From UHGV virus genome UHGV-0046270: a DNA stretch of 24,380 bases; one strand, 5' to 3'. The notes below the pieces were generated by a model, which worked only from the letters and a program-made list of their open reading frames with translations, was not told where the DNA came from and did no database searches. A program made the position numbers and the translations under genes. Origin of the DNA: a virus. This document shows, piece by piece, positions 1-24,380 of this stretch. Numbering within the stretch: the stretch's first letter is position 1; the number at the start of each line of letters is the position of its first letter.

Positions 1-2
1 AT

Positions 3-39
3 CTTCCCCAAAACTTTCCCCAAAACCCTTCCCCAAAAC
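3..39. repeat. Three tandem 12-bp direct repeats (yTTCCCCAAAAC) immediately downstream of int; possible arm-type recombinase sites or attL-proximal repeats
   Basis: Read directly: cttccccaaaac at 3-14, tttccccaaaac at 15-26, cttccccaaaac at 28-39. Confidence 0.4.
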
Positions 40-49
40 TGGCTATTTT

Positions 50-1192
50 CTATGCTGTTTTGATATCTACGATAATCCAGTCTTTACCACGATCATCATT
101 GTATCGGTCGGTCATTTTTCTGGATTTATGACCTAACAACTTTTGCGTATCCAGACCCTGTTCCCGATATAACCGTTCTGACAGAGATCGCTGCTCATGA
201 AATGTGGGCGCAGTTCCTGGCTCCCATTTTATGCCACATTTTTCCCTGGCCTTTTTAAAAGCCGTTGTAAGAGTATTTGCAGACACCTGGTCTCCTCTGT
301 TTGCTTGAGAGGTAGTGTGACGGTAATGGACCAGATATTTACTAACAACAGCATCCCTGCACTGAGATATAACTTCACGAAGGGTAATATTCAGAGCATC
401 GCATTTCAGGTTAAGCGGAATAGCAAGTTTTGAACCGGTTTTTTCCTGAGTAATGTGCAACATGTCGTCCCAGATATCAGAGAATTTCAAATTGCAGATA
501 TCGCCTAAACGTTGTCCAGTGACAAGAGCAAGTAGCATCCCGCATTTTAAATAGGGCTGCCGTCTGCTTACGCTGTCAAATATTGCCTGCCATTCGGGCA
601 GTGATAATCTTTGGCGGTTTACTCGATTTCGCGGTTGTTTTGTTGCCTGCGCTGGGTTAAATCCTGGCGGAACATGTCCTGCGTGTTGTGCTTCTTTGAA
701 GACGTCGATCAACACCATTCTCACGACTTGCGCCATCCTGTTATGACCTTCAGCCTTTACAGCATCAATTATTTCGGCAATATCAAGTGCGGTAATATCC
801 TTGAGGTGTTGCATTCCACAATGCTCACGGAAAAGACGAATGGGTTTGCCTTTTTGCCGATAGGAGTTGGGTCTTAGTTCATTATGTTGCAGCCTGTCCT
901 CCTGGATAGAAATATATTTATCAAGCCATTCTGTCACCGTAATGTCTGAGCGCCTGCCTTTCATTCTTTCTAGACGCTCATTGACGCTTAATATTTGTCG
1001 GGTACGTTGTTCAGCAATAATGGTATTTGCTTCAGTAGCAACTTGTTTTGCTTCATTCTCATCAGTTCCTAAGCTATGAAAACGACCGGATAGTGGATGT
1101 TTGTATTGCCAATATACCTTTCCGGTTCGCTTATCTAATTTGCAATATAAATTGGGTATAGAGATTTTGTGAGATCGGGGTCTAGCAGCCAT
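50..1192 (-). CDS. int: Tyrosine integrase, lambda Int family
   Basis: 380-aa ORF; C-terminus LGHKSRKMTDRYNDDRGKDW resembles lambda Int LGHKSDTMASQYRDDRGREW (H-x-x-R and catalytic Y); overlaps xis by 11 nt as in lambda. Confidence 0.9.
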   Translation of the reverse strand: MAARPRSHKISIPNLYCKLDKRTGKVYWQYKHPLSGRFHSLGTDENEAKQVATEANTIIAEQRTRQILSVNERLERMKGRRSDITVTEWLDKYISIQEDRLQHNELRPNSYRQKGKPIRLFREHCGMQHLKDITALDIAEIIDAVKAEGHNRMAQVVRMVLIDVFKEAQHAGHVPPGFNPAQATKQPRNRVNRQRLSLPEWQAIFDSVSRRQPYLKCGMLLALVTGQRLGDICNLKFSDIWDDMLHITQEKTGSKLAIPLNLKCDALNITLREVISQCRDAVVSKYLVHYRHTTSQANRGDQVSANTLTTAFKKAREKCGIKWEPGTAPTFHEQRSLSERLYREQGLDTQKLLGHKSRKMTDRYNDDRGKDWIIVDIKTA

Positions 1193-1418
1193 CAGCGATT
1201 ATCCGTTGGAGTTTTGGGTTTGCGTTTATTGGGAGTTGCGGTTCTGCAAGCGTTCCTACAAAACGGGAATTTCGGTCAATCATCCAGTAGCGACCAACTT
1301 TTATAGCGGGTGGGGCCATCATTTTCCCTTGCGCGTATTTTTTCAGAACTCGCTCACTTGGTGCTAAGTCCCCAAATTCTTCTTTAGCCCAGTCCTGTAA
1401 AGTGATTAGTCGAGACAT
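1182..1418 (-). CDS. xis: Excisionase (Xis-like)
   Basis: 78-aa ORF directly upstream of and overlapping int; small basic protein with lambda-Xis-like layout. Confidence 0.65.
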   Translation of the reverse strand: MSRLITLQDWAKEEFGDLAPSERVLKKYAQGKMMAPPAIKVGRYWMIDRNSRFVGTLAEPQLPINANPKLQRIIADGC

Positions 1419-1557
1419 TTGTCCTCCTCTTAGCTGCTGAGGGAGTTTGTGACCGATATATCTGACATGATATTAAGCTCATGGCAGGTACATCTCTTGA
1501 CTGGTCATAGAGATAAATTTAATGCTGAGAAATGCAGTATTGAATTTATCAATTTTT

Positions 1558-1797
1558 CTATTTCCTGCGTATGGCACGTAACTTCTTAATGTGTTCTGCT
1601 GTTTCGATCTCTTCAGCTATCCGATCTGCGTCAGCTTTATTCACAGGTTCAAAGTCATGATTAAAGCGGAACATGCTGGCGATACATGTTCTGCCTTTTC
1701 GGATGTAGTGAACTTTGTTGTGAGTGGAACGCAGGATTTTGCAGGGAGTGCCGTGGTGGTCGACGTACCAGGTGTTAGGGTAAATCACTCTGAACAT
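1558..1797 (-). CDS. Hypothetical small phage protein (79 aa)
   Basis: ORF in leftward early operon between xis and accessory genes; no recognised motif. Confidence 0.4.
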   Translation of the reverse strand: MFRVIYPNTWYVDHHGTPCKILRSTHNKVHYIRKGRTCIASMFRFNHDFEPVNKADADRIAEEIETAEHIKKLRAIRRK

Positions 1798-1822
1798 TCT
1801 TGACCTTGTGTTGTGCGGATTG

Positions 1823-2107
1823 TTATTCAGTGCCGATATTTACCTTTATCGCGTATACCTTTACCGGTTTATCACCGAAGTGCGGATGTGTGATTGTCTT
1901 CACTTCATATCCGTCATACGGAACATCAACTCTGCGGCTGGAATCGTCGCGCTTCGGATATCCCTTTGTGATAATCAGGCGGTCATGCTTACGGTTAACG
2001 AGGCGCTTTTTCCAGTAGTCATTACACAGGCGATACTCTTCCGTTTTCTCTCCGCGAATCATGGCATCGAAGTATTCACCTTTAACGGCAAGTTGCAGGT
2101 TAGCCAC
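1823..2107 (-). CDS. Hypothetical protein, possibly ASCH/PUA-like; start set at GTG 2107
   Basis: ORF 1823-2191; GGAG then 6 nt before GTG at 2107, which overlaps the upstream stop (GTGGCTAA); upstream ATG would overlap the previous gene by 90 nt. Confidence 0.35.
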   Translation of the reverse strand: MANLQLAVKGEYFDAMIRGEKTEEYRLCNDYWKKRLVNRKHDRLIITKGYPKRDDSSRRVDVPYDGYEVKTITHPHFGDKPVKVYAIKVNIGTE

Positions 2108-2840
2108 GGTTAACTCCTTGCTGTGTGGCGTCGAGTAATAAATCCCACAACCGCTGAGAGCAATTTCCGCATGTACAGCGTTGACCCACAACGTTTATCG
2201 CGTTGCTGATTTCCGGCGTTACCTGTTTAGGAACCATAACCCAACCATCCGGAGTTACCGGAAGCGAGAACGGCAGCACATCTCTGTGAACAAGTTTTTG
2301 CTGTGACAGGTTATCCAGAACTTTCTGTACTGCTGCATCACCGAATACACCAAGCGCATCTGCCATAACTCCTACAACCTGATAAGCCTCAGCGCATACC
2401 GTGGATAAACCATCCGGAATTACCGGAGAGTTGCCGGGTTCTTTAATGTGCAAGCGAGGCTCACCATCTTTTGGCTCAGGCCACTGGCGCTCCATGTTGA
2501 TCTTCAATTTATCTTCCATAGCAACGGTAATTTCAGCATCGCTGATGCCAGCACGGCGCTGTGCATCCCACAACAGAAACTGCATATCAGCCCACTCGCT
2601 AAGATCGTCTGGTTCGGCTGCGGCTTCCAGTGCCTCTTTTGAGAGGTGTTTCAGTGGACCAATGGGGCCAACGCAGCCAAATGTGGAGTCAGACCATTTG
2701 GCATGCTCGTGGCGAATCTGTTCGCGTTCCAGTGATGCCAGTGCAATTCGTGCTAGTTCCATTTGTTCGCCACGAGTAAGCCCGTTTTCAAGCGGATTTT
2801 TAATGAACAATTCAATACGTTCTTTGGTAATAGTGGTCAT
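2100..2840 (-). CDS. Hypothetical phage accessory protein (246 aa)
   Basis: N-terminus (ELARIALASLERE) is paralogous to the 3599-3853 product (AYEIALASLEEN); carries NSPVIPDG motif shared with the 3048-3581 product. Confidence 0.5.
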   Translation of the reverse strand: MTTITKERIELFIKNPLENGLTRGEQMELARIALASLEREQIRHEHAKWSDSTFGCVGPIGPLKHLSKEALEAAAEPDDLSEWADMQFLLWDAQRRAGISDAEITVAMEDKLKINMERQWPEPKDGEPRLHIKEPGNSPVIPDGLSTVCAEAYQVVGVMADALGVFGDAAVQKVLDNLSQQKLVHRDVLPFSLPVTPDGWVMVPKQVTPEISNAINVVGQRCTCGNCSQRLWDLLLDATQQGVNRG

Positions 2841-3046
2841 GTGTTAATCCTCAAAACTTTATGCCCGGGCGCAAAAGTACGTGTTTTGTCTTTGCTTATT
2901 CGCCACCCGTCTTTACGGGCCTCTTTTGCACAACCAGACCATGACGTACCGATATACTCACCGAAGTCTGGCACTGGATATACACCTTCCGTACACTGGC
3001 GACAATCACAATAGAGATGCATGGTGTAACTTGCGGCAATAGCCAT
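2837..3046 (-). CDS. Hypothetical small Cys-rich protein
   Basis: ORF 2837-3088; ATG at 3046 lies 1 nt after the upstream stop (coupled); start uncertain. Confidence 0.3.
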   Translation of the reverse strand: MAIAASYTMHLYCDCRQCTEGVYPVPDFGEYIGTSWSGCAKEARKDGWRISKDKTRTFAPGHKVLRINT

Positions 3047-3047
3047 A

Positions 3048-3581
3048 TCACTCTCTTTTTCCCTGAAGCATGGCAGCGTGGCAGGCATCCTCTACGCCCT
3101 TAACTGCATCTGCGCAGTAGTTATAGCGATTGCATTCCACTAACTTCTGCCTGAGATTTTCAATTGCTTGCGCGACATCAGCCTGTATTACAGGAACTGG
3201 CGGAACGGCTGTCTGCTGCTCTCGAACGTCATTAGTCGCTATCGGTTCTGCTGCCAACTGACTGGCATATTTGTTAATGGTAACGATAAGCTCTTGCTCA
3301 GCCTCATCCAGACAATCACCGATACCTCGCCTGTCGCCGTCAAAATCATCGAAATCAGCACGAACTCTGGCAAATTTCAGGATTGCGGACAACACCTCAC
3401 CAGGAATTACCGGAGAGTTGGTTGACGTTTCCGAAATTTCCCGAAAATTATTGGTTGACGAATTCGCGTTTTCCCGAAAGTTTCCGGCATGAAGCATAGC
3501 CGCGCGGCAGGCGTTCCAGCCTCTCACCTCTGCAATAGCGGCAACAGCATCGACCGCGTACATGCTAAGAGGGTTAGGCAT
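3048..3581 (-). CDS. Hypothetical phage accessory protein (start uncertain)
   Basis: ORF 3048-3656; internal Met at 3581 avoids overlap with the upstream gene; contains NSPVIPGE motif and short TTTCCCGAAA-type DNA repeats. Confidence 0.4.
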   Translation of the reverse strand: MPNPLSMYAVDAVAAIAEVRGWNACRAAMLHAGNFRENANSSTNNFREISETSTNSPVIPGEVLSAILKFARVRADFDDFDGDRRGIGDCLDEAEQELIVTINKYASQLAAEPIATNDVREQQTAVPPVPVIQADVAQAIENLRQKLVECNRYNYCADAVKGVEDACHAAMLQGKRE

Positions 3582-3598
3582 TGGTTTTTCTTCAGGTA

Positions 3599-3853
3599 CT
3601 ACTGGCACTGGCTTGGCATATATAGCGGCTGAACATACCAACCCTTTGATAACCAACTGTCAGCAATGTTTTTACTCCTCGTTATTGCCGGAATACCTAA
3701 GCCATTGTCTGAATGCAGCCATGCCACCGGATTCTCTTCCAGCGATGCCAGAGCAATTTCATAAGCCCGGCGCTCAACATTGTCTCGCACATCCAAACTG
3801 CTGATACGCTCTTTGATTTCTTTAATCAGTTCTTTGTCGGTAAAAGTGCTCAT
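3599..3853 (-). CDS. Hypothetical phage protein (84 aa), N-terminal paralog of the 2100-2840 product
   Basis: ATG at 3853 is 1 nt after the stop of the 3855-4619 gene; N-terminal similarity to the 246-aa protein. Confidence 0.45.
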   Translation of the reverse strand: MSTFTDKELIKEIKERISSLDVRDNVERRAYEIALASLEENPVAWLHSDNGLGIPAITRSKNIADSWLSKGWYVQPLYMPSQCQ

Positions 3854-3854
3854 A

Positions 3855-4619
3855 TCAATCTCCATTGGTATCAATGTTTACAGCCTGACAAGACTCTTTG
3901 AGCACCCAGTCAATAGCGTCTTTCCATGCCTCTGTTTCGACTGGTGGATTTTCACGCTTAACCTGTTCATAGAAGCGCACTGCTTTAACCAGTCCTTCCG
4001 GTACTACTGGTGATGGCTGTTTAGCTTCTAAATCAGCAATTCTGTCAACCACGGCATCGACAGCATCTGAAAAGCCGAACCAGTTGCTCCACTCCGGCTC
4101 ATCCCCGGTTGCTGCAAAGTACATATCTGCTAAAGCAGATTCAGCATGGTCACGCTCGTTAATGAGTTGCTCTTCGCTTTTCTCCAGTTCAGCAATACGC
4201 TTACCCCCATCCGAGATAACACCTTCGTAATACTCACGCTGCTCGTTGAGTTTTGATTTTGTCTCCTCAAGCTCAACTCTCAGCTTCCCAACAGTAAGAG
4301 CAATATCCTCGTTCTCCTGGTCGCGGCGTTTTATGTATTGCTGGTTTCTTTCCCGTTCATCCAGCAGTGCCAGCACAGTAGCCGGATTGGCTGCGGCGAT
4401 GAATTCAGCATTGGCCTGCTGTTCCATTTGGAAATCTTCATCGAAACCGCTTTCTGGATGCGCTCCTTCAATTCTGCAAATGGGAATATATCCAGCAACT
4501 TCACGATGAATTAGCGCATAATCACCATCAAATCGGCTCTCTCCATATTCGAGCGACCACTCACCACACGTTGCTTTTTCTGCCGCTTCACGCAGTGCCT
4601 GATAGTTAATTTCGCTCAC
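3855..4619 (-). CDS. Coiled-coil phage protein, possibly Ead/Ea22-like family
   Basis: 254-aa ORF with a long charged heptad-like central region (LEETKSKLNEQREYYE...ELEKSEEQLINERD); family assignment from memory of prophage annotations only. Confidence 0.5.
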   Translation of the reverse strand: MSEINYQALREAAEKATCGEWSLEYGESRFDGDYALIHREVAGYIPICRIEGAHPESGFDEDFQMEQQANAEFIAAANPATVLALLDERERNQQYIKRRDQENEDIALTVGKLRVELEETKSKLNEQREYYEGVISDGGKRIAELEKSEEQLINERDHAESALADMYFAATGDEPEWSNWFGFSDAVDAVVDRIADLEAKQPSPVVPEGLVKAVRFYEQVKRENPPVETEAWKDAIDWVLKESCQAVNIDTNGD

Positions 4620-4837
4620 TTCGAACCTCTCTGTTTACTGATAAGCTCCAGATCCTCCTGGCAACTTGCACAAGTCCGACAACCCTGAACGACCAGGCGT
4701 CTTCGTTCATCTATGGGATCGCCACACTCACAACAATGAGTGGCGGATATAGTCTGGTAGTTCAGACGACGCATTTTTATTGCTGTATTGCGCTGTAATT
4801 CTTCAATTTCTGATGCTGAATCAATGATGTCCGCCAT
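4616..4837 (-). CDS. TraR/DksA-family C4 zinc-finger protein
   Basis: 73 aa; CxxC-(17)-CxxC (CCECGDPIDERRRLVVQGCRTCASC) typical of phage TraR-like proteins. Confidence 0.7.
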   Translation of the reverse strand: MADIIDSASEIEELQRNTAIKMRRLNYQTISATHCCECGDPIDERRRLVVQGCRTCASCQEDLELISKQRGSK

Positions 4838-4889
4838 CTTTCATTAATCCCTGAATTGTTGGTTAATACGCTTGAGGGTGAATGCGAAT

Positions 4890-4913
4890 AATAAAAAAGG
4901 AGCCTGTAGCTCC
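4890..4913 (-). terminator. Putative intrinsic terminator within the leftward operon
   Basis: Hairpin ggagc-ctgta-gctcc (4899-4913) with A6 on the plus strand (U-run on minus) at 4893-4898. Confidence 0.4.
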
Positions 4914-4935
4914 CTGATGATTTTGCTTTTCATGT

Positions 4936-5217
4936 TCACCGTTCCTTAAAGACGCCGTTTAACATGCCGATCGCCAGGCTTAAATGAGTCGGTGTGAATC
5001 CCATCAGCGTTACCGTTTCGCGGTGCTTCTTTAGTACGCTACGGCAAATGTCATCGACGTTTTTATCCGGAAACTGCTGTCTGGCTTTTTTGATTTCAGA
5101 ATTAGCCTGACGGGCAATGCTGCGAAGGGCGTTTTCTTGCTGAGGTGTCACTGAACAAGCCCCATGTCGGCAAGCATAAGCACACAGAATATGAAGCCCG
5201 CTGCCAGAAAAATGCAT
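4936..5217 (-). CDS. Hypothetical protein (93 aa) in the lambda orf61 position
   Basis: ORF just downstream of the orf63-like gene; identity not recognised. Confidence 0.35.
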   Translation of the reverse strand: MHFSGSGLHILCAYACRHGACSVTPQQENALRSIARQANSEIKKARQQFPDKNVDDICRSVLKKHRETVTLMGFTPTHLSLAIGMLNGVFKER

Positions 5218-5227
5218 TCAGTGGTTG

Positions 5228-5419
5228 TCATACCTGGTCTCTCTCATCTGCTTCTGCTTTCGCCACCATCATTTCCAGCTTTTGTGAAAGGGATGTGGCT
5301 AACGTATGAAATTCTTCGTCTGTTTCTACTGGTATTGGCACAAACCTGACTCCAATTTGAGCAAGGCTATGTGCCATCTCAATACTCGTTCTTAACTCAA
5401 CAGGAGATGCTTTGTGCAT
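5228..5419 (-). CDS. Lambda orf63-like protein (63 aa)
   Basis: Size and position relative to exo match lambda orf63 (recalled lambda map); sequence not independently recognised. Confidence 0.5.
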   Translation of the reverse strand: MHKASPVELRTSIEMAHSLAQIGVRFVPIPVETDEEFHTLATSLSQKLEMMVAKAEADERDQV

Positions 5420-5574
5420 ACCGCCTCCCGTTTATTATTTATCTTCTCAGCCAGCCGCTGTGCTTTCAGTGGATTTCTGATAACAGAAAGGCCGGGAAAT
5501 ACCCAGCCTCGCTTTGTAACGGAGTAGACGAAAGTGATCGCGCCTACCCGGATATTATCGTGAGGATGCGTCAT
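5392..5574 (-). CDS. Lambda orf60a-like protein (60 aa)
   Basis: 60 aa from second Met; 4-nt overlap with exo as in lambda. Confidence 0.5.
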
Positions 5575-6251
5575 CGCCATTGCTCCCCAAATACAAAACT
5601 AATTTCAGCCAGTGCCTCGTCCATTTTTTCGATGAACTCCGGCACCATCTCGTCAAAACTCGCCATGTACTTTTCATCCCGCTCAACCACGACATAATGC
5701 AGTCCTTCACGCTTCATACGCGGGTCATAGTTGGCAAAGTACCAGGCATCTTTTCGCGTCACCCACATGCTGTACTGCACCTGGGCCATGTAAGCCGATT
5801 TTATGGCCTCGAAACCACCGAGCCGGAACTTCATGAAATCCCGGGAGGTAAACGGGCATTTCAGCTCAAGGCCGTTGCCGTCACTGCATAAACCATCGGG
5901 AGAGCAGGCGGTGCGCATACTTTCGTCGCGATAGATGATCGGGGATTCAGTAACATTCACGCCGGAAGTAAACTCAAACAGGGCTCTGGCGTCGTTCTCG
6001 TACTGTTTTCCCCAAGCCAGCGCCTTAGCGTTAACTTCCGGAGCCACACCGGTGCAAACCTCAGCAAGCAGGGTGTGGAAGTAGGACATTTTCATGTCAG
6101 GCCATTTCTTTCCGGAGCGGGGTTTTGCTATCACGTTGTGAACTTCTGAAGCGGTGATGACGCCGAGCCGTAATTTGTGCCATGCATCATCCCCCTGTTC
6201 GACAGCTCTCACGTCGATCCCGGTACGCTGCAGGATAATGTCCGGTGTCAT
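5571..6251 (-). CDS. exo: Lambda exonuclease (Red-alpha)
   Basis: 226-aa product matches remembered lambda Exo essentially throughout ([37 protein letters not shown]...). Confidence 0.95.
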
Positions 6252-7033
6252 GCTGCCACCTTCTGCTCAGTGGCTTTCTGTTTCAGGAATCCAAGAGCTT
6301 TCACTGCTTCGGCCTGTGTCAGTTCTGACGATGCGCGAATGTCGCGGCGAAATATCTGGGAACAGAGCGGCAATAAGTCGTCATCCCATGTTTTATCCAG
6401 GGCGATCAGCAGAGTGTTAATCTCCTGCATGGTTTCATCGTTAACCGGAGTGATGTCGCGTTCCGGCTGACGTTCTGCAGTGTATGCGGTATTTTCGACA
6501 ATGCGCTCGGCTTCATCCTTGTCATAGATACCAGCAAATCCGAAGGCGAGACGGGCACACTGAATCATGGCTTTATGCCGTAACATCCGTTTGGGATGCG
6601 ACTGCCACGGCCCCGTGATTTCTCTGCCTTCGCGGGTTTTGAATGGTTCGCGGCGGCATTCATCCATCCACTCGGTAACGCAGATCGGATGATTGCGGTC
6701 TTTGCGGTAAATCCGGCATGTACATGATTCATTGTCCTGCTCAAAGTCCATACCATCAAACTGCTGGTTTTCATTGATGATGCGGGACCAGCCATCAACG
6801 CCCACCACCGGAACAATGCCGTTCTGCTTATCAGGGAAGGCGTAAATTTCTTTCGTCCACGGATTAAGGCCGTACTGGTTGGCGACGATCAACAATGCGA
6901 TGAACTGCGCATCGCTGGCATCACCTTTAAATGCCGTCTGGCGAAGAGTGGTGATCAGTTCCTGTGGGTCGACAGAATCCATGCCGACACGTTCAGCCAG
7001 CTTCCCTGCCAGCGTTGCGAGTGCTGTACTCAT
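6248..7033 (-). CDS. bet: Red-beta single-strand annealing protein
   Basis: 261-aa product matches remembered lambda Bet ([66 protein letters not shown]...). Confidence 0.95.
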
Positions 7034-7038
7034 CCGTT

Positions 7039-7335
7039 TTATACCTCTGAATCAATATCAGCCTGATGGTGAGCAATGGTTTCAACTATGTACCGGATGT
7101 GTTCTGCCATGCGCTCCTGAAACTCAACATCGTCATCAAACGCACGGGTAATGGCTTTTTTGCTGGCCCCGTGGCGTTGTAAATGATCGATGCATAGCGA
7201 TTCAAACAGGTGCTGGGGCAGGCCTTTTTCCATGTCGTCTGCCAGTTCTGCCTCTTTCTCTTCACGGGCGATCTGCTGGTAGTGACGCGCCCAGCTCTGA
7301 GCCTCAAGACGATCCTGAATGTAATAAGCGTTCAT
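7039..7335 (-). CDS. gam: Gam (RecBCD inhibitor), short 98-aa form only
   Basis: [60 protein letters not shown]... matches lambda GamS; the upstream long-form start is out of frame (see findings). Confidence 0.85.
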
Positions 7336-7410
7336 GGCTGAACTCCTGAAAATGGCTGTGAAAATATCGCCCGCGAAATGCCAGGCTGATTAGGAAAACA
7401 GGAAAGGGGG

Positions 7411-7554
7411 TTAGTGAATGCTTTTGCTTGATCTCAGTTTCAGTATTAATATCCATTTTTTATAAGCGTCGACGGCCTCACGAAACATCTTTTCATCGCC
7501 AATAAAAGTGGCGATAGTGAATTTAGTCTGGATAGCCATAATTGTTTGATCCAT
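7411..7554 (-). CDS. kil: Kil (host killing / FtsZ inhibitor)
   Basis: 47-aa [47 protein letters not shown] from ATG at 7554; matches remembered lambda Kil. Confidence 0.8.
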
Positions 7555-7687
7555 TTTTTGGGACTCCTGGCTGATTAAGTATGTCGATAAGGCGTTTCCA
7601 TCCGTCACGTAATTTACGGGTGATTCGTTCAAGTAAAGATTCGGAAGGGCAGCCAGCAACAGGCCACCCTGCAATGGCATATTGCAT
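7523..7687 (-). CDS. cIII: cIII (FtsH inhibitor)
   Basis: Manual translation from ATG at 7687 gives 54 aa [54 protein letters not shown], matching lambda cIII; overlaps the kil start in another frame as in lambda. Confidence 0.8.
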   Translation of the reverse strand: MQYAIAGWPVAGCPSESLLERITRKLRDGWKRLIDILNQPGVPKNGSNNYGYPD

Positions 7688-7759
7688 GGTGTGCTCCTTA
7701 TTTATACATAACGAAAAACGCCTCGAGTGAAGCGTAATTGGTATGCGGTAACGCCGCGC

Positions 7760-8128
7760 TCAGGCGGCCTTGATAGTCATATCATCTGAATCAAATATTC
7801 CTGATGTATCGATATCGGTAATTCTTATTCCTTCACTACCATCCATTGGAGGCCATCCTTCCTGACCATTTCCATCATTCCAGTCGAACTCACACACAAC
7901 ACCATATGCATTTAAGTCGCTTGAAATTGCTATAAGCAGAGCATGTTGCGCCAGCATGATTAATACAGCATTTAATACAGAGCCGTGTTTATTGAGTCGG
8001 TATTCAGAGTCTGACCAGAAATTATTAATCTGGTGAAGTTTTTCCTCTGTCATTACGTCATGGTCAATTTCAATTTCTATTGATGCTTTCCAGTCGTAAT
8101 CAATGATGTATTTTTTGATGTTTGACAT
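7760..8128 (-). CDS. ea10: Ea10-like protein (122 aa)
   Basis: Size and position between cIII and ral match lambda ea10; acidic C-terminus. Confidence 0.65.
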   Translation of the reverse strand: MSNIKKYIIDYDWKASIEIEIDHDVMTEEKLHQINNFWSDSEYRLNKHGSVLNAVLIMLAQHALLIAISSDLNAYGVVCEFDWNDGNGQEGWPPMDGSEGIRITDIDTSGIFDSDDMTIKAA

Positions 8129-8310
8129 CTATTCATATCCTCATAGATAAAAAATCGCCCTCACACTGGAGGGCAAAGAAGATTTCCAATAATCAGAACA
8201 AGTCGGCTCCTGTTTAGTTACGAGCGACATTGCTCCGTGTATTCACTCGTTGGAATGAATACACAGTGCAGTGTTTATTCTGTTATTTATGCCAAAAATA
8301 AAGGCCACTA

Positions 8311-8511
8311 TCAGGCAGCTTTGTTGTTCTGTTTACCAAGTTCTCTGGCAATCATTGCCGTCGTTCGTATTGCCCATTTATCGACATATTTCCCATCTTC
8401 CATTACAGGAAACATTTCTTCAGGCTTAACCATGCATTCCGATTGCAGCTTGCATCCATTGCATCGTTTGAATTGTCCACACCATTGATTTGTATCAATA
8501 GTCGTAGTCAT
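8311..8511 (-). CDS. ral: Ral restriction-alleviation protein
   Basis: 66-aa MTTTIDTNQWCGQFKRCNGCKLQSECMVKPEEMFPVMEDGKYVDKWAIRTTAMIARELGKQNNKAA matches remembered lambda Ral. Confidence 0.85.
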   Translation of the reverse strand: MTTTIDTNQWCGQFKRCNGCKLQSECMVKPEEMFPVMEDGKYVDKWAIRTTAMIARELGKQNNKAA

Positions 8512-8724
8512 ACGGATAGTCCTGGTATTGTTCCATCACATCTTGAGGATGCTCTTCGAACTCTTCAAATTCTTCTTCCATATATCACCTTAAATAGTGG
8601 ATTGCGGTAGTAAAGATTGTGCCTGTCTTTTAACCACATCAGGCTCGGTGGTTCTCGTGTACCCCTACAACGAGAAATCGGATAAACTCTATTCACCCCT
8701 ACAGAGAGCAAAAGAGAAACGCCG

Positions 8725-9306
8725 ATGAACAACTCATGGTGGCAGGAACTAATGCATTTTTTCCTGCAAGGAATGACACTTAAACAGTTGATTCATATGC
8801 TAATCATCCTGATCATATTGATTATTGTTATGCCGGTAAGCGTAAAAGAATGGATAAACCTGCATAGTCCAGAAATCCTTCCTCATTACTGGATGTATTA
8901 CATCCTGTTGTTTTGCGTTAGCTATGTGCTTAACGGCGTTGTTAATTCCGCTTATCACGCTGTGACTGAAAGAATTGAGGTATTCGCTGCTCAGAAGCGC
9001 AAATCTAAAGAAGAAAAATATGTGCAAGATTTGTTTGATTCGTTAACTCTTGGAGAAAGAGCGTATTTGGCATTCGCTGTAGCCGCTAATAACCAGCTAC
9101 AAACGGAAAAGGGCGCTCATGAATCAATTTCATTGCTCAAAAAAGGACTCCTCGTTCGAAGGCCTCCTGCTGTTGGATATCCTGATACCGACCGTTTCGT
9201 TATCCCTGAAAGCTATAGACATGAGTGCTACATTAGGTTTGCCGGGAAGGCAGACAGCCTTATGGATGAACTTATCGCTCAGGATAAGCATGGCAAAAAC
9301 AAGTAA
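8725..9306 (+). CDS. sieB: SieB superinfection exclusion membrane protein
   Basis: 193-aa product with hydrophobic N-terminal segments (LIHMLIILIILIIVMPV, YWMYYILLFCVSYVL); plus-strand gene between ral and N as in lambda. Confidence 0.75.
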   Translation: MNNSWWQELMHFFLQGMTLKQLIHMLIILIILIIVMPVSVKEWINLHSPEILPHYWMYYILLFCVSYVLNGVVNSAYHAVTERIEVFAAQKRKSKEEKYVQDLFDSLTLGERAYLAFAVAANNQLQTEKGAHESISLLKKGLLVRRPPAVGYPDTDRFVIPESYRHECYIRFAGKADSLMDELIAQDKHGKNK

Positions 9307-9322
9307 TTAGCAAATGAATTTA

Positions 9323-9595
9323 TCATCTCGCCGTCAGTTGTTTTGATTTCCGGTAGCCTGCCGCGTAAAGAGCTACGTTCGGAAGACAAGTTGAACCTTC
9401 ATATTTTCTGGTCAACGTTGTCAGAGTTATCACTTCTGCTCTCATTGCTGGTTTGAGCTTGCATTGCAAGACCACTCGTGAAGGGGTTGGCCTGTGTAGC
9501 TTGTCGGAGCTGATCGCCTCCTGACTTTGCAGATTTGCGCGACGAGCTCTACGGCGAGAAGCTGCGGTGCCTTTAAATTCTGTTTTTCTGGACAT
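9323..9595 (-). CDS. N: N-type transcription antiterminator (933W/H-19B-like)
   Basis: 90 aa from ATG at 9595 preceded by GGGAGG SD; N-terminal arginine-rich motif FKGTAASRRRARRANLQ; sits downstream of nutL/pL. Confidence 0.65.
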   Translation of the reverse strand: MSRKTEFKGTAASRRRARRANLQSQEAISSDKLHRPTPSRVVLQCKLKPAMRAEVITLTTLTRKYEGSTCLPNVALYAAGYRKSKQLTAR

Positions 9596-9693
9596 GGATT
9601 CCTCCCGAATAAACTTTGGCGATGCAATCTCGAAGCTCCTCCTGAGACGGTTGCTTCGGCATTGCATCCCACAGCTTATGTGGTTGGGTGATC

Positions 9694-9739
9694 TGGCTTT
9701 TCAGCCACGTAGTCGAGAGTCGACGTTGTTTAAAGAGCC
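9694..9739 (-). promoter_or_regulatory. nutL: boxA-like GGCTCTTTA, 23-nt spacer, boxB hairpin TGGCTGAAAAGCCA
   Basis: Minus-strand GGCTCTTTA-aacaacgtcgactctcgactacg-TGGCTGAAAAGCCA; same architecture and spacer length as the nutR candidate at 12375-12420. Confidence 0.6.
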
Positions 9740-9784
9740 TGCCAGTCTGTTCCATTTGGCTTCCAGCGTCCTGCTGACGGTTAA

Positions 9785-9813
9785 ATAGTACGATATGTAC
9801 TTTACAAGATCAA
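9785..9813 (-). promoter_or_regulatory. Candidate pL with overlapping OL operator
   Basis: Minus strand reads TTGATC-17 nt-TACTAT; palindrome AGTACGATATGTACT at 9787-9801 overlaps the -10; related motif occurs in the OR region. Confidence 0.45.
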
Positions 9814-10000
9814 TACAATTTGTTGTAAGTTGGCGTGGTTTTTTATAACGCTTTGTATTTAATAGTGTTGTTTTTTAGCGTGGATGTATTGCCTCGGCGA
9901 TGTAAGGAGAGATCAGAATTGCGTGGTTTAGTGGGTTGCATCTATTTATTTTTCAATAAATATAATTGGTTATGTGTTTTTAGGTGGGCGAACGTGAGGC

Positions 10001-10026
10001 AAAGAAAACCCGGCGCTGAGGCCGGG
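10001..10026 (-). terminator. Intrinsic terminator ending the cI-downstream operon
   Basis: Hairpin cccggc-gctgag-gccggg (10009-10026) 5 nt after the stop at 10032, with plus-strand aaagaaaa (minus U-run) at 10001-10008. Confidence 0.6.
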
Positions 10027-10031
10027 TTGTA

Positions 10032-10784
10032 TTATGCTGCAAGTCTCTTAACCCAAGTCTCTCTTTTGGAGAATGGTAGAACTTGGCTTGATTCATGGAA
10101 GAGTAAGGAGAGTTGTTGCATTTGATCACCAATTGCTTCGCTGTCTATAACAACAAATCTGTTGTTATACTCCTCACTTGAAGCTTTAAGATCAATTAGT
10201 TTCCCAAGCAATGAGTAAGCACTATTCCAGCTTCCTCCGTGTTTCACGCTTGATGTAAAAACGTATTTAGGTATGTCGGTTTTTATTGTTACAGGGACGG
10301 TAATTTGATGTCCACTCAAGCCATATACGTTTTCACGAAGAGAAAGTGCGTCTCTAAGCTCTGTGTGATATAGATAATCAATAACCATACTTTCAAACTT
10401 TTCAGCTTGAACTGGCTGATACCAGTCTAACGACAAAGTTGATGCGAGTATACCAGCTCTAATTATGTTCGATGTAATCGCACCGACATCCTTTTCTGTT
10501 GCCCAAGCAATGATTTCTCCTCGAGCATTGAGTTCTGCGCCTTCTTTAAGCAGTAATTGTCGTATCTCATCAAGTCGTTTTTTGGTAAGCGAGATCCCTC
10601 TTGCCTCCATATTCATTAAGGCATCGCATCTGTCACTAACTAAATACCTACCATTGACTTCACGGATAAAGGCACCGACATGCTCTCCATCATCACAGTA
10701 AGTGAATGGACTGATAATTCTCAAGGTCTTGCCTATTGGATGGCATTCGAAACCTAGTTGTGAGATCACTGTTGAGCACATCAT
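10032..10784 (-). CDS. Hypothetical protein (250 aa), distal gene of the immunity-region cassette
   Basis: Long ORF in AT-rich DNA; start overlaps the upstream stop (ATGA); no Walker or other catalytic motif recognised. Confidence 0.6.
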   Translation of the reverse strand: MMCSTVISQLGFECHPIGKTLRIISPFTYCDDGEHVGAFIREVNGRYLVSDRCDALMNMEARGISLTKKRLDEIRQLLLKEGAELNARGEIIAWATEKDVGAITSNIIRAGILASTLSLDWYQPVQAEKFESMVIDYLYHTELRDALSLRENVYGLSGHQITVPVTIKTDIPKYVFTSSVKHGGSWNSAYSLLGKLIDLKASSEEYNNRFVVIDSEAIGDQMQQLSLLFHESSQVLPFSKRETWVKRLAA

Positions 10785-11338
10785 ATTCCAAACCCCATTT
10801 GCCCCGACTCATCTTCAAGCGGTAAAGGTATTCTCCCAGAGTAAGTTATGTTCAGATGTTTACAGAAGTAATTCCAATACCCTACCAGGTCATCTGGGTT
10901 TATGTCATCTTCGATTGGAAACGCTATTCTATCACTATAGTATCCAGCTTCTTCATAGTATACATGGTAGTGAGCACCGTAAATGATATCTTGGTACTTC
11001 GGATGATCGACCTTGTAACTATTCGTGTGTTTGTCAAAGTGATAGGTATCTACCGCGAAAACCCTCTTGTTATGATAGAAAGCAATAATATTTATTTTAG
11101 GGTAAGAAATCGGGTCATCAGGTTCTGAATCCTGATCTGGTTTCCATTTCAGTTCAAACTTTAGCCCTTGTATAGGTATACAATCCTCATCCAAGGGGAT
11201 GATATGGGCTTGTAGCCACATATCAGAGCGACTTGGTTTCTGTTTCCATTTAACGCCAGAAAAGTTAACTATTTTTTTACAATAAAGTACTTTATCAACT
11301 TCTACTTGGCTTGGCTGATAATCATCTATTTTTGCCAA
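10781..11338 (-). CDS. Hypothetical protein (185 aa), proximal gene of the immunity-region cassette
   Basis: Long ORF starting 39 nt downstream of the cI stop; aromatic/acidic-rich; no recognised domain. Confidence 0.6.
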   Translation of the reverse strand: MAKIDDYQPSQVEVDKVLYCKKIVNFSGVKWKQKPSRSDMWLQAHIIPLDEDCIPIQGLKFELKWKPDQDSEPDDPISYPKINIIAFYHNKRVFAVDTYHFDKHTNSYKVDHPKYQDIIYGAHYHVYYEEAGYYSDRIAFPIEDDINPDDLVGYWNYFCKHLNITYSGRIPLPLEDESGQMGFGI

Positions 11339-11377
11339 TGTTTACCGCCCTGTAAATTGTAGATAAAAGTGGTTTCA

Positions 11378-12079
11378 TCACCCAAACGTCTCTTCAGGCC
11401 ATTGGCTGGCGATAACTTTCCCCACAACGGAACAACTCTCATTGCATGGGATCATTGGGTATTGTGGGTTTAGTGGCTGTAGAAACACCTGACCGCTATC
11501 CCTGATCAGTTTCTTGAAGGTAAATTCATCACCACCAAGTCTGGCTATGCAGAAATCGCCGGGCTCAACAGCTTGCTCAGGGTCAACCAGAATTAACATC
11601 CCGTCAGGAAAGCTGGGTTTGGAACCTGTTGGTGCGGTCATTGAGTTACCTTCAACCTCAAGCCAGAATGCAGAGTCACTGGCTTTTTTGGTTGTGCTTA
11701 CCAATCTCTCCGCATCGCCTTTGGTAAAGGTTCTGAGTTCTGGAGAGAACATCCCAGCCTGAACATGAGAAAAAACAGGGTACTCATATTGTTTTTTAAC
11801 TGGGGCCGATGAGTATTCGCCAACAGGTGAAAATGTCCCGTCGTGGTTGAATGATATGTTATCAATACCAAGGTATTTAAACACCACACCAATATCACTA
11901 AGAGATGGATGACGAGATCCGCGCAACCAGTGTCCAATCCCACCCTGCGTCATACCTAGCTCTTCGGCTAACTTCTCTTGAGTTATGCCGAGCTCTTTCA
12001 TTCTGGATCTAGCCAGTTCATACCATTTCATTTTCATGTCCTTATTATTACGCTCTGTACTGGAACCATCCATGCACAA
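11378..12079 (-). CDS. cI: cI-type repressor (lambda C-terminal domain, heterologous HTH N-domain)
   Basis: Residues from [29 protein letters not shown] to the end match lambda CI; N-terminal HTH ([25 protein letters not shown]) differs; 29-aa N-terminal arm length equals lambda if start is 12079 (alternative start 12031). Confidence 0.85.
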
Positions 12080-12148
12080 TGTGTATTTTTACTTGTATTC
12101 GCAAAGTACATATTGTATTTTTTTATTCGTGTTTACTATGGAGGGCAT
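12080..12148. promoter_or_regulatory. OR region (pR/pRM with operators)
   Basis: Divergent cI/cro intergenic region; AAGTACATATTGTATT (12104-12119) resembles the OL palindrome; TACTAT -10-like at 12134-12139; GGAGG SD before cro. Confidence 0.5.
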
Positions 12149-12364
12149 ATGAGCAACCTACGAAAATATCGAGAGTCACTGAATATCTCTCAAACAACAC
12201 TTGCTAAGGCAGTTGGATGCACACAGGGAGCTATCGGACATTGGGAATCTGGTCGTCGCTTCCCAGACCTTAAAACATGCCGTGCTCTTGTTGCGTGCCT
12301 AAACAAGTTAGGCGCAAAAGTCAGTCTTGATGACGTGTTCCCGCCGGAACACAAAGCCGCTTAA
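12149..12364 (+). CDS. cro: Cro-like XRE-family HTH regulator
   Basis: 71 aa from ATG at 12149 after GGAGGG; HTH LNISQTTLAKAVGCTQGAIGHWESGRRFP shares the TQGxIGHW helix with the cI N-domain. Confidence 0.75.
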   Translation: MSNLRKYRESLNISQTTLAKAVGCTQGAIGHWESGRRFPDLKTCRALVACLNKLGAKVSLDDVFPPEHKAA

Positions 12365-12374
12365 TAAGCGGATC

Positions 12375-12420
12375 CGCTCTTTGTAACAACGGACATTCGT
12401 CCTACGTCGCTGAAAAGCGA
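12375..12420 (+). promoter_or_regulatory. nutR: boxA CGCTCTTTG, 23-nt spacer, boxB hairpin TCGCTGAAAAGCGA
   Basis: Read directly; paralogous to nutL in boxA, spacer length and boxB loop. Confidence 0.6.
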
Positions 12421-12505
12421 GTTCCAAGATATCTGACCAACTAAGGCCATATGCGTTTCCACGCATACCTTTCAACTAACTATTCACTATTGGAAATCTT
12501 AAGAA

Positions 12506-12802
12506 ATGGAAAGAACAAGTTACAGCAAACTATCACAGCGTGACGTTGATCGCGCAGAAACAGATTTACTTATCAATCTGTCAGCTATTACCCAGCGCGG
12601 TCTGGCAAAGATGATTGGCTGTCATGAATCGAAGATAAGCAGAACGGACTGGAGATTTATTGCTTCGGTCTTGTGTGCTTTCGGAATGGCATCAGACATC
12701 AGTCCGATTAGCAGGGCTTTTAAGTATGCGCTTGATGGACTCACCAATAAAAAACGCCCGGCGGCAACCGAGCGTTCTGAACAAATCCAGATGGAATTCT
12801 GA
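12506..12802 (+). CDS. cII: cII-like transcriptional activator (chimeric)
   Basis: 98 aa; C-terminus TNKKRPAATERSEQIQMEF matches lambda CII; N-terminal part divergent. Confidence 0.8.
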   Translation: MERTSYSKLSQRDVDRAETDLLINLSAITQRGLAKMIGCHESKISRTDWRFIASVLCAFGMASDISPISRAFKYALDGLTNKKRPAATERSEQIQMEF

Positions 12803-12835
12803 GGTCATTACTGGATCAATCCACAGGAGTCATTA
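12746..12835 (-). ncRNA. oop: Predicted OOP-like antisense RNA with its terminator inside the cII 3' end
   Basis: Minus-strand 7-bp-stem hairpin (plus 12754-12773) followed by U-run (plus-strand A-run 12746-12753); cII 3' end is lambda-like; 5' end approximate. Confidence 0.45.
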
Positions 12836-13734
12836 TGACAAATACAGCAAAAATACTCAACTTCTGCAGAGGTAACTTTGCCAAACAGGAGCGTAATGTG
12901 GCAGATCTCGATGATGGTTACGCCAGACTATCAAATATGCTGCTTGAGGCTTATTCAGGCGCAGATCTGACCAAGCGACAGTTTAAAGTGCTGCTTGCCA
13001 TTCTGCGTAAAACCTATGGATGGAATAAACCAATGGACAGAATCACCGATTCTCAACTTAGCGAGATTACAAAGTTACCCGTCAAACGGTGCAATGAAGC
13101 CAAGTTAGAACTCGTCAGAATGAATATTATCAAGCAGCAAGGCGGCATGTTTGGACCAAATAAAAACATCTCAGAATGGTGTATCCCTCAAAACGAGGGA
13201 AAATCCCCTAAAACGAGGGATAAAACATCCCTCAAATTGGGGGATTGCTATCCCTCAAAACAGGGGGACACAAAAGACACTATTACAAAAGAAAAAAGAA
13301 AAGATTATTCGTCAGAGAATTCTGGCGAATCCTCTGACCAGCCAGAAAACGACCTTTCTGTGGTGAAACCGGATGCTGCAATTCAGAGCGGCAGCAAGTG
13401 GGGGACAGCAGAAGACCTGACCGCCGCAGAATGGATGTTTGACATGGTGAAGACCATCGCGCCATCAGCCAGAAAACCGAATTTTGCAGGGTGGGCTAAC
13501 GATATCCGCCTGATGCGTGAACGTGACGGACGTAACCATCGCGACATGTGTGTACTGTTCCGCTGGGCATGCCAGGACAACTTCTGGTCCGGTAACGTGC
13601 TGAGCCCGGCCAAACTCCGCGACAAGTGGACCCAGCTCGAAATCAACCGTAACAAGCAACAGGCAGGTGTGACAGCCTGCAAACCAAAACTCGACCTGAC
13701 AAACACTGACTGGATTTACGGGGTGGATTTATGA
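12835..13734 (+). CDS. O: Replication initiator O
   Basis: 299 aa; N-terminus MTNTAKILNFCRGNFAKQERNVADLDDGYARLSNMLLEAYSGADLTKRQFKVLLAILRKTYGWNKPMDRI matches lambda O; ori iterons inside. Confidence 0.95.
   Translation: MTNTAKILNFCRGNFAKQERNVADLDDGYARLSNMLLEAYSGADLTKRQFKVLLAILRKTYGWNKPMDRITDSQLSEITKLPVKRCNEAKLELVRMNIIKQQGGMFGPNKNISEWCIPQNEGKSPKTRDKTSLKLGDCYPSKQGDTKDTITKEKRKDYSSENSGESSDQPENDLSVVKPDAAIQSGSKWGTAEDLTAAEWMFDMVKTIAPSARKPNFAGWANDIRLMRERDGRNHRDMCVLFRWACQDNFWSGNVLSPAKLRDKWTQLEINRNKQQAGVTACKPKLDLTNTDWIYGVDL
13183..13268. repeat. ori iterons (four about 18-bp repeats) inside O, followed by an A-rich stretch
   Basis: atccctcaaaacgaggga (13183-13200), atcccctaaaacgaggga (13203-13220), atccctcaaattggggga (13227-13244), atccctcaaaacaggggga (13250-13268); A-rich 13269-13310. 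Confidence 0.8.
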
Positions 13735-14432
13735 AAAACATCGCCGCACAGATGGTTAATTTTGACCGTGAGCAGATGCGTCGGATCGCCAACAACATGC
13801 CGGAACAGTACGACGAAAAGCCGCAGGTACAGCAGGTAGCGCAGATCATCAACGGTGTGTTCAGCCAGTTACTGGCAACTTTCCCGGCGAGTCTGGCTAA
13901 CCGTGACCAGAACGAACTGAACGAAATCCGCCGCCAGTGGGTTCTGGCTTTCCGGGAAAACGGGATCACCACAATGGAACAGGTTAACGCAGGAATGCGC
14001 GTAGCCCGTCGGCAGAATCGACCATTTCTGCCATCACCCGGGCAGTTTGTTGCATGGTGCCGGGAAGAAGCATCCGTTATCGCCGGACTGCCAAACGTCA
14101 GCGAGCTGGTTGATATGGTTTACGAGTATTGCCGGAAGCGAGGCCTGTATCCGGATGCAGAGTCTTATCCGTGGAAATCGAACGCGCACTACTGGCTGGT
14201 TACCAACCTGTACCAGAACATGCGGGCCAATGCGCTGACTGACGCGGAATTACGACGCAAGGCTGCCGATGAACTGACCTGTATGACAGCGCGAATTAAC
14301 CGTGGTGAGACGATACCTGAACCAGTAAAACAACTTCCTGTCATGGGCGGCAGACCTCTAAATCGTGTTCAGGCGCTGGCGAAGATCGCAGAAATTAAAG
14401 CTAAGTTAGGACTGAAAGGAGCAAGTGTATGA
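13731..14432 (+). CDS. P: Replication protein P (DnaB helicase loader)
   Basis: 233-aa product matches remembered lambda P (MKNIAAQMVNFDREQMRRIANNMPEQYDEKPQVQQVAQIINGVFSQLLATFPASLANRDQNE...). Confidence 0.95.
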   Translation: MKNIAAQMVNFDREQMRRIANNMPEQYDEKPQVQQVAQIINGVFSQLLATFPASLANRDQNELNEIRRQWVLAFRENGITTMEQVNAGMRVARRQNRPFLPSPGQFVAWCREEASVIAGLPNVSELVDMVYEYCRKRGLYPDAESYPWKSNAHYWLVTNLYQNMRANALTDAELRRKAADELTCMTARINRGETIPEPVKQLPVMGGRPLNRVQALAKIAEIKAKLGLKGASV

Positions 14433-14719
14433 CGGGCAAAGAGGCAATTATTCATTACCTGGGGACGCATAATAGCTTCTGTGCGCCGGACGTTGCCGCG
14501 CTAACAGGCGCAACAGTAACCAGCATAAATCAGGCCGCGGCTAAAATGGCACGGGCAGGTCTTCTGGTTATCGAAGGTAAGGTCTGGCGAACGGTGTATT
14601 ACCGGTTTGCTACCAAGGAAGAACGGGAAGGAAAGATGAGCACGAACCTGATTTTTAAGGAGTGTCGCCAGAGTGCCACGATGAAACGGATATTGGCGGT
14701 ATATGGAGTTAAAAGATGA
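14429..14719 (+). CDS. ren: Ren (Rex-exclusion resistance)
   Basis: 96 aa MTGKEAIIHYLGTHNSFCAPDVAALTGATVTSINQAAAKMARAG... matches lambda Ren. Confidence 0.9.
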   Translation: MTGKEAIIHYLGTHNSFCAPDVAALTGATVTSINQAAAKMARAGLLVIEGKVWRTVYYRFATKEEREGKMSTNLIFKECRQSATMKRILAVYGVKR

Positions 14720-14744
14720 CCATCTACATCACTGAGCTAATAAC

Positions 14745-14776
14745 AGGCCTGCAGGTAATCGCAGGCCTTTTTATTT
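14745..14776 (+). terminator. tR2-like intrinsic terminator before the nin region
   Basis: Stem aggcctgc / gcaggcct with 8-nt loop, followed by ttttattt. Confidence 0.65.
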
Positions 14777-14792
14777 GGGGGAGAGGGAAGTC

Positions 14793-15233
14793 ATGAAAAA
14801 ACTAACCTTTGAAATTCGATCTCCGGCACATCAGCAAAACGCTATTCACGCAGTACAGCAAATCCTTCCAGACCCAACCAAACCAATCGTAGTAACCATT
14901 CAGGAACGCAACCGCAGCTTAGACCAAAACAGGAAGCTATGGGCCTGCTTAGGTGACGTCTCTCGTCAGGTTGAATGGCATGGTCGCTGGCTGGATGCAG
15001 AAAGCTGGAAGTGTGTGTTTACCGCAGCATTAAAGCAGCAGGATGTTGTTCCTAACCTTGCCGGGAATGGCTTTGTGGTAATAGGCCAGTCAACCAGCAG
15101 GATGCGTGTAAGCGAATTTGCGGAGCTATTAGAGCTTATACAGGCATTCGGTACAGAGCGTGGCGTTAAGTGGTCAGACGAAGCGCGACTGGCTCTCGAA
15201 TGGAAAGCGCGATGGGGAGATCGGGCTGCATGA
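14793..15233 (+). CDS. ninB: NinB (recombination protein)
   Basis: 146 aa MKKLTFEIRSPAHQQNAIHAVQQILPDPTKPIVVTIQERNRSLDQNRKLWACLGDVSRQVEWHGRW... matches lambda NinB; SD gagaggga. Confidence 0.9.
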   Translation: MKKLTFEIRSPAHQQNAIHAVQQILPDPTKPIVVTIQERNRSLDQNRKLWACLGDVSRQVEWHGRWLDAESWKCVFTAALKQQDVVPNLAGNGFVVIGQSTSRMRVSEFAELLELIQAFGTERGVKWSDEARLALEWKARWGDRAA

Positions 15234-15757
15234 CTATCAAATCAAATACGCCAGCACACGACAAGGACTGCTGGCAAACGCCGCTTTGGCTTTTTGATGC
15301 ACTGGATATTGAGTTTGGATTCTGGCTGGATTCGGCAGCGAGCGACAAAAATGCTCTGTGCGCTCACTGGCTAACTGAGGACGACGACGCGCTCAATTCT
15401 GAGTGGGTAAGCCACGGTGCAATCTGGAATAACCCACCGTACAGCAATATCAGGCCGTGGGTGGAAAAAGCCGCTGAGCAGTGTATACAACAGCGACAGA
15501 CGGTAGTGATGCTTGTGCCAGAGGATATGTCTGTCGGATGGTTCAGCAAGGCTCTGGAGAGTGTTGACGAAGTTCGTATTATCACTGATGGACGGATTAA
15601 TTTTATCGAACCATCGACAGGGCTGGAGAAGAAGGGAAACAGCAAAGGCTCCATGCTGCTGATTTGGCGACCGTTCATCAGTCCTCGACGGATGTTTACT
15701 ACCGTATCCAAAGCGGCATTGATGGCGATCGGGCAGGGCGTCAGGAGGGCTGCATGA
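15230..15757 (+). CDS. Phage DNA N6-adenine methyltransferase (Dam-like)
   Basis: 175 aa from ATG overlapping the ninB stop (ATGA); NPPY motif ([10 protein letters not shown]). Confidence 0.75.
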
Positions 15758-15930
15758 GACGACAGCGACGAAGCATCACCGACATAATCTGCGAAAACTG
15801 CAAATACCTTCCAACGAAACGCTCCAGAAATAAACGCAAGCTAATCCCAAAAGAATCTGACGTAAAAACCTTCAATTACACAGCCCACCTGTGGGATATC
15901 CGGTGGCTAAGATATCGTGCGAGGAAATGA
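15754..15930 (+). CDS. ninE: NinE
   Basis: 58 aa [52 protein letters not shown]... matches lambda NinE; ATGA overlap with the Dam stop. Confidence 0.8.
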
Positions 15931-16274
15931 CAATGGATTATTCACAGTTAAGTGATTTTGAAATTAACAGAATGGTAGGAGACATAATTTTTAAAGGCCT
16001 TTGGGCAAGTAAACCGGAAACATCAGGGAATAACACCAACAAATGGTATTACGGAAATGCTGATACAACTTTTGAGCCATTAAATCATTTGCCTGACTAC
16101 TGCAATGATCCGAGCGCTTCATGGCCGATTATTGAGAAATACAGGATTTCTATCTTAGACCAGTTAACTGAATGGTGTGTGGATGCAAAAGGCGTAAGCC
16201 CAATATTTGATACCAGACCTCTCCGCGCCGCCATGATTGTCTTTCTCCTGATGCAGGAGGCCAATAATGCTTAG
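15927..16274 (+). CDS. Hypothetical nin-region protein (116 aa), AT-rich
   Basis: ATG overlaps the ninE stop (ATGA); no recognised domain; visibly lower GC than neighbours. Confidence 0.5.
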
Positions 16275-16484
16275 CCCATCTCAATCCCTTCAATACCTGA
16301 AAGAAAGCATAGAGCGGGCTTCAATGTGCACAGAGTGGATTCTATCTAGGTTTAGCGCATACAGAAGATTGCCGGTAAAGGGCATGCCAAGCAAGTCGAT
16401 GCTGCATATGCAAAAGAATGCGCGCTGGAAGGTATGGCGAGAACACAGGTTATGTGGCTGAAAGAGGGGGTTATTAAGGCGTGA
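16267..16484 (+). pseudogene. Remnant: NinF-like N-terminus followed, in another frame, by a YbcO-like (DUF1364-type) C-terminus
   Basis: ORF 16267-16461 starts [16 protein letters not shown] like lambda NinF then diverges; a different frame from 16356 encodes ...[26 protein letters not shown] ending at 16484 with no start. Confidence 0.45.
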
Positions 16485-16843
16485 ATACCTACAGCATCAC
16501 ATTACCCTGGCCTCCGAGCAATAATCGCTATTACCGCCATAATCGCGGGCGCACGCACGTCAGCGCAGAGGGGCAGGCATACCGCGATAACGTCGCCCGA
16601 ATCATTAAAAACGCAATGCTGGATATCGGCCTGGCTATGCCTGTGAAAATCCGCATTGAGTGCCACATGCCGGATCGCCGTCGCCGTGACCTGGATAATC
16701 TGCAAAAAGCCGCTTTTGACGCACTCACTAAAGCAGGTTTCTGGCTGGATGATGCTCAGGTCGTTGATTACCGCGTTGTGAAGATGCCTGTTACCAAAGG
16801 TGGGAGGCTGGAACTGACCATCACCGAAATGGGGAATGAATGA
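16481..16843 (+). CDS. rusA: RusA Holliday-junction resolvase
   Basis: 120 aa (GTG start) [93 protein letters not shown]... matches remembered prophage RusA. Confidence 0.9.
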
Positions 16844-16980
16844 TGTTTGAGTTTAATATGGCAGAACTTCTTCGCCACCGCTGGGGGCGTCTGCGCTTAT
16901 ATCGTTTCCTCGGTTCTGTTTTGACCGATTACCGAATACTGAAGAATTACGCCAAAACCCTGACAGGAACAGGAGTATGA
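16840..16980 (+). CDS. ylcG: YlcG-like small protein (46 aa)
   Basis: Manual translation [46 protein letters not shown]; ATG overlaps the rusA stop. Confidence 0.65.
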
Positions 16981-17065
16981 AGTCAGAGATAACAATCAAC
17001 TAATACTGTTTTGTTGATTTTTGCTTGTAATTGGCGTTCTGGTCTGATTTTTGTGGAGTAAGTTG

Positions 17066-17449
17066 ATGCGTGATATTCAGATGGTTCTTGAGCGTTGGGG
17101 TGCGTGGGCGGCTAATAATCATGAAGATGTGACCTGGTCGTCCATTGCCGCCGGTTTTAAGGGATTAATTCCTTCAAAAGTAAAATCTCGCCCGCAATGT
17201 TGTGACGATGACGCGATGATCATTTGCGGGTGCATGGCCCGTCTGAAAAAGAACAACAGCGATTTACACGATTTATTAGTAGATTATTATGTATGTGGTA
17301 TGACATTCATGTCACTGGCAAGTAAGCATTGCTGCTCGGATGGTTATATCGGGAAAAGGTTACAGAAGGCTGAGGGCATAATTGAAGGGATGTTAATGGC
17401 ATTAGATATCCGGTTAGATATGGATATCGTTGCTAATAATTCTAATTGA
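17066..17449 (+). CDS. Q: Q late-gene antiterminator (phage 82 / DLP12 QuuD-type)
   Basis: 127 aa from ATG after GGAG; Cys-rich ([16 protein letters not shown]), positioned before the late promoter and lysis genes. Confidence 0.75.
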
Positions 17450-17615
17450 TATGCAATTGTTTACTAAAAGTTATTAAAAATGGGGCGTGGAAACGCCCCC
17501 AAAATAAAGGGTAATATATAACAGAAGGTTTATATAGTCAGAAGCAAGATAGTGCTTCTAAGGAAAGTGGCTTGAGGGGGCCACTTATATGTTGGGGGGG
17601 GGAAAACCCCCCCCA

Positions 17616-17625
17616 NNNNNNNNNN
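17616..17625. other. Assembly gap (10 N) flanked by a degraded duplicate of the downstream ~95 bp
   Basis: N run read directly; 17505-17615 is near-identical to 17626-17722 with homopolymer-like differences. Confidence 0.9.
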
Positions 17626-17709
17626 TAAAGGGTAATATATAACAGAAGGTTTATATAGTAAGAAGCAAGGTAGTGCTTCTAAAGGAAGTGGCTTGAGGGC
17701 TCCACTTAT

Positions 17710-17748
17710 ATGTTGCGGAGGCAAAGCCTCCCGCAACATATCTTTTTC
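17710..17748 (+). terminator. tR'-like intrinsic terminator downstream of Q
   Basis: Perfect 13/14-bp stem atgttgcggaggc-aaa-gcctcccgcaacat followed by tcttttt. Confidence 0.6.
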
Positions 17749-17758
17749 GTAAGTCAGA

Positions 17759-18841
17759 TTAGAACTGATAAACCAGACCTACAGCGACGATGTCGTCGGT
17801 ATCAATACCAGCTGTTTTGGTAAACTTACTATCGTCAATTAAGTTGATTTTGTAATCAACAAAAGTGGACATGTTTTTATTAAAGTAGTAAGTAGCACCG
17901 ACATCGACATACTTGACTAAGTCTCGGTCACCATGAACACCAAGGTCTTTACCTTTTGACTGAAGGTAAGCAACAGATGGACGCAGACCGAAGTCAAACT
18001 GATATTGTGCTACTGCTTCAAAGTTTTGTGCTTTGTTTGCAATATGGTTATTACCAAAAACGGTCATATTCTGAGTTTCAGAATATGTGGTAGCCAGATA
18101 GATATTGTTCGCATCATATTTCAGGCCTGCAGCCCATACTTCCGCATTTTTGCCGGAGGCATTGAATTTGCTCTTACCATAGGCGACCTGACCGTCAGTG
18201 CGATCTGATTTAGCATAGGTTGCACCCACGCCGAATCCTTCATACTCATAAGTAGTGGAGAAACCGAAACCATCACCGTTAGCTTCAGTTACGTCAGTGC
18301 GGTCATTTTTACCCTGATACTGAGCAGCAAAGTTCAGGCCATCGACCAGACCAAAGAAGTCGTTGTTACGATAAGTTGCAACACCAGTAGTGCGACCAGT
18401 CATGAACACATCTGTTTGGGTCCAGGTATCACCACCGAATTCTGGCAGAACGTCAGTCCACGCACCGATGTCGTATGCTACACCGTAGTTACGGCCGTAA
18501 TCGATTGAGCCGTAATCACCAAATTTCAGGCCTGCAAATGCAAGACGGGTTTTGTCTTTGGAAGAACCTTGAGATTCAGCACGGTTGCCTTTGAATTCAT
18601 ATTCCCACTGACCGAAACCAGTCAGTTGATCGTTGATTTGGGTTTCACCTTTGAAGCCAAGACGGGCATAAGTAGTATCACCATCATCTGCATCATTAGA
18701 GGAGAAGTAGTGCTTGGCATTAACTTTCCCGTATAGATCCAGCTTGTTACTGTCTTTATTATAAATTTCAGCTGCCTGAGCAGACATCGCCATCAGTACT
18801 GATGCAGCTACAGCAGAAATTGCCACTGTTAATTTTTTCAT
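17759..18841 (-). CDS. nmpC: OmpC/OmpF-family outer-membrane porin (prophage NmpC/Lc-type)
   Basis: Signal peptide [30 protein letters not shown] mature N-terminus, C-terminal ...VGLVYQF; AAGGG SD before ATG 18841; location between Q and the lysis genes as in DLP12. Confidence 0.85.
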
Positions 18842-19267
18842 TGTACGCCCTTTTTTTGAACTTTTATTAAAAAATGATGTCACTGCGCGATAAATATTCA
18901 TCTAATCAATGTGATTATTTCAAGATGTAAGTTTTAGTTTCTCATTTAATTTGTGAAGTAGATCTCTATTTTTATCTGAACCTTTTCTATCTAATCCTAT
19001 TCATGGCTCTTGTCTGAACAAAAATAAATCTATTAGCTAATTTATATTAATGGCACTTATTTATAAGTGCTCTATAATTCTTTAGCTTAATTTAAACAAA
19101 CTAAAAATAACATCGGAAATTATTAACTGGTTATTTGTTGAAGTTTTCTTATGCATTTGTGGTGGTGTTTTGAACACTCGGTGGCATTCTCACAAATATC
19201 ATTTAGTAGTTTACGTACGTAAAAAATTGGTTATGCTGTTAAGAGTGGTTACTTCGTCACACAGCTT

Positions 19268-19291
19268 AAACCCGCCGTCGAGCGGGTTTTT
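19268..19291 (+). terminator. Intrinsic terminator upstream of the lysis cassette
   Basis: cccgc-cgtcga-gcggg hairpin followed by ttttt. Confidence 0.5.
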
Positions 19292-19429
19292 CCATTTTTT
19301 GAGTCTCGATATTAGCTGATAACCCAATACCTGAGTTATTCACTGACTCCGAATCTGTTACGTTTCTGCCTTTATTGCGATACGTAGTATCCCCTTAATT
19401 TACACCCGCTTTGTCTGCGAGGTGGGGTT

Positions 19430-19645
19430 ATGAAATCCATGGATAAGTTAACAACGGGTGTCGCCTATGGTACCTCAGCAGGTAGTGCCGGGTACTGGTT
19501 TTTACAGTTGCTCGATAAAGTCACGCCCTCACAGTGGGCGGCAATAGGTGTGCTGGGTAGCCTGGTATTTGGCCTGCTGACGTACCTGACAAACCTTTAT
19601 TTCAAGATTAAAGAAGATAAGCGCAAGGCTGCGAGAGGTGAATAA
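19430..19645 (+). CDS. S: Class II holin/antiholin (phage 21 S-type pinholin), dual-start MKSM
   Basis: 71 aa [71 protein letters not shown]; closely resembles S21. Confidence 0.9.
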
Positions 19646-20142
19646 TGCCTCCATCATTACGAAAAGCCGTTGCTGCTGCTATTGGTGGCGGAGCAATTGC
19701 TATAGCATCAGTGTTAATCACTGGCCCAAGTGGTAACGATGGTCTGGAAGGTGTCAGCTACATACCATACAAAGATATTGTTGGTGTATGGACTGTATGT
19801 CACGGGCATACAGGAAAAGACATCATGCTCGGTAAAACGTATACCAAAGCAGAATGCAAAGCCCTCCTGAATAAAGACCTTGCCACGGTCGCCAGACAAA
19901 TTAACCCGTACATCAAAGTCGATATACCGGAAACAATGCGCGGCGCTCTTTACTCATTCGTTTACAACGTGGGTGCTGGCAATTTCAGAACATCGACGCT
20001 TCTTCGCAAAATAAACCAGGGCGATATCAAAGGCGCATGTGATCAGCTACGTCGCTGGACATATGCTGGCGGTAAGCAATGGAAAGGTCTCATGACTCGT
20101 CGTGAGATTGAGCGTGAAATCTGTTTGTGGGGTCAGCAATGA
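19645..20142 (+). CDS. R: SAR endolysin (phage 21 R-type lysozyme)
   Basis: 165 aa with N-terminal Gly/Ala-rich signal-anchor-release segment ([18 protein letters not shown]) and lysozyme core; start overlaps the holin stop. Confidence 0.9.
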
Positions 20143-20600
20143 ACAGAGTAACCGCGATTATCTCCGCTCTGGTTATCTGCATCATCGTCTGCCTGTCATG
20201 GGCTGTTAATCATTACCGCGATAACGCCATTACCTACAAAGCCCAGCGCGACAAAAATGTCAGAGAACTGAAGCTGGCGAACGCGGCAATTACTGACATG
20301 CAGATGCGTCAGCGTGATGTTGCTGCGCTCGATGCAAAATACACGAAGGAGTTAGCTGATGCGAAAGCTGAAAATGATGCTCTGCGTGATGATGTTGCCG
20401 CTGGTCGTCGTCGGTTGCACATCAAAGCAGTCTGTCAGTCAGTGCGTGAAGCCACCACCGCCTCCGGCGTGGATAATGCAGCCTCCCCCCGACTGGCAGA
20501 CACCGCTGAACGGGATTATTTCACCCTCAGAGAGAGGCTGATCACTATGCAAAAACAACTGGAAGGAACCCAGAAGTATATTAATGAGCAGTGCAGATAG
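20139..20600 (+). CDS. Rz: Rz i-spanin
   Basis: 153 aa from ATG overlapping the R stop; N-terminal TM then coiled-coil. Confidence 0.8.
20359..20541 (+). CDS. Rz1: Rz1 o-spanin lipoprotein embedded in Rz (+1 frame)
   Basis: 60 aa with lipobox LVVVGC and Pro-rich body ([16 protein letters not shown]), wholly inside Rz. Confidence 0.75.
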
Positions 20601-20631
20601 AGCTGCCCATATCGATGGGCAACTCATGCAA

Positions 20632-20925
20632 TTATTGTGAGCAATACACACGCGCTTCCAGCGGAGTATAAATGCCTAAAGTAATAAAACCGAGCAATCC
20701 ATTTACGAATGTTTGCTGGGTTTCTGTTTTAACAACATTTTCTGCACCACCACAAATTTTTGCTGCATCGACAGTTTTCTTCTGCCCAATTCCCGAAACG
20801 AAGAAATGATGGGTGATGGTTTCCTTTGGTGTTACTGCTGTAGGTTTGTTTCCAACAGTAAACGTCTGTTGAGCACATCCTGTAATAAGCATTGCCAGAG
20901 CGGCAGAAAACAACATTTTTTTCAT
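20632..20925 (-). CDS. bor: Bor lipoprotein (serum resistance)
   Basis: 97 aa from MKKMLFSAALAMLITGCAQQTFTV...; remainder matches remembered lambda Bor. Confidence 0.9.
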   Translation of the reverse strand: MKKMLFSAALAMLITGCAQQTFTVGNKPTAVTPKETITHHFFVSGIGQKKTVDAAKICGGAENVVKTETQQTFVNGLLGFITLGIYTPLEARVYCSQ

Positions 20926-21405
20926 CTTATTATCCTGCATTGTTAAAAACGGCAGAATCCTATGTGACAACAATTAAACGATAGTTAAATGGATTGATGA
21001 AAATTAAAACTACACAGGTGGGCTCAGACTATTGGAGGAAGTTGGGGACACTCAGAATCCTGTGGAATGAAATAAACCGGTCTATCCGTCCATTACCCTT
21101 TTAGCTGCGCTGTATCGTCGCCGTATTCCCGCATTAACCATGACCGTAGCCCGACGGGGAATTCCTTCTGCGTGAGTGTGCGGGAATAATTAAAAACGAT
21201 GCACACCGGGTTTTTACCGCGTTAATGATTCGCGGGTTTATCCCGGTGCGATGGTGGAAGAAACAGGAAGCTGTATTACAGAAAGTGCTACTACTGTATC
21301 CCGATGCGATGTATGTAATGTGAGTCAGATAATGGCACAGGATGTGGTGATGTGGCAGTCTGGAACACAGGATATATTGTCAGAATAAGACCCGTAGGAA
21401 TAAAA

Positions 21406-21732
21406 ATGAAAAGACGCCTTTTACTACTTTTTCTGTTATCTGTCCTGGCAGTGGGATGCTCGCAGCAAAAAGCTGATGAGCCCCGGCAATTAGTGACGGT
21501 GTATCCACGATATCCGGAATATGCTGCAGCAAATTATATCAAGGGGCTGGTTGAGGTTAAGTTCGATATTGGTGCTGATGGGACTGTGACACGGATCGTT
21601 TTTCTCCGCTCAGAGCCTCATAATTTGTTTCGTGATGAAGTGGTGAAGGCCATGGCGAAATGGCGATTTGAAAAGAATCGCCCCTGTCAGGGAGTGAAGA
21701 GACAATTTATCTTTACGCCGTCACGTCCTTGA
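21406..21732 (+). CDS. Lipoprotein with TonB C-terminal-like domain
   Basis: 108 aa; AGGAA SD; lipobox LAVGC; YPRYPEYAAANYIKGLVEVKFDIGADGTVTRIVFLRSEPHNLFRDEVVKAMAKWRF aligns with E. coli TonB C-domain (YPARAQALRIEGQVKVKFDVTPDGRV...FEREVKNAMRRWRY). Confidence 0.7.
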   Translation: MKRRLLLLFLLSVLAVGCSQQKADEPRQLVTVYPRYPEYAAANYIKGLVEVKFDIGADGTVTRIVFLRSEPHNLFRDEVVKAMAKWRFEKNRPCQGVKRQFIFTPSRP

Positions 21733-21854
21733 TGCTTCCAGGTAGAGAGGGGCTGGAAGCAGGAGAAAAATGAAAGAGCCAGCGGTTATATTTTTGTCAT
21801 GGCTGACGAGGAATGATGGAAGAAGGCGTTGTATGCCACACAACGCCTCACTGT

Positions 21855-22208
21855 TCATTTCTTCTTTTTCTCTGGTGGAACCCGATGAATAAGAGTTGCA
21901 CTGGTTTCCGATGAGATGGCGATATACTCGGGCAAAGTATGCTGGCAGTTTTCCAACTGGTCAAAAATACCTGCTCTCGTCTGTTGCAATGCCTGCAGCA
22001 TGCGGCGGCAATGCGCCTTGCTTTTACTAACCATCTTTCCTTCCTCTATCAGTCGCTGCGTGAACTCATCATGGAATACCAGGTAAATGCGGATGTTATC
22101 GGTTTTGGCTACGCAGCATAGTACAAAACGGACAGGTGCATCCCGGGACGGGGGAGGCGTCACATGTCCCTGTGATGGTTGTTCCGGGTAATGTACTGTG
22201 TGGGGCAT
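21855..22208 (-). CDS. Hypothetical ORF (start uncertain; may be shorter)
   Basis: ORF only; overlaps the neighbouring ORF by 113 nt, so an internal start such as Met at 22034 is likely if real. Confidence 0.25.
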   Translation of the reverse strand: MPHTVHYPEQPSQGHVTPPPSRDAPVRFVLCCVAKTDNIRIYLVFHDEFTQRLIEEGKMVSKSKAHCRRMLQALQQTRAGIFDQLENCQHTLPEYIAISSETSATLIHRVPPEKKKK

Positions 22209-22347
22209 AAAAATGTCCGATAATTTTACTTTCTACCGCAGTTAGTTGATTCGTTGGTCCTGGTAGCACATTGGGCGAGGATTTAAATGCCAGGCAACTG
22301 AAGGATGATGTCGCAAGGGAGATAGCGAGAATATTTCTGATTTTCAT
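22096..22347 (-). CDS. Hypothetical small secreted protein (83 aa from internal Met)
   Basis: MKIRNILAISLATSSFSCLAFK signal-peptide-like N-terminus; Cys-rich C-terminus. Confidence 0.35.
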   Translation of the reverse strand: MKIRNILAISLATSSFSCLAFKSSPNVLPGPTNQLTAVESKIIGHFYAPHSTLPGTTITGTCDASPVPGCTCPFCTMLRSQNR

Positions 22348-22495
22348 TTGATGATGCCTCTGTGTGAAATGACGGTAAACGACGCACTTGTGCCGGCACA
22401 TAATAGCAAGCACCATAATAGATCAGATTCGATTCTTGCTGTAAGTGATAATTATTCTCGTTTTCGGGTCCTTTCCGTCGATCCAACAGGTTACG

Positions 22496-22507
22496 GGGCG
22501 GCGACCT
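22496..22507. other. cos: cosN cohesive-end site (GGGCGGCGACCT); cosB region extends to nu1
   Basis: acGGGGCGGCGACCTCGCGGTTTTTCACTATTTATGAAAATTTTTCAGGG matches remembered lambda cos sequence. Confidence 0.75.
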
Positions 22508-22683
22508 CGCGGTTTTTCACTATTTATGAAAATTTTTCAGGGAAAATCGTGTCGGTACTTCTCGAATATAACTTTTTGTTTTTTTTAATATTGCATCCGT
22601 AAAGGTCCGACATGAAAGTGTCCGAAAATGCCTTTTTCTGGCGTTTTCATGTCGGGCCTTGTATTTGATAATGGGTTGTTTTC

Positions 22684-23232
22684 ATGAAGGTTAATAAAAA
22701 GAGGCTTGCCGAAATTTTCAACGTGGACCCGCGGACGATTGAACGCTGGCAGTCTCAGGGACTCCCTTGCGCCTCCAAAGGTAGTAAGGGCATTGAATCT
22801 GTATTTGATACTGCCATGGCAATTCAGTGGTATGCGCAGAGGGAAACTGATATCGAAAACGAAAAGCTCCGCAAAGAACTGGACGATTTGCGTGCGGCAG
22901 CGGAGTCAGATTTACAACCCGGCACCATTGACTATGAACGCTACCGGCTCACAAAAGCGCAGGCAGATGCGCAGGAACTGAAAAATGCCCGTGAAGACGG
23001 AGTAGTGCTGGAAACTGAACTGTTTACCTTCATTCTGCAACGTGTGGCACAGGAGATTTCGGGGATACTTGTGCGTGTGCCGTTGACATTACAGCGTAAA
23101 TATCCGGACATTTCACCATCACACCTTGATGTGGTGAAAACTGAAATCGCGAAAGCCTCCAATGTTGCAGCTAAGGCCGGTGAAAACGTGGGCGGGTGGA
23201 TCGATGATTTCAGACGCGCAGAAGGCAGCTAA
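22684..23232 (+). CDS. nu1: Terminase small subunit (Nu1)
   Basis: 182 aa [28 protein letters not shown]...[48 protein letters not shown] closely parallels lambda Nu1. Confidence 0.9.
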
Positions 23233-24380
23233 TGCAGCCGGTGCGATAGCTACAGGGCTTTTATCTCTCATTATTCCTGTTCCACTGACGACAGTTCAGT
23301 GGGCCAATAAACATTATTACCTTCCTAAAGAGTCGTCTTATACCCCGGGGCGATGGGAAACACTGCCGTTTCAGGTTGGCATCATGAACTGTATGGGCAA
23401 CGATCTGATTCGCACGGTTAACCTGATTAAATCTGCCCGTGTTGGTTATACAAAGATGTTGCTGGGAGTGGAGGCTTATTTTATTGAGCATAAATCACGC
23501 AACAGCCTTCTTTTTCAGCCCACGGACTCAGCTGCTGAAGATTTTATGAAATCTCATGTTGAGCCAACGATAAGGGATGTTCCTGCATTGCTGGAGCTGG
23601 CTCCATGGTTCGGAAGAAAACACCGCGATAATACGCTCACCCTGAAGCGTTTTTCCTCCGGTGTGGGGTTCTGGTGTCTGGGTGGTGCGGCAGCAAAAAA
23701 CTACCGTGAAAAATCCGTGGATGTGGTCTGTTATGACGAGCTTTCCTCGTTCGAACCGGATGTTGAAAAAGAGGGTTCGCCAACCCTGCTGGGGGATAAA
23801 CGTATTGAGGGCTCTGTATGGCCAAAATCCATTCGCGGCTCGACGCCTAAAATCAAAGGCTCCTGCCAGATCGAAAAAGCCGCTAACGAGTCGGCACACT
23901 TCATGCGTTTTTATGTGCCCTGTCCGCACTGTGGGGAGGAGCAGTATCTGAAATTTGGCGATGATGCCTCGCCTTTCGGTCTTAAGTGGGAGAAGAATAA
24001 GCCAGAAAGTGTTTTCTACCTTTGTGAGCATCATGGCTGTGTGATCCATCAGTCTGAGCTTGACCAGAGTAACGGGCGGTGGATCTGTGAAAACACGGGC
24101 ATGTGGACCCGTGACGGCCTGATGTTTTTCAGCGCCCGGGGTGATGAAATTCCGCCGCCGCGCTCCATCACTTTCCATATCTGGACGGCGTACAGTCCGT
24201 TCACCACCTGGGTACAGATTGTCTATGACTGGCTGGATGCACTGAAAGATCCCAACGGCCTGAAAACCTTTGTGAACACCACGCTGGGCGAGACCTGGGA
24301 AGAGGCTGTGGGCGAAAAACTCGATCACCAGGTGCTGATGGATAAGGTTGTGCGTTACACGGCGGCGGTGCCTGCCCGGG
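23204..24380 (+). CDS. A: Terminase large subunit (gpA), 5'-partial; runs off the window
   Basis: Manual translation from ATG 23204: [13 protein letters not shown]...[27 protein letters not shown]...; lambda-like 29-nt overlap with nu1; not in the ORF track because it has no stop in the window. Confidence 0.9.

What the first reader, a model, noticed from the sequence alone, without database searches (positions are those of the whole stretch)
10001..11338. Uncharacterised two-gene cassette in the cI-to-pL slot (RexAB position): candidate lysogen-expressed exclusion system
Two translationally coupled genes (185 aa at 10781-11338 and 250 aa at 10032-10784, ATGA overlap) lie directly downstream of cI on the same strand and end at a strong intrinsic terminator just before pL/OL. 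Lambda carries rexAB in exactly this position, and other lambdoid phages carry different exclusion cargo there. The DNA is visibly AT-richer than the flanking backbone, consistent with a horizontally acquired insert. Neither protein shows a motif I recognise (no Walker A, HTH, TM segment or nuclease signature), so the pair may be a new family.
Basis: partly seen in the sequence, partly recalled or inferred. Interest (0 to 1): 0.85.

Follow-up and report, generated by a model that had tools for sequence, protein, structure and literature searches.

The report
Candidate defence gene pair beside cI
Two overlapping genes of unknown function sit right after the repressor gene of this lambda-like E. 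coli phage, where lambda carries rexAB; they are a widespread pair that two earlier computational studies already flagged as likely anti-phage defence, but I found no experimental test of them.

Summary
Gene A (185 aa, 10781-11338, TTG start) and gene B (250 aa, 10032-10784) overlap by ATGA. They follow cI by 39 nt on the same strand and end at a strong terminator, 147 nt before OL/pL. The cassette is AT-richer than the window (39.6% vs 46.1% GC).

It fills a sharply bounded variable slot. Phages with the same cI and N carry unrelated cargo there.

The pair is not a wholly new family. B is DUF1828 (a fold like type III secretion chaperones and YbjN) plus DUF1829 (restriction-endonuclease fold, without the canonical catalytic residues). 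A is a distant, sub-threshold relative of DUF6978. Its confident model matches no solved structure, and it has an invariant His/Asp/Asn cluster. Together they resemble the untested PADLOC candidate PDC-M24. DefensePredictor (Science 2026) lists these exact proteins as predicted defence genes but did not test them.

In 80 of 80 viral contigs A precedes B directly after a repressor gene, across about 30 repressor types. A Pseudomonas phage has the same layout. The cassette is in 241 of 5,426 complete E. coli genomes, including CFT073 and Nissle 1917.

Best reading: lysogen-expressed defence cargo, probably toxin-antitoxin-like with A as effector. Defence itself is about 0.6 likely. The mechanism is inferred.

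The parts
10781..11338 (-). Gene A, 185 aa, TTG start. Soluble, acidic protein. Invariant K22, W31, R92, D97, N106, G121, H123, H125; H104 nearly invariant. One hypervariable loop (residues 69-80). Conserved but disordered C-terminal tail ...SGQMGFGI.
10032..10784 (-). Gene B, 250 aa. N-terminal DUF1828 domain (about residues 1-120), with a fold like type III secretion chaperones and YbjN. C-terminal DUF1829 domain (about residues 125-250), with a PD-(D/E)xK restriction-endonuclease fold but no conserved D...(D/E)xK.
10781..10784 (-). ATGA stop/start overlap coupling the translation of A and B.
   Evidence: Sequence. A 4- or 13-nt overlap is kept in 44 of 46 distinct homologous pairs.
9998..10028 (-). 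Intrinsic terminator (stem 10028-10007 plus U tract) that ends the cI-A-B unit. It belongs to the conserved backbone shared with phages that carry other cargo.
   Evidence: Homology with 2G7b and Stx phages runs up to 10028/10029.
10029..11377 (.). The variable cargo slot, from the cI stop codon to the terminator. It is delimited by abrupt loss of homology to phages with about 98.5-99% identical flanks.
   Evidence: Alternative cargo in the slot.
11378..12079 (-). cI repressor (HTH_3 + Peptidase_S24). It is the upstream gene of the presumed operon. This is context, not cargo.
9785..9860 (-). OL operators (9786-9802, 9811-9827, 9844-9860) and pL, downstream of the terminator. Context.
   Evidence: Transferred from the annotation of AP005153, with matching 17-mers also at OR (12046-12062, 12072-12088, 12104-12120).

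Best explanation
The two genes are accessory cargo of the phage immunity region. They are transcribed in the lysogen together with cI (from pRM, and pRE during establishment) and stopped by the terminator at 10007-10028, as rexAB is in lambda.

They most likely form a cytoplasmic, two-protein anti-phage system of the toxin-antitoxin / abortive-infection type.
- A would be the effector. It is a small protein with no match among solved structures, and its invariant H104/H123/H125 plus D97/N106/R92 look like a metal-dependent catalytic site.
- A's output would be kept low by a non-ATG start codon.
- B is made by coupled translation. It would be the partner that holds A in check and senses infection. 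Its chaperone-like DUF1828 domain would grip a peptide. The best candidate peptide is A's conserved, disordered C-terminal tail ...GQMGF. Its catalytically degenerate nuclease-fold DUF1829 domain would bind nucleic acid.
- A's single hypervariable loop (residues 69-80) may set target or trigger specificity.

**Shown:** the gene anatomy, the slot boundaries, the folds, the conservation patterns, the synteny and the prevalence.

**Inferred:** co-transcription with cI (about 0.85), a defence role (about 0.6), and the division of labour between A and B (about 0.3).
For: **Operon anatomy.**
- The gap between cI and A is 39 nt, with no promoter signal above chance.
- A and B overlap by ATGA, and the terminator follows B directly.

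**Cargo behaviour.**
- The swap junctions are exact.
- An identical cI and cro with a 97% identical N carry a cassette allele that is only 40% (A) and 51% (B) identical.
- The 100% identical cassette sits behind at least three repressor alleles.
- The cassette GC is 6.5 points below the window.

**Linkage to lysogeny.**
- In 80 of 80 IMG/VR loci A directly precedes B, and the next upstream same-strand gene is a repressor. There are about 30 repressor clusters at 80% identity.
- The same layout is found at 22% A identity (L023).
- In a Pseudomonas D3-like phage the pair also lies downstream of the CI-like repressor, though one extra gene intervenes.

**Defence indications.**
- Both subunits match the two subunits of PDC-M24, in the same order. 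PDC-M24 was picked because it is embedded in BREX, DISARM or type I RM systems.
- DefensePredictor gives the exact proteins log-odds 5.64 and 4.90, against a cut-off of 4. Its overall validation rate was 45%.
- The same slot in relatives holds a NYN-domain gene. In lambda it holds rexAB (established knowledge).

**Division of labour.**
- B lacks the conserved D/(D/E)xK residues.
- A has ultra-conserved KRVFAVDTY and HYHVYYE segments.
- A starts with GTG or TTG in 43 of 46 distinct genes, and with ATG in only 2.
- A's tail is conserved from E. coli to Pseudomonas, yet its pLDDT is below 50.
- The B family pairs with other upstream partners: FAM_01408>>FAM_00065. In the validated DS-6/HipAD system a DUF1829-containing second protein partners a HipA-like kinase toxin.
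Against: - I found no experiment on this pair. It is absent from the tested units of DefensePredictor, and no paper mentions the protein accessions or PDC-M24 in its main text.
- A's matches to DUF6978 and PDC-M24A are below threshold and cover only its C-terminal third.
- I could not check that the conserved His residues cluster in space, because model coordinates are not exposed.
- No model of the A-B complex could be run.
- DUF1829 belongs to a nuclease clan, so B could be the effector with a non-canonical active site (H159, D198).
- 55% of DefensePredictor candidates did not validate.
- Expression in the lysogen is inferred from gene layout only.
Confidence: 0.5

Rival explanations
1. It is a defence system with the roles reversed. 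B would be a nuclease effector using its PD-(D/E)xK-fold DUF1829 domain with a non-canonical active site (H159, D198, R209). A would be the sensor or specificity subunit, recognising phage components through its hypervariable loop.
For: - From my own knowledge, the NgoMIV/Cfr10I group already departs from the classic motif.
- DUF1829 is in the PDDEXK clan.
- PD-(D/E)xK was the commonest domain among validated DefensePredictor systems.
- A carries the only hypervariable loop.
Against: - No acidic residue or lysine is conserved at the expected strand positions across distant B homologues. K173 and K181 vary, and H159 is Arg in one member.
- No D...(D/E)xK pattern is present.
- A's most conserved residues look catalytic rather than recognition-like.
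Confidence: 0.2
2. It is a toxin-antitoxin addiction module whose main role is to stabilise the prophage by killing cells that lose it, with no real anti-phage effect.
For: - The genes are tightly coupled, and the upstream gene has a weak start codon.
- The cassette stays 100% identical in the decayed Nissle 1917 prophage.
- It is at least 99% identical in all 241 E. coli genomes that carry it.
Against: - Remote relatives were found embedded in RM, BREX or DISARM loci rather than in prophages.
- The slot exchanges cargo freely between identical backbones, which fits diversifying cargo better than a stabiliser.
- Many TA modules also defend, so this rival overlaps the main reading.
Confidence: 0.08
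3. It is an accessory of the phage's own life cycle, for example tuning repressor level, induction or establishment of lysogeny. That would explain why it always sits beside a repressor gene.
For: It is strictly placed next to repressor genes in 80 of 80 loci, and similarly in Pseudomonas.
Against: - It associates with about 30 different repressor types, including short non-S24 repressors. This argues against a specific partnership with any one repressor.
- Phages with the same cI do without it and carry unrelated genes instead.
- There is no DNA-binding HTH.
Confidence: 0.08
4. It is a lysogenic-conversion gene pair that benefits the host in a way unrelated to phages, such as stress tolerance or colonisation.
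For: It is present in the uropathogen CFT073 and the probiotic Nissle 1917. Lambda-like phages do carry such morons (established knowledge: bor, lom).
Against: - Neither protein has a signal peptide or a TM segment.
- The domain content (nuclease fold, PDC-M24 similarity) and the machine-learning score point to defence.
Confidence: 0.07

Closest known systems
PADLOC candidate PDC-M24 (two genes, M24A = DUF6978-like, M24B = DUF1828/DUF1829-like; Payne et al., bioRxiv 10.1101/2024.01.29.577857)
   Same: - Two genes in the same order.
- B matches the M24B models over their full length (E 4.7e-10; distant partners down to 3.5e-15).
- A and its relatives repeatedly hit M24A and DUF6978 models.
- Both are untested.
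   Different: - A's hits are weak (E about 5e-4) and cover only the last third of the model.
- PDC-M24 was defined from copies embedded in BREX, DISARM or type I RM loci. This branch lives directly downstream of prophage repressor genes.
Lambda RexAB
   Same: It has the same genomic position: after cI, same strand, before the terminator upstream of OL/pL. It has the same two-gene layout and the same expected expression in the lysogen.
   Different: - No sequence similarity: no RexA or RexB hit in the PADLOC scan.
- No membrane protein: RexB is a multi-pass membrane protein, whereas A and B have no TM segment.
- The folds differ.
DS-6 / HipAD (DefensePredictor, Science 2026, PMC13092281)
   Same: It is a validated two-gene E. 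coli defence system. Its second protein carries a DUF1829 domain and is proposed to partner and neutralise an upstream enzymatic toxin.
   Different: - The upstream protein there is a HipA-like kinase, not an A-type protein.
- The DUF1829 protein there has DUF3037 rather than DUF1828 at its N-terminus, and its DUF1829 match is only 78% probability.
BstA (Salmonella phage BTP1; Owen et al. 2021, PMC8585504)
   Same: It is a prophage defence gene. I recall it lying downstream of the repressor locus and acting by abortive infection; I did not open the paper to check the position.
   Different: It is a single protein with different domains. No PADLOC match was found.

Membership tests
PDC-M24 (PADLOC candidate) | Second protein matches the PDC-M24B profile | tested here: met
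   PDLC04540, E 4.7e-10, residues 2-249 against profile positions 4-254 of 256. Partners of distant A homologues score E 1e-6 to 3.5e-15.
PDC-M24 (PADLOC candidate) | First protein matches the PDC-M24A profile | tested here: inconclusive
   E 4.8e-4, residues 104-163 only (profile positions 79-134 of 148). Seven weak hits to three M24A models among the 20 family members. This would probably fail PADLOC's coverage rules.
PDC-M24 (PADLOC candidate) | Gene order A then B, adjacent, same strand | tested here: met
   The paper lists the cassette as FAM_00129>>FAM_00065.
PDC-M24 (PADLOC candidate) | Found embedded in BREX, DISARM or type I RM loci (the basis of the candidate's selection) | tested here: not met
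   Every locus examined here is in a prophage immunity region.
Pfam DUF1828 + DUF1829 architecture | N-terminal DUF1828 above the gathering score | tested here: met
   33.5 bits against a cut-off of 22.
Pfam DUF1828 + DUF1829 architecture | C-terminal DUF1829 (PDDEXK clan) | tested here: met
PD-(D/E)xK nucleases (active enzymes) | Conserved acidic residue at the start of strand 2 and (D/E)xK in strand 3 | tested here: not met
   The invariant residues in this region are G155, S157, G158, P164, W186 and D198, with H159 nearly invariant. K173 and K181 vary. No D...(D/E)xK pattern.
Pfam DUF6978 | Score above the gathering threshold (29.6 bits) | tested here: not met
   22 bits for A. Eight of 20 family members give sub-threshold hits, best E 1.1e-4.
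RexAB | Homology to RexA and RexB, with RexB a multi-pass membrane protein | tested here: not met
   No PADLOC hit other than PDC-M24 at E<=1. I assume, but did not verify, that this PADLOC release holds Rex models. No TM segment in either protein.
RexAB | Position between cI and the terminator upstream of OL/pL, same strand as cI | tested here: met
Type II toxin-antitoxin-like abortive infection | One protein is toxic alone and is neutralised by direct binding of the other | not testable with these tools
   Only indirect hints: a non-ATG start for A and coupled translation.

The most novel reading that the evidence does not exclude
A founds a new class of metal-dependent effector, with a fold unlike any solved structure. 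It is held by a partner that combines a secretion-chaperone-like domain with a dead nuclease fold. The pair is a toxin-antitoxin-like abortive-infection system that travels as cargo next to repressor genes in temperate phages from E. coli to Pseudomonas. It may be the unidentified factor of Nissle 1917 prophage 3 that Bury et al. (PMC5987069) proposed to explain that strain's complete resistance to lambda and Stx phages.
Probability: 0.2. Interest if true: 0.75.

Novelty: new variant of a known kind. Interest (0 to 1): 0.5.

Why it matters
**Reach.** If the pair defends, it is one of the commoner prophage-borne defences of E. coli. This allele is in 241 of 5,426 complete genomes and a second allele is in 61 more. 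Carriers include the type strain, CFT073 and the probiotic Nissle 1917.

**Biology.** It would give a function to three domains of unknown function (DUF1828, DUF1829, DUF6978-like). It would reveal a new effector fold. It would also make the cI-to-terminator slot of lambda-like phages a defined place to mine for further systems, since unrelated and equally uncharacterised genes fill it in sister phages.

**Practice.** It bears on phage therapy and on the safety of Nissle 1917 against Stx phages.

**Feasibility.** It is directly testable, because isolated phages that carry it exist (ev207, ev017, PhiR57_1, PhiR63_2).

Tried and rejected
- **RexAB, BstA or any validated system.** The only PADLOC hits at E<=1 were PDC-M24. 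NCBIfam gave nothing meaningful.
- **PDB sequence hits.** The hit of A to designed Kelch proteins (SAKe6, E 4e-6 to 1e-11) has no single stretch passing on its own. It comes from summed weak matches to a repeat protein, so I rejected it. B had no PDB sequence hit.
- **Canonical nuclease motif in B.** Absent.
- **Alternative slot cargos.** The 2G7b 283-aa ORF and the Stx-phage 173-aa ORF are unrelated to A or B by profile comparison (probability 0.1%). They have no Pfam or PADLOC hits.
- **Structured RNA.** No Rfam match in 9200-12500 at E<=0.1.
- **Internal promoters.** Promoter-like hits are at chance level (5 found, 6.3 expected).
- **Locus search with the diverse A alignment.** It failed because no stretch was conserved enough.
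- **Literature.** Nothing turned up for the protein accessions, for PDC-M24 in main texts, or for the phage names. Brenes & Laub 2025 (Cell Host Microbe) is not held, so I could not check it. It screened E. coli prophage fragments and might include this slot.

Full report
**1. What is in the sequence**

The window is a lambda-like temperate phage. Positions 9700-11400 are 100% identical to Escherichia phages ev207, ev017, PhiR57_1 and PhiR63_2. The surrounding gene order is the lambda one: exo-bet-gam-kil-cIII-ea10-ral, sieB, N, then the two genes, cI, cro, cII, O, P, ren.

On the minus strand, in order:
- cI (11378-12079; HTH_3 + Peptidase_S24).
- A 39-nt gap.
- Gene A (10781-11338, 185 aa, TTG start).
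- Gene B (10032-10784, 250 aa).
- A hairpin with an 8-bp stem, six of the pairs G-C (10028-10007), followed by UUUUCUUU.

A's stop and B's start share ATGA. The terminator stretch folds at -17 kcal/mol, z = -3.7.

The near-identical immunity region of the Stx1 phage AP005153 is annotated with operators. Transferring that annotation puts three OL operators at 9786-9802, 9811-9827 and 9844-9860, and pL -10 at 9785-9790. Matching 17-mers lie at OR. N is at 9323-9667.

The cassette has 39.6% GC, against 46.3% for cI and 46.1% for the whole window. Neither protein has a Walker A motif or a hydrophobic segment. No Rfam family matches the region. Promoter-like hits are at chance level. The two details to add are that A starts with TTG and that the terminator lies 147 nt from OL.

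**2. A sharply bounded cargo slot**

I compared the window with phages whose cI is about 98.5% identical (2G7b and the Stx1 phage). Homology stops at 10028/10029 and resumes at 11376/11380. These points are the base after the terminator stem and the cI stop codon.

In that interval the relatives carry different cargo:
- 2G7b has a 283-aa ORF.
- 2B8 has a NYN-domain protein.
- The Stx phages have a 173-aa ORF.

The 2G7b and Stx-phage ORFs are unrelated to A and B by profile comparison, and they have no Pfam or PADLOC match.

A prophage in E. coli 64EVA has an identical cI and cro and a 97% identical N. Its cassette allele is only 40% (A) and 51% (B) identical. Conversely, the 100% identical cassette sits behind at least three different repressors. 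The slot is a recombination hotspot for cargo, and the terminator belongs to the backbone.

**3. The pair is conserved and tied to repressor genes**

- B has homologues of 47-99% identity across Enterobacterales and Aeromonas.
- A's family is narrow. Only 20 cluster representatives score E<=1e-3 among 1.84 billion proteins.
- Distant A homologues (22-25% identity) are each followed by a DUF1828-type gene, with a 4-nt overlap in three of the four loci.
- In 80 IMG/VR loci that hold a B homologue, an A homologue lies directly upstream in all 80.
- The next upstream same-strand ORF is a repressor in all 80. There are 76 with an S24 Ser motif (GDSM, GNSM, GHSM or GESM) and 4 short HTH proteins. 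They fall into about 30 clusters at 80% identity.
- Species representatives of Izhakiella, Yersinia, Providencia, Xenorhabdus, Pantoea and Thorsellia all have A and B adjacent. A cI homologue was detected directly upstream in four of those seven loci.
- L023, with A at 22% identity, also sits right after an S24-type repressor.
- A Pseudomonas D3-like phage has a B homologue (29.5% identity). It also has an unannotated A homologue (hhalign 99%, E 7e-18) with the same GQMGF tail and an ATGA overlap. Both lie downstream of its CI-like repressor.
- Across 46 distinct A genes the start codon is GTG in 38, TTG in 5 and ATG in only 2. B overlaps A by 4 or 13 nt in 44.
- The allele in this window is in 241 of 5,426 complete E. 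coli genomes at 99% identity or more, always chromosomal and single-copy. Carriers include ATCC 11775, CFT073 and Nissle 1917. The second allele is in 61 more.
- In Nissle 1917 the prophage at icd is decayed (truncated integrase, IS element, early-left genes lost), yet sieB-N-B-A-cI-cro-cII remain intact.

**4. What the proteins are**

*Protein B.* It has Pfam DUF1828 at residues 26-110. Its AlphaFold model (pLDDT 84) shows two domains.
- The tool does not report which residues were aligned, so I assigned hits to domains from the secondary-structure order.
- The assignment agrees with published HHblits results for this exact protein: DUF1828 at residues 25-114 (99.5%) and DUF1829 at residues 155-241 (98.8%, PDDEXK clan).
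- The canonical catalytic residues are not conserved. Across distant members the invariant residues in this half are G155, S157, G158, P164, W186 and D198, with H159 nearly invariant. The lysines vary.

*Protein A.* It gives only sub-threshold hits to DUF6978 and PDC-M24A, limited to its C-terminal third.
- K22, W31, R92, D97, N106, G121, H123 and H125 are invariant, and H104 is nearly invariant.
- The segments KRVFAVDTY and HYHVYYE are the most conserved parts. A single loop (residues 69-80) is hypervariable.
- An HxH on one strand plus a His on another strand is the geometry of a three-His metal site.
- The last eight residues are disordered in the model, yet they carry a GQ motif conserved from E. 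coli to Pseudomonas.

**5. Comparison with what is known**

PADLOC's only hits are PDC-M24A for A and PDC-M24B for B, and the same holds for their relatives. PDC-M24 is one of 145 untested candidates chosen because copies lie embedded in BREX, DISARM or type I RM systems.

DefensePredictor (Science 2026) lists WP_000968518.1 (B, log-odds 5.64) and WP_001062368.1 (A, log-odds 4.90) from an ECOR assembly as predicted novel defence genes. These are the accessions RefSeq gives the 100% identical copy in Nissle 1917. The model's cut-off was 4, and 45% of the units the authors tested were validated. The contig carrying this pair is not among the tested units.

The one DUF1829 protein the authors did validate is DS-6B of HipAD. 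It is a second-gene partner of a HipA-like kinase toxin. The B family also pairs with another upstream family in the PADLOC tables.

Nothing links the pair to RexAB except its position. There is no homology and no membrane protein.

**6. Most likely mechanism**

The layout predicts transcription with cI in the lysogen. The position, the cargo behaviour, the domain content and two independent predictions make anti-phage defence the best reading (about 0.6).

For the mechanism I favour a toxin-antitoxin-like arrangement.
- A would be a metal-dependent effector, kept scarce by its weak start codon.
- B would be the coupled partner. Its chaperone-like domain would hold A, possibly by A's tail. Its degenerate nuclease fold would bind nucleic acid or sense infection.

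This part is inferred (about 0.3). The main rival is that B is the nuclease and A the sensor (0.2). Addiction, a life-cycle role and a non-defence benefit to the host remain possible at lower odds.

**7. Verdict**

The finding is real and correctly placed. It is a good experimental target. It is not a new family, and it has already been predicted by others. I rate it a new, prophage-borne variant of a known but untested candidate system, interest 0.5.

Noticed in passing
window 12460-12829 (gene at 12506-12802, + strand): Bury et al. 2018 (PMC5987069) cloned a 'phage repressor (pr)' gene, EcN_1294, from Nissle 1917 prophage 3. They reported that it lowered plating of lambda and Stx phages about 200-fold. 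That gene is the CII-family gene of this phage, not cI. Their cloning primers map to 12460-12478 and 12809-12829, and a qPCR primer maps to 12703-12720.
   Followed up: yes
window 8725-9306 (+): A SieB-family superinfection-exclusion gene (Pfam SieB, E 9e-22; PHROG 1301) lies just left of N on the opposite strand. The immunity region therefore carries a second exclusion-type gene close to the cassette.
   Followed up: partly
window 12031-12079 (-): The start of cI is probably annotated too far upstream. The ORF start at 12079 (TTG) and the GenBank start at 12073 overlap the operators at 12046-12062 and 12072-12088. An ATG at 12037 (MKMKWYEL...) lies just downstream of the innermost operator, and a homologous repressor in L053 begins MKMTWNEL.
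   Followed up: partly
L107 3486-4004 (PP083311.1, about 14515-15033): Pseudomonas phage VB_PaD_phPA-G has an unannotated gene for an A homologue (hhalign 99%, E 7e-18). It overlaps the start of the annotated B homologue by ATGA and lies downstream of the CI-like repressor.
   Followed up: yes
L016 4358-5209; L104 3539-4396; L017 4125-4646: Sister phages with the same cI fill the slot with other uncharacterised genes. 2G7b has a 283-aa ORF, 2B8 has a NYN-domain protein, and the Stx phages have a 173-aa ORF. These are further candidates for lysogen-expressed functions.
   Followed up: partly
46 distinct A genes in L002-L103: Gene A starts with GTG (38) or TTG (5), and with ATG in only 2 cases. 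The weak start codon is a conserved trait.
   Followed up: yes
L015 (NZ_JBHSON010000334.1, 518 bp): A 518-bp contig in an Actinomadura rugatobispora assembly encodes the end of A and the start of B at 64-82% identity to the E. coli proteins. This is most likely enterobacterial contamination of that assembly.
   Followed up: no
window 9323-9667 (-): The length of N differs between annotations. It is 114 aa from the first ATG here, 90 aa in PhiR57_1 and RefSeq, and 40 aa in 2G7b. RefSeq also calls a 60-aa ORF at 9573-9755 that overlaps the 5' part of the long N ORF.
   Followed up: no

Follow-up and report, generated by a model that had tools for sequence, protein, structure and literature searches.

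A mosaic lambdoid immunity region of the VT2-Sakai/Nil2 type in a lambda-like phage of Escherichia coli

Results

The repressor gene cI

The window (the whole stretch of DNA analysed, 24,380 nt of the virus genome UHGV-0046270) carries a cI repressor gene on the minus strand at 11378–12037. It encodes 219 aa from an inferred ATG at 12037 and contains the Pfam domains HTH_3 (E 2e-10, residues 23–70 of the annotated protein) and Peptidase_S24 (E 1.3e-28). The N-terminal HTH DNA-binding domain (11789–12037, minus strand) is of the VT2-Sakai/Nil2 "CI2c" type and has the recognition helix TQGGIGHW, and the C-terminal part (11378–11788, minus strand) comprises a linker with the Ala-Gly cleavage site and the S24 dimerisation/autocleavage domain. 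The top match in a search of solved structures was the full-length lambda repressor (3bdn, E 2.6e-96). When aligned to lambda CI, PDB 3bdn and 8gmu, the motifs VQAG, GNSM and FKKL correspond to the cleavage site A111-G112, S149 and K192 of lambda CI, and by its HTH domain, S24 Ser/Lys dyad and Ala-Gly site the protein belongs to the LexA/lambda-CI-type autocleaving repressors.

The mechanical ORF spans 11378–12079 (minus strand) and the database-annotated CDS 11378–12073. The ATG at 12037 is probably the start that is used: it aligns with the start of the homologous cI of phage Oslo, whose product begins with MNWYD, and in the window as well as in Oslo this ATG is preceded at 6 nt by a -10-like hexamer. 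With the RefSeq/GenBank start (12073 in the window), the protein is probably 12 residues too long, and this extension overlaps OR3 and OR2.

It had been predicted that the C-terminal domain of the repressor matches lambda CI while the N-terminal HTH does not, and this proved correct as regards specificity and DNA sequence. Among the 136 C-terminal residues 135 are those of lambda CI, and over 411 nt (137 codons) there are 27 differences, which amount to 26 synonymous codon changes and one replacement (W129L). In blastn, window positions 11377–11788 aligned with lambda 37226–37637 at 93.4% identity, and no match to lambda was detected upstream of this block within the N-domain. There, 19 of 101 aligned residues (~19%) are identical to lambda CI, and nucleotide identity is 53%, compared with 49.4 ± 1.5% in shuffles. 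The breakpoint at 11788/11789 is sharp: the switch takes place within a few codons in the inter-domain linker, and the first 83 residues are ~19% identical to lambda. The N-domain is a remote homologue of that of lambda, since HMMER aligns it to 3bdn and ~12 of 27 residues are identical across helices 2–3; the mismatch with lambda therefore concerns specificity and DNA sequence, not the fold. Its relatives elsewhere are the repressors of VT2-Sakai, Nil2, the Stx1-converting phage and Stx2 phage II, to which it is at least 98.8% identical (98.8–100%), followed by those of ST64T (55%) and of the Salmonella phages Oslo, SPN9CC and g341c (~52%).

Phage repressor DNA-binding domains evolve fast under diversifying selection. 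Together with the remote homology of the N-domain to that of lambda, this would allow the whole repressor to have diverged from lambda CI, with far stronger purifying selection on the C-domain and no recombination at all. However, conservation in the C-domain extends to synonymous sites, and nucleotide identity falls to the random level just upstream. An alignment check for uniform divergence across the repressor, which would tell against a joint, found a sharp identity step instead. Domain similarities are also incongruent: the N- and C-domains are 19% and 99% identical to those of lambda and 52% and 80% identical to those of Oslo, and for phage L/ST64T the values are 55–67% for the N-domain and ~42% for the remainder (residues 31–213 of the phage L repressor; P22 c2 is 36.7% identical over its length). 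Given the step change in synonymous-site identity, divergence without recombination is effectively refuted. The same N-domain family is paired with a lambda-like C-domain in the window and in Oslo and with a P22-distant one in phage L, and this pattern, as judged from sequence comparison, supports domain exchange.

Cro

The cro gene (12149–12364, plus strand, 71 aa) encodes an XRE/HTH_3-type lytic repressor with the recognition helix TQGAIGHW. In the Pfam scan Cro matched HTH_3 (E 4.2e-12), with HTH_31 and HTH_19 as the only other matches and no match to the lambda-Cro family, as the original prediction of an XRE-type protein rather than lambda Cro had it. Among solved structures, an 82-aa "lambda repressor-like protein" and the P22 C2 N-domain come closest to it. 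Cro and the cI N-domain are paralogous (BLASTP, 35% identity over 62 aa, E 9e-13) and, as had also been proposed, share a TQG.IGHW helix. Cro belongs to the XRE/HTH_3 class known from 434, P22 and L, in which Cro is a paralogue of the N-domain of its cognate repressor and carries its helix. It is 100% identical to Cro of Stx2 II, YYZ-2008, 2851 and phi458, and 69% identical to that of phage L, where the helix reads TQGAIGHY. The recognition helices of 434 (TQQSIEQL) and P22 (SNVAISQW) are different, as are the operators of these two phages.

Operators and promoters

Six candidate 15-bp operators with the half-site ARTACAA were found, at OL and OR only. Candidate OR3 (ATTACGCTCTGTACT, 12047–12061), from palindromic motif scans, is centred at -17 of the inferred PRM and is invariant in phi458, Stx2 II and VT2-Sakai though flanking bases vary. 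Candidate OR2 (TGCACAATGTGTATT, 12073–12087; scan score 11/14) is centred at -43 of PRM, and its differences from phi458 are confined to the central bases. Candidate OR1 (AGTACATATTGTATT, 12105–12119) overlaps the inferred PR -10, has the top scan score of the whole window (13/14) and matches ARTACR-N4-GTAYT exactly; it mirrors OL1, with which it forms the longest inverted repeat in 9650–12200. On the left, candidate OL1 (AGTACGATATGTACT, 9787–9801), also from the motif scans, overlaps the inferred PL -10 (TACTAT, 9790–9785, minus strand), candidate OL2 (AATACAATTTGTTGT, 9812–9826) scores 12/14 and is an island kept in comparison with phi458 and Stx2 II, and candidate OL3 (ATAACGCTTTGTATT, 9845–9859) scores 10/14, which is weak alone, and is a fully kept island in comparison with phi458. 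The weak half-site of OL3 is similar to that of OR3. OR3, OR2, OL2 and OL3 coincide with putative operators in AP005154.

Singly, OR3, OL3 and OR2 are weak (10–11/14) and are equalled by several random sites in the window. As a set, all six candidates are conserved islands in comparison with phi458, and the top three palindromic matches of the 24 kb all lie within OL or OR (a score of at least 12 is expected ~0.4 times per shuffle). The operator pattern gave nine matches where 1.7 ± 1.5 are expected, and none of 100 shuffles reached nine. In both OR and OL the sites are identical to those of Stx2 II and VT2-Sakai except for single flanking bases, and phage L has three sites with the same half-site. 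A fourth OR site at 12085–12099 (ATTTTTACTTGTATT; one perfect half-site, score 10), which would fill the 32-bp gap between OR2 and OR1, was rejected, as it is not conserved in phi458.

Centre-to-centre spacing is 32 and 26 bp at OR and 25 and 33 bp at OL, compared with 24 and 23 bp in lambda; phage L has 26 and 34 bp, and in phi458 OR2 and OR1 are set apart by one additional bp. With such spacing, it is uncertain that CI cooperates pairwise as in lambda, despite the identical cooperativity domain. The combination of this domain with a conserved non-lambda spacing (26 and 32–34 bp) might point to a cooperative geometry other than the textbook OR1-OR2 pairing, although we consider this rather doubtful.

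The promoters PR, PRM and PL were positioned by inspection of the sequence, with the AP005154 annotation and analogy as further guides; a sigma-70 consensus promoter scan called none of the three. The inferred PRM (12044–12072, minus strand) consists of a -35 TGGATG (12072–12067), a 17-nt spacer and a -10 AATAAT (12049–12044), with +1 at ~12037, the A of the cI ATG, so that its transcript would be leaderless. Its -35 falls where the AP005154 annotation, carried over by alignment, puts it, and the -10-N6-ATG layout is also found in Oslo. The inferred PR (12093–12121, plus strand; -35 TTGTAT 12093–12098, 17-nt spacer, -10 TATTTT 12116–12121) is a weak match to the consensus, placed no more than 1 nt from the AP005154 annotation.

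With the lambda operator consensus, no match with up to three mismatches was found in the window. The predicted sharing of operators unlike those of lambda by CI and Cro is in line with these putative sites and with their occurrence in phage L, whose Cro helix is nearly identical. They support distinct operators, different from lambda's, and the immunity specificity would accordingly be expected to differ as well. It is improbable that the repressor is cross-immune with lambda despite its different N-domain, i.e., that the specificity has not really changed. According to PMC10742460, Fattah et al. (2000) reported VT2-Sakai and lambda to be cross-immune, which, if real, would blur the claim of a different specificity. 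Helices 2–3 include, among the residues shared with lambda, the Gln equivalent to Q44, and in EMSA lambda CI bound VT2-Sakai operators at 3.7–6.4 µM and its own operators at 0.2–3 µM (PMC10742460). However, micromolar binding is near non-specific, half-sites are ARTACAA here and TATCACC in lambda, and the Nissle "repressor" experiment that seems to support cross-protection used cII, not cI.

nutR, cII and oop

Downstream of cro, nutR (12375–12420, plus strand) comprises boxA (CGCTCTTTGTAACAA, 12375–12389) and a boxB hairpin (TCGCTGAAAAGCGA, 12407–12420; RNA fold). It has the position of the annotated 933W nutR, within a 94.9%-identical block, and boxB has a counterpart (TGGCTGAAAAGCCA) at nutL (9694–9707, minus strand).

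The cII activator gene (12506–12802, plus strand, 98 aa) has a body of the phage 21/933W type and a tail that is the lambda allele. It matches Phage_CII (PF05269, E 7e-34) and is 88% identical to cII of imm21, 84% to 933W, 86% to Stx2 II and 43% to lambda. The original prediction of a lambda-type C-terminus on a divergent N-terminus was accurate: over the final 20 residues, which take up 63 nt when the stop codon is counted, there is no difference from lambda. In blastn, lambda homology begins at 12740 and continues at 97.1% through O, P and ren. The "lambda-type" tail of cII is the part that overlaps the oop RNA gene. All cII genes of this type have such a tail, more or less well conserved, and in the window the block is present as the lambda allele, continuous with lambda-type O and P. 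A candidate cII-binding box, TTGC-N6-TTGT (12515–12528, minus strand), which would form the PRE -35 region, lies within the first cII codons and has one mismatch to TTGC-N6-TTGC. The latter pattern is not enriched in the window (25 matches, 33 expected), and the candidate box is thus supported by its lambda-like and P22-like position (P22 annotation) only. With its domain, its location downstream of cro and nutR, the PRE box in its 5' end and the oop-overlapped 3' end, the gene has the attributes of Phage CII.

The oop antisense RNA module (12740–12860, minus strand) consists of a promoter (TTGAGT-17-CATAAT, 12860–12832), an RNA of ~12825–12745 and a terminator stem (12778–12751) with a T run. 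It overlaps the last ~55–60 nt of cII, its fold has z = -2.4, and P22 is annotated with a like arrangement. An Rfam scan at gathering threshold returned the cIII thermoregulator (7642–7700) only and no oop or nut family, so that the evidence for oop and nutR comes from folds, homology and scans for promoters and terminators.

The "phage repressor pr" gene of E. coli Nissle 1917 is this cII plus part of oop and not a repressor. Protection of K-12 against lambda and Stx phages has been reported for it, and in the pUC19 experiment of Bury et al. (2018) plating dropped ~200-fold; its identity as cII alters the reading of that phenotype.

The rexAB slot

The rest of the cI operon (10007–11338, minus strand) consists of two accessory genes in the rexA-rexB slot (ORFs 10781–11338, 185 aa, and 10032–10784, 250 aa) and a t_imm-like terminator (10028–10007) within a lambda-homologous block (9907–10028). 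The pair matches DUF1828 and, weakly, DUF6978, and in PADLOC PDC-M24B (E 4.7e-10) and PDC-M24A (E 4.8e-4). We regard it as an uncharacterised two-gene cassette of candidate defence genes in a slot expressed in the lysogen. A literature search on DUF1828 and PDC-M24 yielded nothing relevant.

Distribution

The 1.8-kb region is 100% identical to that of phages ev017, ev207 and PhiR57_1 and of prophages in Nissle 1917 and ATCC 25922, and ~96.6% identical to that of VT2-Sakai, the Stx1-converting phage and Stx2 phage II. Of 5426 complete E. coli genomes, 586 have matches covering at least 80% of the 1.8-kb query. In PhiR57_1 and in prophages of at least 190 complete E. coli genomes, the match extends over the whole window at 99.9% identity. 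Two 380-aa ORFs that were suspected to be IS copies are an integrase and a porin, and no long repeat was found.

Discussion

Taken together, positions 9780–12860 very probably represent the complete immunity region of a functional lambda-like temperate phage (ev017/PhiR57_1, here as a prophage) that has the immunity type of VT2-Sakai, Nil2 and Stx2 phage II and is a recombinational mosaic. By its repressor DNA-binding domain, Cro and operators, it falls into the "CI2c / Cro4" group (Smith et al., 2012), which comprises the Stx phages VT2-Sakai (Sp5), Stx2 phage II, the Stx1-converting phage (Morioka), Nil2, 1717 and YYZ-2008. It does not belong to imm-lambda, as it has no lambda-type Cro, no lambda CI N-domain and no 17-bp lambda operators with TATCACCGC-type half-sites. 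For the Stx phages, there is an annotation of the region by Sato et al. (2003; AP005153/AP005154) and an analysis by Fattah et al. (2000). Their repressor C-domain and Cro are 100% identical to those of the window, and the DNA is 96.4–96.7% identical over 11380–12842. The Stx phages, however, carry a 933W/HK022-type cII tail and other O and P genes, whereas the window has the lambda allele from the cII tail rightwards. The cargo of the rex slot differs as well, with one 522-nt ORF in Stx2 II and VT2-Sakai and the DUF6978-like and DUF1828 pair in the window, and the host phage backbone is that of a lambda-like siphovirus (Jouyvirus ev017) in the window and of a podovirus in the Stx phages.

This lambdoid lysis/lysogeny control region is thus a common E. 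coli prophage type, and the exact region was described in Shiga-toxin phages more than 20 years ago. A lambda-identical repressor C-terminus on a unique N-terminus was already described by Smith et al. (2012; "CI2c", "Cro4") and, according to PMC10742460, by Fattah et al. (2000), and the mosaic structure seen in the window is not new (PMC3430580). Our literature search turned up no experiment on the binding, immunity or induction properties of this repressor, no published test of ev017 or PhiR57_1 against Stx2 II lysogens and no paper matching PhiR57_1/ECOR13.

Could the region be an inactive remnant of a defective prophage, as was proposed for prophage 3 of Nissle 1917? That prophage could not be induced by Bury et al. 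(2018; PMC5987069), who called it defective, and in VT2-Sakai a point mutation truncates cI (PMC3430580). We consider this very unlikely for the window, in which cI, cro, cII, N, O and P are all intact ORFs and the cI C-domain is under strong purifying selection, and an identical region is carried by the virion- or plaque-isolated phages ev017, ev207, PhiR57_1 and PhiR63_2.

The functional mosaic would have been assembled by homologous and illegitimate recombination among lambdoid phages. The predicted recombination joints within genes are well founded, since the breakpoints are sharp, not graded, in comparisons with lambda, 933W, imm21, phi458 and VT2-Sakai. The putative joints lie in the cI linker (11788/11789), exactly at the cI stop codon (11377) and at the oop 3' end inside cII (~12740). 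A further joint between cro and cII is indicated in relatives: phi458 has the cI and cro of the window with a lambda-type cII. As the joints fall at domain or module boundaries, every product would stay functional. The window resembles the laboratory hybrids lambda imm21 and lambda imm434, in which a foreign imm module sits in a lambda backbone, and the right-hand joint of imm21 is in the same cII-tail/oop region. Their left joints, however, lie outside cI and the whole repressor is replaced, whereas the joint in the window is inside cI, between the domains.

The polarity of the exchange is a separate question. The window phage might have kept an old N/C pairing, and it might be in the lambda lineage that a foreign N-domain came in, along with a Cro and operators of the lambda type. 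The full-length Oslo homologue has the same pairing, which would therefore predate the split between the C-domains of lambda and the window. In addition, Cro is commonly of the XRE type and paralogous to the N-domain of the repressor, as in 434, P22 and L, and the lambda-Cro fold is exceptional. The C-domain can, however, be equally explained by later homogenisation of an Oslo-like ancestor with lambda, and the lambda-identical flanks (t_imm region, oop-O-P) show free exchange with lambda-like phages. We give this polarity appreciable weight, though less than even; lambda itself may be the recombinant, and the exchange may have run in either direction.

Whichever way the mosaic arose, the mechanism of the switch can be proposed by homology. 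CI dimers would bind three 15-bp operators each at OR and OL via the TQGGIGHW helix and thereby repress PR and PL, and CI at OR2 (near -43) probably activates PRM, from which a probably leaderless transcript starts at the ATG 12037. The C-terminal half would provide dimerisation, higher-order cooperativity and RecA-stimulated self-cleavage at Ala-Gly by the Ser/Lys dyad. The last of these, and hence induction, is expected from the near-identity to the C-terminal part of lambda CI, and the prophage should therefore respond to SOS induction as lambda does. Cro, a small protein paralogous to the CI N-domain as in 434, P22 and L, would bind the same operators and turn off PRM and the early promoters. 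The 21/933W-type cII would activate PRE at the TTGC-N6-TTGT box in its own 5' end, with the putative oop antisense RNA overlapping its 3' end. Gene order and regulatory layout are those of lambda, and the resemblance extends to the t_imm region, the oop-O-P-ren block and the cIII thermosensor; as in lambda, PRM is probably leaderless, with OR2 at about -42/-43. The differences from lambda include the CI N-domain, the Cro fold family, the 15-bp operators with their half-site and spacing, the cII body, the N type and the replacement of rexAB.

It is tempting to speculate, although we consider it rather doubtful, that lambda CI and CI2c could form mixed dimers, tetramers or octamers in one cell and thereby couple the two switches, as their dimerisation/cooperativity domains are identical apart from W129L. 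If so, mixed oligomers could result in negative dominance (destabilised lysogeny and co-induction) or in partial cross-protection. Potentially, they could explain the cross-immunity attributed to Fattah et al. (2000), and through them carriage of both prophage types in one cell could be favoured or disfavoured by selection. In summary, the discovery value of the region is small, but it illustrates cleanly how lambdoid phages evolve by modules: its joints fall at the linker between two domains, at the end of a gene and at the border of a gene for an antisense RNA.

Results

Gene content of the window

A lambda-type integrase gene (50-1192) lies at the left end of the window and is followed by exo/bet, the cIII thermosensor, N, the immunity region, O, P, ren and the nin genes; the right part continues from the nin genes through a porin gene and the lysis genes to Nu1. 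Based on this gene order, the window is the early half of a lambdoid prophage. The cIII mRNA thermoregulator (Rfam Lambda_thermo, 7642-7700, minus strand, 88.5 bits) was the sole Rfam match at gathering level. In the b2/early-left region, a 246-aa ORF (2100-2840, minus strand) with a dATP/dGTP pyrophosphohydrolase domain (PF04447, E 8e-42) adjoins an Ead/Ea22-like gene (3855-4619). The OmpC/NmpC-like porin gene (17759-18901, minus strand; Porin_1, E 2e-151) is complete, is located in the late region before the lysis genes, and stands beside a tandem-like direct repeat of 107 nt (17505-17611 and 17626-17732, 88% identical).

The immunity region harbors cI on the minus strand (11378-12079 as a mechanical ORF, 11378-12073 as the database CDS; Pfam HTH_3 and Peptidase_S24), and cro (12149-12364; HTH_3) and cII (12506-12802; Phage_CII) on the plus strand. 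When the window was compared with lambda by blastn, only four matching blocks were found around this region, with no detectable similarity between them: 8501-8704 (lambda 34277-34480, 96.6%; ral/orf28 region, outside the immunity region), 9907-10028 (lambda 35708-35826, 90%; t_imm region downstream of rexB), 11377-11788 (lambda 37226-37637, 93.4%; the 3' 411 nt of cI) and 12740-14649 (lambda 38591-40500, 97.1%; the last 63 nt of cII, then O, P and ren).

The repressor changes identity at the inter-domain linker

The original prediction, that the C-terminal domain of CI matches lambda while its N-terminal HTH does not, was confirmed. The last 136 residues are identical to lambda CI at 135 positions, the sole change being W129L. 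At the DNA level this part differs at 27 nucleotides; 26 of the codon changes are synonymous and one is a replacement. In contrast, the N-domain (83 residues) agrees with lambda at only 19 of 101 aligned positions, and its DNA is 53% identical (shuffled sequence, 49.4 +/- 1.5%). Uniform divergence across the repressor was not seen; lambda identity begins within a few codons, right after ...KKQ. This switch falls within the linker between the two domains, immediately N-terminal to the Ala-Gly self-cleavage site; that site, like Ser149 and Lys192, belongs to the lambda-identical part. Cro is XRE-type as proposed (HTH_3) and a paralogue of CI (E 9e-13), and both indeed carry the predicted TQG.IGHW helix (TQGGIGHW in CI, TQGAIGHW in Cro).

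The cII joint coincides with the edge of oop

The body of cII is of the phage 21/933W/Stx type (identity to imm21 88%, 933W 84%, Stx2 II 86%, lambda 43%). In the DNA alignment this type extends to about 12739, and from CTCACCAATAAAAAACGCCCGG onwards the sequence is base-for-base lambda, which bears out the predicted lambda-type C-terminus on a divergent N-terminus. A promoter-like site at 12860-12832 on the strand opposite cII, combined with a strong intrinsic terminator at 12778-12751, defines a putative oop-like antisense RNA; a similar arrangement is annotated in P22. The joint therefore lies at the 3' edge of the oop gene, with oop travelling together with the lambda-type O-P replication module. 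The right-hand crossover of the laboratory hybrid lambda imm21 lies at the same place. Phage phi458 combines cI and cro of the window type (92.8%) with a lambda-type cII, and therefore has a further natural joint between cro and cII.

Candidate operators differ from those of lambda

Each 15-mer of the window was given a score for its match to the half-site ARTACAA paired with its inverted copy. The best three were OR1 (12105-12119), OL2 (9812-9826) and OL1 (9787-9801), with about 0.4 such sites expected per shuffled window; OR2 (12073-12087), OR3 (12047-12061) and OL3 (9845-9859) are weaker candidate matches. A looser palindrome pattern gave nine matches (1.7 +/- 1.5 expected), six of which are OL1, OR1 and OR3, each on both strands. 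OL1 mirrors OR1, and the pair makes up the longest inverted repeat of the region. All six candidates are conserved islands in comparison with the diverged phi458, where the spacers between sites vary, and they coincide with putative operators annotated in the Stx2 phage II GenBank record. The OR of phage L (L011, 1392-1466) has three sites with the same half-site at 26/34-bp spacing, and phage L Cro (helix TQGAIGHY) is 69% identical to that of the window; these sites lend independent support to the candidates. No lambda-type operator was found in the window even with three mismatches allowed, which supports the expectation of operators distinct from lambda's.

Measured from centre to centre, neighbouring sites are 32 and 26 bp apart at OR and 25 and 33 bp apart at OL, compared to 24 and 23 bp in lambda, and a 1-bp insertion between OR2 and OR1 is tolerated in phi458 (L004). 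The spacing is unlike that of lambda although the cooperativity domain is 99% lambda, and lambda-type cooperative binding is not assured at this geometry.

Putative promoters and the probable start of cI

On the minus strand, a -10-like AATAAT (12049-12044) lies 6 nt upstream of an ATG at 12037, and a -35-like TGGATG is found 17 nt further upstream. These positions would make the A of the ATG the first base of the PRM transcript, a leaderless mRNA as in lambda, and would centre OR2 near -43 and OR3 near -17. The same arrangement (TATAAT-N6-ATGAAAATG) recurs in phage Oslo, where the annotated cI start is the aligned MNWYD. Together, the -10-like position and the Oslo arrangement and start point to a leaderless PRM transcript from 12037 and a CI of 219 aa. 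With the annotated cI starts (12073 in RefSeq/GenBank, 12079 in the mechanical ORF), the reading frame extends over OR3 and OR2, and the 12-residue extension from 12073 is probably spurious. Putative PR (TTGTAT-17-TATTTT) and PL (TTGATC-17-TACTAT) overlap OR1 and OL1, respectively, by 4 nt each; a consensus promoter scan called none of the weak putative promoters PRM, PR and PL. Both nutR and nutL consist of boxA plus a boxB hairpin with a GAAAA loop.

Genes in the rex slot

The rexA-rexB slot of lambda is held by two overlapping minus-strand genes of PHROGs 2017 and 1960 (10007-11338 with the terminator). One (10781-11338, 185 aa) matches DUF6978 weakly and PADLOC PDC-M24A (E 4.8e-4), the other (10032-10784, 250 aa) DUF1828 and PDC-M24B (E 4.7e-10). 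They are followed by a lambda-homologous, t_imm-like terminator, and in a lysogen they would share a transcript with cI. Potentially, the pair is a lysogen-expressed defence cassette; a literature search on these families (DUF1828, PDC-M24) returned nothing relevant.

Discussion

Phages ev207, ev017, PhiR57_1 and PhiR63_2 and prophages of Nissle 1917, ATCC 25922, NU14, APEC O18 and others carry the 1.8-kb region at 100% identity; a Stx1-converting phage and Stx2 II carry it at 96.6%, and VT2-Sakai at about 96.4%. Among 5426 complete E. coli genomes, 586 contain at least 80% of the region. Over its full length, the window matches PhiR57_1, as well as prophages in at least 190 complete genomes, at 99.9% identity. 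Prophages of the window type are interrupted by ISEc52 (IS3 family) in ATCC 25922, Seattle 1946 and related genomes, and by an IS21-family element in MS 200-1; the window itself lacks both insertions.

This repressor type was named CI2c and the Cro type Cro4 (Smith et al., 2012, PMC3430580). A lambda-identical C-terminus on a unique N-terminus was described there and also by Fattah et al. (2000, Genes Genet Syst 75:223), the latter as cited in PMC10742460. Therefore, the hybrid repressor and immunity region is already known. VT2-Sakai/lambda cross-immunity was reported by Fattah et al., again as cited in PMC10742460, and lambda CI binds VT2-Sakai operators only at micromolar concentrations (PMC10742460). 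By its sequence, the region is assigned to the CI2c/Cro4 immunity group, not to lambda immunity.

The 'phage repressor pr' (EcN_1294) of Nissle 1917 prophage 3 was reported by Bury et al. (2018, PMC5987069) to protect K-12, with the plating of lambda and Stx phages reduced about 200-fold. The published qPCR primers map to 12703-12720 and 12743-12761 and the cloning primers to 12460-12478 and 12809-12829. Since all four fall at cII/oop, the cloned gene is cII plus the start of oop (12460-12829) and not cI.

Most likely, the immunity region works as a standard lambdoid bistable switch. Whereas the sequence relationships are observed, the binding, cooperativity and cleavage steps are predicted from homology. 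CI would repress PR and PL and autoregulate PRM, with Cro competing for the same sites. PRE would be driven by cII via a TTGC-N6-TTGT box within the cII 5' end and oop would oppose cII, while SOS induction would proceed by RecA-stimulated cleavage of the lambda-identical part of CI.

Similarity to the window CI is incongruent between domains: 19% in the N-domain and 99% in the C-domain/remainder for lambda, 52% and 80% for Salmonella phage Oslo, and 55-67% and about 42% for phage L/ST64T. This incongruence supports recombination joints inside genes, as originally suggested. Phage-database repressors with a C-domain at least 95% identical form two sets, the lambda-immunity phages and the CI2c-type family. 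As Oslo shows, the N-domain family of the window CI has long been paired with a lambda-like C-domain. Given this old pairing, it may be the lambda lineage itself that changed its N-domain and Cro.

Follow-up and report, generated by a model that had tools for sequence, protein, structure and literature searches.

A prophage lipoprotein built from a single TonB C-terminal domain, and its possible role as a decoy of TonB-dependent receptors

The window (the whole stretch of DNA analysed here, 24,380 nucleotides of the UHGV virus genome UHGV-0046270) is a lambdoid prophage; it shares 99.9% identity with Escherichia phage PhiR57_1, and ev017 and the classical phage 21 are also close to it. The gene under study is found between the lysis cassette and the terminase; the lysis–terminase interval is a classic slot for host-conversion genes. 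The features of the region are presented below.

19430–19645: pinholin S21
19645–20142: SAR endolysin
20127–20600: Rz/Rz1
20632–20925, minus strand: bor, outer-membrane lipoprotein, the divergently oriented neighbour
21103–21214, no strand assigned: intergenic segment which in lambda/HK630 holds the bor promoter (minus strand); context
21328–21333, plus strand: candidate −10 hexamer GATAAT, putative
21396–21399, plus strand: Shine–Dalgarno sequence AGGA, 6 nt 5′ of the ATG, read from the sequence
21406–21732, plus strand: coding sequence of a 108-aa prelipoprotein with one TonB_C domain, stop codon included
21406–21459, plus strand: signal peptide with lipobox, aa 1–18 (MKRRLLLLFLLSVLAVGC); Cys18 codon at 21457–21459
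21460–21480, plus strand: linker SQQKADE, aa 19–25, between the lipidated Cys and the domain
21481–21717, plus strand: TonB C-terminal domain, aa 26–104, equivalent to TonB 153–231 (AF2 model, Foldseek)
21735–21759, plus strand: hairpin with a 7-bp stem (CTTCCAG/CTGGAAG), an 11-nt loop and no T tract, read from the sequence
22684–23232: terminase small subunit

An earlier note on this DNA had described a separate plus-strand gene with its own Shine–Dalgarno sequence beside bor, encoding a 108-aa lipoprotein with the lipobox LAVGC, and this description stands. The ORF runs from the ATG at 21406 to the TGA at 21730–21732 (108 aa), its lipobox ends in Cys18 with Ser at +2, the AGGA at 21396–21399 is the annotated ribosome-binding site of CPT_21_73 in phage 21, and bor lies on the minus strand across a gap of 480 bp. 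On the 3′ side, poorly defined ORFs together with the cos region take up about 950 bp. Some records place the start at the in-frame GTG at 21352, which would give a 126-aa form; this start is unlikely, because indels relative to a second allele of the gene (described below) lie directly 5′ of the Shine–Dalgarno sequence. Indels in the second allele also argue against the 45-aa ORF at 21251–21388 being a conserved coding sequence.

The N-terminus consists of MKRR, followed by LLLLFLLSVLAV and G-C18, with the lipobox L-A-V-G-C and Ser19 at +2. It has the positive n-region, the hydrophobic h-region and the lipobox Cys within the first ~30 residues that characterise lipoproteins, and the same signal fits the PROSITE lipoprotein pattern PS51257. 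Asp at +2, the Lol avoidance signal, is absent. The mature part has about 90 aa and consists of a 7-residue tether and a single TonB C-terminal domain; the alignment with TonB begins at aa 23–26, and the pLDDT of the model described below is low before residue ~25.

The domain matches Pfam TonB_C (PF03544) over residues 33–99 with 49.2 bits (cut-off 24.6; E=7e-13) and TIGR01352 with 47.4 bits (cut-off 27.1). In a phmmer search against all PDB chains, structures of the E. coli TonB C-terminal domain rank first (1u07, E=1.4e-14). By these scores the TonB_C match is far beyond chance. The full-length TonB equivalogs (NCBIfam PRK10819), on the other hand, reach only 45–69 bits against cut-offs of 265–448, and full-length TonB profiles match in their last ~85 positions only. 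In place of the inner-membrane anchor of TonB there is a cleavable lipoprotein signal, the mature protein starting at the equivalent of TonB 145, and in place of the Pro-rich spacer there are the seven residues from Cys18 to the domain. By these sequence tests of the anchor, the spacer and the equivalog score, the protein belongs to the TonB_C domain family but is not a TonB. The claims of the earlier note that the mature part resembles the TonB C-terminal domain, and that it lacks both the anchor and the Pro-rich spacer, are thus borne out, the former by the two models above their cut-offs and the ungapped alignment with 1u07, the latter by the short linker and the failing equivalog models.

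A structure prediction, which had been named as a check on the fold, agrees with this assignment. AF2 on seven near-identical sequences gave a pLDDT of 55 and was unusable; it was superseded by a model based on a 35-sequence family alignment, with a pLDDT of 86.8 overall and 96–98 across the domain. The order of elements is a short N-terminal strand, helix 1, strands 1 and 2, helix 2 and strand 3. In Foldseek the model lies within an rmsd of 0.9–1.5 Å of four E. coli TonB structures, with their helix–strand–strand–helix–strand fold: 1u07_A (TM 0.91, rmsd 1.5 Å), TonB bound to BtuB (2gsk_B, 1.0 Å) and TonB bound to FhuA (2grx_C, 0.9 Å) are among them. A fold search of BFVD returned no viral match.

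Query residues 24–103 align without gaps to 2–81 of the 1u07 chain, that is TonB 151–230, so that query residue n corresponds to TonB n+127. TonB Y163, P164, F180, G186, F202, W213 and F230 are unchanged and Y215 is replaced by Phe; these eight residues reportedly matter in mutagenesis from the Postle laboratory. With the offset of 127, the YP motif and the aromatic core are Y36, P37, F53, F75, W86, F88 and F103. Other positions are not kept: TonB Q160 is replaced by Tyr here and by Leu in the second allele, R158 by Thr here and by Lys in the second allele, and R166 by Tyr. In TonB, Q160, R158 and R166 face the TonB box; Q160 and R166 are tied to its recognition, and Q160 is the classical suppressor site for TonB-box mutations. 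Because Q160 and R166 are replaced, the target specificity may differ from that of TonB.

Relatives of the protein were collected by an exhaustive profile-free search of 1.84 billion representatives and by a profile search. Proteins of 104–133 aa with 31–49% identity are found in Pantoea, Erwinia, Serratia, Rahnella, Raoultella, Klebsiella and Sodalis, and they share one architecture, in which a signal peptide that usually carries a lipobox is followed by a short linker and a single TonB_C domain. Most of the short relatives checked have a lipobox with Cys at 16–29 and a residue other than Asp at +2; after any lipobox found in the family, the +2 residue is never Asp and in most cases S, T or A. 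A conserved signature sets the family apart from TonB (P.YP.YA..N, SEP.HLFD, KWRFE). In a distance tree (neighbour-joining, no bootstrap), the phage alleles nest in the clade of 104–133-aa lipoproteins, apart from the C-terminal domains of enterobacterial TonB. The Klebsiella relative adjoins lacZ–lacI and the Raoultella loci show a matching ORF layout, the Pantoea relatives are located amid metabolic genes with no phage genes nearby, and one relative is found in chromosome AP025685. Since relatives sit in such ordinary chromosomal contexts, the family is not phage-specific. From these sequence relationships, the gene is neither a phage invention nor a clipped host tonB but part of a wider bacterial family. 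No functional study of the gene or of the family was found in the open-access papers and preprints searched.

Stx1a phages, JLK-2012 and 415 complete E. coli genomes carry the second prophage allele, whose identity to the first is 70% in protein and 72% in DNA. Signal peptide, lipobox and length are retained in both. Between them, dN/dS is 0.12 with dS ~1.5, and the gene is evidently under purifying selection. The replacements between alleles are unevenly placed: 10 of the 19 positions in the segments equivalent to TonB 158–165 and 221–231 differ, compared with 10 of 60 elsewhere (Fisher p=0.005), and pN is 0.29 in those segments vs 0.09 elsewhere. Both segments, which face the TonB box, are also surface segments, and they were picked after the differences were known; for these reasons the clustering, which could reflect retargeting or an arms race, is only a lead.

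In phages, the gene is 100% identical to CPT_21_73 of phage 21 and to the copies in ev017, PhiR47_2, PhiR57_1 and PhiR63_2, while the copy in prophage Perceval of strain LF82 is 99.7% identical. Its distribution across prophages, which the earlier note had suggested examining, is broad: close copies occur in 1225 of the 5426 complete E. coli genomes, Nissle 1917 and the type strain among them, and a single genome can have as many as three; at least 80% of the gene length is covered in 1221 of the 1225 carriers. In all 80 related IMG/VR loci the gene lies between the lysis cassette and the terminase, whose types vary (several lysis and several terminase types), and it is intact in at least 77 of them. 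The same slot is occupied in Sodalis, where a 44% identical relative follows a lysozyme gene and precedes the terminase. As described above, more distant relatives are also chromosomal. Public labels for the gene are ‘TonB family protein’, ‘TonB fragment’ and ‘partial tonB-like membrane protein’, and PADLOC gave no match for it.

Expression can be read from the LF82 copy, LF82_160, annotated as ‘TonB fragment’. Its transcript is 8-fold above the silent prophage background in LB, and log2(5+FPKM) is 5.0–6.6 in all five conditions (PMC9928086, supplementary table). Host tonB in LF82 ranges from 4.2 to 7.2 on the same scale, i.e. about the level of LF82_160, and the flanking Rz and terminase genes from 2.3 to 4.3, near the floor (PMC9928086). 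The pattern which defines a moron, transcription in the lysogen with silent neighbours, is thus found through this 99.7% identical copy (PMC9928086), and the gene is a moron, transcribed in the lysogen independently of the surrounding late operon. We regard it as almost certain that it encodes a functional stand-alone TonB_C lipoprotein of this kind. As the gene is already annotated as TonB-like and known to be transcribed in the lysogen, the new part would be its function.

A promoter active in lysogens must lie somewhere upstream, since transcripts of the gene are present when the late genes on either side are silent. A sequence scan found no strong sigma-70 promoter upstream of the gene; the hexamer GATAAT at 21328–21333 is the sole promoter-like hexamer common to both alleles, located within an otherwise diverged stretch, and the −35 paired with it is a weak match. 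A terminator scan found no terminator for the gene and did not call the hairpin at 21735–21759, which starts just 3′ of the stop codon. Iron regulation was considered and rejected: no Fur box was found upstream (the best match, 11/19, is within background), and expression in LF82 does not track tonB across conditions. Further upstream, the segment 21103–21214 is 83–84% identical to lambda, HK630 and Stx phages and also precedes the second allele, there without bor; the 190 nt at 21105–21290 are ~88% identical between the alleles, compared with 72% for the coding sequence. A structured RNA leader or riboswitch was likewise rejected, as the upstream segment has no Rfam match, the folding z-score of the 316-nt stretch 21095–21410 (−1.7) is not unusual and the left 110 nt correspond to the bor-promoter segment of lambda, which lambdoid phages have in common. 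The high upstream conservation is best read as mosaic history and not as a dedicated leader.

Compared with the C-terminal domain of E. coli TonB (~150–239; 1u07, 1xx3, 2gsk, 2grx), the protein has the same fold, an 80-residue ungapped alignment at 38–40% identity, the YP motif, the aromatic core and strand 3, with which TonB pairs the TonB box. It differs in its C-terminus, which comes four residues earlier, in the replaced Q160, R158 and R166, in the predicted lipid anchor in the outer membrane (TonB is anchored in the inner membrane), and in the lack of the anchor and Pro-rich rod, hence of any coupling to ExbB–ExbD and the proton motive force. The small TonB_C lipoproteins of Enterobacterales have the same architecture and motifs, many of them being chromosomal orphans outside prophages.

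With somewhat less than even confidence, and by analogy with the systems discussed below, we propose that the protein is an uncoupled decoy of TonB-dependent receptors which competes with TonB. According to the Lol rule of E. coli, lipoproteins with a residue other than Asp at +2 go to the outer membrane; since +2 is Ser here, the protein is predicted to be sorted to the inner leaflet of the outer membrane. The linker being only seven residues long, the domain would have to lie against the inner face of that membrane. Of the ‘periplasmic TonB-C mimic’ of the earlier note, the TonB_C domain therefore stands, but a free periplasmic protein does not, as Ser at +2 and the 7-residue linker predict a tether. 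So placed, the domain would be level with the periplasmic rims of TonB-dependent transporters, where the TonB boxes emerge, and too far from the peptidoglycan and inner membrane to reach ExbD. TonB captures the TonB box as an added strand at the edge of strand 3. Strand 3 is present in the model (residues 97–104), together with the aromatic core, and the protein would add an exposed TonB-box strand to the edge of its β-sheet as TonB does; possible donors are ligand-loaded FhuA, FepA, Cir or BtuB, or incoming group B colicins. With no link to ExbB–ExbD it could not pull, and would therefore be an uncoupled competitor of scarce TonB. The result would be a damped entry of whatever depends on TonB, namely T1/phi80-type phages, colicins, microcins and siderophores; lysogens would be expected to tolerate TonB-dependent phages, group B colicins and microcins in part, and to pay for this with some loss of siderophore and B12 uptake.

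In favour of the decoy, the model matches the TonB-box-bound conformations of TonB in the BtuB and FhuA complexes at 0.9–1.0 Å rmsd. The retained residues of TonB mutagenesis and the transcription in a lysogen lend it indirect support. Two published precedents, both as cited in PMC9841981, point in the same direction. Engineered periplasmic TonB fragments, likewise an anchorless C-terminal part of TonB in the periplasm, were reported to inhibit transport by FhuA and FecA, that is, an overproduced periplasmic TonB domain inhibits TonB-dependent iron import (Howard, Herrmann, Stratilo and Braun 2001, J Bacteriol 183:5885, via PMC9841981), and colicin killing as well as phi80 infection can be inhibited with a TonB-box pentapeptide (Tuckman and Osburne 1992, via PMC9841981). 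The engineered fragments were host TonB, soluble, overproduced and fitted with a foreign signal peptide, whereas the prophage protein is natural, diverged, predicted to be lipid-anchored and present at a moderate level. A further likeness is to Cor (phi80, N15, HK022) and Llp (T5), small phage-encoded outer-membrane lipoproteins which act on a TonB-dependent transporter from the periplasmic side; they inactivate FhuA and exclude other phages (PMC11436027; also PMC9586334). Unlike them, the protein described here has only TonB_C matches (Pfam, NCBIfam, PHROG, PDB), and whereas Cor and Llp act on one receptor, a TonB mimic could in principle touch every TonB-box protein.

Against the decoy, Q160, R158 and R166 are replaced, and the chromosomal orphans in Klebsiella, Raoultella and Pantoea point to a general cellular role and not to a phage-specific weapon. 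Dosage also bears on the proposal. Transporters greatly outnumber TonB under iron limitation, and since the mRNA is only at about the level of tonB, a complete blockade or saturation of the transporters is unlikely. Fewer molecules would be needed for competition at ligand-loaded receptors, for capture of colicin TonB boxes, or for titration of TonB itself.

The alternative which survives best, although we consider it somewhat unlikely, is that the protein has the same housekeeping role at the outer membrane as the chromosomal small TonB_C lipoproteins, the prophage copy having no exclusion function; examples would be the binding of a specific non-transporter partner through β-strand addition, or the tuning of one transporter. 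The nesting of the phage alleles in a clade of lipoproteins from non-phage contexts, the signature of the family, which is distinct from TonB, and the loss of the TonB-box-facing Q160 and R166 all speak for it. Arguing the other way, no conserved neighbour hints at a dedicated partner, the gene is always in the prophage lysis–terminase slot in E. coli and Sodalis, and the fold is ~1 Å from TonB-box-bound TonB. The chromosomal relatives suggest a native cellular role which the phage has borrowed.

It is improbable that the protein acts on TonB itself, by forming mixed dimers with the C-terminal domain of host TonB and so holding the few hundred TonB molecules inactive. TonB C-terminal fragments do crystallise as intertwined dimers (1ihr, among the phmmer matches), the aromatic core residues are kept, and a transcript level near that of tonB suits one-to-one titration better than the blocking of numerous transporters; yet the identity to TonB is only 38–40%, the TonB 150–239 constructs (1u07) are monomer-like and it is that form which the model fits best, and the dimeric crystal structures of TonB do not exist in vivo according to the title of PMC3005593.

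A functionless, dead remnant of a captured host tonB, as the public labels ‘partial TonB’ and ‘TonB fragment’ would have it, is very improbable and already contradicted by the results: the protein has its own signal peptide and lipobox, both absent from TonB, groups with small lipoproteins and not with enterobacterial TonB, has a dN/dS of 0.12 (at saturated synonymous sites), is intact in over a thousand genomes and is transcribed in lysogeny. Hardly any weight can be given to a lysis function either: PHROG 1267, labelled ‘Rz-like spanin’, matches with E=5e-43, and an outer-membrane-type lipoprotein just after the lysis cassette would suit a spanin, but the label is a mislabel, as a complete Rz/Rz1 pair is present at 20127–20600, the gene is a separate one 800 bp past it with bor between them on the opposite strand, the protein is a globular TonB_C domain with neither a Pro-rich Rz1-like sequence nor the C-terminal hydrophobic membrane segment (so that it resembles neither an o-spanin nor a u-spanin), and the lysis genes are silent in the lysogen, where this gene is transcribed.

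Returning to the decoy, TonB-dependent transporters are the entry route for many coliphages, colicins, microcins and siderophore–antibiotic conjugates (cefiderocol-type). If it is correct, it would be a new and broad form of prophage protection, through mimicry of a part of a host machine and not through the block of one receptor; it could explain differences between strains in sensitivity to phages, colicins and ‘Trojan horse’ antibiotics, and would provide a natural tool to probe the engagement of transporters by TonB. It is also a first functional lead for the small TonB_C lipoprotein family of Enterobacterales. If it is false, the gene is one more conserved moron.

A wider version of the proposal is unlikely as a whole, but it can be formulated. 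The protein would be a natural outer-membrane-tethered ‘anti-TonB’, lowering the sensitivity of the lysogen to all TonB-dependent invaders (T1/phi80-like phages, group B colicins, siderophore-mimicking microcins); the SitABCD Mn/Fe importer of the phage 21 lineage itself would offset the iron cost, and an arms race or retargeting would account for the fast-changing residues on the side facing the TonB box. The gene is carried by at most some 30% of sequenced E. coli, a figure in which the two alleles may overlap in some genomes; Nissle 1917, LF82 and the type strain are among the carriers.

As for links to other genes, all seven allele-1 phage records carry sit, but they represent one lineage, and none of the sit-carrying records is an allele-2 phage. 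There is therefore no independent association, and a functional link to sitABCD was rejected. A functional link to bor was rejected too: only about half of the 80 related viral loci have bor beside the gene, and the pairing is thus not obligatory. Elsewhere in the prophage, the receptor-binding end of J shares 99% identity with its counterpart in phage 21, against only 48% with the one in lambda.

The manganese/iron importer sitABCD is present in all seven of the phage records that carry the window's allele of the TonB_C lipoprotein gene (allele 1). The phage records that carry sit include none of the phages with allele 2, the second form of the gene; because these are absent, the co-occurrence of sitABCD and the TonB_C allele may reflect mere shared ancestry. 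A porin gene is also found, and in the E. coli lysogen LF82 the porin gene is listed as expressed in lysogeny, 10-fold over background (PMC9928086). The location of both features is as follows:

PhiR57_1 (L106) 44298-47747 and phage 21 21967-25416, outside the window: sitABCD, in the same phage lineage
Window about 17.7-18.9 kb, minus strand (PhiR57_1 17589-18731): porin gene, OmpD/NmpC-like, between Q and the lysis genes

With the porin present, the envelope and transport cargo of the phage therefore amounts to four units: the porin, Bor, the TonB_C lipoprotein and SitABCD. Concerning the host receptor, the central tail fibre J has, at its receptor-binding end (41003-41503 in PhiR57_1), 99% identity to phage 21 and only 48% to lambda, which points to the receptor of phage 21 probably being used rather than LamB.

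The intergenic stretch upstream of the TonB_C gene (window 21103-21290) is approximately 88% conserved between the contexts of the two alleles, compared with 72% for the coding sequence. Its left part is the lambda bor-promoter region, and this is retained 5' of allele 2 also in loci that lack bor. For 21103-21290, the Rfam search gave no match and the folding check revealed nothing unusual.

On the 3' side of the TonB_C gene, overlapping ORFs are called on both strands (21770-22416), and the choice of the annotated ORF varies among public records:

21855-22208, minus strand: ORF matching PHROG 4843
21939-22121, plus strand: ORF matching PHROG 3744
22096-22416, minus strand: ORF holding the signal-peptide-like MKIRNILAISLATSSFSCLA

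In most related loci the two minus-strand ORFs accompany the TonB_C gene. The sites in the whole window that come nearest to the Fur-box consensus (14-15/19) are located at 22441-22465, adjoining the cos region, and at 10367-10385; both are probably due to chance in AT-rich sequence.

The interval between cI and N, which is occupied in lambda by rexAB, holds two genes in the window:

10032-10784 and 10781-11338, minus strand: gene pair with PADLOC and Pfam matches

In PADLOC this pair matches PDC-M24, a candidate defence system (M24B, E=5e-10; M24A, E=5e-4), and its Pfam matches are DUF1828 and DUF6978, the latter with a score under its cut-off. The two genes are possibly a prophage defence cassette.

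Looking at the database labels, 'Rz-like spanin' is the name given to PHROG 1267, the family to which these TonB_C lipoproteins belong. An ORF of a RefSeq Stx1 phage record (NC_004913.3 58327-58572) bears the label too; it lies beyond bor, apart from the Rz and Rz1 genes of the same record. A 418-bp contig (L087, NZ_SJEX01000172.1) in an assembly of Modestobacter excelsi, an actinobacterium, has 100% identity to the E. coli prophage TonB_C gene; contamination of the assembly is the almost certain explanation.
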